64,000 nucleotides of DNA. Source: Mobula hypostoma (Eukaryota). Both the position numbers and the translations under genes were made by a program. The DNA is taken from contig NC_086108.1 of NCBI RefSeq assembly GCF_963921235.1, forward strand, positions 3,286,001 to 3,350,000, read 5' to 3'. Of this stretch, positions 1 to 64,000 are shown in pieces. How positions within the stretch are numbered: position 1 is the stretch's first letter; the number at the start of each line of letters is the position of its first letter. The notes beneath the pieces were generated by a model, which worked only from the letters and a program-made list of their open reading frames with translations, ran no database searches and was not told where the DNA came from.

Positions 1-1290
1 TCCTGACTGATCTGGCCATGGGCTCAGCTCCATCCACTTATCTTCTGCCCAGAACTCTTAATTCCCCTGATATCCAAAAATCTAAGTAACTGTGTTAAAT
101 ATATTTAATGTGGTAGCCTCTACTGCTTCCCTGGACAGAAACACTACTCTCTGGGAAAAGCAGTTTCTCCTCATGATGTCCTAAATATATTCCCCTTGAA
201 TCCTGAGACAGTGGCCCCGAGATCTGGTCTCACTCGCCAGCAGAAACAACTACCTTGCTCTATCTTAGATTAGATTATGGGGACACTCAGTCCTCGTTTA
301 TTGTCATTTAGAAATGCATGCATTAAAAAATGATACAATGTTCCTCCAGTATGCTATCACAGAAACACAGGACAGACCAAGACTAAAACTGACAAAAGCC
401 ACATAATTATAAAATAGTTACAACAGTGCAAAGCAATACCGTAATTTGATAAAGAGCAGACCATGGGCATGGTAAAAAAAAAGTCTTAAGTCCCGATAGC
501 CCCATCATCTCACGCAGACGGTAGAAGGGAGAAACTCTCCCTGCCATGAACTCCAAGCACTGCAAACTTGCCGATGCATTGGAAGCACCCGACTGCAGCC
601 GACTCTGAGTCCGTCCGAAAATGTCGAGCCTCTGACCAGCCCTCTGACACCGAGCACCATCTCTGCCGAGCGCTTTGACCCCACCCCGGCCGCCGAGCAA
701 CAAGCAAAGCCAAGGACTCGGGGCCTTCCCTCCGGAGATTCTCGATCGCACAGTAGCAGCAGCAGCGAAGCAGGCATTTCAGAAGTTTCTCCAGATGTTC
801 CTCTGTACTCTCACGTCCGTCTCCATCAAATCAGGATTGTGCATGGCACACTACTTGACAAATAACAGATATCATTCACCGGAGTGGCCGCTGCGAGCTG
901 CGTCGCGGTGCCATCTTCTCCTCTTGCTTATCCATCTCTCTCATAATTGTAGATTTTATCTATAAGATCCCCTCTCATTCTTATGATTTCCAGGAAGTTG
1001 AGTCCATGATGCCTCTATCTCTCCTCATAGGCCAATCCGTCACACCATTCCCCCACCCCCATCTCCGGAATCAACCTGCTGGAGCTCCTCTGCATCACCT
1101 CCAAAACCAGTACATCCTTTCTCAAACCAGGAGCCCAGATATGCACGTGTCCTCCGGGTGTGGCCTCACCTGTACCCTGCACAGTTGCAGCATAAATTCA
1201 ATCCCTCTAACAAAGAAGGCCAACTTTCTATTTGCCTTCCTGAGGAACTGTTGCACCTACAAACCAACTTTTTGCAGTTCATGCATATTC
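1..1290 (-). mobile_element. Degraded CR1 LINE 3' part, interrupted at about 268-924
   Basis: Similar to other CR1 3' ends in the window (e.g. 1812-2158). Confidence 0.75.
268..924 (-). mobile_element. Non-autonomous retroposon (CpG-rich head, AATAAA, short tandem tail)
   Basis: Minus strand begins gagaagatggcaccgcgacgcagc and ends aataaacgagg...(aatct)n; splits the CR1. Confidence 0.55.
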
Positions 1291-1811
1291 ACTGGTCAGG
1301 GCCACCAGGTTCGGAAAGTTATTAGACTACAACCATCAGGCTCCTGAACCAGTGTGGATAACGTCACTCACCTCAACTCTGAACTGATTCCACAAACTAT
1401 GGACTCACTTTGGACTCTACAACTCAGTATTATTTATTTATTTATTTATTTATTTATTAATTATTTGCATAATTTGCCTTCTTTTGCACATTGGTTGCTT
1501 GTCAGTCTTTGTTTATGTATAGTTTTTCATAAGTTCTATTTCATTTCTTTATTTCCCTGTAAATGCTTGCAAATAAATGTCTGGGTACCAGATGGAGACT
1601 TTCACAGTGCCTATAAAAAGTACTCACCCCCCTTGGAAGTTCTCATGCTTTAGTGTTTTACGTTAAATCACAGTGAATTTAATTTGGCTTTTTTGACACT
1701 GAACAACACAAGAATGTACAGTACTTGTGTCAAAGTAAAAGTAGATCTCTACAAACTGATCTAAATTAATTACAAATATGAAACACGAAATAATTGCCAG
1801 AGTATTCTGGT

Positions 1812-2158
1812 TACATAAGAAATAGGAGCAGGAGTAGGCCATCCGGCCCATCGAACCTGCCCCACCATTCAATAAGATCATGGCTGATCTGTCCGTAAAC
1901 TCAGCTCCATCTACCTGCCTCTTCCCCATAACCCTTAATTCCCCTACAATGTAAAAACCTATCTAACTGTACCTTAAATACATTTAGTGAAGAAGCCTCA
2001 ACTGCTTCCCTGGGCAGAGAATTTCACAGATTTACCACTCTCTGGGAAAAACAGTTTCTCCTCTTCTCCGTCCTAAATCTTCTCCCCTGAATCTTGAGGC
2101 AACGTCCCCTAGTTCTAGTCTCACCTACCGATGGAAACAACTTTCCTACTTCTATCTT
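1812..2158 (-). mobile_element. CR1 3' end inserted into the Tc1 left TIR region
   Basis: Typical CR1 3' UTR (gaatggcggggcaggttcgatgggccggatggcctactcctgc-like). Confidence 0.85.
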
Positions 2159-2339
2159 AACCGTTCTTTAATATGAGACACCAAATCATCACTGGTGCAG
2201 CCAACTGGTTTCAGAAGTCACATAATTAGTTAAATGGAGATCACTGTGTGCAGTCAAGGTGTTTCAATTGTAATAAAAATACACCTGTATCTGGAAGGTC
2301 CAATTGCCGGTGAGTCAATATCCTGGCAAAAACTACACC

Positions 2340-3357
2340 ACGAAGATAAAAGAACATTCCAAGCAACTCTGGAAAAAGGTTATTGAAAAGCACGAGTCAG
2401 GAGATGGATACAAGAAAATTTCCAAGTCACTGAATATCCCCTGGAGTACAGTTAAGTCAATCATCAAGAAATGGAAAGAACATGGCTCAGCTGTAAATCT
2501 TCCTAGAGCAGGCCGGCCTCAAAAACTGAGTGACCATGCAAGAAGGGGACTAGTGAGGGAGGCCACCAAGAGACCTATGACAACTCTGGAGGAATTACAA
2601 GCTTCAGTGATTGAGATAGGAGAGACTGCACGTAGAACTACTGTTGCCTGGATGCTTCACCAGTCACAGCTTTATGGGAGAGTGGCAAAGAGAAAGCCAC
2701 TGTTGAAAAAAATCTTGCATGAAATCTTGGCTAGAGTTTGCCAGAAGGCACGTGGGAGACTCTGAAGTCAGCTGGAAGAAGGTTCTATGGTCTGATGAAA
2801 CCAAAAGTGAGATTTTTGGTCATCAGAATAAACACTATGTTTGGCGTAACCAAACACCTTACATAATCAGAAACACACCATCCCTACTGTGAAGAATGGT
2901 GGTGGCTGCATCATGCTGTGGGGATGCTTCACTGCAGCAGGCCCTGGGAGGCTTGCAAAGGTAGAGGGTAAAATGAATGCAGCAAAACACAGGGAAATCC
3001 TGGTGGAAAACCTGATACAATTTGCAAAAAAACTACGACTTGGGAGAAGATTTGTTTTCCAGCAAGACAATGACCCCAAGCATAAAGGCAAAGCTACACA
3101 GGAATGGCTTAAAAACAATAGTTAATGTCCCGGAGTGGCCAAGTCAGAGTCCAGACCTCAATTCAATTGAGAATTTGTGGCTGGACTTGAAAAGGGCTGT
3201 TCACTCATGATCCCCATGCAATCTGACAAAGCTTGAGCAGTTTTGTAAAGAAGAATGGGGAAAAATTGCAGTGTCCAGATGTGCAAAGCTGATAGAGACC
3301 TGACCACACAGATTCAAGGCTGTAATTGCTGCCAAAGGAGCATCTACTAAATACTGA
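2340..3357 (+). pseudogene. Tc1 DD34E transposase pseudogene
   Basis: Paired-like HTH, GRPQK, WSDETK, FQQDNDPKH, SPDLNSIENLW, ends TKY*; ACG at the likely start, frameshifts near 2712 and 3120, internal stops. Confidence 0.92.
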
Positions 3358-3632
3358 CTTGACAGGGGTGAATAATTTTGCAGTCAATTATTGTGTGTTT
3401 AATAATTGTAACTAATTTAGATCAATTTGTAAAGATCTGTTTTCACTTTGACATGAAAGAATCTTTCTCTGTTGATTAGTGTCAAAAAAAAGCCAAAATA
3501 AATCAACTGTGATTCAATGTTGTAAAACAATAAAACATGAAAACTTCTGGGTGGGTTGGTGAATACTTTTTATGGGCACTGTGCGTACTTTGGTGTTAAG
3601 TTTATCCAAGGGAACCACGATAGCTGAGCCCT

Positions 3633-3815
3633 TTGCTGTTGTTCCTTTCCGCACTTTGTGGCGCATCGGGCAGCAACCTTGAGATTTCTTTGGCATTTTT
3701 GTCGTTTTTTTACGAGGCTTGACGCTCAATCCAGCATGCAAGGAGCCGGCCCGATCTAAACCTCCGGCTACTCGCCTCGAAGTCCGGTGTGCATGCCACT
3801 ACACCACTACCAGCT
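3633..3815 (-). mobile_element. tRNA-derived SINE (family of 25100-25295)
   Basis: Head gctggtagtggtgtagtggc...ggacttcgaggc, (aac)n-like tail. Confidence 0.7.
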
Positions 3816-4109
3816 TAGCCTAGCGTCAGCAAGTTGCTATCGTAGCTCAGAATTTGGTGTTCAATTCTGCTGTCACCTGTAAGGAGTCTATACGTGCTCC
3901 CCGTGGAATATGTGGCTTTTCTCTGGGTCCTCCAATTCCCTCCCACAGCCTAAAGGTGTACTGGGTCAGTCAATCGGACAGAGTAAGTTGCCCTGAGATG
4001 AGATTAGGGTGAAATCAGGGTTGTCGGGGATTGCTGTGGGGTGTAGTTCGAAGGACTGGAAAGGCCTATTCCACACTGTACCTCGAAACAAAACATCAAT
4101 TTACTTTGA

Positions 4110-4420
4110 ACTTTGACCACATTGTGGAAGGATTCGGACCTAGGGCTTGCCCCTGGAACTGGCCAAGATGGCCATTCACAGGTCCAGGGCTCTGTCATGG
4201 CCGACTGCCTGCTCCTCGTCTGGGGATATTTTTGTGCCCAGGTATCCTTGGAGAGGGAGCATAGGTCACGATGGGTACCGTGGGGTATTTCAGAGAATGG
4301 CGCCCCTCCCCCCAGGAAATCGACTGTTCTGTAGATAGTAATAATCATATCTGAATTTCAATTTGTTTGTATTTTGTGTATTTTTGTGTAAATGACTTAC
4401 AGCCAATGACATACTTTTGA
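4110..4420 (+). mobile_element. Tx1-like (L1 clade) LINE 3' fragment
   Basis: Frameshifted LAKMAIHRSR...ADCL..GY..AQVSLEREH, recalled as Tx1 ORF2 C-terminus. Confidence 0.55.
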
Positions 4421-4502
4421 ATTTATCTTCCATTAGGGGCAGAAGATAATTATATTGCTTTAACATAAGACCATAAAAGCAGAAGATATAAGAGCAGAAT
4501 TA

Positions 4503-5068
4503 CACTTGGAGTATTGTGTGCAGTTTTGGTCCCCTAATCTGAGGAAAGACATCCTTGCCATAGAGGGAGTACAAAGAAGGTTCACCAGATTGATTCCTGG
4601 GATGGCAGGACTTTCATATGAAGAAAGACTGGATGAACTGGGCTTGTACTCGTTGGAATTTAGAAGATTGAGGGGGGATCTGATTGAAACATATAAAATC
4701 CTAAAGGGATTGGACAGGCTAGATGCAGGAAGATTGTTCCCGATGTTGGGGAAGTCCAGAACGAGGGGTCACAGTTTGAGGATAAGGGGGAAGCCTTTTA
4801 AGACCGAGATTAGGAAAAACTTCTTCACACAGAGAGTGGTGAATCTGTGGAATTCTCTGCCACAGGAAACAGTTGAGGCCAGTTCATTGGCTATATTTAA
4901 GAGGGACTTAGATATGGCCCTTGTGGCTAAAGGGATCAGGGGGTATGGAGGGAAGGCTGGGGCAGGGTTCTGAGTTGGATGATCAGCCATGATCATACTA
5001 AATGGCGGTGCAGGCTCGAAGGGCCGAATGGCCTACTCCTGCACCTATTTTCTGTTTCTATGTTTCTA
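4503..5068 (+). mobile_element. Young 5'-truncated CR1 (family of 38301-40809)
   Basis: Open ORF 4506-4973 LEYCVQFWSP...GYGGKAGAGF; (tatgtttc)n tail; splits the tail of an older CR1. Confidence 0.92.
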
Positions 5069-5197
5069 TTTGGCCCATCGAATTTGCTCTGCCATTTTAT
5101 TATGGCCAGTCAATTTTCCCTTCAGCCTCTATCTCCTGCCTCTTCCCTCTGACCCTTCATGCCCGAGGCAATCAAGAATCTATCAACCTCTGCCTTA

Positions 5198-7207
5198 GAA
5201 AGATAGAAACATAGACCCATAGAAAACCTACAGCACAATACAGGCCCTTTGGCCCACAATGCTGTGCCAAACATTTACTTACTTTAGAAATAACCTAGGA
5301 TTACCCATGGCCCTCTATTTGTCTAAGCTCCATGTACCTATCCAAGAGTCTCTTAAAAGACCCTATCGTATCAGACTCCACCACCATTGCTGGCAGCCCA
5401 TTCCACGCACTCAACACTCTCTGCATAAAAGACTTACCCCTGATATCTCCTCTGTGCCTACTTCTAAGCACCTTAAAACTGTGCCCTCTCGTGTTAGCCA
5501 TTTCAGCCCTGGGAAAAAGCCTCTGACTATCCACACGATCGATGCCTCTCATCATCTTATACACCTCTATCAGGTCACCTCTCATTCTCTGTCGCTCAAA
5601 GGAGAAAAGATCAAGTTCACTCAACCTATTCTCGTAAGGCATGCTCCCCAATTCAGGCAGCACCCTTGTAAGTCTCCTCTGCACCCTTTCTATGGTTTCC
5701 ACATCCTTCCTGTAGTGAGGCGACCAGAACTGAGCACAGTACATTTCCACTGTCACACTGGATTGGTCCTATTCTGTATCATCTTATCCTCTTGCTCTTC
5801 ACATACTTGTAGAATGCCTTGGGGTTTTCCTTAATCCTGCTCACCAAGGCCTTCTCATGGCCCCTTCTGGCTCTTCTAATTTCATTCTTAAGCTCCTTCC
5901 TGCTAGCCTTATAATTTTCTAGATCTCTAGTTTTTTGAACCTTTTGTAAGCTTTTCTTTTCTTCTTGACTAGATTTTCAACAGCCTTTGTACACCATGGT
6001 TCCTGTACCCTATCATCCTTTCCCTGTCTCATTGGAACGTACCAATGCAGAACTCCACACAAATATCCCATGAACATTTGCCACATTTCTGCCGTACATT
6101 TCTCTGAGAACATCTGTTCCCAATTTATGCTTCCAAGTTCTTGCCTGATAGCTTCATATTTCCCCTTACTCCAATTAAACACTTTCCTAACTTGTCTGTT
6201 CCTATCCCTTTCCAATGCTATGGTAAAGGAGATAGAATTGTGATCATTATCTCCAAAATGCTCTCCAACTGAGAGATCTGACACCTGACCAGGTTCATTT
6301 CCCAATACCAGATCAAGCACAGCCTCTCCTTTTGTAGGCTTATCTACATATTGTGTTAGGAAGTCTTCATGAACACACCTAACAAACTCCATCCCATCTA
6401 AATCCCTTGCTCTAAGGAGATGCCAATCAACATTTGGGAAAATAAAATCTCCCACCACAACAACCCTGTTATTATTACACCTTTCCAGAACCTATTTCTC
6501 TATCTGCTCCTCGATGTCCCTGTTACTGTTGGGTGGTCTATAAAAAACACTCAGTAGAGTTATTGACCCCTTCCTGTTTCTAACTTCCACCTACAGAGAC
6601 TCAGTAGACAATCCTTCCATGTCTTCCTCCTTTTCTGCAGCTGTGACACTATCTCTGATCAGCAGTGCCACGCCCCCACCTCTTTAGTCTCTCTCTCTGT
6701 CCTTTCTGAAACATCTAAAGCCTGGCACTCTAAGTAACCATTCCTGTCCCTGAGCCATCCAAGTCTCTGTAATGGCCACCACATCATAGCTCCAAGTACC
6801 GATCCATGCTCTAAGCTCATTCGCTTTGTTCATAATACTCCTTGCATTAAAATAGACCCATCTCAAACCATCGGCCTGAGCACGTCCTTTCTCGATCATC
6901 TGCCTATCCTCCCTCTCACACTGTCTCCAAGCTTTCTCTATTTGTGAGCCAACCGCCTCTTCCTCCGTCTCTTCAGTTCGGTTCCCACCCCTCAGCAATC
7001 CTAGTTTAAGCTCTCCCCAATAGTCTTAGCAAACCTCCCGGCCAGGATATTGGTCCCTCTTGGATTCAGGTGCAACCCGTCCTTTTTGTACAGGTCACTC
7101 CTGCCCCAAGAGAGGTCCCAATGATCCAGAAATCTGAATCCCTGCCCCCTGCTCCACTCCCTCAGCTACGCATTTATCCTCCACCTCACTCTATTCCTAT
7201 ACTCACT
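5198..7207 (-). mobile_element. Internally deleted CR1 (ORF1 end, endonuclease, joined to 3' end)
   Basis: ORFs 6684-6998 (YFNARSI..ITETW), 5919-6458 (VGDF), 5301-5756 (YCAQFWSP); tail tatgtttct. Confidence 0.88.
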
Positions 7208-9790
7208 GCCTCAAATATTCATAAGACTTGGCTTCCACAGCTGTCTGTGGCAATGAATTCCACAGATTCACCACCCTCTGGCTAAAGAAATTCCTCCTCA
7301 TCTCTGTTCTAAAAGGTCATCCCTCTATTCTAAGGCTGTGTCTTCTGGTCCTAGGCTCTTCCAGCATAAGAAACATCCTCTCCAGATCCACTCTATTGAG
7401 GCCTTTCACCATTTGATAGATTTCAATGAGGTCACCTCTCATTTTTCTGAATTCTAGTGAGTATAGGCCCTGAGCCATCAGACACTCATCACATGACAAG
7501 CAGTAGAATCCTGGAATCATTTTCGTGAACCTCCTTTGAAACCTCTCGAGTTTCAGCACATCTTTTCTGAGAGAAGAGGCCTCAATACTTCAAGTGAGGC
7601 CTCACCAGTGCCCTATAAATTTTCAACATTACATCCTTGCTTTTATATTCTAGTCCTCTTGAAATGAATGCTAACATTGCATTTGGTTTCCTCATCACAG
7701 ACTGAACCTGCAAACTAACCTTTAGCGAATCCTGCACAAGGACTCCCAAGTCCCTTTGTGCCTCAGTTTTTTGTATTTTCTCTCCATTTAGGAAATAGTC
7801 AATCCTTTCATTTCTTCTACCAAAGTGAATGACGATACACTTCCCAACACTGTATTTTATCTGCCATTTCTTTGCCCATTCTCCTAATCTTTATAAGTAC
7901 TTCTGTAGCCTCTCTACTTCCTTAAAACTACATGTCTCTCCAGCTATCTTCGTATCCTCTGCAACACAGCCATCAATTCCATCATCCAAATCATTGACAT
8001 CTATCACAAAAAGAATCAGTCCCAAGGAACACCACTAGTCACCAGCAGCCAGCCAGAAAAGGCCCCTTTTACACCCACTCTTTGCCTCCTGCCAATCAGC
8101 CACTGCTCTATCCATGCTGGAATCTTTCCTGTAATTCCATGGACTTGTAGTTGGTTCAGCAGCCGAACATGTGGCACCTTGTCAGAGGCCTCCTGAAAAT
8201 CCAAGTGCAAAACATCCTCCAGTTCTCTTTTGTCTATTCTGCTTGTTACTTCTTGAAAGGTTTGCAACAGATTTGTCAGGCAAGACTTTCCCTTGAGGAA
8301 ACCATGCTAACTCCAGCCTATTTTATCATGTGACTCCAAGTACCCGGAGACCTCATCCTTAATAATCGACTCCAACACCTTCCCAACCACTTGAGGTCAG
8401 ACTGACTGGCCTATAGTCTCCTTTCTGCTCTCTCTCTTTTTGAAGAGTGGAGTGACATTTGCAATTTTCCAGTCTTCCTGAACCATTCCAGAATCTAGTG
8501 ATTCTTGAAAGATCATTACTAAAGCCTCCATGATCTCTTCAGTCACCTCTTTCAGAACTCTGGTCTAGGTGACTTATCTTATCTTCAAACCTTTTAGTTT
8601 CCCAAGAACCTTCTCTCTAATTATGGTAACTTCACACACTTCATACCCCCTGACACCTGGAACTTCCACTTTACTACCAGTGTCTTCCACAGTGAAGACT
8701 GATGCAGGTATTTGTTCAGTTCCTTTGCTGTTACCTTGACTCCATTACTACTTCTCCAGCATCGTTTCCCAGCAATATGATATCTACTCTCACCTCTCTT
8801 TTACACTTTATGTATCTGAAGAAACTTTTGGCATCCTCTTTAATATTATTGGCTAGCATACTTTTGTATTCCATCTTTTCCTTCTTATTGACTTTTTAGT
8901 TGCCTTTTGCTGGTTTTTTTAAAGCTTCTAAATCCTCTAACTTCCCACTAATTTTTTTCTCAATTATATGCCCTCTCTTTGCTTTTATATTGATTTTGAC
9001 TTGTCTTGTTAGCCATGGTTGTGCCTTCTTTCCTTTAAAATGCTTCTTTCTCTTTGGGATCTATATATCCTGAGCCTTCGGAATTGCTTCCATTGCTGCT
9101 CTGCCGTCACCCCTGCCAGTGTACTTTCCGAATCAATTCTGCCCAACTCCGCTGTCATGCCTCTGTAATTCCCTTTACTACACTGTAGTATTGATACCCC
9201 TGACCTTAGCTTCTCCTACTCAGATTTCAGGGCGAATTCAATCATGTTATGATCACTTTCCCACAAGGGTTCTTTTACCTTAACCTCTTTAATCAATTCT
9301 GGTTCATTGCATAACACCCACTCCAGAATTGCTGAGCTCCCAGTGGGCTCAACCTAATCTGCCTGCATATTGAAGTCCCCCATGACTATTGTAACATTGG
9401 CATGCATCTTCTATCTCCTATTGTAATTTGTAGACAACTTCCTGACTACCGTTTGGGTGTCTGTATATAACTCCCATCAGGGTCTTTTTACCTTTGCAGT
9501 TCCCGAGCTCTAGCCACAATTATTCAACACCTTCGGACCCTATGTCACCTCTTTCTAATGATTTGATTTAATTTTTTACCCACAGAGTAACGATGTTCCC
9601 TCTGTCTTCCTGCCTGTCCTTTTGATTCGATGTGTATTCTTGGACATTAAGCTCCCAGCTATAACCTTTCAGCCATGATTCAGTGATGCCTACAACATCA
9701 TACCTGCCAATCTGCAACTGTGCTGCGTTCATCTACCTTATTCCGTATACAGTGCACATTCAGATACAACACCATCAGCCCTGTATTCGC
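7208..9790 (-). mobile_element. Degraded CR1 ORF2; its 3' end continues at 5069-5197 and 4465-4502
   Basis: RT remnants LDFQEASDKVPH, VTSGVP; host sequence resumes across insertions. Confidence 0.85.
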
Positions 9791-9809
9791 CCTTCTCGAT
9801 TTTGGTGCA

Positions 9810-11035
9810 CCATGCATTGAAATATATGCAGCTCAGAACACTGGTCACACCGTGCTCGACCTTTTGATTCCTAATTTTTTCTGAGGTCTTACCAACATCT
9901 GCCTCCACAACCTCTCCACTAACTGTTCTGACACTCTGGTTCCCATCCCCCTGCAACTCTAGTTTAAACCCCACCGTGCAGCATTAACAAACTATCCCGC
10001 TGGGATATTAGTTCCCCTCCAGTTCAGGTGCAAACTGTCCCTTCTGTACAGATCCCACCTTCCCTGGAAGAGAGCTCAATGATCCAAATATTTATGCCAA
10101 ATCTACATCACCTCCTTAGCCACATATTAAACAGTATAATCTTCCTAGTTCTGGCCTCACTAGCACGTGGTACAGGTCGCAATCCTGAGGTCACAACCCT
10201 GGAGATCCTGCCTTTTAACTTAGCACCTAACTCCCTGAACTCTCTCTGCAAAACCTGTCACTCATCCTACCCATGTCATTGGTATCTACATGGACCATGA
10301 CTTCTGACTGTTCACCGTCCCACTTAAAAATGATGAGGTCTCGATCCAAGATATTCCGGACCCTGGCACCAGGGAGGCAACATACCATCTGGGAATCTTG
10401 TTCTCACCAACAGAACCTCCTGTTCATTCCCCTAACTAACGACTCCCCCATCACCACAGTGCGCCTCTTCTCCCCCCATCCCTTCTGATTTCACAAAGGC
10501 AGACTCAGTGCCAGAGACCCGACCATTGTGACTTTCCTCTGTTAGGTCACCCCCCCGCCGCCCCGATGGTATCCAAAGTGATATTCCTGTTGTTGGGGGG
10601 GGGGAAGGGGGGGTGGCCACAGCACTAGCTCCTTAACCCCTTTCTCCTTCCTGACTGTCACCCAGTCTCGTGCCCTGCACCTTGGGTGTAACTACCTCTC
10701 GATATGTCCTGTCTGTCACCCCTTCAGCCTCCCGGATGGTCCAGAGTTCATTAGTTCCATCTCCAACTCCTTAACATGGTTTGTTAGAAGCTGCAGCTGG
10801 ATGTACTTCTCGCAGTTGTGGGCGCCAGGGACACTGGAGGTCTCTCTGCCTTCCCACATCCCACAAGAGGAGCATTTCACTATCCTGTCTGGCATCTCCA
10901 CTGTCCGAGCTGAGCGGATATAAAGAAGAGAAGGAAAAAAACTTGAGCTTTTCCTTCCTTTTCTTTCTCTGACTGAAGCCTCTCTTGACTGAAGTCTCGA
11001 AGAGCCACAGCCTCAAGATCACCACTCGGTTGGCT
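9810..11035 (-). mobile_element. CR1 5' region with ORF1 remnant
   Basis: IVKCSSCGMWE..NCEKYIQLQLL zinc-finger; inverted paralogue at 14740-16050. Confidence 0.8.
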
Positions 11036-11145
11036 GTTGGTGAAAGCTCTATTTCACGGCTCCTGCCTCCTCGGGCAATATAGTTAATGGTATACACTGA
11101 GCTGGAACAATGAGTAAGTGAAAAAGAAATTGTTCCAGCACTCAC

Positions 11146-11287
11146 CCACTTGCCATGGGTATGACACGCAACATCCAACACACCCGTAGCTTGACTTTCA
11201 ATGCCTCGAGGGTCCTCCAGAGTCAAAGGTGATAATGGGGTTACTTTGCGAGTTGTCACAGCCCTCCATCAGTCCCCAACCACAAAG
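11146..11287 (-). other. Candidate exon (mostly 5' UTR) of the downstream gene
   Basis: Non-repeat island between TEs; acceptor ctctgttcttacag, donor TGG|gtgagt; no frame fully open, ATG GCA AGT GG at the 3' end. Confidence 0.45.
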
Positions 11288-11689
11288 CTGTAAGAACAGA
11301 GACCTGTGCAGCGGCTAAGTGTTCAAAAGTAAAAGCCTGTTGCTAGGTGATGAGGAATGTGTACCAAATTAAGAAAGGGGATTAACAAATTGCAATTAAG
11401 AGACTGCTTTTAACACTATGTGGAAGGAAGCCACATAGAATAGGAAACTATAAATAGGTTTGATTCAAAGTTCAAAGTACATTTATTATCAAAGTATGTA
11501 TACATTATACAACCTAGGGATTTGTCTCTTACATGAGCCATGGAACAAAGAAACCCAACAGAACCCATTAAAAAAAAATCCAACAAACACCCAATGTGCA
11601 GAGAGAGAGAGAGAAAGAAAGAGAAAAAAAATTGCGTAAACAATAAAAGCAAGCAAATAGCATTCAGAACACATGAGAGTCCATAGATA

Positions 11690-11920
11690 CGCAGCCTGGA
11701 GCAGGCCACAGGCTCAGTCTCAGTTCAATCACACAGTGGAGCCATACAAACATGGAGCCCAGAGTAGGCCCACAGCCTCACCTTCAGTGCAGCAGAGAGA
11801 GGAGCCACACAGACATGAAGCCTGGAGCAGGTCACAGCCATAGCCTCAGTTCACCACACAGTGGAGCCATGCAGACATGAAGCCCAGAGTAGGCCCACAG
11901 CTTCAGTGCAGCAGAGAGTG
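11690..11920. repeat. Tandem repeat, about 126-bp unit x2 built from two related ~62-bp subunits
   Basis: agcctggagcaggc/tcacag...agcccagagtaggcccacagc repeated. Confidence 0.75.
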
Positions 11921-12296
11921 AAGCAAACGTTGTGGAGCAGCGAGAAGAACCGGCCCAACCCTTGACTCCGGTCCCGACACCGGGCCTTTTCAAACTATCT
12001 GGCCTGGCGTTTAAACCATCCAAATAACGGGTCCTTCCTCAATCTCAGACCTGGGCCTTGTCGCATCAATGCGCCCTGGGCCTGGACCTCATCACCAAGT
12101 TTCGGCCCATTCCTGAAGTTTCCAAATAGGCCCAGAGCTTCTCACTCTGGGGTGAGAAAATTAGGAGTGAATGCAGGGGGAAATGGTGGATAAGAGCCAG
12201 CATTGTGTGATGGGATAATGACCTTATTCCATGCTGGGTATATGACTGTCTTGAGAGTGACTATAATTGAGATCCCAACACTCTCCCAGCTACAGA

Positions 12297-12525
12297 CAAA
12301 CCCAGGAGAAAATGCTGTTTAAACTCAACAGGTCGGGCAGTTTCTGCGCAAGGAGAAGCAGTCAACATTTTGGGTCTGTAATCCTTCGTCAAAGCTGACG
12401 CAAGGTGGTAGGCCCAAAATGTTGACTACTTCTCGTTCCACAGATGCTACCTGGCCTGCTGAGTTTCCCCAGCATTTTCTGGCCTTGTTTCATATTTACA
12501 GCATCTGCAGGTTTTTAGATGTTCT
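12297..12525. mobile_element. Degenerate Penelope-derived fold-back element
   Basis: Inverted arms gaaaatgctg...cagcattttc with a decayed hammerhead-like centre. Confidence 0.65.
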
Positions 12526-13334
12526 CTGCAGTGGTTGACTGCTGATTTCCATGGCATTCGACGGACTCATCCTCAAGCTGTGGTGTCGCCTGTTTACAGC
12601 CGCCAGGGGAGTGGCGTCAGAGTCGGTGTGCTCCACCAGGGGTGGCGTGGCGCAGCACCACCCCCAGTGTTTGCGCGTGACAGAAGACAAGCTCCATTGT
12701 GGTTGACTGCGGTATTGAATGGACTCAGGATCTGGACGATATGTCTACAGCCACTGGGGGGAGGCATCGGAGCTGCAGTATTCCACCGGGCCGTGTGGTG
12801 CAATGTCCAGGCGGGATGCAGTGCTGCCCCCTAGTGTTCGCTCGGCAGAAGACAAGCTCTAATGTGGTTGCCTGCAGATTCCTGCAGCGTTGGATGTCCC
12901 GAGTTTGGATTCTTTTATTGCATGGCGATATCTTACGGAAACCTTTATGTGCTAGCTGTCCTGTACGTGCTATGTGTGCTTTGTGCTGTGTGCGACAACT
13001 GGTGCTGTGGTTTGCACCTTGGCCCTGAAGTAACGCTGTCCCATTTGGCTGTATTTATGAGTATACCAGTATGGTTAAATGACAATTAAACTTGAATTGA
13101 ATAAACCTATGCCATGCACTCCCACACCCTCCTGTGTACCCCTGCTCTCAAACTCACCCTCCCACTCCACAAACACACACTCTCATTCCAACGTGCCTTC
13201 CCCTTTCTTAAAAACCTTCCCCTTCTAATGTAGTTCTGTGATAACACATACCACCGTAAAATGTTCAGTTACCAGGCCCCATTCACAGAGTCACAGAATT
13301 CTACGGCACAGAAACAGGCCCTTCAGCCCATCTA

Positions 13335-13826
13335 GAAACATAGAAAACCTACAGCATAATACAGGCCATTTGGCCCACAAAATTGTGCTGAACATGTCCT
13401 TACTTTAGAAATTACCCAGGGTTACCCATAGCCCTCTATTTTTCTAAGCTCCATGTACCTATGCAGGAGTCTCTTAAAAGACCCTATTGTATCCACCTCC
13501 ACCACCGTCGCCAGCAGCCCATTCCACGCACTCACCACTCTCTGCATTAAAAGCTTACCCCTGACATCTCCTCTGTACCTACTTCCAAGCACCTTAAAAC
13601 TATGCCCTCTCGTGCTAGCCATTTTAGCCCTGGGAAAAAGCCTCTGACTATCCACACGATCAATGCCTCTCCTCATCTTGTACACCTCCATCAGGTCACC
13701 TCTCATCCTCCGTCACTCCAAGGAGAAAAGGCCAAGTTCACACAACCTATTCTCATAAGGCATGCTCCCCAATCCAGGCAACATCCTTGTAAATCTCCTC
13801 TGCACCCTTTCTATGGTTTCCACATC
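13335..13826 (-). mobile_element. CR1 3' fragment nested in another CR1 3' end (~13285-14300)
   Basis: ORF 13422-13706 MRGDLMEVYK..RKIEGYG; tail tatgtttct. Confidence 0.85.
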
Positions 13827-14304
13827 CATCTATTCTGGGGTGAACTATTAAACTGCCCACTCTCATCGCCCTGCAGCTCTCCACTCCTCTGCCATCCATG
13901 TACCCATCCAAACTTCGTTTAAATGTTGAAATCAAATCCACTTGCGCAGGCCACACTCCACACTCCACACGCTCAGCACCCTCTGAGTGAAAAGGTTTCC
14001 CTTCATGTTCCCCTTAAACAATTCACCTTTCACCTTTAACCCATGACCGATAGTTCTAGTCTCACCCAGCCTCAGCGGAAAAAGCTCCTTGCACTTACCC
14101 TATCTATACCCCTCATAACTGTGTATACCTCTGTCAAATCTCCCCTCCTTCTTCTACGCTCCAGGGAGAAAAGTACGAACCTGTTCAATCTTTCCTATAG
14201 CTCAGGTCCTCAAGTTCTGGCAACATCCTTGTAAAGTTTCTCTGTACTCTTTGAATCTTATTTACATCTTTCCTGCAGGTGACCAGAACCACAAACAATA
14301 CTCC

Positions 14305-14520
14305 AACACGAGGAATTCTGCAGATGCTGGAAATTCAAGCAACACACATCAAAGATGTTGGTGAATGCAGCAGGCCAGGCAGCATCTCTAGGAAGAGGTA
14401 CAGTCGACGTTTCGGGCCGAGACCCTTCGTCAGGACTGTACCCGAAACGTCGACTGTACCTCTTCCTAGAGATGCTGCCTGGCCTGCTGCGTTCACCAGC
14501 AACCTTGATGTGTGTTGCAA
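14305..14520. mobile_element. Penelope-derived fold-back element
   Basis: About 75-bp near-perfect inverted arms (14338-14416 vs 14441-14519). Confidence 0.85.
14397..14442 (-). ncRNA. Minimal type-I hammerhead ribozyme motif
   Basis: GGUACAGUC-CUGACGA-AGGGUCUCGGCCC-GAAA-CG-UC-GACUGUACC: intact core, helix II, 9-bp helix I. Confidence 0.75.
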
Positions 14521-14739
14521 CGATACTCCAGATTAGGCTTCAGCAGCACCATTATTTATTTATTTGGAGAACTAGTGTGGAACTGGCCTTTCTGGCCTAA
14601 CAATGTCTCCAACACTGGGATCATCTCCATACCACCAAGTCCCAGAGAGATGATCGTACAGTCTTCTTGCAATATATTTAGCTGTTGTAAGATAAACTGC
14701 CTCTAGTAGTCTTATAGAGTCTTAGGGTCCTGGAAAAAG

Positions 14740-16050
14740 AGCTTTGACCAGCGGCCAATCAGTGTTTGGGATTGATTAGCAAGGGCAAATTAAGGGAAGG
14801 TGGAGACAAACGCAGCGGCCATCGTCTGAGTGGACAGGGTCAGAGTGGTCATCTTGAGGCTTTAGATCTTCGAGGCTTCAGCAAAGAGAGGCTTCTGTGC
14901 TTCGCTCGGAGAAAGCAAAGGAAAGAAAAGCTCAAGTTTTTACATTTTCTTTATAACTGCTCCGCTTGGACAGTGGAGATGCCAGGCAGGATAGTGGAAT
15001 GCTCTTCTTGTGGGATGTGGGAAGGCAGGGAGATCTCCAGCATCCCCAACGACTACAACTGTGAGAAGAGCATACAGCTGTAGCTTCTAACAATCCACAT
15101 CAAGGAGTTCGAGTTGGAGCTGGAAATGGATGGACTCCGGATTATTTGGGAGGGTGAAGGGATGATAGACAGGACACATAGAGAGGTAGTTACACTCAAG
15201 GTGCAGGACACAGGAAACTGGGTGACAGTCAGGAAGGGGAAAGGGGTTAGGGAGCCAGTGCAGAGTATCTCTGTGGCCATCCCCCTCAACAACAGGTGTA
15301 TCACTTTGGATACTGTCGGAGGGCGGGGGGAGGTGTTTTACCTGACAGAGGAAAGCAGCAGTGGGCGAGTCTCTGTCACTGAGTCTGCCTCTGTGACTCT
15401 GACAGGTGGGGGGGGGGGAAGAAGGGGAAAGCGTTAGGGGATTCATTGCTTTGGGGAACAGACAAGAGGTTCTGAGAGCGAGAACAAGATTCCCTGATGG
15501 TATGTTGTCTCTTTGGTGCCAGGGTCCGGGGTATCTCCCATCAACTCCTCAGCACTCTTAACTGGGTGAACAGCCAGAGGTCATGGTCCATGTAGGTACC
15601 AATGGGTAGGATGAGTGACGAGGTTCTGCAGAGGGAGTTAGGTGCTAAGTTAAAGAACAGGACCTCCAGGATTGCTACCTGTGCCATATGCTAGCGAGGC
15701 CAGAATTAGGAAGATTATTCAGTTCAATATGTGGTTAAGGAGTTGGTGTAGGAGGGAGGGAATAAGAATTTTGGAACATTCGTCTCTCTTCCAGGGAAGG
15801 TTTGCACCTGAACTAGAAGGACTAATATTGCAGCGGGAAGGTTTGTTAATGCTGCACAGTGGGGTTTAAACTAGAGTTACAGGGGGATGGGAACCAGAGT
15901 GCCAAAGCAGTTAATGGAGAGGTTGTGCAGGCAGATGTTGGTAAGACCTCAGATGAAGTTAAAAATCAAAACGCTGAGCATGGTGTGACTAGTGTCCTGA
16001 GCTGTGTATATTTCACTGCACGAAATATCATACAAAGGGCAGATAATAGT
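14740..16050 (+). mobile_element. CR1 5' region, ORF1 (zinc finger plus esterase-like) remnant
   Basis: IVECSSCGMWE..CEKSIQL, GDSLL and HVGTN remnants, start of ORF2 YFTARNI. Confidence 0.8.
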
Positions 16051-16074
16051 GCTGAAGATGGGTAGTCAGAAATA

Positions 16075-16635
16075 TATACTTTAAAATACAAAATGTAAGC
16101 ATTGTGGTCGAAAAAAAAAGAAAATGTGCATTAAAAAGTAATAGTGCAAAATACAGAAAACCATATCGTTGTATACTTGAGGAGGAGGAGTTGTAGTCTC
16201 ATAGCCACAGGTAGAAAGGATCTCCTGTGATGTTCGGTGGTGTATCATTGTATTCTTGTATACTTTAGGAGGAGGAGTTGTAGAGGCTCATAGCCACAGG
16301 GAGGAAGGATCTCCCGTGACGTTCAGTGCTGAACCTCGGAGGAATTAGCCTGTTACTAAAGGTGCTCCTCTGTTTGTCCGGTCTGTCATGGAGGGGGTGA
16401 GAGGGATTGTCCATAAAGCTCCGTAGTTTCTGCAGGATCCTCCTCTCCGACACAACCACCAGGGGATCCAGTTCCACCCCCAGAACAGAACCAGCCTTCC
16501 CGACGAGCTTATCCATGTTCTTGGCGTCAGCTGCTCTCACCCTGCTGCCCCAGCGGACTGGAATGCTGGCCACCACTGAGTCGTAGAACATCTGCAGCAG
16601 AGTACGGCCGATGCTGAATGACCGGAGCCTCCTCA
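16075..16635 (-). mobile_element. Rex1/Babar LINE 3' fragment with short internal duplication
   Basis: MFYDSVVAS..DNPSHPLH..RSFLPVAMSLYN; 16180-16240 duplicates 16268-16330. Confidence 0.8.
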
Positions 16636-16649
16636 GGAAGCACCGTCAC

Positions 16650-19030
16650 CTCTGTCCCTTCTTCTACAGAGCCCCTGTACTTTCAGTCCAGAGGCTGTTG
16701 ACAGGGCAAAACTGCAGTCAACAGGATGAGTTATAACATAAAAGGCAGACAAAATTGAGAAGGGTGAATGCAGGAGTGACGGTGTGGTATCTGAATGTGC
16801 ACTGTATACGGAATAAGGTCGATGAACTTGCAGCACAGTTGCAGATTGGCAGGTATGATACTGCAGGCATCACTGAATCATGGCTGAAAGAAGATTATAG
16901 CTGGGATGCTTAATGTTCAAAGATACACATTGTATTGAAAGGACAGTTGGAAGGCAGAGGGGGCGGTGTTGCTCTGTTGGTAAAAAATGATATCAAGTCA
17001 TTAGAAAGAGGTGACATAGGGTCAGAAGGTGTTGAATCATTGTGGATAGAGCTAAGGAACTGCAAGGGTAAAAAGACCCTGATGGGAGTTGTATACAAAT
17101 CCTCAAACAGTAGCAAGGATGTTGCCTACAAATTACAAAAGGAGATAGAAAATGCATGCCCATGTTACAATAGTCATGGGGGACTTCACTATGCAGGTAG
17201 ATTCGGAAAATCAGGTTGGCGCTGGATTCCAGGAGGGGAAATCTCTGGAGAGCCTACGAGATGGCTTTTTAGAGCAGTTCGTGGTTGAGCCCACTGGGAG
17301 ATCAGCTATTCTGGATTGGGTGTTGTGCAATGAACCAGAGTTGATTAGAGAGCTTAAGGTAAAAGAACCCTTAGGGGAAAGTGATCATAACATGATTGAA
17401 TTCACCCTTAAATTTGAGAAGGAGAAGCAAAATTCAGGTGTACCAATACTACAGTGCAGTAAAGGGAATTACAGAGGAATGAGAGAGGAGTTGGCCAGAA
17501 TGGATTGGGAAATAACACTGGCAGGGATGACAGCAGAGCAGCAATGGCTGGAATTTCTGGAAGCAACTCGGAAGTCACAGGATAGATACATCCCAAATAG
17601 AAGAAGCATTCTAAAAGAAAGATGAAAAAAAAATGGAGGGGGGATCTGATTGAAACGTATAGATCCTAAAGGGATTGGACAGGCTAGATGCGGGAAGATT
17701 GTTCCCGATGTTGGGGAGGTCCAGAACGAGGGGTCACAGTTTGAGGATAGAGGGGAAGCCTTTTAGGACCGAGATTAGGAAAAACTTCTTCACACAGAGA
17801 GTGGTGAATCTGTGGAATTCTCTGCCACAGCAAACTGTTGAGGCCAGTTCATTGGCTATGTTTAAGAGGGAGTTAGATATGGCCCTTGTGGCTACAGGGG
17901 TCAGGGGGTATGGAGGGAAGGCGGGGTTCTGAGTTGGATGATCAGCCATGATCATAATAAATGGCGGTGCAGGCTCGAAAGGCCGAATGGCCTACTCCTG
18001 CACCTATTTTCTATGTTTCTATGTTTCTATAAAAGCCAAAGAGAGGATACATAATAGAGAAAAAATCAGTGTGAAGTTAGAGGATTGGGAAGCTTTTAAA
18101 AACCAATGGAAGGCAACTAAAAATAAGTCAATAAGAAGGTAAAGATGGAATACAAAAGTAAGGTAGCCAATAATATTACAGAGGATACCAAAAGTTTCAA
18201 CAGACACATAAAGTGTAAAAGAGAGGCACGAGTGGATATTGACGGCTGGAAAACGATGCTGGAGAGGTAGTAATGGGGGACAAGGAAATGGCAGATGAAC
18301 TGAACAAGTATTTTTCATCAGTCTTCACTGTGGAAGAGACTGGCAGTATAATAGAAGTTTCAGGTATCAGGGGTATGAATTGTGTGAAGGTTAATTTGCA
18401 GAGGAAAGCAAATGCAACGTTAGAATTCATTTCAAGAGGACTGGAATATAAAAGTAGGGATTTAATGTTGAGACTTTATAAAGCATGGGGAGGCGTCACT
18501 AGCAGTATTGTGAACAGTTTTGGGCCCCTTATCTTAGAAAGGATGTGCTGAAACTGGAGAGGCTTCAAAGGAGGTTCACGCAAATGATTCCAGGATTGAA
18601 TTCATATGAAGTGTGTTTGACGGCTCTGTGCCTGTATTCACTGGAATTCAGAAGAATCAGGGGTGACCTCATTGAAACCTATTGAATGGTGAAAGGCCTT
18701 GATAGAGTGGATGTGGAGAGGATTTTTCCTATGGTGGGAGAGTTTACAACCAGACTCTGACCAGAGGACACAGCCCTGAGATAAGGACGAACTTCTTTTG
18801 CCAGGAATTGGTGAATCTGTGCAGTTTTTTGCCACAGACAGCTTCAGAGACCAAGTCTGTATGCATATTTAAGGCAGAGGTTGATGTATTCTTCATTAGA
18901 CAGGGCCTGATGGGATATGGGGAGGAGGCAGGAAATTGAGAGTGAGTGGAAAATTGGATCAGCCATGATGAAATGGTGGAGCAGACTTGATGGGCCAAAT
19001 GGCCTAATTCTGCTGCTGTACATTATGGCC
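16650..19030 (+). mobile_element. Degraded, internally deleted CR1
   Basis: Endonuclease ORFs 16935-17625 (GGGVAL, MGDF, GESDH) and 3' end. Confidence 0.85.
17635..18028 (+). mobile_element. Young CR1 3' fragment nested in older CR1
   Basis: Nearly identical to the reverse complement of 38301-38700. Confidence 0.92.
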
Positions 19031-19319
19031 TAACACTACAGTGCAGAAACAGGACCTTCGGCCCATCTTGTCTGTGCTATTAATCTGCCTTGTTCCATCG
19101 ATCTGCACCGGAATCATAGTACTTTATATGCTCCCATCCATGTACCTCTCCAAATTTTTCTGAGATATTGAAATTGAGATTGCAGCCACCACTTCCACTG
19201 GAAGCTCGACCCGCACTCGCACCAACCTCTGAGTGAAGAAGCTTCCCCTCAGGTTCCCCTTAAACATTTCACCTTTCACTCTTAACCCATGACGTCTCGT
19301 TCTAGTCTCACTCAACTAG

Positions 19320-19570
19320 AGTTGAATTGATCTTTGGATGGTCTTACCCTAACTGGATTGGGTTCCTTCCTTTCCCACCCACTTGACGTCACCCATCACC
19401 TACCAGCTAGCCTCCTTCCCCTCCTCCTATCGTTTTATTCTGGTGTCTTCCCCCTTCCTTAGTCCTGAAGAAGGGTCTTGGACTGCAACGTTGACTGTTC
19501 ATTCATTTCCATGGATGCTGCCCAACCTGTTGAGTTCCTCCAGCAGCTTGCGTGTCTTGCTCTGGATTCC
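19320..19570 (+). mobile_element. Penelope 3'/pLTR fragment with mutated hammerhead
   Basis: agtcctgaagaagggtcttggactgcaacgttgactg. Confidence 0.65.
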
Positions 19571-19798
19571 TTCTGCCCTACACTGGATGGAGTCAGTTCC
19601 TCCCACCCGTCCTGCCAAATTAGATGAAGCAGTCCATGCAATCCAGTTGAATTCTCTGCCAGGTGGAACTGCGCCTGGCTGTTATTGGCTCACACAGCAC
19701 ACACACGGCAGGTAGTGAGTAATGGAGAGTTAACACAGCTGCAGAGCTGAGCGGCAGTAGGACATACCAAGTGAATCAAAGTGAATTAATACTTATTT

Positions 19799-19804
19799 TT
19801 TATT
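19799..19804 (-). terminator. Candidate SIRT2 polyadenylation signal AATAAA
   Basis: AATAAA on the minus strand in AT-rich non-repeat sequence about 1.25 kb past the stop; no transcript evidence. Confidence 0.35.
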
Positions 19805-20087
19805 TTCCAACATCAGAAACATGCCAAACTTTATATATCTAATATTTAACCATTAATGAAAGATCAGAGCTAATTATTTGTAAATGCATATTAAGAGTAA
19901 TTTGGCGATTTTAAGGTTAAAGTGTTCACACTTCAAACTTCACTCTGTTTCTACAGGACGTTGCCCATCTAGTTCAATTCTCCATCAATCCAATTCCTCA
20001 TTGTTGACAGAGAGACTTCTTGCAGCCCTGCCATCAAAACTATTTTGTGTCAATGTGAACCCAACAAAACTGTATTTACCAGTTACT

Positions 20088-20668
20088 TGCAAACATAAGA
20101 AAATCCGCAGTTACTGGAAATCCAAGCAACACACACAAAATGCTGGTGAGAGAGGGAAATGGCCCACCCATTTCAATTCTACTTCCCTTTCCCATTCCCA
20201 CATGTCAGTCCACGGCCTCCTCTACTGCAGCGATGAAGCCACACTCAGGTTGGAGGAGCAACACCTTATATTCTGTCTGGGTAGCCTCCAACCTGATGGC
20301 ATGAACATCAACTTCCAATAATTGTCCCCCCTGCCTCTCAAAACCATTCCCATTTCCCTTTCATACCTCTGGTGCTCCTTCCCCTTTCCTTTCTACCCTC
20401 CCCGATCAGATTCCCCCTTGTCCAGCCCTTTACCTCTTTCAGCAATTAACTTCCGAGCTCTTTACTTCACCCCTCCCCTCACACTCTCCCAGCTTCACCT
20501 ATCACCTGCCACCTTGAACTTCTTCCTCCCTTTCCCATCTTCTGCTCCAACTCTCATCCTTTTTCCAGTCCTGATGAAGGGTTTCAGCCCAAAATATTGA
20601 CTGTTTATACCCTTTTCCATAGTAGTTGCCTGACCTGCTGAGTTCCTCCAGCATTTTGTGCGCATTAT
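20088..20668 (+). mobile_element. Penelope-like element fragment
   Basis: HFNSTS..HSHMSVHGL..RLEEQHLIFCLGSLQPDGMN (PLE C-terminus) followed by decayed hammerhead at 20566-20603. Confidence 0.8.
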
Positions 20669-21045
20669 TTACCATTTGCTGCTTGGTACTCCCAGACAGC
20701 AGAAACTAAGTCTCATTTTATAGGAAAGAGTGGACAAGGATTAAAAAATTACGCCAAGAATTGCAGTTTCATCCTGACCACCGTGGACATATTGGTCCCC
20801 TGACTAGATTTCTATAATCAAACCATCCAAGAGAAAGCAAACCTGTAATATATATTTTGACGGAGTAACAAGATTGCATTTGATGTCACAGGATTGAGGG
20901 GAGGATGAAGTTCTTTACAGTTAAGATCCATAGCACTTCACCTGAGGTACCGAGGAGTTTGTAAGACAGCTGACTTTCCCTGCCAGATGTCTGGCCTGGT
21001 TATTTGGGGCTGTGGTCTGTCTGCAACCACTGTTTTCTTTAGGCA

Positions 21046-21180
21046 TTAGGCTTCTTGGTCTGTCTCTGCCTCCTGCTTGCTCTTCTCCTCTGAAGCCTGG
21101 GGGCTGGCTGAGGCTTGTGTACCTTTGGCCATGCTGTCTATCATAGCGTGCTCCCTTTCCACAATTCCTTCAAGCTCCTC
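21046..21180 (-). CDS. SIRT2: Sirtuin-2 terminal coding exon
   Basis: cag|EELEGIVEREHAMIDSMAKGTQASASPQASEEKSKQEAETDQEA*; resembles human KELEDLVRREHASID; TAA at 21048-21046. Confidence 0.93.
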   Translation of the reverse strand, partial: EELEGIVEREHAMIDSMAKGTQASASPQASEEKSKQEAETDQEA

Positions 21181-21369
21181 CTGCAAGAGATTGAAAGATA
21201 ATCACACAGGCCCGATGCAAGAACAGGGGATCTGATGAAATCCACTTACTTCTTGTATTACAACACCCTGGCAAGATAACAATGGAAGAGGGAATGTGAA
21301 AACTCTATTTGATTTTGAATAGATTTCTCAAAACGTCATAAACACCATCAAGAACATTCTACCTATCAT

Positions 21370-22585
21370 AGGCAGACAGGGTTGTAAAGAAAGCTCTTAG
21401 CACATTTGTCTTCATAAATCAAAGTACTGAGTACAGGAGTTGTCATGTTGTGTTGAAGTTGTATAAGACATTGGTGAGGTTTAATTTGGAGTACTCTGTG
21501 CAGTTTTGGTCACCTACCTACCTACAGGAAAAACGTAAATAAGGTTGACACAGTGCAGAGAAAATTTACAAGGATGTTGCTTGTTTTGGAGGACCTGAGT
21601 TATATGGAAAGATTGAATAGGTTAGGACTTTATTCCTTGCAATGTAGAAGATTGAAAGGAGATTTGATCAGCCGGATGATGCTAAGGATGTTCTATGAGT
21701 CTGTGGTGGCCAGTGCTATCATGTTTGCTGTTGTGTGCTGGGGCAGCAGGCTGAGGGGAGCAGACACCAACAGAACCAACAAACTCATTCGTAAGGCCAG
21801 TGATGTTGTGGGGATGGAACTGGACTCTCTGACGGTGGTGTCTGAAAAGAGGATGCTGTCTAAGTTGCATGCCATCTTGGACAATGTCTCCCATCCACTA
21901 CATAATGTACTGGGTGGGCACAGGAGTACATTCAGCCAGAGACTCATTCCTCCGAGATGCAGCACAGAGCGTCATAGGAAGTCATTCCTGCCTGTGGCCA
22001 TCAAACTTTACAACTCCTCCCTTGGAGGGTCAGACACCCTGAGCCAATAGGCTGGACTTATTTCCTGGCATAATTTACATATTACTATTTAACTATTTAT
22101 GGTTTTATTACTATTTATTATTTATGGTGCAACTGTAACAAAAACCAATTTCCCTCGGGATCAATAAAGTATGACTATGACTATGACAGAGATATACAAA
22201 ATTATGATGGGTATAGATAGGGTAAATGCAAGCAGGTTTTTTCCACTGAGGTTGAGTGGGACTGAGGTTGAGGGAGAGGGAGAGGTGAGAGAGAGGGAGA
22301 GGTCGTGGGTTAAGTGTGAAAGTTGAAATGTTTAAGGGGAACATGAGGGGAAACTTCTTCACTCGGAGGGTGGTGAGAGTGTGGAATGAGCTGCCAGCAC
22401 AAGTGGTGCATGCGAGCTTGACTTCAACATTTAAGTGAAATTTGGTCAGGTACATGGATAGTAGGAACATGGAGGGCTATGGTTCTGGTGCAGTTCAACT
22501 GGGAGTAGGCAGTTTAGATAGTTTCATCATGGACTAGATGGGCCGAAGGATCTGTTCCTATGCTGTACCTTCCTATGACTCTATG
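21370..22585 (+). mobile_element. CR1 3' fragment interrupted by a Rex1 element
   Basis: LEYSVQFWSP..RLKGDL, resumes at 22188. Confidence 0.8.
21668..22187 (+). mobile_element. Rex1/Babar LINE 3' fragment
   Basis: Open frame MFYESVVAS..HPLH..KSFLPVAIKLYN; aataaa then (tatgac)n tail. Confidence 0.85.
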
Positions 22586-25099
22586 ACATCTTCAGGTGAT
22601 GCCTCAAGAAGGACTATCGCCATTTAAAGTATGTCCATGTTCGATGGGTAATAAAATGGACGAGTTCACGGCGCTAGCCAGGCGTCAGAGAACATTTCGG
22701 GAGAGCAGTGTTATGTGTTTCACAGGAACGGGGCTGCATGAGGACATTCCCGATCAAAACTTCTCCATGGACGGCTTCCAGACCGTTCGGGCTGACCGGA
22801 AGTGCACTGAGAGCGGTAAGCGTAAAGGAGTTGGGTGCTTACTGTTCTGGTTAACAACAGATGGTGCAATCCGGGTCATATTACGATCGAGGAATGTGTT
22901 TGTAGACCAGATATTGAACTTTTTACTGTTGGACTTTGGCCACATTCCACCGAGATACAACACTGGGCGGCATGGGAGGTCGTTCCTGCCTGTGGCCATC
23001 GAACTTGCAGCTCCTCCCGTGGAGGATCAGACATCCTGAGCCAATAGGCTGGTCCTGGACTTATTTTCCATCTGGCATAGTTTGCTTTTTGCTATTTGAT
23101 TGTTTGTGGTTTTTGTATTGCTATATTTACACTCTATTCTTGGTTGGTGCAGCTGTAACGAAACCCAATTTCCCTCGGGATCAATAAAGTATATCTATCT
23201 ATCTAACTATTACTACCATCGGGGAGGAGATACAGGAGCCTGAAAAGGCACACTCAACGTTCCTACAATGAGGGCATGTCCTGGACGGTGATAGGCTTTC
23301 ATGTTGGATGCTGCCTTCTTGGAGCACTGCCTTTTGAAGCTGATGGTGGGGAGTCCTGTGCCCATGACGGGTCTGGTTGAGTCTACAGCCCTCTGCAGCT
23401 TTTTCTCCTCTACATACCAGTCAGAATGCTCTGTACGGTACATCTGTAGAAATTTGCTGGTCTTTGGTGACATACCAATCTCCTCAAACTCCTGATGAAA
23501 TATAGGATATTGGCATGGTTTCTTCGTGATTGCATCAATATGTTGGGCCTGTATCAAAGGAAAGCTATACTGGCCCTGGAGAGGATCCAGAAGACGTTCA
23601 CAAGAACGATCCTCAGGAATAAAAGGCTTCATGTACAAAGAGTATTTGATACTTGTCAGCTTGTACTCAACGGAATGCAGAAGGATGAGGGGGAAATCTC
23701 ACTGACACCTACTGGTTCCCAAGGGCACATCGAAAATGGATGTGAAAAGGACATTTCCTTTGAAATCGAGCTGAGGAGAAATTTATTCAGTCTGAGGGTG
23801 GTAACTGTGGAATTTGCCACCACAGAGGGTGGTTTTTAAGTTATTGGATGTGTTTAAGGCAGAGATTGACAGGAGGCTGAGGGCAATGGGGAGAAGACGG
23901 GAGAATGTGGCTGAGAACAGTCAGTCATGATTGAATGATGGCATGTGCTCGATGGGCCTAATGGCCTGATTCTGCTCCTATGGTATCGTTGCCATTCAAA
24001 AAAGAGCTCCCAACTTCATCCCGTCTTGAGCACTCATTCTGTAGCGTCAGAGTTATGGCTTGAAGTATGCTCAAATATTATTCATGAGTGATTAAGCCTT
24101 TTGCCTCTAACACCCTTTCAGGTGGTGAGTTTCAAACCCTTCCCATCCGCTCTTACCAGGGTGCTGCCTGGATTAGAGAGCATGTCTTATGAGGATAGGT
24201 TGAGCAAGCTAGGGCTTTTCTCTTCGGAGCGAAGGGGAATGACGGGTGAATTGAAAGAGGTGTACAAGATGATAAGAGGCATAGTTCGAGTGGACAGCCA
24301 GAGACTTTTTCCCCAGAGTGGAAATGGCTAATACAAGGAGGCATAATTCTAAGATGATTGGAGGAAAGTATAGGAGGGAATAGAGTCATAGAGAAGTACA
24401 GCACAGAAACAGGCCCTTCAGCCCATTGAGTCCATGCCGAAGCATTTAAACTGCCTACTCCCATCGACCTGCACCAGGACCGCAGCCCTCCATACCCCTA
24501 CCATCCGTGTACCCGTCCAAACTTTGCTTAAACAATGTCAGTGATGTTAGGAACACTTAAGAAACTTGTATATAGGCACGTGGATGATAGGGCTATGTAG
24601 GAGGGAAGGGTTAGATTGATCTTAGAGTAGGTTAAAAGATCAGCACAACAAAATGGCCTGTCTGGGCTATAGTGTTCTATGTTCTTATCTCTCTGCTAAA
24701 GAAAATAGGTCCTCTACCCAGGATCCTCATCATTTTATGCATCATAATCAAGAAGGAACGCAGAGGGGTTTGGGCACTGAATTCCAGAGCTCAGAGCCCA
24801 GGCAGGTATAGGTTCATAACAATAGAGCAACTTATTTCAGACACGGGATGTGAGTGGCACTTTGTCAGTCTGTGTTGCAGTGACTGCCTGGTTCGCAGAG
24901 GAGAGTGCTACCAGTCGACATTCTGTCTGACCATTCAGTGTGAAGTTTTTTGATGTTACAGATCTTACAGGATGGTCAGCAGCAAACTCAATTTGCCTTG
25001 CTTCATTTGGGATTAAAGCCTAAACCATATTCTCCTGTTGGGAAAGTATAGTGCACAAAGATTCAAAGTTCATTTATTATCTGAGAATGTATACAGTAA

Positions 25100-25295
25100 T
25101 GCTGGCCGGTGGTGTAGTAGCACTAGCAGCGGACTTCGAGGCAAATGGTCCTGAGTTCGAATCCAGCCGGCTCCTTCAATATTTTCCATCTGTGCTGGGT
25201 TGAGCAACTCGGCCTCATAAAAAACAATCAAATGCTGTGAAATGGCAAAAATGCTACTCAATGTGCCACAAGGCGAGAAGAGGAACAACAACAAC
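25100..25295 (+). mobile_element. tRNA-derived SINE
   Basis: A box tggtgtagtag, B box gttcgaatcc, (aac)n tail; flanking aatgtat(a/g)cagta duplication at 25086-25098 and 25296-25308. Confidence 0.8.
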
Positions 25296-25429
25296 AATGT
25301 ATGCAGTATACAACTCTGAGATTCACCTTCCCTCAGACAGCCACAAAACAAAGAAAATGCCATGGAACGAACGAACGAACACACACATGCACACACATAC
25401 ACACAAAATGCTGATGAAACTCACAGGCC

Positions 25430-27049
25430 TTCCTCTTCAGGCCTCAATAACTGACAAAGGATTGATGGCCCAGTTGGAAAAATTTAATAATGCTTGGATA
25501 AATCTTACATTAAAAGTATGGCAGAAGGTGGTTAATTCATGTGGAATTAATAACATGTTAAAACTCTTTAGATGGTGTGCATATGATACCGAATTCCTTC
25601 CCAACAGAGGAGATAAAAGATTTGAGCTATGGATAAAGAAAGGTCTTACAACCTACCTCTCATTTATAGATAAAAGAGTATTACAAAGTTTCCAAATCCT
25701 GCAGGACAAACATGGCCTAGAACATAATGACTTTTTTAGGTACCTTCAAATACGAAACTATGTTAACCAGAGTTGTAGATATACAGACCTATCAACAGTA
25801 GAATTAGAATTTTTCAAGATTCTGAATTCGGCTTGCAGTTCAATACCTAGTAAATCAGTTTCTCGCCTATATAATGCACTCTCCCATGCTAAAAATGTAA
25901 ATACACTGTATATTAAAGAGAAGTGGGAGAACGAAGCGGGGTTGGTACTTTCAGAGGAGGCTTGGGGGAAAATCTGCAGCTTTCAATGGTCCTCGACTAA
26001 TTCTTTGACTTGGAGAGAACATTGTTGGAAAAACATTATAAGATACTTCAAGACCCCATATCAGGAAAAATATAAAGATACAAATGTGATGTGTTGGAGA
26101 AGGTGCGGCTCCAAGGAGGCAAATCATTTTCATATTTTCTGGGATTGCCCTAAATTAAGTCTATTTTGGGAAGGTATTCATAGAACATTAGTTAAGGTAC
26201 TTAGGTCCCAGATACCTCTGAACTTTGAGACGCTCTATTTGGGGCATGTATTGTTCCTTGAACAGATGGAAGATATAAAGTTGCTGCAGGCCCTCTTAGC
26301 GGCAAGTAAGAAATCAATCACTAGAAAATGGCTAAATCCAATACCACCTACATTAGAAGATTGGCACGAAATTATCTTGGAAATATTTAAAATGGAAAAG
26401 TTGACCTACTCCCTGAGAACTCAAAAAGAAACATTTTATCAAATCTGGAATAAATGGATTGAATATATAACCCCAATGCGAGCAGACTTTAGATGACTCT
26501 CCTAATGATTTATATTGCTCTTCTCATCAACACAGTAATATTGCTAATGTAAGCACCCCTAGTCTAAATGTTTGTTTTTTTTTGGAAAATAGAGAATTAA
26601 CACAAGTAAAGGGAAAGATTTGGGAAAGGGATAAAAAAAAAATGAAAAAATTAAGTAAATAAGTACATAGGGATTGGATAATTATGTCTGCGGGCAGGAA
26701 CAAGCACGAACAAATTGGGATATAAACACCTACAATGGTTGGTATATAGGCTTGTATGCAACATTTTGGACCAGTGGAAATGGTCCAGAAGGGTTGTATG
26801 GAAACTATTATTACCATTTTTCTTAACAACTAATTTCATTACTTAGCCTAATAGGTTAGATTTACCACAGTACGTAATTATCTATTTAAATGTTTATTTT
26901 CCTTTTAATATCATCTCAATGTGTACTTAAGAATGTATAAATAATTGTAGTTTTATACATATAAAAAAATGGAAAAGGTTATATGTGTGAAAAAAATACA
27001 TGATAATTGTGAATTCCTTATCCAAATAAAAATAAAATTAAAAAAAAAA
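25430..27049 (+). mobile_element. 5'-truncated L1 with open ORF2 C-terminus, 3' UTR and poly(A)
   Basis: FFRYLQIR and CWRRCGSKEANHFHIFWDC zinc knuckle, stop at 26496; perfect TSD GAAACTCACAGGCC at 25416-25429 and 27050-27063. Confidence 0.93.
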
Positions 27050-27074
27050 GAAACTCACAGGCCAGGCAGCATCT

Positions 27075-27975
27075 CCAACAGGGACAAATCAGCATACAGA
27101 GCGGAGGTACAGAACTTAGTGAGCTGGTGCTCAGAGAACAACCTGCCTCTTAATACAGCAAAGACTAAGGAGCTAATTATCAATTTTGGAAAGTCACGGG
27201 ATGACGAGTACGCTCCAGTCTATATTAACCCGGAGACATAGTGGAGAGAGTGTCCCGTTTCAGGTTTCTGGGAATACACATCTCAGAAGACCTTACATGG
27301 TCCACTAACACCACAACAATAGTTACGAAAGCACAGCAACGCTTGTTTTTCCTCAGGACGCTGAAGAAAGCTGGTCTACCTGAACAAATGCTGGTGACCT
27401 TTTACCGCTGCACCATAGAGAGCATCTTAACATACTGCATCTCTGTGTGGTATCTCAGTTGTACAGCAGCTGATAGGAAAGCACTTCAGCGGGTCGTCTC
27501 TAGCGCACAGAAGATCATTGGGACACAGCTCCCAGCCCTGGAGGACACCTACAGCTCTCGCTGCCTAAGGAAAGCTACAAGCATCTGTAAGGACAATACA
27601 CACCCATGCAATCGTCTGTTTGAACTTCTTCCATCTGGCAGACATTATCAGATTTTCTATGCCCGCACTCCCAGACTGAAAAATAGCTTTTTCCCCAGAG
27701 CTATAATTGCACTGAACCAATCGATCAAGCATCATCCATAAATTTGTCATATTGCTACTTAAATACTGGTTTTATGGCTGTTATGCATCTGAGTTGCGCT
27801 TTTGTACTGCTGGACATTGCTTGTACTGGCTGGTTACTTGATTTTATTTATTGTTTATTCATTTTATTTGTTATTTTATCTGAGTACGAGAGTTGCAAAC
27901 TCATTTTCGCTGTATTGGTGCATGACAAGTACTATGCAATGACAATAAAGATATTTCAATTTTCTATTTCAATTT
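27075..27975 (+). mobile_element. Rex1/Babar-type LINE 3' fragment
   Basis: LNTAKTKELII, FRFLGIHISEDLTW, FYRCTIESIL, NSFFPRAI; (tttcaa)n-like tail; catct at both junctions. Confidence 0.85.
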
Positions 27976-28145
27976 CATCTATGGAAAGGAGTACAGTCGA
28001 CGTTTCAGGCCGAGACCCTTCATCAGTCCCAATGAAACGTCGACTGTACTTTTTTTCCATAGATGCTGCCTGGCCTGTTGAGTTCCTCCAGCATTTTGTG
28101 TGTGTTGCTTGGATTTCCAGCACCTGCAGATTTTCTCTTGTTTGT
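27976..28145. mobile_element. Penelope-derived fold-back element, right part (left part at 25400-25429 and 27050-27074)
   Basis: gtacagtcgacgtttca...tgaaacgtcgactgtac; minus-strand CUGAUGA..GAAA core. Confidence 0.8.
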
Positions 28146-28263
28146 GAAAAGACCATGGAACCCATTCAAAGAAAAACATCAAACACCCAACATGTAAACA
28201 AAGGAACAAATCACGCAAATGAGTGAAAAATGCAAAATTTAAAACATCAAGCCACTGAGTCAC

Positions 28264-28423
28264 TGAAACAGTCCGAGAACGTTCAGTTCAGTTTAGATCA
28301 GTTTAACACTGTGTCGTTTGCTGGCTGCAGGATGCAGAGCCAGTGAAACGGTCTGGGAACGTTCAGTTCAGTTTAGATCAGTTTAACACTGTGTCGTCTG
28401 CTGGCTGCAGGGTGCAGAGCCAG
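28264..28423. repeat. About 80-bp tandem duplication
   Basis: gaacgttcagttcagtttagatcagtttaacactgtgtcgt..gcagagccagt occurs twice. Confidence 0.85.
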
Positions 28424-29721
28424 TCCACCCCTATCAAAATTCAATTTTAAAAAATAGCAATTAAAAAAAGGAAAAACCAGAAACCAGAAACACAAATAAC
28501 ATGAACAGCAGATTCCAATCCACAAACCACTTCGATTAAACTTTGCCCAAGATCCAAGACTCCAGCACCATCCTCTGGCAAAAACTCATTTCTAGTATTT
28601 GCCACTTTTCTCAGGTAAGAACAAAAGAAATAGAGTCTGGAGTAAACCCATTCTCATTTTCAGATCTATTAGAAAAACGGAGGGGTGTGTAGGAGGGAAG
28701 AGTTAGACTGATCTTGGAAGAGAGTAAAAGGTTGGCACAGGATTGTGGGCAGATGGGCTTGTACTGTGCTGTAATATTCTATGTTCATTCAATAAAACTA
28801 TGATTGGCCGTTCTAGTGTTTGTATTTTCTCAGTGTCACTTCCTAGGTGTGCAGTGTTCCTTGGATTGTTTACCTTTATATTTAATTGTTTGAGTTTGGA
28901 CCAGCTCTGGTTTTCACTTTGCATTGCAGGTGTCTCATTTGGGACCACGGGGATTGTTAAACTCTCTTTGTATCTATCACCTTTATTCAATTTGGGATAA
29001 TTTAGTTAGCACGGTATTTTCAATGTCTTGCATTGTAATTGTTGGCTTTGGGGATTATTGCTTTGTCTGGCCACCTATGTTGTCTGATTGGTTCTGAATT
29101 CCTACAAGCTCCAGGGTGTGCTTCAGGGAACCACGTCAATCCCTCTTTGCTCGGTCGTTGAGGTTCCTTGTCTGGTGAAACTCTGACCGAGTTCTTCAGT
29201 GTATCGTCAGTGATTTCAGTTCTTCAAGTTTCTGTATAGTTTGAGCTTTTGTTAGTTTTGCTGGTTAATTTCTGTAATGAATCTTTTGTGTGAATTGCTG
29301 AAGTCTCTGTAATTCCTGCACTTGCGCTTGCTAGTGACCCTTACATCTAGGCCCTATTCTATAAGTGGTATTTAGAGTTCTACAGCACAGAAACAGGCCC
29401 TTCAGTCCACTGAGTTCATGCTAACCACCTAATACCCATTAAATATCAATCCATTTTAATCTTCCCATGTGCCCAACTGCCCCCAGATTCACCTACACGC
29501 TGGAACCAGTTAAACTACTGGCCCACAGATCCTTAGGATGTGGAAAACCCACACGGTCCCAGGGAAAGCTTGCAAACTCCACACAGTCAGACTTGAGGTC
29601 AGGATCAAATCTGGATTGCTGCTGCAGCAAGATCCTTTCCTGCCTGATCCTTCTAATTCTCGATTCCTCTTCAGTTTAAAAATCCATCAGTATAAGCTTT
29701 AAGTAGAGAATGTCACTGTAC

Positions 29722-29788
29722 CTTCCAGCCTAGTAGATCAGCGAGAGCCAGACAGCCATCGTCACAGGAACCTACGTAAGCTACATCC
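29722..29788 (-). CDS. SIRT2: Sirtuin-2 internal exon (67 nt)
   Basis: cagcag|(R)DVAYVGSCDDGCLALADLLGWK|gtaca. Confidence 0.96.
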
Positions 29789-29929
29789 CTGCTGAGACAA
29801 AATTGTGCCACATCAGGATAGACGTGCAACATGAAGATCCCAAAACAATGAATACATGTAAATAAACAACAGGACTCATGTTTTTTCATTATAAAAGTCC
29901 ATAATTATTGTTACTAATCAATTAATCAG

Positions 29930-30300
29930 GGTGGCGTGGTGGAGACCCATCTCTACCAAAGGAGATGTAAGGCGCTCCATCACTTTGCTAGCCTGTAGGT
30001 CACCCTTGGACAAGGTGTAGCATCTGCTTAGCCCCCGATCAGGGTCATGTGAAGCCATGGGAGCAGGTGGTGGATGGTCGTTTGAGCATCTGGTGCATCA
30101 CAAGCCCTGGTTATGTGACCACTGACACCAGGCAGACAATCTCTGAAGAGTATTGATAATGGCTGGAGTCACCCATCCTGTAAAGACACCGCCCAGAAGA
30201 AGGCAATGGCAAACCACTTCGGTAGAAAATTTTGCCGAGAACAATCATGGTCATGGGAAGACCATGAATACCAACAAGCCACATCATAAACAAACAACTT
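29930..30300 (+). mobile_element. RTE-related non-autonomous retroposon
   Basis: agaagaaggcaatggcaaaccac resembles the RTE/Bov-A motif GAAGGAAATGGCAACCCAC. Confidence 0.55.
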
Positions 30301-30776
30301 AAAATCATGAAAGATATGCCATTTAAAAGGATGCAGGAATCAAGAACCAGGGGCACATAGAATGAAGCTGATTCTCAAAATGATCCTGCTAGGAGTAGAT
30401 TGTAGTGTGCAGAAGGATGTTCTTCATATCCGAATGAAGAAAATTTGCAGGGCTGTTTGGCGAGGAGTGGAGGAATGGAATGAGTTGGATTTCTCTTATA
30501 TTAGACTGATGGGCTGCTTCTCTCTGTGTTGCAACTGTTCTTTAATCCTATGCCCTGACACGTTAATCTGTTGTTCACTATTGACACTGCCTACTGAGTA
30601 TTTCCAGTATTTTCTGGTCTATTTTAGACTTAGAGCTTTCCCAGTATCTTGGTGTAAAGGGTAAAAGGATTTAGTGCCTTGATTTATATTTTTATAAAAT
30701 AGCTTGGATACATTCATAAGACACAGCCGGGTAAAGTCTCAGTCCAAGCTGACAAAATAATCTGCGACAAACTTGC

Positions 30777-30844
30777 CTGTAGGCTTTTTCAGAATCAAAG
30801 TCAAGGGAATTCCCAAGCCCCAGAAGTGCCATCATGGGATCACC
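30777..30844 (-). CDS. SIRT2: Sirtuin-2 internal exon (68 nt) with GC donor
   Basis: cag|GDPMMALLGLGNSLDFDSEKAY+AG|gcaagt; SIRT2-specific insertion loop (human SDPFLGMIMGLGGGMDFDSKKAYR). Confidence 0.94.
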
Positions 30845-30888
30845 CTGAGGGAAAGAAAGAAAAACATACACTCATTAACTAACAGGAA

Positions 30889-31021
30889 CACTGACAACAA
30901 AGATTTTGCTTCCTGAATACTTTTGGGTGATCTTATGGATTTTGAGCTGCTGATCATGAAAATCATCATGAAAAAATATTTCTGAAGAAGCAACACTTCT
31001 GAAAAAATTTGTTGTCAAGTG
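30889..31021. mobile_element. 133-bp MITE of the Chapaev3-like family
   Basis: cactgacaacaaagattttgcttcc...gaagcaacact..tttgttgtcaagtg; both ends match 44713-46371. Confidence 0.75.
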
Positions 31022-31910
31022 GAGTCAATAGAACATTTTAACCTATCAATCTATCAACATCTGCTGTGTGTACGATCAATCTAACCCGTCACCTGCTGGC
31101 TGTCCACTGATTTCAATGATGACGACAGGAACCTGTACGGGAAAGCTTTTGAAGTGAAATAGCCAATGCACTGGGGCGGTTCCACTCTCTTGACCTCAGT
31201 AGCCCTATTTTGGTGGCACGAGTGATCGCCAGCCACAAGTGGAGATCCCCTTGGTTGCAGTGGATGGCCATGTCACCTTCTGTGCCTCTCCATGGAGCAC
31301 TACAGAACCACCTTCCTGGCCATTGGATCTCACTGTTAATCTCATCCATCCGGTCCACTGAAACTGATTTTGCTATCCCTATCCCACTGGCATTCGAGGC
31401 AAACTGGCTACCCCTCACCTGGTTTAGACCACCGGTTGAAGCAATGACCTAGTGTGTGGCTGCTGTTGCATGCAAACCCTACCCACCTAAACAGCCCATA
31501 ACTCTCCAATTTTCTTTCATCCATGTGCCTATCTAAGAGTCTTTAAAATGTCCCTAAAGTATCTGTCTCTACCACTACCTCTGACATCTCTCCTAAACTT
31601 TCCTCCATCAGTTTAAAAGAATGTCCTCTGGTATTAACCACTGTCACCCTGGGAAAAAAAAGTCTTTGGCTGTCCACTTGATCTATGCCTCTCTTAATAT
31701 TATACAACTCTATCAGGTTGCCGCTCATCCTCCTTTCCTTCACCCAAACAGAAAAATGCATGTGTACAGGAAAGTGATAAAATTGTGTGTAGAAGTGGAA
31801 TTTTAAAGAGAGATGCTGGAAATCCAGAGCAATACACACCCAAAATTTTGGAGAAACTCAGCAGGTCAGGCAGCATCTATAGAGAGGAATTAACAGTTGA
31901 TATTTCAGGC

Positions 31911-32233
31911 CAACCTCCAAAAGGACCACAAAATGTAGGGTTTGGAGGCTTGCTCGTCTTAGTGACCCTGAGAGTTATGTTGGCTGGAGTCAGGTCTTTA
32001 TGCTCTGGCTCTCGGTAGGGTCACCCATGCCAAACAGGTCAAAGGGTAGAGGCCAGACTAAGGGTAGTCCACCGGTCCTCCAGGTTCAGGGGTTCAGCTC
32101 AGGGTTAACAACCCTGGCTGATCAAACAAAACTGTTATGGAAACAGCAATGAAGAGTCCTTCTGCATCTGAGTGGCCTCAGACAGACAGAGGTGTGCCCT
32201 AAATGCCAGTGGCATAATGGGCAAATTCAGTTC
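31911..32233 (+). mobile_element. RTE 5'UTR-like non-autonomous element inserted in a Penelope-derived element
   Basis: TSD atttcaggc at 31902-31910 and 32234-32242. Confidence 0.65.
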
Positions 32234-32587
32234 ATTTCAGGCTGACACCCTTTCATCAGTCCTGGCCCAAACTATCAACAAATCTCCATAGATGCAGCCT
32301 GACCTGTTAAGGAGATAGAAATGGGTTAGCACATGTACTTGGAAGCACAATCTAATTCCAGAAGCATTTGTGGGTCAGTTTCTCACTGTGATTAGAAGAC
32401 TAGAAGACACTCCAGTGCAGCACCGAGAGTGCGCTACAGTCTTGAAGACACCTTCAATCGGGTATCACATTAGACTGTTTATCTTCTCAGGAAGATAAAG
32501 AAGATCCCATGGCTACTATTTCAAGGAAAACAGTAACTTCATCAATGTTTTTTCACTATGATGCTGAAATACATCGTAGGATGTGCT

Positions 32588-33250
32588 GGGACACATCATT
32601 AGTGATGTAACCTGGGGTCATCGGGTGCTTTGCATCTTTCAACATCAGACACCCTCGGCCAGGTGACCCAACCAGGGTTGATCAAGCCCCAGCTCATGTC
32701 CTGGCAGCATTGGCCCATGGGTCCCACCTCTTGATCCATAGCCATCTGGAGGCTCACTAACAGTTTCTGTGAGGGTCCTGAAGGCTCTTTTCTTTGCCGC
32801 CCCATAATGGCAAGGAGTGAGTAGGTTCTGCACAGCGAGCAGCTAGCAAAAGCTCCACACCCCATCTCTGTAGGCTCGCACCGTGTCCTCCACCCCTGTC
32901 TCTGGCACTGCTCTACTAGCTGCTGGTATTTGGCTCTTCTAACGTTCAAATGCCTTCTCAATCTGGTGTTCACAAGGAGCTGCCATTTCTACCATGACCA
33001 CCGGCTTTGATGTTTCTGACAAAATGCACAACGCAGGGATGAAGTCAGGGAACTTTAATTATTTGCCCAGATGGACTTTCAGTTGCCAGTCAGATGCCAT
33101 GGTGAGCAAGCCTGCTGGTGGTCTAGGCTGAGGCTATGGTTGGTCTCCAGCTTTGACAAAGGCTATGGGGTTACTGGGTTGGCGGAGGTGCCTACTGTTG
33201 TTAATGGCTGAGGAGATACTTTCTGCCATTGCCTTCAGCACCTGGTAATA
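32588..33250 (-). mobile_element. HERO-like (R2 group, restriction-like endonuclease) retrotransposon 3' fragment
   Basis: QVLKAMAESI..IAFVKAGDQP; AKYQQLVEQCQRQGWRTRCEP.EMGC; clade assignment from memory. Confidence 0.6.
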
Positions 33251-33354
33251 GACATCAGTTAAACACAAATATCTGAGTAATTTGTTTTGCAGTTTACAAG
33301 AGCAAGTTGATTGGTGCATTTCCTACATTAAAATAGTTAAACAGAGATTCACCT

Positions 33355-34480
33355 AGCACTCCACCAGCCTCCACGTCCAGCATGTAATTCTCATAACTTC
33401 TGTCATCTCCAACTGGATCCCACCACCAGCCTCCACGTTCAGCATGTAATTCTCCGTAACTTCTGTCATCTCCAACTGGATCCCACCACCAGTCTCCACG
33501 TCCAGCATGTAAGTCTCATAACTTCTGTCATCTGCAACTGGATCCCACCACCGAGCACATCTTTCCCTCCCCCCCACCACAACTCTCTGTTTTCCACAGG
33601 GATCGCTCCCTACCTGACTCCCTTGTCCATTTGCCCCTCCCCACTGATCTCCCTCCTGGGATTTATCCTTGCAAGCAGAACAAGTGCTACACCTGCCCCT
33701 ACACCTCCTCCCTCACTACCATTCAGGGCCCTAAAGAGTCCTTCCAGGTGAAGCGACACTTCACCTGGGAGTCTGTTGGGGTCATATATGTGTTCAGTGC
33801 TCCCCGTATGGCCTCGGGTATATTGGTGAGACCTGACGTAGATTGGGAGACCACTTCGCCAAGCACCTACACTCCATCCGCCATAAAAAGCGGGATCTCC
33901 CAGTGGCCACCCATTTTAATTTCACTTCCCATTCTGACATGTAAATCCATGGCCTCCTCTACAGTGGCAATGAGGTGGGAGGAGCAACACCTTATATTCC
34001 ATCTGGGTAGCCTCCTACCTGATGGCACAAAAGTCGATTTCTCGAACTTCCTGTAATATCTCCACCTCCCTTTCACCATTCCCCATTCCCTTTGCTCTCT
34101 CTCTCACCTTATCTCCTTACCTGCCCATCACCTCCCTCTGGTGCTCTTCCTTCTTCCATTTCTTCCACGGTCTTCTACCCTCTGCTATACGATTCCACCT
34201 TCTCCAGCCCTGTATCTCTTTCACCAATCAACTTCCCAGCACTTTACTTCATCCTGATCCACACCCGGCTATCCTATCACCCTGTTGTTCTTCCTCTCTT
34301 CCCCCTAACTTCTAACTCTGACTCCTTATCTTTTTTTTTCTCCAGTCCTGATGAAGAGTCTCGGCCTGAAACGTCGCTATACTCTTTCCTATAGATGCTG
34401 CCTGACCTGCTGAGTTCCTCCAGCATTTTGTGTGTGTTGCTTTGGATTTCCAGCATCTGCAGATTGTCTCTTGTTTGTCA
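33355..34480 (+). mobile_element. Penelope-like element (GIY-YIG remnant plus pLTR)
   Basis: PGIYPCKQNKCYTCPY..HFTWESVGVIY..EEQHLIFHLGSL.PDG; hammerhead core at 34343-34380; inverted pLTR copy from ~34510. Confidence 0.85.
33362..33552. repeat. Triplicated ~63-bp unit at the Penelope 5' end
   Basis: caccagcctccacgtccagcatgtaattctc..ataacttctgtcatctccaactggatccca x3. Confidence 0.85.
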
Positions 34481-34828
34481 ACGGTGCTTCATCTGGGTTT
34501 AAGTTCACTGAACACAAGGGATTCTGCAGATGCTGGAAATACAGGGCAACAAACACACAAGATGCTGGAGGAACTCAGCAGGTCAGGAATAAACCATAGA
34601 TGCTGCCTGACCTGCTGTGTTCCTCCAGCACATTGTGTGCATTGCATAAGTTTCTTAAAGACAAGGTTTGTCTCCCTTTCTCTCCTTTCCCGTTGTTCCC
34701 CACCTCTCTCTCTATGCAACAATTAGAGTACTGTGCCACCAGATTATGTGTGAGGTGATAGTTAGAGGTGAGGTGGAGTGAACTAATTAATGATGGGTTA
34801 TGAAGGCTTGCTGGAAATTTCAACACAC

Positions 34829-34880
34829 CTGACGACTGATCTCCTTGTTAATGAGTAGCCTCGGTGTGGACTTGGACACT
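34829..34880 (-). CDS. SIRT2: Sirtuin-2 internal exon (52 nt)
   Basis: cag|(R)VSKSTPRLLINKEISRQ|gtgtg; PRLLINKE motif. Confidence 0.96.
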
Positions 34881-35224
34881 CTGTGTGAGAAAGGAAGAAA
34901 GCATAATTATCACAATCCTCATGTGAGCTCTCACACCTCGTGGAGTCCCAGTTTCCTGTAATGAGCAGCAGCACAGAGCCAGAGCAGATCTATTTCAAGC
35001 AATTAAATCAGCTCTTTGGGGAACATCTCCTATGCTTTTACATCTCTGAGCAGAGCAATGCTGCAGCTAGAATTAAAGAATTAAACAAGCGAGCCCTGGG
35101 TTTCAGGTTTATACCAAAAACAAGGAGTGCTGCCACAACAAAGCGGCATCCATCATCAAGGATCTCCACCATCCAGGCCAAGCTCTCTTCTCACTGCTGC
35201 CATTGGGAAGGAGGGCCAACACCA

Positions 35225-35910
35225 CTAGAGTCACAGAAAAGTACAGAACAGAAACAGGCCCTTTGGCCCATCCAGTCTGTCCCAAGCATTTAAACTGTCT
35301 CCTCCAATCGACCTGCACCGTGACCCATCACCCTCCATACTGCTTCCGTCCATGTACTTATCCAAACTTCTCTTAAACGTTGAAATTGAACTCGCCACTT
35401 GCGCTAACAGCTTGTTCCAACTCTCTCACAACCCTCGGATTGGAGACATTTCCCCTCATGTTCCCCTTAAACTTTTCACCTTTCACCCTTAACCCATGAC
35501 CTCTAGTTATAGTCCCACCCAACCTCAGTGGAAAAAGTCTCCTTGCATTTACCGTATCTATAGCCCTTCGTAATTTTGTATACCTCTACCAAATCACCCC
35601 TCAATCTTCTATGTTCCAAGGAAAAAGGTCCTAACCTACTGAACCTTTCCCGGTAACTCAGGTCTCCAATCCCGGTTACATCTTTGTAAATTTTCTCTGT
35701 ACTCTTTCAACATTATTTACATCTTTACTGCAGGTAGGTAATCAAAACTGCACATAATACTTCACATTAGGCTTCATCATTGTCTTATAGAACTTCAACA
35801 TAACATCCCAGCTCCTGTACTCAATACCTTGATTTTTGAAGGCAAAAGTGCCAATAGCCTTCCTTATGACCCTATCAACCTGTGACACCACTTTCAATAA
35901 ATTATGAACC
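35225..35910 (-). mobile_element. CR1 3' fragment
   Basis: Similar to 13285-14300 and 19035-19320. Confidence 0.75.
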
Positions 35911-36329
35911 TAATTTCATTAGATTAGGCCAGGGAATGGGGTTGAGGAAGAGGAAAATGGATCAGCCATGATTGAATGGTAGCGCAGACTCGATGGGCCA
36001 AATGGCCTAATTCTGCTCCTGTCTTATTGTCTTATTGTCCATGGGCCTGCATTCCCAGATCCCTCTGATCCACGGCACTCCTCAGTGTCCTAACATTCAC
36101 TGTGTAAGACCTACCCTAGTTGGTCCAACTGAAGTGCAACAGTTCGCACTAGGTTCAGGAACAGTTATTACCCTTCAACCATCAGGTTCTGAAACGGTGT
36201 GGACATCTTCACTAACCAAAACTCTGAACTAATTCCACAACTGACAGACTCATTTTCAAGTACACAAGTCATGTTCTCAGTATCATTTATTTATTTACGT
36301 AACTAAGGAATAGAGGGGCTGAGAAACCA

Positions 36330-37250
36330 TTTCAAGTTCTTGGGTGTCAATATCTCTGAGGACCTAACCTGGACACAACATATTGATGCAATTATAAAGA
36401 AAGCAAGACAGCAGCTATATTTCATTTAGAGTTTGAGGAGATTTGGTTTGTCAACTAAAGCACTTGAAAACGTGTACAGATGTACCGTGGAGATCATTCT
36501 GACTGGCTGCATCACCAGCTGGTATGAGGATAGTGGGGGTGGGGGGCGGGCTACTGCATAAGATTGTAGAAAGTTGCAGAAACTTGTATAATTAGTCATC
36601 TCCATCATGGGTACCAGCCTCCGTAGTATCTAAGGTATCTTCAAGGAGTGGTGCCTTATGAGGGTGGCGTCCCTCATTAAAGACCCCCATTACCGAGGAC
36701 ATGCTCTCTTCTCATTGCTACCATCAGGGAGGAGGTACAGAAGCCTGAAGACACACACTCAATGATTCAGGAACAGCTTCTTCCCCTCAGCCACCAGGTT
36801 TCTGAATGGACATTGAACCTCACTACTTTTTTTATTTGTGTTTTTTTTGCACTTTTTATTTCAACTTGACTATTTAATAGACATGTATATGCTTACTGTA
36901 ACTCAGTTTTTTTCTCTATATTTATCTATCATGGGGAACGTCGACTCAGACCATGAGAGGCCTGTGCTGGGCATTTTCATGCCTTACAAGGCGCAGATTG
37001 GAAGTCTGTGGGGCACCACTCCTCGCACAGACACGAGAGCAATGTGTGATTAAGTGCCTTGCTCAAGGGCACAAACACGCTGCCACAGCTGAGGCTCGAA
37101 CCAGCGACCTTCAGATCACTAGATGAACGTCTTAACCACTTGGCCACGTGCCCACGTGTATTTATCTATCGTGTATTTCATTATACTGCTGCCATTAAGC
37201 TAACGAATTGCACGACGTATGCTGGTGATATTAAACCCGATTCTGATTCT
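36330..37250 (+). mobile_element. Rex1/Babar 3' fragment
   Basis: FKFLGVNISEDLTW..PSGRRYRS..NSFFP remnants; (gattct)n tail. Confidence 0.8.
36934..37158 (-). mobile_element. tRNA-derived SINE with CORE-like segment
   Basis: tggccaagtgg A box, ggttcgagcc B box, cccttgagcaaggcacttaa; TSD tatttatctatc(a/g)tg at 36919-36933 and 37159-37173. Confidence 0.8.
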
Positions 37251-38300
37251 GACAATCTGGGATTAGGATTGACGTGGGATGTTCTGAGAGTGGTTCCCAT
37301 AGCAAGGAAGGAAAATCCTCTAATCAGAGACAACGCAAAGGGATTTTCCCTCGCAAACCAGTGCATGTAAGGGTAAGCAAAAGGAGAAACAGGATGAAAC
37401 GTACAGACATCTCACCCTGCTTGATCCAGGCAGTACAGGACAGATCCAAAGCAAACACTGAAGCTCAGGTGTGAAACCTTAGCGTTATGAAGAGGGGGTG
37501 ACTGAATGCAAGAGGCTATGTCAGCCTTGGCTGAAAGGCGGCTGGGATTCTGAGCCGTAACTTTATCCTACAAAGCATTTCATGTGAAACGAGGGAGTCT
37601 TGGTGAAATACTGAGCTGTTGTGAAAGGATGTGGTAGCACTCCAGACTTCAAAGAATGTTACCACCTGTGAAGAATTATAGGTATAGGGAGAATTCAGGC
37701 AGTTTGGTGTCATCTTCCTTGAAACACAGGGGTGGTTTAATTCAGATCTACAAAATCATGATACATCACGAAGGTGTGAAGAGGAAGGAGCCAATTTCAT
37801 AAACGCAGATGTCAATAACTGTGAGAGACTTGGGTTGAGTGTCATTTGTGGCAGTTTAAAGAAAATTTTAAAGATTACCTTTATTTGTCACATGTACATC
37901 AAACCAAAAGTGAAATGTATCATCTGCACCAATGACCAACGCAATCCGGATCTGCTGGGGGCAGCCCACAAGTGTTACCACAACTCCAGCGCCAACATAG
38001 CACGTCCACAACTCACTACCCCTAACCTGTACGTCTTTGGAGGAATGTGGAAGGAAACTGCGCCACTCGGACATTTTATCTACGTGAAACACTGCCGTAG
38101 AAAAACAGCATCCATCATCAAAGATCCTCTCCACCCAGGCCTTGCTCTTTTCTCACTTCTACCATCAGGTAGATAGTACAAGAGCCTCACGACTCTTGGC
38201 AAATATGATGTTGTGGCCATCTCTGAGACTTGGCTAAAGGATGGCTGCCATTGGGAGTTGAATGTCCAAGGATATACGGTGTATCGGAAAGATAGGTTAG

Positions 38301-40809
38301 AAACATAGAAACATAGAAACATAGAAAATAGGTGCAGGAGTAGGCCATTCGGCCCTTCGAGCCTGCACCGCCATTTATTATGATCATGGCTGATCATCCA
38401 ACTCAGAACCCAGCCTTCCCTCCATACCCCCTGACCCCTGTAGCCACAAGGGCCATATCTAACTTCCTTTTAAACATAGCTAATGAACTGGCCTCAACAG
38501 TTTGCTGTGGCAGAGAATTCCACAGATTCACCACTCTCTGTGTGAAGAAGTTTTTCCTAATCTCGGTCCTAAAAGGCTTCCCCTCTATCCTCAAACTGTG
38601 ACCCCTCGTTCTGGACCTCCCCAACATCGGGAACAATCTTCCCGCATCTAGCCTGTCCAATCCCTTTAGGATCTTATACGTTTCAATCAGATCCCCCCTC
38701 AATCTTCTAAATTCCAATGAGTACAAGCCCAGTTCATCCAGTCTTTCTTCATATGAAAGACCTGCCATCCCAGGAATCAATCTGGTGAACCTTCTTTGTA
38801 CTCCCTCTATGGCAAAGATGTCTTTCCTCAGATTAGGGGACCAAAACTGCACACAATACTCCAGGTGTGGTCTCACCAAGGCCTTGTACAACTGCAGTAG
38901 TACCTCCCTGCTCCTGTACTCGAATCCTCTCGCTATAAATGCCAGCATACCGTTCGCCTTTTTCACTGCCTGCTGTACCTGCATGCCCACTTTCAATGAC
39001 TGGTGTATAATGACACCCAGGTCTCGTTGCACCTCCCCTTTTCCTAATCGGCCACCATTCAGATAATAATCTGTTTTCCTATTTTTGCCACCAAAGTGGA
39101 TAACTTCACATTTATCCACATTAAATTGCATCTGCCATGAGTTTGCCCACTCACCCAACCTATCCAAGTCACCCTGCATCCTCTTAGCATCCTCCTCACT
39201 GCTAACACTGCCACCCAGCTTCGTGTCATCCGCAAACTTGGAGATGCTGCATTTAATTCCCTCATCCAAGTCATTAATATATATTGTAAACAACTGGGGT
39301 CCCAGCACTGAGCCTTGCGGTACCCCACTAGTCACCGCCTGCCATTCTGAAAAGGTCCCGTTTATTCCCACTCTTTGCTTCCTGTCTGCTAACCAATTCT
39401 CCACCCACACCAATACCTTACCCCCAATACCGTGTGCTTTAAGTTTGCACACTAATCTCCTGTGTGGGACCTTGTCAAAAGCCTTTTGAAAATCCAAATA
39501 TACCATATCCACTGGTTCTCCCCTATCCACTCTACTAGTTACATCCTCAAAAAATTCTATGAGATTCGTCAGACATGATTTTCCTTTCACAAATCCATGC
39601 TGACTTTGTCCGATCATTTCACCGCTTTCCAAATGTGCTGTTATCACATCCTTGATAACTGACTCCAGCAGTTTCCCCACCACCGACGTTAGGCTAACGG
39701 GCCTATAATTCCCCGGTTTCTCTCTCCCTCCTTTTTTAAAAAGTGGGGTTACATTAGCCACCCTCCAATCCTCAGGAACTAGTCCAGAATCTAACGAGTT
39801 TTGAAAAATTATCACTAATGCATCCACTATTTCTTGGGCTACTTCCTTAAGCACTCTGGGATGCAGACCATCTGGCCCTGGGGATTTATCTGCCTTCAAT
39901 CCCTTCAATTTACCTAACACCACTTCCCTACTAACATGTATTTCACTCAGTTCCTCCATCTCACTGGACCCTCTGTCCCTTACTATTTCTGGAAGATTAT
40001 TTATGTCCTCCTTAGTGAAGGCAGAACCAAAATAATTATTCAATTGGTCTGCCATGTCCTTGCTCCCCATAATCAATTCACCTGTTTCTGTCTGCAGGGG
40101 ACCTACATTTGTCTTTATCAGTCTTTTCCTTTTTACATATCTATAAAAGCTTTTACAGTCCGTTTTTATGTTCTCTGCCAGTTTTCTCTCATAATCTTTT
40201 TTCCCCTTCCTAATTAAGCCCTTTGTCCTCCTCTGCTGAACTCTGAATTTCTCCCAGTCCTCAGGTGAGCCACTTTCTCTGGCTAATTTGTATGCTACTT
40301 CTTTGGAATTGATACTATCCCTAATTTCTCTTGTCAGCCACGGGTGCACTACCTTCCTTGATTTATTCTTTTGCCAAACTGGGATGAACAATTGTTGTAG
40401 TTCATCCATGCAACCTTTAAATGCCTGCCATTGCATATCCACCGTCAATCCTTTAAGTGTCATTTGCCAGTCTATCTTAGCTAATTCACGACTCATACCT
40501 TCAAAGTTACCCCTCTTTAAGTTCAGAACCTTTGTTTCTGAATTAACTATGTCACTCTCCATGTTAATGAAGAATTCCACCATATTATGGTCACTCTTAC
40601 CCAAGGGGCCTCTCACGACAAGATCGCTAATTAACCCTTCCTCATTGCTCAAAACCCAGTCCAGAATAGCCTGCTCTCTAGTCGGTTCCTCGACATGTTG
40701 GTTCAAAAAACCATCCCGCATACATTCCAAGAAATCCTCTTCCTCAGCATCTTTACCAATTTGGTTCACCCAATCTACATGTAGATTGAAGTCACCCATT
40801 ATAACTGCT
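38301..40809 (-). mobile_element. Very young 5'-truncated CR1 LINE
   Basis: Uninterrupted ORF, (tatgtttc)n tail, gttag repeated at both junctions. Confidence 0.95.
38403..40799 (-). CDS. CR1 ORF2 (partial endonuclease plus full reverse transcriptase), 798 aa
   Basis: [54 protein letters not shown]. Confidence 0.9.
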   Translation of the reverse strand: MGDFNLHVDWVNQIGKDAEEEDFLECMRDGFLNQHVEEPTREQAILDWVLSNEEGLISDLVVRGPLGKSDHNMVEFFINMESDIVNSETKVLNLKRGNFEGMSRELAKIDWQMTLKGLTVDMQWQAFKGCMDELQQLFIPVWQKNKSRKVVHPWLTREIRDSINSKEVAYKLARESGSPEDWEKFRVQQRRTKGLIRKGKKDYERKLAENIKTDCKSFYRYVKRKRLIKTNVGPLQTETGELIMGSKDMADQLNNYFGSAFTKEDINNLPEIVRDRGSSEMEELSEIHVSREVVLGKLKGLKADKSPGPDGLHPRVLKEVAQEIVDALVIIFQNSLDSGLVPEDWRVANVTPLFKKGGREKPGNYRPVSLTSVVGKLLESVIKDVITAHLESGEMIGQSQHGFVKGKSCLTNLIEFFEDVTSRVDRGEPVDMVYLDFQKAFDKVPHRRLVCKLKAHGIGGKVLVWVENWLADRKQRVGINGTFSEWQAVTSGVPQGSVLGPQLFTIYINDLDEGIKCSISKFADDTKLGGSVSSEEDAKRMQGDLDRLGEWANSWQMQFNVDKCEVIHFGGKNRKTDYYLNGGRLGKGEVQRDLGVIIHQSLKVGMQVQQAVKKANGMLAFIARGFEYRSREVLLQLYKALVRPHLEYCVQFWSPNLRKDIFAIEGVQRRFTRLIPGMAGLSYEERLDELGLYSLEFRRLRGDLIETYKILKGLDRLDAGRLFPMLGRSRTRGHSLRIEGKPFRTEIRKNFFTQRVVNLWNSLPQQTVEASSLAMFKRKLDMALVATGVRGYGGKAGF

Positions 40810-41079
40810 GTTAGTAGGCAGAGGGGGTGGTGTGGCCCTATGTATAAGAATTAATATTAAATCATTGGAAAGCGATGACATAGGATCGGAAAGTGTAGAG
40901 TCTCTATAGGTTGAGTCAAGAAACGGCAAGGGTAAAAGGACCCTAATGGCAGTTGTATACAGGCCTCCAAACAGTAGCCGGGATGTGGAGTACAAATTAC
41001 AGCAGGAGATGGAAAAGGCATGTCAGAAGGGCAAGGTCATGATAATCGTGGGGGATTTTAACATGAAAGTGGATTGGGA

Positions 41080-41353
41080 GGGCCAGTTGGTGGCACAACA
41101 TCGGCGCCGGACCCGGGAGCGGAGGTTCCCGGGTTTGAAACCAGCCGAGTATGCTTTCCATCCGTGCCAGGTTGAGTGTCGAGATCGCAACTCGACCTCG
41201 TAAAACAAATGGAAAATACTGTGAAATTGTCTGAGTGAGGAGTGGTGCACCACACAGTCTCTCTCTCTCTGCGCCTTGGAAAAAAGCCATGAAAAATCCA
41301 TCATCACAGACACACAGACGCGCACGCACGCACGCAGTCACATGCCAAACAAA
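41080..41353 (+). mobile_element. Young CpG-rich tRNA-derived SINE
   Basis: Perfect 17-bp TSD ATGAAAGTGGATTGGGA at 41063-41079 and 41354-41370. Confidence 0.85.
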
Positions 41354-44300
41354 ATGAAAGTGGATTGGGAAAACCAGGTCAGTACTGGACCTCGAGAGAG
41401 AGAATTTGTAGAATGTCTAAGGGATGACTTTTTTAGAACAGCTTGTTGTTGAGCCCACTAGGGGATCAGCTGTGCTGGATTGGGTGTTGTGCAATGATCC
41501 GGAGGTGATAAGAGGGCTTAATACTAAGGAACCCTTAGGGAACAGTGATCACAATATGATCGAGTTCACTTTGAAATTTGAGAGGGAAAAAATAAATTCC
41601 AATGTGTCAGTATTTCAGTGGAATAAAGGAAATTACAATGACATGAGAGGGGAACTGGCCGAAATTGACTGGAAAGGGACATTTGCAGGAAGAACAGCAG
41701 AGCAGCCATGGCTGGAATTTCTGCGAGAAATGAGGCAAATGCAAGACAGATATATTCCAAATAAGAAGAAATTTTCAAGGGAAGAAGGACACTACCGTGG
41801 CTGACAAGTGAAGTCAGAGCCAAAGTAAAAGCAAAAGAAAGGACATACAAGGAAGCTAGAGCCAGTGTGAAGATAGAGAATTGGGAAGCTTTTAAAAACT
41901 TACAGAAGGAAACTAAGAAGGTCATTAGGAAGGAAAAGATGAATTATGAGAGGAAGCTAGCCACTATCATCAAAGAAGATACTAAAAGCTTTTTTTAAGT
42001 ATATAAAGGGTAAAAGAGAGTCGAGGGGAGATACAGGACCAATAGAAAATGATACTGGAGACAGTGTAATGAGAGATGCAGAGATGGCAGAGGAACTGAA
42101 TGCATATTTTGCAACAGTCTTCACAGTGGAAGACACTTGCAGTATACCGGACATTCCAGAGAGTCAGGGAAGTGAAGTTTGTGCAGTAAAAATTACGACT
42201 GAGAAGGTTCTCAGGAAGCTTAATGGTCTGAGGGTGGATAAATCTCCTGGACCTGATGGAATGCACCCTCGGGTTCTGAAGGAAGTAGCTGGAGAGATTG
42301 CAGAGGCATTAACAACAATCTTTCAAGAATCAATAGATTCTGGCATTGTACAGGATGACTGGAAAATTGCAAATGTTACTCTGCTATTTAAGAAGGGTGG
42401 GAGGCAGCAGAAAGGAAACTATAGACCTGTTAGCCTGACATCAGTGGTTGGGAAGTTGTTGGAATCGATTATTAGGGATGAGATTACGGAGTACCTGGAC
42501 GCACATGACAAGATAGGCCAAAGCCAGCATGGTTTCCTGAAAGGAAAATCCTGCCTGACAAACCTACTGCAATTCTTTGAGGAAATTACAAGCAGGGTAA
42601 ACAAAGGAGATGCAGTAGATGTGCTGTACTTGGATTTTCAAAAGGCCTTTGACAAAGTGCCATACATGAGGCTGCTTAGCAAGATAAGAGCCCATGGAAT
42701 TACAGGGAAGTTACTAGCATGGGTGGAGCATTGGCTGATCGGCAGAAAACAGAGAGTGGGAATAACGGGATCCTATTCTGGCTGGCTGCCGATTACCAGT
42801 GGAGTTCCACAGGGATCAGTGTTGGGACCGCTGCTTTTTACAATGTATGTCAATGATTTGGACTATGGGATTAATGGATTTGTGGCTAAGTTTGCCAATG
42901 ATACAAAGATAGGTGGAGGAGTGGGTAGTGTTGAGGAAACAGAGAGCCTGTAGAGAGGCTTAGATAGTTTAGGGAATGGGCAAAGAAGTGGCAAATGAAA
43001 TATAATGCTGGAAAGTGTATGGTCATGCACTGTGGTGGAGGAAATAAACGGGCAGACTACTGTTTCGATGGGGAGAGAATTCAAAATGCAGAGATGCAAA
43101 GGGACTTGGGAGTCCTTGTGCAGGATACCCTAAAGGTTAACCTCCAGGATGAGTTGGTGGTGAAGAAGGAGAATGCAATGTTGGCATTCATTTCTTGAGG
43201 TACAGAATATCAGAGCAGTGATGTGATGTTGAGGCCACACTTGGAGTATTGTGTGCAGTTTTGGGCTCCTTATTTTAGAAAGGATATACTGACATTGGAG
43301 AGGGTTCAGAGAATGATTCCAGTAATGAAAGGGTTACCATATGAGGAACATCTGGCAGTTCTTGGGCCATATTCCCTGGAGTTCAGGAGAATGGGCGGGG
43401 TGGGGGGGAGCTCATAGAAACATTCTGAATGATAAAAGGCCTGAACAGATTAGATATGGCAAAGTTATTTCCCATGGTCGGGGAGTCTAGGACAAGAAGG
43501 CACGACTTCAGGATTTAAGGACATCCATTTAGAACAGAGATGCGGAGAAATTACTTTAGTCAGAGGGTGGTAAATCTGTGGAAGTTGTTCCCACGAGCAA
43601 CTGTGGAGGCCAAGTCATTGGGTGTATTTAAGGCAGAGATAGATAGGTTCTTGATTAGCCAGGGCATCAAAGGGTATGGGGTGAAAGCAGGGGTGTAGGG
43701 ATGACTGGAAGAATTGGATCAGCCCATGATTGAATGGCAGAGCAGACTCGATGGGCCAAATGGCCTACTTCTGCTCCTATATCTTATGGACATTGAACCC
43801 TTGGACACTACCTCACTTTTATAATATATATTATGTCTGTTTTTTGCATGATTTTTAATCTATGTATTGCATTGAACCGCTGCTGCTAAGTTAACAAATT
43901 TCGCGACACATGCCGGTGATAATAAACCTGATTCTGATTCAATGGATGGGCAAGTGAGTGTAGTTGTCCCCACTTGTTCAAAAGCCTGATTATTGTGGGG
44001 TACTAACTGTTTTTGACCCTGGTGGTGTGAGTCCTGAGGCTCTCTTACCTTCTACCTGATGGCAGCAGCAAGAAGAAAGCATGCCCTGCGTGCTGGACAT
44101 CTCTAATGATGGATGTTGCTTTCCTATGACAGTGTTTTATGTAGATGTGCTCAACATTTGGGAGGGCTTTATCCGTGATGTACTGGGCCTAGTCCACAAC
44201 CCTTTGTAAGATTTTTATTCAAAGGCATTAGTATTTCCATACCAGGCCCTGTGATTCTATGTAAAGGTATCTGAATGACTGAAGAACATAAACTCCAGGG

Positions 44301-44500
44301 TTTTGGACTGAGAACTGGGAAGTAGGATTAACTGGATGTCAAATTTCGGCTTGATTGGACATGCTAGGCTAAATGGTCTCACTCTGTGCCATAAACCTCC
44401 ATGACTCCTTCCGGGCTAAACATGCACTCTGCAGTCCAAATAATTCTAATTCAGTACATTTCCCGAATCTGTCCCACCACTCTGGTCAACTGCCACATAC

Positions 44501-44577
44501 CTGTTAATGAGAGACGCAAATGGCTGGACCTGGAGAGAAGTGCCCAAGATGATGAGAAGGTCACATTTTGGAAAATC
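44501..44577 (-). CDS. SIRT2: Sirtuin-2 internal exon (77 nt)
   Basis: tag|[25 protein letters not shown]+AG|gtatg; GTSL NAD-binding motif. Confidence 0.97.
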
Positions 44578-44712
44578 CTAAATGGAAAACAAAATGTATT
44601 CATTAAAGGGGAAAGAAACTACAAATCTATAAATTATTCATCAGTTTCTTCATCATTAATTTAAAGAAATGTCTTAAGAAATACAAATTTACTTTCCTGC
44701 ATTGTGAAATAA

Positions 44713-46371
44713 CACTGGACAACACAGATTTTGCTTCCTGAATACTTTTAGGTGTACGTAATTGATTTTTGATCATGAAAATCACCATGAAATTTCCCTA
44801 TGATGGACCATTTTTTTTGAAATTGCCTATATTTGTCATTTCAATTCATAACTCAAGTCAGAATAACTGATGCCAAGGTTAAGGAAGGTATTTTTGTGGG
44901 TCCACAAATCAAACAGATCATCAATGATAGACAATTCAAAGAACTTCTAGTGGGAGTGGAGAAAACTGCATGGAAGGCATTCAAGGCTGTTGGGTGACAC
45001 AGAGGTTGGAGGTGCTGTGGATAGTGTGGAAGGCTGTCAGAGGTTACAGCGGGACATTGATATGATGCAAAACTGAGCTGAGAAGTGGCAGATGGAGTTC
45101 AACCCAGATAAGTGTGAGGTGGTTCATTTTGGTAGGACAAATATTATGGCAGAATATAGTATTAATGGTAAGACTCTTGGCAGTGTGGAGGATCAGAGGG
45201 ATCTTGGGGTCCGAGTCCATAGGACACTCAAAGCTGCTACGCAGGTTGACTCTCTGGTTAAGAAGGCATACGGTGCATGGGCCTTCATCAGCCGTGGGAT
45301 TGAGTTTAAGAGCCGAGAGGGAATGTTGCAGCTATATAGGACCCTGGTCAGACCCCACTTGGAGTACTGTGCTCAGTTCTGGTCGCCTCACTACAGGAAG
45401 GACATGGAAACCATAGAAAGGGTGCAGAGGAGATTTACAAGGATGTTGCCTGGATTGGGGAGCATGCCTTATGAGAATAGGTTGAGTGAACTCCGCCTTT
45501 ATTCCTTGGAGCGATGGAGGATGAGAGGTGACCTGATAGAGGTGTATAAGATAATGAGAGGTATTGATCGTGTGGATAGTCAGAGGCTTTTTCCCGGGGC
45601 TGAAATGGCTGGCACGAGAGGGCATGGAAGCAGGTAGAGAGAAGTTGTCAGGGGTAAGTTTTTTATGCAGAGAGTGGTGAGTGTGTGGAATGGGCTGCCG
45701 GTAGCGGTGGTGGAGGCGGAAGTGATAGGGTCTTTTAAGAGACTCCTGGATGGCTACATGGATCTTAGAACTACCTAGGCTTTACCCATAGCCCTCTATT
45801 TTTCTAAGGTAGGGACATGTTCAGCACAGCTTTGTGGGCCAAAGGGCTGTATGTTTTCTATGTTTCTAAATTTTTTTGGCAACTACAGATCACCAAGCTA
45901 TGTGCAGCTGGTTGACTACATGCTTCAAACATACAAAACCACGAAGTGCAATATGTCACTAAAGATTCATTTTCTGTGTTCCCATTTGAACTTCCTCCCT
46001 GTAGATCTTGGCGTTGTCAGTGACGAGCATGGGGAAAGGTTTCACCAGGACATTGAGGTCATGGAGAAACGGTATCAGGGCAAATGGAATCCATCAATGC
46101 TGGCTGATTATTGTTGGACACTTAAGTGAGAAGCCTCAGACACTGAGTACAAATGAAAATCATCAACAAAACATTTTTAGCTGAGTTGAACTATTGCAAG
46201 ATGTTAGCACCGTTACGCAATTAAATACATTATATTCAATAAATGTTAATTTCATGTTTCTCTAAATTCCTACATGTTTATCTTCAAGCCATCATAGCCA
46301 CATCATAGCTATCATAGCCACAAAAAATTTCTGAGGAAGCAACAGTTTTGAAAAAAAATTGTTCTCCAGTA
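44713..46371 (+). mobile_element. Chapaev3-like (CMC) DNA transposon deletion derivative
   Basis: cactggacaaca...tgttctccagta termini, TAA on both flanks; KEGIFVGPQIK..MSLKIHFL..SDEHGERFHQDI..YCW. Confidence 0.7.
44992..45868 (+). mobile_element. CR1 3' fragment inserted in the Chapaev3-like element
   Basis: ORF 45092-45637 FNPDKCEV..LEYCAQFWSP; tail tatgtttct. Confidence 0.88.
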
Positions 46372-47464
46372 TAATTAGTGGTGTGATTGTTTGATTTAGC
46401 CTCTACTAGGGATGTATCAGGCCAGACCAATTGAGTGTAGAATTGGCCAATCAAATGTGCCATTTGCCACTGACATTCAAACACAGTACAGATGAAGTGT
46501 AATGTGAGTGGTGCTGGCCTCTTTCCCAAGGTGTCAATAAGATCAGCTAAGGAGATTTACTAACTCCATTGGCTCAAAATATTTACCACATTTACTCTTC
46601 TTCAGTCCCTAGAAAATAACGGGGAGGTTCAGTTGAGGCACTCAAAGATGGAAGGATTTTGATAAATAAGAAGCTGTTTTCATGTCAGATTCTGGTAACT
46701 CGAGGATATTGTTTTACTTGTTTACTGGACATGGGCATCACCAGCAAGATTGGTGATTATTGCCTGCTCCTAACGACTCAGGAAATCAGCTATTTGCTCA
46801 GTCATTTCAGAGAATGGCTCGAGTTGTTGTGGATGGAAGACCAGATAAGTTTGGGCCAGATAAGGGGGTCAGATTTCCATCCTTAAACCATAAAGCATAG
46901 GAGCATAATTTGTCCATTCAGTCCATCAAGTCTGCTCCGCTCAACATTGATTAATGGGTACAGCAACAAGCACACTATGCCTCTCTGCCTGGGTAATGAA
47001 CATAGAACATCGAACGGTACAGCGCAGGAACAGACCCTATGACCCACAGCATTGAATTCTCAATCAAACATCCAACTAAACTAATCCCTTCTGCCCACAT
47101 CTAGCTCATATACTTCCATTTCCGGCACAATCATGTGCCTATTTAAGGGCCTCTTGAACACACTATTGTATCTGCCCCAGGCAGCGCATTCTAGGCACCC
47201 ACCACTTTCTGCGTTTAAAAAAAAACTTGCCCTGCACATCTCCTTTGAAATTACCCCTCACACCTTAAATGCATGTCATCTGGCATTAGATATTTCAATC
47301 CCAGGATAAAGATACTGTCCATCTCCTCAATGTATCTCATAATTTGATAAACATCCGTCAGATCTCCCCTCAGCCTCCGCTGCTCCAATGAAAACGATCA
47401 AAGTCTGTCCAACTTATCCTTGTAGCACACACTCTCTCATCCAGGCAGCATCCTGGTAAACTTC

Positions 47465-48075
47465 ATCACAAACTTGACTGGAGCACCAATACAAAGGCTA
47501 CATACAGGAAGGTCCAGAGTTGCCTTTACTTCCTGAGGAGACTGAGGTCCTTTGGACTATACAGGCCTCTTCTTCACATGTTCTACCAGTCTGTTGTCAC
47601 CAGTACAATCTTCTACGTGGTGGAGTACTGGGATAAGGGCATCAACACAGGTGATGCCAACAGGCTCAATAAACTGATTAGAAAGGCTGGCTCTGTTACA
47701 GGAGCCAAATTGGACACAGTGGAGTCTGTGGTAGAACAAAGGACCCTACGGAAAACCCTGGCAATTCTGGACAATGTTTCTCACCCTCTGCAGGCCACCT
47801 TGGCTGAACAGAGGAGCACTCTCAGTAATAGACTACGGCAACTGTCTTGCTCCAAAGTGCGCTATACGAGGTCATTCTTACCCTTGGCCAGTAGGCCCTA
47901 TAATCAGTCAAACTATAGCAGGGAAGTGATGAGCCCCTCCTGTTAGACTGTTTTGGGTGACTTATTTTTTATTCATTCTTCTTATTTCTCTTCTCATATT
48001 GTATATCTGTGAACTTGTAATTCTACTGTGACACTGTAATTACTTTTGGGATCAATAAGGTACCTATCTATTTAT
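47465..48075 (+). mobile_element. Rex1/Babar 3' fragment nested in a CR1 remnant
   Basis: MFYQSVVTS..DNVSHPL..RSFLP. Confidence 0.78.
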
Positions 48076-48697
48076 AAACGCTAAAAAATCTGTAGATGCA
48101 GGAAATCCAAAGCAACACACACACAAAATCCAGGAGGAACTCAGCAAGTCAGATAGCGTCTCTGGAAATAAATAGATAGTGAACATTTCAGGCTGAGACC
48201 CTTCTTCAGGACTGAGAAGGAAGGGGGAAAATGCCAGAATAAAAAGATTGGGGGAAGGGAAAGAGCACCCTTTTGAAAGGCTCGACATTGTTCCTATAAC
48301 CAGCAATCAGATGTGACCTAACAAGAGTTTTATAAAGCTGTGACATAACCTCCTGACTTTTGAACTCAATTCCTCAACTAATAAAGGCCAGTATGCCATA
48401 TGCCTTCTTTAATGCCCTGTTAACCTGCGAGAGCTATGTGGGACCAGCTTTTAGGGAGCTATGGACAAGATCTCTCTGCACATCAACTGTCCCTTTACAA
48501 CTGACCTTCCAAACACTTCACATCTGACCAGATTAAACTCCATTTGCCATTTCCCTGCCTATATCCGCAACTGATCTACTGTATATTCCATTGTATTCTT
48601 TGCCAGTCTTCTACGCTATCCATTAACACCATTAACCTTTGTATTGTCTGCAAACTGACAAACCCACTGATCTACATTTTTATCCAGGTCATTCACA

Positions 48698-48985
48698 TGG
48701 GGCAGCAGGGTGGCGCACTGGTTAGCACAACACTTTATAGTACCAGCGACTCGGGTTCAATTCCTGCTGCTGCCTGTAAGGAGTTTGTACGTTCTCCCTG
48801 TGACTGCGTGGGTTTCCTCCGGGTGCTCCAGTTTCCTCCCACAGTCCAAAGACGTACCAACTGGTAGGTTAATTGGTTATTGTAAATTGTCCCATGATTA
48901 AGTTAGGGCTAAATTGGGTATGGCTGGGGAACACAGCTCAGAGAGCCAGAAGGGCCTGTTCTGCACTGTTTCTCAATAAATAAAT
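48698..48985 (+). mobile_element. V-domain SINE (HE1-like)
   Basis: tRNA head then gggtttcctccgggtgctccagtttcctcccacagtccaaaga; weaker copies near 3820-4100, 53045-53222 and 63430-63600. Confidence 0.8.
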
Positions 48986-49855
48986 TAATGAAAGGTATTA
49001 AGGATTGGCCATCGAAGTTAATTGCCCCAACTCTGAGATGACAGTTCTAGGGAGGAGTGAGGAAAGATGGTGCCAGTGATTTTTGCAGATTCTGGCGACA
49101 TCTTCCAATTTGTCCACGAAGCTGCTTATTCTTCTCTCATGTCTTCCTTTTCTTTCCAAGGTGGTTGGGGTTCTGTCAGAGTCTGTGATCTACAATTCAA
49201 ACTATGGTTCCCTGTAATACGTGGCCTGGCGCTTCGTTACTTTCAGAGGCAGCCTGGAAGACAGGCGACTTTGGGGAGCGGCCCATAGACAACCCGATTC
49301 CTCGCTGGTTTCACCAACTGAAGCATCATGGGAGACTGAAACATCGGGACAGTAGGTGGTGTGACTGCTGCTGGAAGAAGGCCCCTGTACTTGAGTAATC
49401 TCTCCCCCTCTCTCCATGGAGGGTGAGGACCTGTCAGTCCTCGAGTCCGGGGGCTTGGAGAAGCGATGGGGAACATCGGAACAGCAAGTTGCTCTTCTCT
49501 GCTCTCGTTGTTGCAGGAGAGCGATCTCCCGCTCGCTCGATGGAGAGAGAGAGTTTGTCTGAGATACCAAAGGCCTGGGTTATGGACTGTAGTTTTTGAT
49601 TAAGGTCTCTTTGGGGGCTTTTGCTAGCATTTTTGGGGGGGGGGCAGTCTGTGTTTCTGCTGGCACAAGTTGGGGGGGAGGGGAGGGGAGGGGAGGCTTT
49701 GGGGGTCTGATGCTTCTGACATTCATTCTTTGAGGGTTCTTGTTTCATGGATGTCTGTGAACAGTGTGAATTTCAGGTTGTATACTGTATACATTCACGA
49801 ATATTAAATTGAACCGTTTGAACCAAACAAGTGATAATAACTGAGTTGTACTCAC

Positions 49856-49911
49856 AGAATCCATAGTGGCAAAGAATCGATGGGGGAGACTTTCACCGAA
49901 GAAGACAATGT
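49856..49911 (-). CDS. SIRT2: Sirtuin-2 internal exon (56 nt)
   Basis: tag|(D)IVFFGESLPHRFFATMDS|gtgag; FGE motif. Confidence 0.97.
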
Positions 49912-50544
49912 CTAAGGAAGGAAATGGGGATTAAATGTGGCACACACTACTCACAGCTTATAAAGTCACAGCTTTGCTGAAACAGCAGGGCAGGACAATA
50001 ATCTCTTGACCACCAGGAAGTGTGGTGGAGGACCGTGGAAGGAAGAACATGCAGTAGGCACCATTCCGCTCAGAAGATGGGACACATTCCAGCCTGCAAA
50101 TGTTTTCTTTTGACTTTCCTTTTTCAATGAATGCTCCCACTCTCCCAGCCTAAATGAGCTGGTAACATTAAAGAACCGTCGGTCTTCTCCTGAATACACC
50201 TCAGTGAGTATAGAAAGGAGGCGGATATAGGATAGGCAAAGGAAGAGCAGAAGAGTACCAGGTGTTGTGTTCAATATTGAGGGAGAGTGCAGAGAGACAC
50301 CCAGAGATCAGCATGCAGGCTATTCAACTCAACTTTATTGATACCTTGCTTGTACAATACATGAACTCCTCCCATGTGGGAGTGACAAACTGTGGCACAG
50401 GATAGGATTAACCCATTAACCACCACAACCTCTCCCCTTCTTGATAAAAAAACAACTAGCTCTGTACTTTTTGTCTATAGAACTGTGATGAAATTATACT
50501 CACTGAAATTGAGTGATTCAGTCACTTTACCCATAGCACACAAC

Positions 50545-51253
50545 TTGTGGTGGTGGCATCTGTTAGTCTCGCGAGACCATGGATCTGCGCCTGGGAAGTC
50601 TTGCTTCAGTCTGTGTTGGTAGAGCAGCATCTGTTGTGGCTGTAGAGGCGCAGGCTTCATAACCGGTAGACTGCTGCTTTCCATGTTGTGCCGTCGCAGT
50701 GACGTGACGCTGGAGTGTCTTCTCCAGGGTGCAGGCCTGGGCAAGGTTGTATGGAAGACTGGCAGTTGCCCATGCAGCAAGTCTCCCCTCTCCACGACAC
50801 CGATGTTGTCCAAGGGAAGGGTAAGGGCCAATACAGCTTGGCACCAGTGCCGTCGCAGGAGTTTCGAGAACGAGGTTGAACGCAACGTCGGGCTGCCTTA
50901 GGGACTCCAGTTCCGGATTTGTCCTCAGGGTTTACTCCCGAAGTCTTTCCCATGAGTGGGTGTGGCCGCAAGGCAGCGAAGGTTTGAAATCAGAGTTTTC
51001 CCTCTCTTAGATGGACTGCCTTCCCAGGCTGACGAGCTCGATCTACCCAAAGCACTGGTTTTAAGGCACCAGGACCTGCCTTCGCCCCTTCTCCTGTCAG
51101 TAGAAACAGTTCCACCGGGCTTAGAGGCTAAGTCACACGAGAAGGCCAGAAGTTGGAGTTGGTTGTCAGAGGCAATTTGAAGCGCATGCCGTGAGGAGCC
51201 CTTTTAGGTAGTGGGAGCTTGTCCTCACTACAACTCCTCAGCTTGACAACCTT
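50545..51253 (-). mobile_element. RTE-like non-autonomous element inside the LTR element
   Basis: CpG-rich, (acc)n tail on the minus strand, RTE 5'UTR-like sequence (recalled). Confidence 0.5.
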
Positions 51254-51279
51254 ATACATTTTATGTAAACATAAAAAGG

Positions 51280-52048
51280 AGTTGGCAACATTATAACTGT
51301 CTGTCTCTTTGTTTTCAAGTCTCTCCCTCTCTTTGTATGAATAAAGAATTGCCAACATTATAACTGTTTTCCTCTTTGTTTTTAACGGTCTCTCACTCTC
51401 TTGGTATGAATAAAGAATTGCCAACATTATAACTGTCTTCCTCTTCATTTTCAAGTCTCTCACTCTCTTGGTATGAATAAAGAATTGCCAACATTATAAC
51501 TGTCTTCCTCTTTGTTTTCAAGTCTCTCCCTCTTTTTGTATGAATAAAGGATTGCCAACATTATAACTGTCTTCCTCTTTTTTTTAACAGTCTCTCACTC
51601 TCGTGGTATGAATAAAGGATTGCCAACATTATAACTGTCTTCCTCTTTTTTTTTAAACGGTCTCTCACTCTCGTGGTATGAATAAAGAATTGCCAACATT
51701 ATAACTGTCTTCCTCTTTGTTTTCAAGTCTGTCCCTCTTTTTGTATGAATAAAGGATTGCCAACATTATAACTGTCTTCCTCTTTTTTTAAACGGTCTCT
51801 CACTCTCGTGGTATGAATAAAGAATTGCCAACATTATAACTGTCTTCCTCTTTGTTTTCAAGTCTCTCCCTCTTTTTGTATGAATAAAGAATTGCCAACA
51901 TTATAACTGTCTTCCTCTTTGTTTTCAAGTCTCTCCCTCTTTTTGTATGAATAAAGAATTGCCAACATTATAACTGTCTTCCTCTTTGTTTTCAAGTCTC
52001 TCCCTCTTTTTGTATGAATAAAGAATTGCCAACATTATAACTGTCTTT
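51280..52048. repeat. Minisatellite, about 12 units of 67-70 bp
   Basis: gaataaagaattgccaacattataactgtcttcctctttgttttcaagtctctccctctttttgtat repeated. Confidence 0.95.
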
Positions 52049-52269
52049 CACTGTGGGTCTATCTCTCTTTCTGTTTCCTCCTCTATTTCACCAATTCACA
52101 GGATCTTCAGTGAACTTTATTGATAACCTTGTTTGTACAGGATATGAACTCCTCCCAAGTGGGAGTGGCTAACTGAGTAGCATGGGATTAACCCATTAAT
52201 TACCACAACACCAGGCAGGCAGTCTTAAAGTGGAAAGATGATACGGGCACAGCAGGCAGTACTACTGAC

Positions 52270-52742
52270 AATCATGTGGCAGCAACTCAGTGCATAAAAG
52301 CATGCAGACATAGTCAAGAGGTTCAGATGTTGTTCAGACTGAACATCATAATGGGGAAGAAATGTGATCTAAGTGACTTCGACCATGCAATGATTGTTAG
52401 TGCCAGGTGGGGTTGGTTTCTGAGTCTCAGAAACTGCTGATGTCCTGGGACTTACAAACACAATGTTCTCTAGAGTTTACAGAGAATGGTGTGAAAAACA
52501 AAAAAAAAATCCAGTGAGCGGCAGTTGTGAGGGCGAAAATGCCCTATTAATGACAGAGGTTAGATGAGAATGGCCAAACTGGTTCAAGCTGGCAGCTAAC
52601 TCAAATAACCACACGTTACAATTTGAGAAACAACACATTGAACCTTGAAGTAAATGGGCTACAGCAGCAGAAGGCTACAAACATGCACTCAGTGGCCACT
52701 TTATTAGGTACAGGAGGTACCCAATATGTGGCCACTGAGTAT
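52270..52742 (+). mobile_element. Tc1-derived non-autonomous element
   Basis: MGKKCDLSDFD..MIVSAR..SETADVLG transposase N-terminal remnant; terminal TIR hairpin 52686-52740. Confidence 0.75.
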
Positions 52743-52795
52743 ATTGCCCCAAGTGGACTTGAGGAGGACTGTATGGGATTCTTGGGGATCTGGAG

Positions 52796-52872
52796 CAGGA
52801 GTCCCCAACCTTTGTATGCCATGGACCTCTACCATCAACTGAAGGGTCAGTGTACCAGGTTGGGAAACTCTG
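52796..52872. mobile_element. hAT (Charlie-like) MITE
   Basis: caggagtccccaacc..ggttgggaaactctg; 8-bp TSD atctggag/atctagag. Confidence 0.75.
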
Positions 52873-53453
52873 ATCTAGAGAGAAGAACTTCCTCCTCAGC
52901 ACCTTAAATGGGTGACCCTTATATGTTCTCTGCCCTCAGGTGAAACATCTTCCCAGCATCTAAGTGTGAATTAAAGGTGGTATGGAAGTCTGGTATTCTC
53001 TCCCCAAAGAAACTGAGGGATGAATGGTAATATCAAAATTCTATTTATTTATTTATTGCAATGCAGATGGAACAGGCCCTTCTGGCCCTTCGAGCCACGC
53101 CGCCCAGCAATCCCCCAACTTACCCCGAGCCTAATCATGGGACAATTTACAATGTCCAATTAACCTACCAACCAGTACGTCTTTGGACTGTGAGAGGTAA
53201 CCGGAGCACCCGGAGGAAACAGGGAGAATGGGGTTGAGAGGGATAATAAATCAGCCATGATGGTGGGGCAGACTCAATGGGTTGGTGTTACGATTTTTGG
53301 CTCAAGCAAGTGGAGTTAATGCACAGACTGTCCACATTTCCAACAGAATTTCAGAGCAGGCGGGAGAGGTTGAATGGTCTCATGTTCTCACACCCATGGT
53401 GGAGGTCACAAACCTTGCTGAGGTACCAGCCCCAGATCTGCTCTTCCACTTAC

Positions 53454-53513
53454 CGGGTTTCACTACGGAGTCACACTCCTCACACTTCGGGAAGGGCTTT
53501 GTAAAGATCTGTG
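53454..53513 (-). CDS. SIRT2: Sirtuin-2 internal exon (60 nt)
   Basis: tag|(T)QIFTKPFPKCEECDSVVKP+G|gtaag; CxxC Zn pair; phase 1-1 matches neighbours. Confidence 0.96.
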
Positions 53514-53792
53514 CTATATGAGGAAGGAAAAGGAAAGGGAAATTAGCAAACGCAGAGCTGAAACTCAACATCCCAATGCACGGTGCTGTTGCAAGGTGTT
53601 GCTGCCTATCAAAAGTGCCCCATTCACATTATAACCGGTTCCTAGTGGAATCCGGTTAAACAGACTAACTGCACGTCTCTCTCAGCCTGTTGATCCCCTC
53701 TCCTGACAGCTTCTCCTGCTGGATTAGAGTGTTAGTTATCTCATAATTTTATAATTTATCATCATCATCATTTTATAATCATAATCTCACTA

Positions 53793-54574
53793 CACTGGAC
53801 ACAAAGATTTTTTTGGCATATCGTATGAATTTTCGGCTGTTGATCATGAAAATCACCATGAAATTTCCTTATCAAGCACCATTTTTAAAAAATCACCTAT
53901 ATTTGTTATTTCAATTCATAACTCAAGTCAGAATAACTGATAGCAAGATTAAGGGGGCATTTTTGTTGGTCCACAAATCAAACAGGTCATCAATGACAGG
54001 CAATTCGAAGAACTTCTAGTGGGACCGGAGAGAATCGCATAGAAGGCATTCAAGGATTTTGTTGAAAATTTTCTTGGCAACTAAAGAACATCAAACTATG
54101 TGCAGCTGGTTGACAACATGCTTCAAGCATACAAAACCATGAAACACAACATGTCACTAAGGATTCATTTTCTGCATTCCCACTTAGACTTTTCCCTGCA
54201 AATCTTGGCACTGTCAGTGACGAGCACGGTGAAAGATTTCACCAGGACATTGTGGTCATGGAGAAACGGTATCAGGGCAACTGGAATCCATCAATGTTGG
54301 CTGGTTATTGTTGGACACTTAAGCAAGAAGCCTCAGACACTGAGTATAAATGAAAATCATCAACAAAACATTGTTAGCTTAGTTGAACTATTGCAAAGCA
54401 TCAGCACTGTTATGCAATTAAACACATTATATTTAATAGAAGTTAATTTCTTGTTTCAACAAATTCCTATGTACAAGTAGTCTGAAATTATATTGTGTTC
54501 ACCTTCAAGCGGTCTATCATAAACAAAAAAAAATTTGAGCAAGCAACACTTTTGAAAAAGTTTGTTATCCAATG
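53793..54574 (+). mobile_element. Chapaev3-like deletion derivative, second copy
   Basis: cactggacac..tgttatccaatg; flanks cta/tta; MSLRIHFLHSHLDF. Confidence 0.7.
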
Positions 54575-55206
54575 TTATTTTTAAGTTTTCTGACTTGTTT
54601 TTAAAGCTCTCAATGGCCTGGGACCGGAGTACATCACTGAATCATTTTCATTTTATAATCTGCTCGAGCTCTCAGCTCTTCTTCTGCTGGCTTCTTAAAT
54701 TTAAACACTCTCCCTCAAAAGATAATTGGCATGCTTAATGGTATTGATGCATTAAGAAGGTTGGGAGCCCCTGCTATCAGGGATGCGGTCTCAGCTGACA
54801 CCTTTAAACACCAGCTCAAAATCTATTGATTTAACCTTGCTTTTAACTAACACGTTTTTTTTAATTTTCATGTTTGTACTTTACCCCATTGTAAAGAACA
54901 TTGAACTACATTATCTGGATGAAATGTCTTCTGTAAATAAAGCTATTATCATTACTTTCCTATTTATTTAAAGATACAGTGTGGAACATGCCTATTTGCA
55001 CCTCCCAGCAACCCACCTATTTAACACTAGACTTATAACAGAAAAGTTCCTTCTTCTTCCTCTCGGGCCCTTAGTGGCACATAGGCCATTGAAGACCTCC
55101 TGTCTCCATTGTTCAAAGTTGAGGGTATGGTTGGAATTCATCAATGTTTCTGTAATCTGTAATCCATTGTTTCCACTGTACAGGGGATTGGGCTGTACAG
55201 CTTCAC

Positions 55207-57235
55207 AAAATGAAGAAATACTCAAATGGTAAAATAGTACAACCATGGCTGACAAGGGAAGTCAAAGCTATCGTAAAAGCAAAAACTAGGGGGAAGATAG
55301 AGGATTGGGAAGTTTGTAAAAACCTACAGAAAGCAATTCAAAAACTCATCAGAAGGGAAAAGAGGAAATATGAAAGCAAGCAAGCATATAATATCAAAAC
55401 GGATAGTAAAAGTTTTTTCAAGTATGTTAAAAATAAAAGAGAAATGAGAGTGGATATAGGACCGCTAGAAAATGAGGCAGGAGAAATAATAACAGGGGAC
55501 AAGGAGATGGCTGATGAACTAAATGAGTATTTTACATCAGTCTTCACTGTGGAAGACACTAACAGTATGCCTGATGTTGTGTGTGAAGGAAGAGAAGTGG
55601 GTGCAGTTACTGTTACAAGACAGAAGGTGCTCAAAAAGCTGAAAGACCTAAAGGTACATAAGTCACCCGAACCAGATGAACTGCATCCTAGGGTTCTGAA
55701 AGAGGTAGCTTTAGAGATTGCGGAGATTAAGAAGAACTGTTGGATCTTCTTAAAAACATCAAGATTGATAAGTTCCCAGGGCCAGACGTGATATACCCCA
55801 GGTTGCTGTGGGAAGTGAGAGAAGAGATTGCTGGAGCAGTAGCTACGATCTTTGAAACCTCTTTGGCCGCAGGGGAGGTGTCGGAGGATTGGAGAATGGC
55901 AAATGTAGTTCCCTTGTTTAAAAAAGGTAATAGGGAGAATCCTGGGAACCATAAACCGGTGAGTCTTACATCAGTGGTCTGCGAACTATTGGAAAGGATT
56001 CTTAAGGATAGGATCTATGAGCATTTGGAGAAGTACAGTCTACTCAAGGATAGTCAACATGGCTTTGTGAAGGGAAGGTCGTGTCTCACGAGCCAAATTG
56101 AGTTTTTTGAAGAGGTAACAAAAGAAATTCATGAGGGTAGGGCAGTAGATGTGGTCTACATGGATTTTAGCAAGGCATTTGACAAGGTCCCCCATGAGAG
56201 ACTCATCCAGAAAGTCATGAGGCATGACTTGGCTGTTTGGATAAAAAATTGACTTACAGGAAGAAAGCAGAGGGTAGTAGTGGAAGGAAGGTATTCTGCC
56301 TGGAGGTCGGTGACCAGTGGAGTGCCGCAAGGATCTGTCCTGGGACCCCTGCTCTTTGTGATTTTTATAAATGACCTGGATGAAGAGGCAGAAGGATGGG
56401 TGAGTAAGTTTGCGGATGACACGAAGATTGGAGGAGTTGTGGATGGAGCTGTAGGCTGTCGAAGGTTACAAGAGGATATAGGCAGGATGCAGAGTTGGGC
56501 AGAAAAGTGACAGATGGAGTTCAATATGGATAAGTGTGAGGTGATGCATTTTGGAAGGACAAACCAGAAGGCTGAGTACAGGGTTAATGGTCGGTTACTT
56601 AAGAGTGTGGATAAACAGAGGGACCTTGGGGTTCAAATCCATACATTCCCTCAAGGTCGCTGCACAGGTTGATAGGATAGTTAAGAAGGCCTATAGGGTG
56701 CTAGGCTTCCTTAATAGGGGGATTGAGTTCAAGAGTAGAGAGGTCATGTTGCAACTCTACAAATCTCTGGTGAGACCACACTTAGAGTATTGTGTTCAGT
56801 TCTGGTCACCTTACATGTGGAAGCTATGGAGAGGGTGCAGAGGAGATTTACCAGGATGTTGCCTGGATTGGAAAACAAGTCTTATGAGACAAGGTTGGCA
56901 GAGCTGGGACTTTGCTCTTTGGAGCGTAGAAGGATGAGAGGGGACTTGATAGAGGTCTACAAGATTATGAGAGGCATAGATGGGGTGGATAGCCAGTACC
57001 TGTTTCCCAGGGCACGAATAGCAAACACCAGACGGCATATGTATGAAGTTAAGGGAGGGAAGTTTACGGGAGACATCAGGGGTAAGTTTTTTTACACAGA
57101 GGTTTATGGGTGCCTGGAATGACTTGCCAGGGATGGTGGTGGAGGCTAAAACATTAGGGTTATTTAAGAGCCCCTTGGACAACACATGGATGAAAGAAAC
57201 ATAGAGGGTTACGGGGTAGCGGGGTTACGGTTTAG
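55207..57235 (+). mobile_element. Chimeric CR1 block (two subfamilies joined near 55725)
   Basis: KSPEPDELHPRVLKE followed by a second KFPGPDVIYPRLLWE; RT motifs KFADD; stops. Confidence 0.8.
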
Positions 57236-57625
57236 TACTTTATTTTTCCCCTTGCGTGAAAAACTGCAATCTTTCTTATAGGTGGCAGAAGGCTCAACTC
57301 CCATTCCAGTGAATTGAATACACAATCCAGATTGACACTACAACATACATGTGAGGAACGTGACACTGCTGGAGGCTTGTGCAAGCAGTGGCTAACTGAG
57401 GTGTTGTAAGCCTCTCCGAGGTGGATACAGGCAAGGCCAGCAACAGGGCTCAGGTGAAGCTGTACAGGCCAATCCCTTATACAGTGGATATAATGGATTA
57501 CAGAAACATTGATCAACTCCAACCACACCATCGACTTTGGATGGGAAGAAGAAGAGGTATTGTCAAAATGATGGATTTCCATCCTGGCACACGAGCTGGG
57601 CAGGGAACGCATCGTGCGTACTTAC

Positions 57626-57755
57626 TTTTCATCCAGTCCAAGTTATACTGCTTCCTGCACGCACTGTTGGTACAGTGGGAGGTGAAGAATGTCCCGTGCG
57701 CCTCTATCAGGTCCTCTTCTTTCAACCCAACTACTCTCTCAAGAGTGTCAATGTT
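57626..57755 (-). CDS. SIRT2: NAD-dependent deacetylase sirtuin-2, internal exon (130 nt)
   Basis: tag|[43 protein letters not shown]+A|gtaag; sirtuin NID and catalytic HG motifs, first Cys pair. Confidence 0.97.
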
Positions 57756-58261
57756 CTAGTGTAGAGAAGGAAAGAACATCAGGAACAGAGGGTCAGTTTC
57801 CAAGTCCCCGAGCGTTTCTTGTCATCAACCTCTGAGAAAGATTGTCTGCATTTGCAGTTCAGCGTTCACTACAACCCTGAAAAGCAAGCTGGGTGATATA
57901 GTGGGACTGTTAGAGCACATTCTGGAATTAGGGTATGTAGCAAATATTAATTTCACTAGCAACCAATCTTCAGATTTGAATGTGGAATTTAAAACACAGC
58001 TCAGAAGAATGGGCTTCCTAGAGCTGCCAGTGGGGTTCAATCACAAACAAATACTCCACTTGGACCTCAAATGCAGGAATGCAGACTAGAGTCAGTGGGT
58101 ATTAACATTCATTTTGGGTGTCTGGAGCCAAAGAAGGAGGTGTTGAAGTCTATACATAATTCAAAGGAAGCATTGTAGATACATTGCAAACATGGAATTG
58201 TCCTGCTGCAACCTTTAATGTCAAGTAATATTGGACTGAGAAGCCTCTTCCTCCAAGAGTC

Positions 58262-58470
58262 AACAAAAACAAGAGAAAATCTGCAGATGCTGGAAATCTA
58301 AGCGACACTCACAAAATGCTGGAGGAACTCAGCAGGTCAGGCAGCATCTATGGAAAAGAGTCCAGTTGAAGTTTCGGGCTGAAAAAGGGCCTCGGCCTGA
58401 AACGTCGACTGTACTCTTTTCCATAGATGCCGCCTGACCTGTTGAGTTCCTCCAGCATTTTGTGTGTGTT
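58262..58470. mobile_element. Penelope-derived fold-back element
   Basis: cacaaaatgctggaggaactcagcagg..cctgttgagttcctccagcattttgtg; centre ctgaaaa..gaaacgtcgactg. Confidence 0.8.
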
Positions 58471-58814
58471 CCTCCAGGAGTATCTCATTTTGTTGAATAA
58501 AATGCTTCTGGGTCTCTCCCGTGACCTTCTTCACATTACAACACTACCACCTCACTGCTCCAGTGACCTGGGTTCAGTTCTGACCTCAAGTTCTGTCAGT
58601 GTGGGGTCTGTACATTCTCCCAGTGACTGCATTGGTCCCCACCACACGCCAAAGACAGAAGAGGCAAAGGGTTAATCGGCTGCTCCCAGTAAATTAATGT
58701 CTAGACTTTAATATTCCTATCCTTTGTTTTCAAACTCTGCCATGCCACATCCTTTCTGAACTCTGAATAGGTAAATTAGTTTATTATTGTTAAGTGTCAC
58801 TAAGATTGTGAAAC

Positions 58815-59580
58815 GTGTCGCTATAGAACTGACTGTGGACTTCAGAAGGTGTAAGATGAGAGAACTTGAACCAGTCCCCATGCAGGGATCAGAAGTGGGA
58901 AGAGTGAGCAATGCCTAGATCCTGGGTGTCAATATCTCTGAGGACCAGACCTGGCCCCAACGTATCAAAGCAGCTGCAAAGAAGGCACGGCAGCGGCAAT
59001 ATTTCATCAGGAGTTTGGGGAGATTTGGTAATGTCACCAACAGCAGTCGCATATTTCTACAGATGCACTGTGGATAGTATTCTAACTGGCTGCATCAGTG
59101 CCTGATATGGGGGTGGGTCTACTGCACAGGATCGCAGTAAACTGCAGAGAGTTGTAAACTTCATCTGCTCCATCATGGATACTAGCCTTCGTAATAACCA
59201 GGACATCTTCGAGGAGCGGCGCCTCAGAAAGGCGGCAACCATCATTACGGACCCCCACCACCCAGGACATGCCCTCTTCTCATTGCTACCATCAGGGAGG
59301 AGGTACAGGAGCCTGAAGACACACACTCAGCGATTCAGGAACAGCTTCTTTCCCTCTGCCATCTGACTTCTGAATGGACATTGAACCCATGAACACTACC
59401 TCAATACTTTTTTATTTCTATTTTTTGCACTACTTGTTTAATTTAACCATTTTATACACACTTACTGTAACTCACAGTTTTTTTCACTGTTGTTATGTAT
59501 TGCAATGTACTGTTGCCACAAAGACAAGTTTCACGTAATATGCCGGTGGTATGAAACCTGGTTCTGATTGTGATTCTGAC
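58815..59580 (+). mobile_element. Rex1/Babar 3' fragment
   Basis: FYRCTVDSILTGC, HPGHALFSLLPSGRRYRS..NSFFP. Confidence 0.82.
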
Positions 59581-59947
59581 TAACTATAATGTTGCCAGGA
59601 CTTGAGGGACTGAGTTATAGGGGGAGGTTGGACAGGCTAGAACCTTATCCCTTACAGCAGCAGTCTCTAATCTGCCGAATAGTATTGGTCCATGACATAA
59701 AAAAAGGCTGTGAGCCCCTGCCTCAGAGTGCAAGATACTGAAAGGTGATAACAAGGGGCATAAATGGGTTAAATGCATTCAGCCTTTTATTCAAGAGCTG
59801 GGTACTAGAGGGCATAGATTAAGGTGAGAGGAACTCGGGGGATGGGGGGGCAGCTTTTTTATTTACATAAGGGTGGTATCTATATGGAACGTTCTGCCAG
59901 AGGAAATGGTTGAGGCAAATACAATATCCACTTTCAGAATGTTGGAC

Positions 59948-60679
59948 ATAGAAACATAGAAACCCTACAGCACAATACAGGCCCTTCAGCCCACAATGCT
60001 GTGCCGAACATGTACTTACTTTAGAAATTACCTAGGGTTACCCATAGCCCTCTGTTTTTCTAAGCTTCATGTACCTGTCCAGGAGTCTCTTAAAAGACCC
60101 TATCATATCCGCCTCCACCACTGTCGCCGGCAGCCCATTCCATGCACTCACCACCCTCTGCGTAAAAAACTTACCCCTGACATCTCCTCTGTACCTACCT
60201 CCAAACACCTTAAAACTGTGCCCTCTCATGTTAGCCACTTCAGCCCTGGGAAAAAGCCTCTGACTATCCACATGATCAATGCCTCTCATCATCTTATACA
60301 CCTCTATCAGGTCACCTCTCATCCTCCGTCACTCCAAGGAGAAAAGGCCGAGTTCAATTAACCTATTTTCATAAGGCATGCTCCCCAATCCAGGCAACAT
60401 CCTTGTAAGTCCCCTCTGCACCCTTTCTATAGTTTCCACATCCTTCCTGTAGTGAGGTGACCAGAACTGAGCACAGTACTCCAAGTGGGGTCTGACCAGA
60501 GTTCTATATCACTGTAACATTACCTCTCGGCTCTTAAAACTCAATCCCATGATTGAAGGCCAATGCACCATATGCATTCTTAACCACAGAGTCAACCTGC
60601 GCAGCAGCTTTGAGTGTCCAATGGACTCAGACCCCAAGATCCCTCTGATCCTCCACACTGCCAAAAGTCTTACCATTAA
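59948..60679 (-). mobile_element. CR1 3' fragment nested in an older CR1 tail
   Basis: ORF 60038-60322; tail tatgtttc; ttggaca near both junctions. Confidence 0.85.
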
Positions 60680-60719
60680 ATGACAATTGGACAGGTACAT
60701 GGATGGGAAACGTTTAGAA

Positions 60720-60757
60720 CAGGGGTTCCCAACCTGGCACCCACAGACCTCTCTCTG
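60720..60757. mobile_element. Collapsed hAT MITE
   Basis: caggggttcccaacc..ctg with perfect TSD gtttagaa. Confidence 0.7.
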
Positions 60758-61054
60758 GTTTAGAAGGTCACGAGCCAAACAAAGGCAATGAGACTAGCTT
60801 GGATGGGGGATCTTGATCAACATGGACCAGATGGGCTGTGTTGTGTGACTCTGTACAGAGGTACGGTGATAAATATTGTTTTGTATACCTCTCTCAGAAC
60901 TCTGAATATCTCGAAATCTCAATTCTAGACATTCCTCACATTATTCATTCCAGCACTGGTGGTCGTGCCTTCAGCTGCCAAGGTCTTGGAGATCTGGAAT
61001 TTCTTCCCTAAACCTTTCAGCCTCTCTCTCATCTTCTCGAACCTTAAAGTTTCC

Positions 61055-63320
61055 CAGTTTGTAAAAATTATTTGTCAACAGATCACTTGCAATACCAGAG
61101 TAAACAACACACTAGACCATTGTTACACCAGCATCAAGAATGCCTACCGTGTTATTCCACGCCCTCACTTCGGGAAGTCTGATCACCTGGCTGTACTTCT
61201 ACTCCCTGAGTATAGGCAGAGACTGAAGACTGCAGCACCAGTAGTGAGGACCAAGAAGGTATGGACAAGGCGAGCACAGGAGTGCCTACAGGACTGCTTT
61301 GAATCAGCGGGCTGGACTGTATTAAGGGATTCATCTTCGAATCTGGATGAGTATGCTGCATTTGTTACTGACTTCCATTAAAACCTGTGTGGATGAGTGT
61401 GTGCCTACAAAGGCTTACTGTACAGTCCCAAACCAAAAGCCGCGGATGAACCAGGAGGTACGTCATCTGCTGAAGGCTGGATCTGTGGCATTCACATCTG
61501 GCGACCCAAGTCTGTACCAGAAAACCAGGTATGACTTACGGAGGGCTATTTCAAGGGCGAAGGGACAATTTTGAATAAGGTTGGAGGTGACATTGGATGC
61601 ACGCCAACTCTGGCAGGGTTTGCAAGACTTTACTTCCTACAAAGCAAAACCCAATAGCATGAATGGCAGCGATGTTTCACTACCAGATGAACTCAACGCT
61701 TTCTATGCCCGCTTTGAAAGGGAGAATATAACTACAACTCCCTGCTGCATCCGGTGACCCTGTGATCTCTGTCTCAGAGGCCAATGTTAGGCTATCTCTA
61801 AAAAGGGTGAACTTTCGCAAGGCAGAAAGCCCTGGTGGAGTACCTGGTAAGGCTTGTGTCAACCAGCTGGCGGGAGTATTCAAAGACATTTTCAACCTCT
61901 CACTGCTATGGGCAGAAGTTCCCACTTGCTTCAAAAAGGCAACAATTATACCAGTGCCTAAGAAGAATAATGTGAGCTGCCTTAATGGCTATTGCCCAGT
62001 AGCACTCAAATCTACAGTGGTGAAATGCTTTTTGAAGTTGGTCTTGACTAGACTGAACTTCAACCTCAGAAAGGACCTGGACCCATTGCAATTTGCCTAT
62101 CGCCACAATAGGTCAACGGCAGACGCAATCTCAGTGGCTCTCCACATGGCTTTAGACCACCTGGACAACACAAACACCTATGTCAGGATGCTGTTCATCG
62201 ACTATAGTTCAACATTTAACACCTTCGTTCCCACAGTCCTGATTGAGAAGTTACAGAACTTGGGCCTTTGTACCTCCCTCTGAAATTGGATCCTTGACTT
62301 CCTAACTGGAAGACCACAATCTATGTGAATTGGTGATAACATCTCCTCCTCGCTGATGATCAACACTGGCGCACCTCAGGGGTGTGTGCTTAGCCCACTG
62401 CTCTACTCTCTCTATACCCATCACTGTGTGGCTAGGCATAGCTCAAACATCATCTACAAATTTGCTGATCTGTTGGTAGAATCTCAGGTGGTGACGAGAG
62501 GGCGTACAGGAGTGAGGTATGCCAAGTAGAGGAGTGGTGTCGCAGCAACAACAGTAAGACGAAAGAGCTGATTGTGGACTTTGGGAAGGGTAAGACGAAG
62601 GAACACATACCAATCCTCATAGAGGGATCAGAGGTGGAGAGAATGAGCAGTTTCAAGTTCCTGGGTGTCAAGATCTCTGAGGACCTAACCTGGTCCCAAC
62701 ATATTGATGAAACTATAAAGAAGGCAAGACAGCGGCTATACTTCATTAGGAGTTTGAAAGATTTGGCATGTCAACAAATACATTCCAAAACTTCTATAGA
62801 TGTACCGAGGAGAGCATTCTGACAGGCTGCATCACTGTCTGGTTTTGGGGGGGGGGGGCTGCTACTGCACAGGACCAAAAGAAGCTGCAGAGGGTTGTAA
62901 ATTTGGCTGGCTCCATCTCGGGAACTAGCCTACAAAGTACTCAGGACATCTTTAGGGAGTGGTGTCTCAGAAATACAGCATCTATTATTAAAGACCCCCA
63001 GCACCCAGGGCATGTCCTTTTCTCATTGTTACCATCAGTTAGGAGGTACAGAAGCCTGAAGGCACACACTCAGTGATACAGGAACAGCTTCTTCCCCTCT
63101 GCCATCCAATTCCTAAATGGACATTGAACTCATGAACACTACCTCACTTTTTTATATACATGATTTTTTTGGCACAATTTTTAATCTTTCAATATGTGTA
63201 TTCTGTAATTGATTTACTTATTTATTTTCTACTTTTTTTCTTTTATATTATGTACTGCATTGAACCGCTGCTGCTAAGTTAACACATTTCACGACACATA
63301 CCGGTGATAATAAACCGGTC
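61055..63320 (+). mobile_element. Long degraded Rex1/Babar LINE (endonuclease to 3' end)
   Basis: TLDHCYT..GKSDH, DPLQFAYR, LFIDYSSTFNT, GAPQGCVLSP, KFAD. Confidence 0.88.
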
Positions 63321-63890
63321 TCTTGTCCCTCTTCCTTCCCTTTCTCCCATAGTCCCCTCTCCTCTCCTATCAGGTTCCATCTTCTTCAACTCTTTATTAT
63401 TTAGTTCTTTCTTTATTAAGATACAACACTTAATGCCCCAGTTTCACAGGACAATTACAATGACCATTAGCCCACCAACCTGTATGTTTTCGGACAGTGG
63501 AAGTGGAAACCAATGTGGTCATGGGGAGAATGTACAAACTCCTTACAGGCAGCAGTGAGGATTGAACCTGTGTCGCCTGGACTGTAAAGTGTTGATATAA
63601 CTCCTGCCCTACTGTTCCACCCCATCTCTTCCATCTACCCCCTCCCAGCTTCTTACTGCATTCCTATCCCCCACCCATCCATCTTCCCCCTCACCTGGTC
63701 TCACCTAAAAGCTGCCTTCCCCTCTCCCTACCTTCTTATTCTGGCTGTTTCCCCCTGCTTTTCCTGTCTTGATGAAGCGTCTCGACCCAAAACATCGACT
63801 GTTTATTCATTTCCATAGATGTTGCCTGACCTGCCGAGCTCCTCGAGCATTTTGTGTATGTGCTCAAGATTTCCAGCACCTGCAGAATCA
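63320..63890 (+). mobile_element. Penelope 3'/pLTR fragment with nested V-SINE
   Basis: Pyrimidine-rich UTR, decayed hammerhead ttgatgaagcgtctcgacccaaaacatcgactg. Confidence 0.65.
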
Positions 63891-64000
63891 CTTGGGATGA
63901 AACGTCTCTCAAACACCGTTACAGCTGCTACCTTAACAGTGTGGTGCAGTTCATTTTTCTACTCATCATTTAGGTTACAAAAGAAATTGCTGGGGATATT

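What the first reader, a model, noticed from the sequence alone, without database searches (positions are those of the whole stretch)
14305..14520. Intact minimal hammerhead ribozyme inside a competing fold-back
Seen: the minus strand reads GGUACAGUC CUGACGA AGGGUCUCGGCCC GAAA CG UC GACUGUACC, with all core bases, helix II, a 9-bp helix I and a vestigial helix III. An upstream inverted arm of about 75 nt pairs with the GAAA/cleavage-site half, so the ribozyme and the long hairpin are mutually exclusive folds. Known: Penelope-like elements carry such minimal type-I hammerheads, reported to work as dimers. Inference: a non-autonomous retrozyme-like element whose self-cleavage is gated or silenced by its own antisense arm. 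It lies in the same orientation as SIRT2 and the candidate downstream exon.
Basis: partly seen in the sequence, partly recalled or inferred. Interest (0 to 1): 0.7.

Follow-up and report, generated by a model that had tools for sequence, protein, structure and literature searches.

The report
Head-to-head Penelope retrotransposon stub
This 214-base hairpin is a real insertion made of two mirror-image copies of the ribozyme-bearing end of a very abundant Penelope-type jumping gene, and it is likely a dead by-product of that element's known way of inserting, its ribozyme predicted to be locked shut, rather than a self-copying RNA switch.

Summary
In detail: an intact minimal type-I hammerhead core (14433-14406, minus strand) lies inside a 78-bp, 95% fold-back. 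The interpretation mostly does not. The unit is the end of a Penelope-like element (RT + GIY-YIG, Neptune/Nematis-type zinc finger) written twice head to head, with a 34-nt tail on one arm and a 12-nt target-site duplication: the published inverted-pLTR-plus-tail layout. The native ribozyme junction occurs 44,898 times in this genome, this exact junction twice; 41 of 42 short two-armed copies have their own junction, so the hairpins do not spread as a unit. The 9-bp helix I is a junction product. The arm is predicted to suppress the ribozyme fold by about 31 kcal/mol: silenced, not gated. The insertion lies about 5.3 kb beyond where SIRT2 mRNA contigs end. Two family-level regularities are worth keeping: copy 5' ends pile up at the ribozyme's front edge, not at its cut site (19 of 70; replicated 16 of 81), and two-armed insertions carry exactly one tail (31 of 34, both never). 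This scan reached the same reading before in other ray genomes and elsewhere in this one.

The parts
14519..14530 (-). target-site duplication, upstream copy (12 nt, 1 mismatch to the other copy)
   Evidence: duplicates the 'EY(C/R)' codons of the LINE remnant it interrupts
14441..14518 (+). inverted, tail-less second copy of the pLTR end (element positions +17 to +94, C3 of the ribozyme = 0)
   Evidence: 1 difference in 78 nt from the family's commonest letters
14434..14442 (-). junction: 9 nt repeating part of the inverted arm and ending in the 4 native bases before the core; forms the 5' strand of the 9-bp helix I
   Evidence: native upstream differs (44,898 exact matches); this junction 2 matches; direct arm-to-helix-I junction 62 matches
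14406..14433 (-). minimal type-I hammerhead core: CUGACGA, unpaired A, 4-bp helix II, GAAA, ACGU palindrome, C17; predicted cut 14406/14405
   Evidence: 0 differences from the family's commonest letters over -4 to +58; activity not tested
14339..14405 (-). helix I 3' strand (14405-14397) and rest of the pLTR end up to the tail-less end point
   Evidence: 3' ends pile at about +95 and +129
14305..14338 (-). 34-nt tail, present on this arm only
   Evidence: [quoted passage not shown]
14294..14305 (-). target-site duplication, downstream copy (first T shared with the element's end)
14150..14304 (-). decayed LINE ORF2 remnant (CR1-like by recalled motif) into which the element inserted; continues upstream of 14519
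   Evidence: translations; same motif in intact-frame neighbours such as 4464-4973
19781..21180 (-). context only: last SIRT2-like exon (stop 21048-21046) and 3' UTR as covered by RNA-run contigs

Best explanation
This is a single insertion of a Penelope-like retrotransposon reduced to two head-to-head copies of its ribozyme-bearing end, and it is likely a dead by-product of insertion whose ribozyme is predicted to be locked by the mirror arm. Shown: the anatomy (duplication, tail-less inverted arm, junction, core, tailed arm, duplication), the parent family with RT and C-terminal GIY-YIG, the copy number, the private junction. Inferred mechanism: the element's protein cut both strands of an old LINE remnant about 11-12 nt apart; each cut end primed a cDNA on element RNA, one at the far start site (giving the 34-nt tail) and one at the near site (no tail), as the two internal start sites seen in vitro for the anole element would predict; both cDNAs stopped in or just past the ribozyme after about 80 and 135 nt; their 3' ends were joined through short complementarity (the helix I bases AGTC/GACT, with one 9-nt slip), and repair filled in the duplication. 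The hammerhead is inherited cargo. In any read-through RNA the upstream arm would be made first and sequester GAAA and the cut site, and the ribozyme has no partner for a dimer nearby.
For: Layout matches the published inverted pLTR + optional 30-40-bp tail + TSD (PMC8557442 and PMC3846280 passages; 34-bp repeat in PMC2377424). Longer copies run upstream into an ORF with YIDD, DKG, CX4CxxC and GIY-YIG (RVT_1 and GIY-YIG at E about 2e-4, both below Pfam's cut-off; 751 homologues, nearest named ones from rays at 81-90%). 45 of 81 tail-anchored arms whose 5' end is in view have an adjacent inverted arm, at all lengths. One tail per insertion: 31 of 34, both 0, none 3; independence expects 16.9/7.1/10.1, p = 1e-6. 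TSD of 10 nt or more in 43 of 66 against 2 of 65 mismatched-flank controls. Junctions 41 distinct of 42. Core positions decay like their neighbours within error (9/567 against 72/2772, p = 0.18) and 18 of 63 copies have a broken core. Fold penalty 30.6-32.5 kcal/mol with the arm, 4.1 without. Two RT start sites flanking the tail, cleavage and extension of both strands, and no need for ribozyme cleavage in vitro: PMC11167929.
Against: The two-cDNA step is inferred from end statistics, not observed; the in vitro data are from a Poseidon-clade element and this family has the Neptune/Nematis zinc finger. The same 28-nt junction occurs once more, on the same contig 4.7 Mb away, with the tail on the other arm, which a one-off event does not predict. 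One locus (L150) holds two long inverted arms that both have tails and was not resolved. The core point estimate of decay is lower than background (1.6% against 2.6%), though not significantly. No empty site was examined in another individual or species.
Confidence: 0.87

Rival explanations
1. One cDNA made the whole hairpin by self-priming: it ran through the ribozyme, its 3' end folded back on the helix I complement and copied itself.
For: 62 exact copies in which the arm runs straight into helix I through the shared 4 bases; self-priming was proposed from junction palindromes in PMC3846280 (passage); the tail-on-ribozyme-arm layout of this copy is compatible.
Against: Copies with the same helix I junction but the tail on the inverted arm (L038, L055) cannot be made by copying a tail-less first strand; tails fall on either arm; most junctions are not at helix I; about 7 of the 19 hotspot copies have no inverted arm.
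Confidence: 0.07
2. One reading: a non-autonomous retrozyme-like element that moves as a unit and whose cleavage is gated by its own antisense arm.
For: Core is intact and identical to the family's commonest letters; in 20 of 25 short two-armed copies with a whole core the arm covers GAAA and the cut site; the junction recurs once.
Against: No tandem units, which define non-LTR retrozymes (bioRxiv 10.64898/2026.07.22.740005); ends not at the cut site; 41 of 42 junctions distinct and 17 of 42 sense arms lack a whole core; 31-32 kcal/mol is too deep for a switch; covering of the core follows from both arms stopping at the same hotspot.
Confidence: 0.03
3. A dead insertion since co-opted at the SIRT2 locus, as a read-through terminator or a double-stranded RNA substrate for editing or small-RNA production.
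For: Same strand as SIRT2; a 78-bp duplex would form in any read-through RNA.
Against: About 5.3 kb past the end of the mRNA contigs; only 4 differences in 211 nt from the family's commonest letters, so it is young; such ends occur about once per 77 kb, so proximity is expected; no A-to-G cluster in this copy or bias in 72 partner arms.
Confidence: 0.03

Closest known systems
Inverted-pLTR insertions of endonuclease-bearing Penelope-like elements (PMC8557442, PMC3846280, PMC2377424; passages read)
   Same: Head-to-head inverted 5'-truncated copy, 30-40-nt tail on one end only (34 nt here), TSD of about 10-16 nt, hammerhead in the pLTR, parent ORF with RT then GIY-YIG.
   Different: This is the shortest form: no ORF sequence, both arms stop at the ribozyme. 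The passages read call the tail optional; here it is on exactly one arm in 31 of 34.
Minimal type-I hammerheads of metazoan PLEs (PMC4209133; results and discussion read)
   Same: CUGANGA, unpaired base between 9 and 10.1, G10.1-C11.1, GAAA, palindromic 15.2-16.2, no helix III loop, mostly single dispersed copies; that paper also notes pairs on opposite strands 100-700 bp apart.
   Different: Helix II is 4 bp, not the 7-8 bp of the Schistosoma motifs; helix I is lengthened to 9 bp by the junction; the core is covered by an antisense arm.
Anole Poseidon element PAc (PMC11167929; main text read)
   Same: Two fixed ends delimiting the tail about 95 and 129 nt past the ribozyme core; copy ends do not mark the ribozyme cut site.
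   Different: PAc is Penelope/Poseidon clade and its ORF starts in stem II; this family has the CX2-5CxxC linker and no open frame from the ribozyme.
Non-LTR retrozymes (bioRxiv 10.64898/2026.07.22.740005; first part and passages read)
   Same: Non-coding, type-I hammerhead, derived from PLE pLTRs.
   Different: Retrozymes are head-to-tail tandem units each with a ribozyme; this is one head-to-head pair with one whole core.

Membership tests
Minimal type-I hammerhead of PLEs | Core C3-A9, G12-A15.1, U16.1 and H17 | tested here: met
Minimal type-I hammerhead of PLEs | Unpaired base between 9 and 10.1, G10.1-C11.1 pair, palindromic 15.2-16.2, no helix III loop | tested here: met
   against the features listed in PMC4209133
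Minimal type-I hammerhead of PLEs | Self-cleavage as a dimer or with protein help | not testable with these tools
   needs in vitro transcription; published activity is low or protein-dependent
Rfam hammerhead families | Covariance-model hit | tested here: not met
   these motifs were found in print with a relaxed descriptor, not Rfam
Endonuclease-bearing Penelope-like element insertion | Inverted 5'-truncated pLTR adjacent head to head | tested here: met
Endonuclease-bearing Penelope-like element insertion | 30-40-nt tail on one end | tested here: met
   34 nt, 14338-14305
Endonuclease-bearing Penelope-like element insertion | Target-site duplication | tested here: met
   12 nt, 1 mismatch
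Endonuclease-bearing Penelope-like element insertion | Parent ORF with RT followed by GIY-YIG bearing two cysteines between the motifs | tested here: met
   in longer copies of the same family; direct Pfam scores are below the curated cut-offs; no intact full-length ORF was seen in 11 loci
Neptune/Nematis clades | CX2-5CxxC zinc finger in the RT-endonuclease linker | tested here: met
   CX4CxxC in several copies, degenerate in L159 and L152; definition from PMC8557442
Neptune/Nematis clades | Placement in an RT tree with named references | not tested
   no clade-labelled reference sequences were fetched
Penelope/Poseidon clade | Absence of the linker zinc finger | tested here: not met
Non-LTR retrozyme | Two or more head-to-tail units, each with a complete hammerhead | tested here: not met
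   definition
Non-LTR retrozyme | Unit ends set by ribozyme cleavage | tested here: not met
   1 end at +26 to +30 against 2.0 expected
Non-LTR retrozyme | Circular RNA intermediate | not testable with these tools
   only contigs were available
MITE / fold-back DNA transposon | Fixed length and interior, inverted repeats at both very ends | tested here: not met
   asymmetric tail, variable interior, TSD 10-21 nt

The most novel reading that the evidence does not exclude
The stubs record how Penelope-like elements integrate: every two-armed insertion is made by a paired reverse transcriptase that starts once at each of the two internal sites (hence exactly one tail), and the ribozyme's front edge, not its cut site, is where both cDNAs end and are joined, either because the element's RNA begins there (internal initiation near the 5' end giving run-off cDNAs) or because the folded, protein-bound ribozyme and its helix I complementarity serve as the stop-and-join signal. 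The hammerhead would then act as a structural landmark for integration rather than as a nuclease.
Probability: 0.3. Interest if true: 0.5.

Novelty: new member of a known kind. Interest (0 to 1): 0.2.

Why it matters
The locus itself is ordinary: one of tens of thousands of ends of a known retrotransposon class. What may matter is the family-level record. How Penelope-like elements make inverted repeats and tails, and what their weak hammerheads are for, are stated open questions (PMC8557442, PMC11167929). The one-tail rule and the pile-up of 5' ends at the ribozyme's front edge give two quantitative predictions that the existing in vitro system can test directly.

Tried and rejected
Rfam: no hammerhead hit at any setting; the mir-5681 match is a generic hairpin score, 48 bits against a cut-off of 88. 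Ribozyme cleavage as the source of 5' ends: rejected. Splicing as the source of the hotspot: the native sequence before the core looks like a 3' splice site, and the D. virilis intron ends at helix I, but 5' ends smear from -9 to +2, share no upstream exon, and none of the 15 joints shown of 70 has GT..AG ends: inconclusive. Transcription start at -8 or -4 (initiator-like, motif recalled): compatible, untestable with contigs. RNA editing scars, a lead from earlier scan notes: none in this copy, no T>C or A>G bias in 54 + 18 partner arms. Expression: no RNA holder listed on record; runs were guessed to be RNA and are contigs; depth over 14303-14669 is summed over the repeat family and says nothing of this locus; no long contig piece listed there. 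Empty-site reconstruction from LINE copies in hand: 0 colinear flank pairs among the loci searched. My first label Penelope/Poseidon was dropped. A sequence look-up in the scan's notes found nothing. The dimer-cleavage paper PMC5785218 is not held; it is cited only through PMC6765202. Supplements: three text files of PMC11167929 searched without hits, its supplementary figures and the bioRxiv supplement were not seen and may already show 5'-end distributions.

Full report
Observation. The motif is there as described: CTGACGA at 14433-14427 and GAAACGTC at 14413-14406 on the minus strand, a 4-bp helix II after one unpaired A, the ACGU palindrome in place of helix III, and arms at 14441-14518 and 14339-14416 of 78 nt and 95% complementarity. 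The hairpin is far beyond chance (z = -20.8). Rfam gives no hammerhead hit at gathering score or at E<=10. Below, positions count from C3 of the core (14433) as 0; the cut site is +27/+28.

It is a repeat. The window holds more than ten related pieces. A DNA search of the genome had 1,512 candidates, scored 40 and matched all 40 on both strands; the 30 loci fetched, the window's among them, are two-armed with differing junctions (this set is selected for likeness to the query). Exact-pattern counts: 93 for a 48-nt core variant, 1,412 for the 71-nt tail end, 2,149 for +8 to +73, 44,898 for the native sequence across the front of the core, 62 for a junction in which the inverted arm runs directly into helix I, and 2 for this copy's junction.

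Parent element. Copies that extend further upstream pass through a pyrimidine-rich pLTR into an ORF end. In 11 long loci the frames are broken but show DKG, YIDD, a CX4CxxC linker and a GIY-YIG domain with internal cysteines. Pfam scores are weak (RVT_1 E 1.8e-4, GIY-YIG E 2.2e-4, both under the cut-off); the homologue search gave 751 hits, the nearest named ones from rays at 81-90% identity, so the host is likely a ray. By the definition in PMC8557442 (passages) the linker zinc finger marks Neptune or Nematis and excludes Penelope/Poseidon; no tree was built. In L037 the tail runs on into the ORF's 5' region.

Anatomy of this copy, 5' to 3' on the minus strand: 12-nt duplication (14530-14519), tail-less inverted arm (+94 to +17), a 9-nt junction, the core, the pLTR end, a 34-nt tail (14338-14305), and the second copy of the duplication (14305-14294, one mismatch). 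It interrupts a decayed LINE reading frame whose codons are duplicated at the site. It differs from the family's commonest letters at 4 of 211 positions. The 9-bp helix I is chimeric: native copies pair over about 4-7 bp, and the extra bases repeat the inverted arm.

Is the hairpin a unit or a by-product? Sample 1: 92 of the first 100 listed tail matches (all on contig C1, of 1,412). 45 have an adjacent inverted arm, of 81 whose 5' end is in view, and arms range from under 100 nt to over 1 kb; of the 40 whose outer end is in view none reaches the tail. Sample 2: the first 90 of 100 listed matches of the +8 to +73 anchor (of 2,149), 7 dropped as already in sample 1 for the end statistics. Among 34 two-armed insertions with both outer ends in view, 31 have one tail, 0 both, 3 none (one of these has half a tail); independence expects 16.9, 7.1 and 10.1 (p = 1e-6). 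L150 in sample 1 may be a both-tail exception. Duplications of 10 nt or more flank 43 of 66 insertions against 2 of 65 controls. Of 42 short two-armed insertions 41 have distinct junction coordinates; 25 keep a whole core on the sense arm, and in 20 of these the other arm covers GAAA and the cut site. So hairpins are made anew at each insertion. This is the layout described in PMC8557442 and PMC3846280 (passages) and PMC2377424 (passages).

Does the ribozyme work here? Constrained folding puts the ribozyme-compatible fold 30.6-32.5 kcal/mol above the hairpin with the arm and 4.1 without; the outer part of the hairpin can stay paired in either fold. The arm is upstream, so it would be ready first. 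Such motifs are inactive as monomers and weak as dimers (PMC4209133, parts 1-2 of 4 read), and the anole one cleaves only with protein and is not needed for insertion in vitro (PMC11167929, parts 1-2 of 4 read). Across 63 ungapped copies (1 of 64 dropped) non-CpG core positions changed at 1.6% and others at 2.6% (p = 0.18), CpG positions at 17%, and 45 keep an intact core: no clear sign of selection on inserted copies.

SIRT2. Exons with sirtuin motifs (recalled) lie on the minus strand from about 57700 to 21180, stop at 21048-21046. Contigs of three runs guessed to be RNA, with no differences from the window there, cover the last exon down to 19781-19826; a fourth from another organism stops at 19805. 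The element starts about 5.3 kb further on, in a stretch where the ORFs that I could recognise are LINE and transposase fragments.

The unexpected part. 5' ends of copies pile up at -9 to +2, the front edge of the ribozyme: 19 of 70 arms at risk, 16 times the upstream rate (window chosen after seeing the data), and 16 of 81 in sample 2, 9.5 times, p = 4e-11 (a few of these arms are partners of sample 1 insertions). The cut site is not enriched (1 against 2.0 expected). Inverted arms stop in the same zone, which is why ~200-nt hairpins are so common and why the arm so often covers the core. The cause is open: RNA 5' end, splice site, or stop and join at the folded ribozyme. My paper searches and the passages read did not show this distribution in print, but coverage was partial and supplementary figures were not seen.

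Mechanism, committed. Staggered double cut; two cDNAs primed from the two ends, one at each internal start site; both end at the ribozyme; joined by short complementarity; repaired into a duplication-flanked hairpin. Anatomy and statistics are shown; the steps are inferred from them and from the in vitro work on a different clade. Single-strand self-priming explains the helix I junctions but not those with the tail on the inverted arm.

Earlier scan notes (read): 44 findings in at least 15 genomes hold the same words; the eight shown reach the same reading, and one from this genome also noted starts at the ribozyme's front edge. They are not independent support. Their editing lead was tested and not found here.

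Verdict: a new copy of a known kind of insertion; interest 0.2, nearly all of it from the family-level end statistics.

Noticed in passing
window 20112-20660: A Penelope-like copy with endonuclease C-terminus, pLTR and degenerate hammerhead lies antisense inside the SIRT2 3' UTR, with a short inverted arm; RNA-run contigs cover it, so the mature mRNA would carry a small duplex.
   Followed up: partly
L253 (= L020), G000:C50:7967322-7967535: The only other exact match of this copy's junction lies on the same contig 4.7 Mb away, with the tail on the opposite arm and different flanks; the one shared change is at a CpG, so kinship is undecided.
   Followed up: partly
62 places genome-wide, e.g. 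L038, L055, L132: Fold-backs in which the arm continues helix I into a stem of about 60 bp and leaves the core free (fold penalty 4.1 kcal/mol); these, not the window copy, would be the candidates for an active ribozyme.
   Followed up: partly
element position about -480 to -520 (L084, L198, L057): A second, weaker pile-up of 5' ends near an AT-rich stretch of the pLTR, some with symmetric junctions: 6 of 25 and 5 of 34 arms at risk.
   Followed up: no
window 12307-12480, 27976-28142, 58268-58473, 34343-34654: Older fold-back stubs of related subfamilies with broken or missing cores.
   Followed up: partly
L150, G000:C1:235570005-235575257: Two long inverted arms that both carry the tail, a possible exception to the one-tail rule or two nested insertions.
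   Followed up: no
window 2277-3125: Transposase-like reading frames resembling Tc1/mariner (recalled motifs) on the plus strand.
   Followed up: no
P0002, P0009: Ray gene models named after unrelated host genes contain long stretches of this element's ORF, suggesting mis-annotation or exon capture.
   Followed up: no
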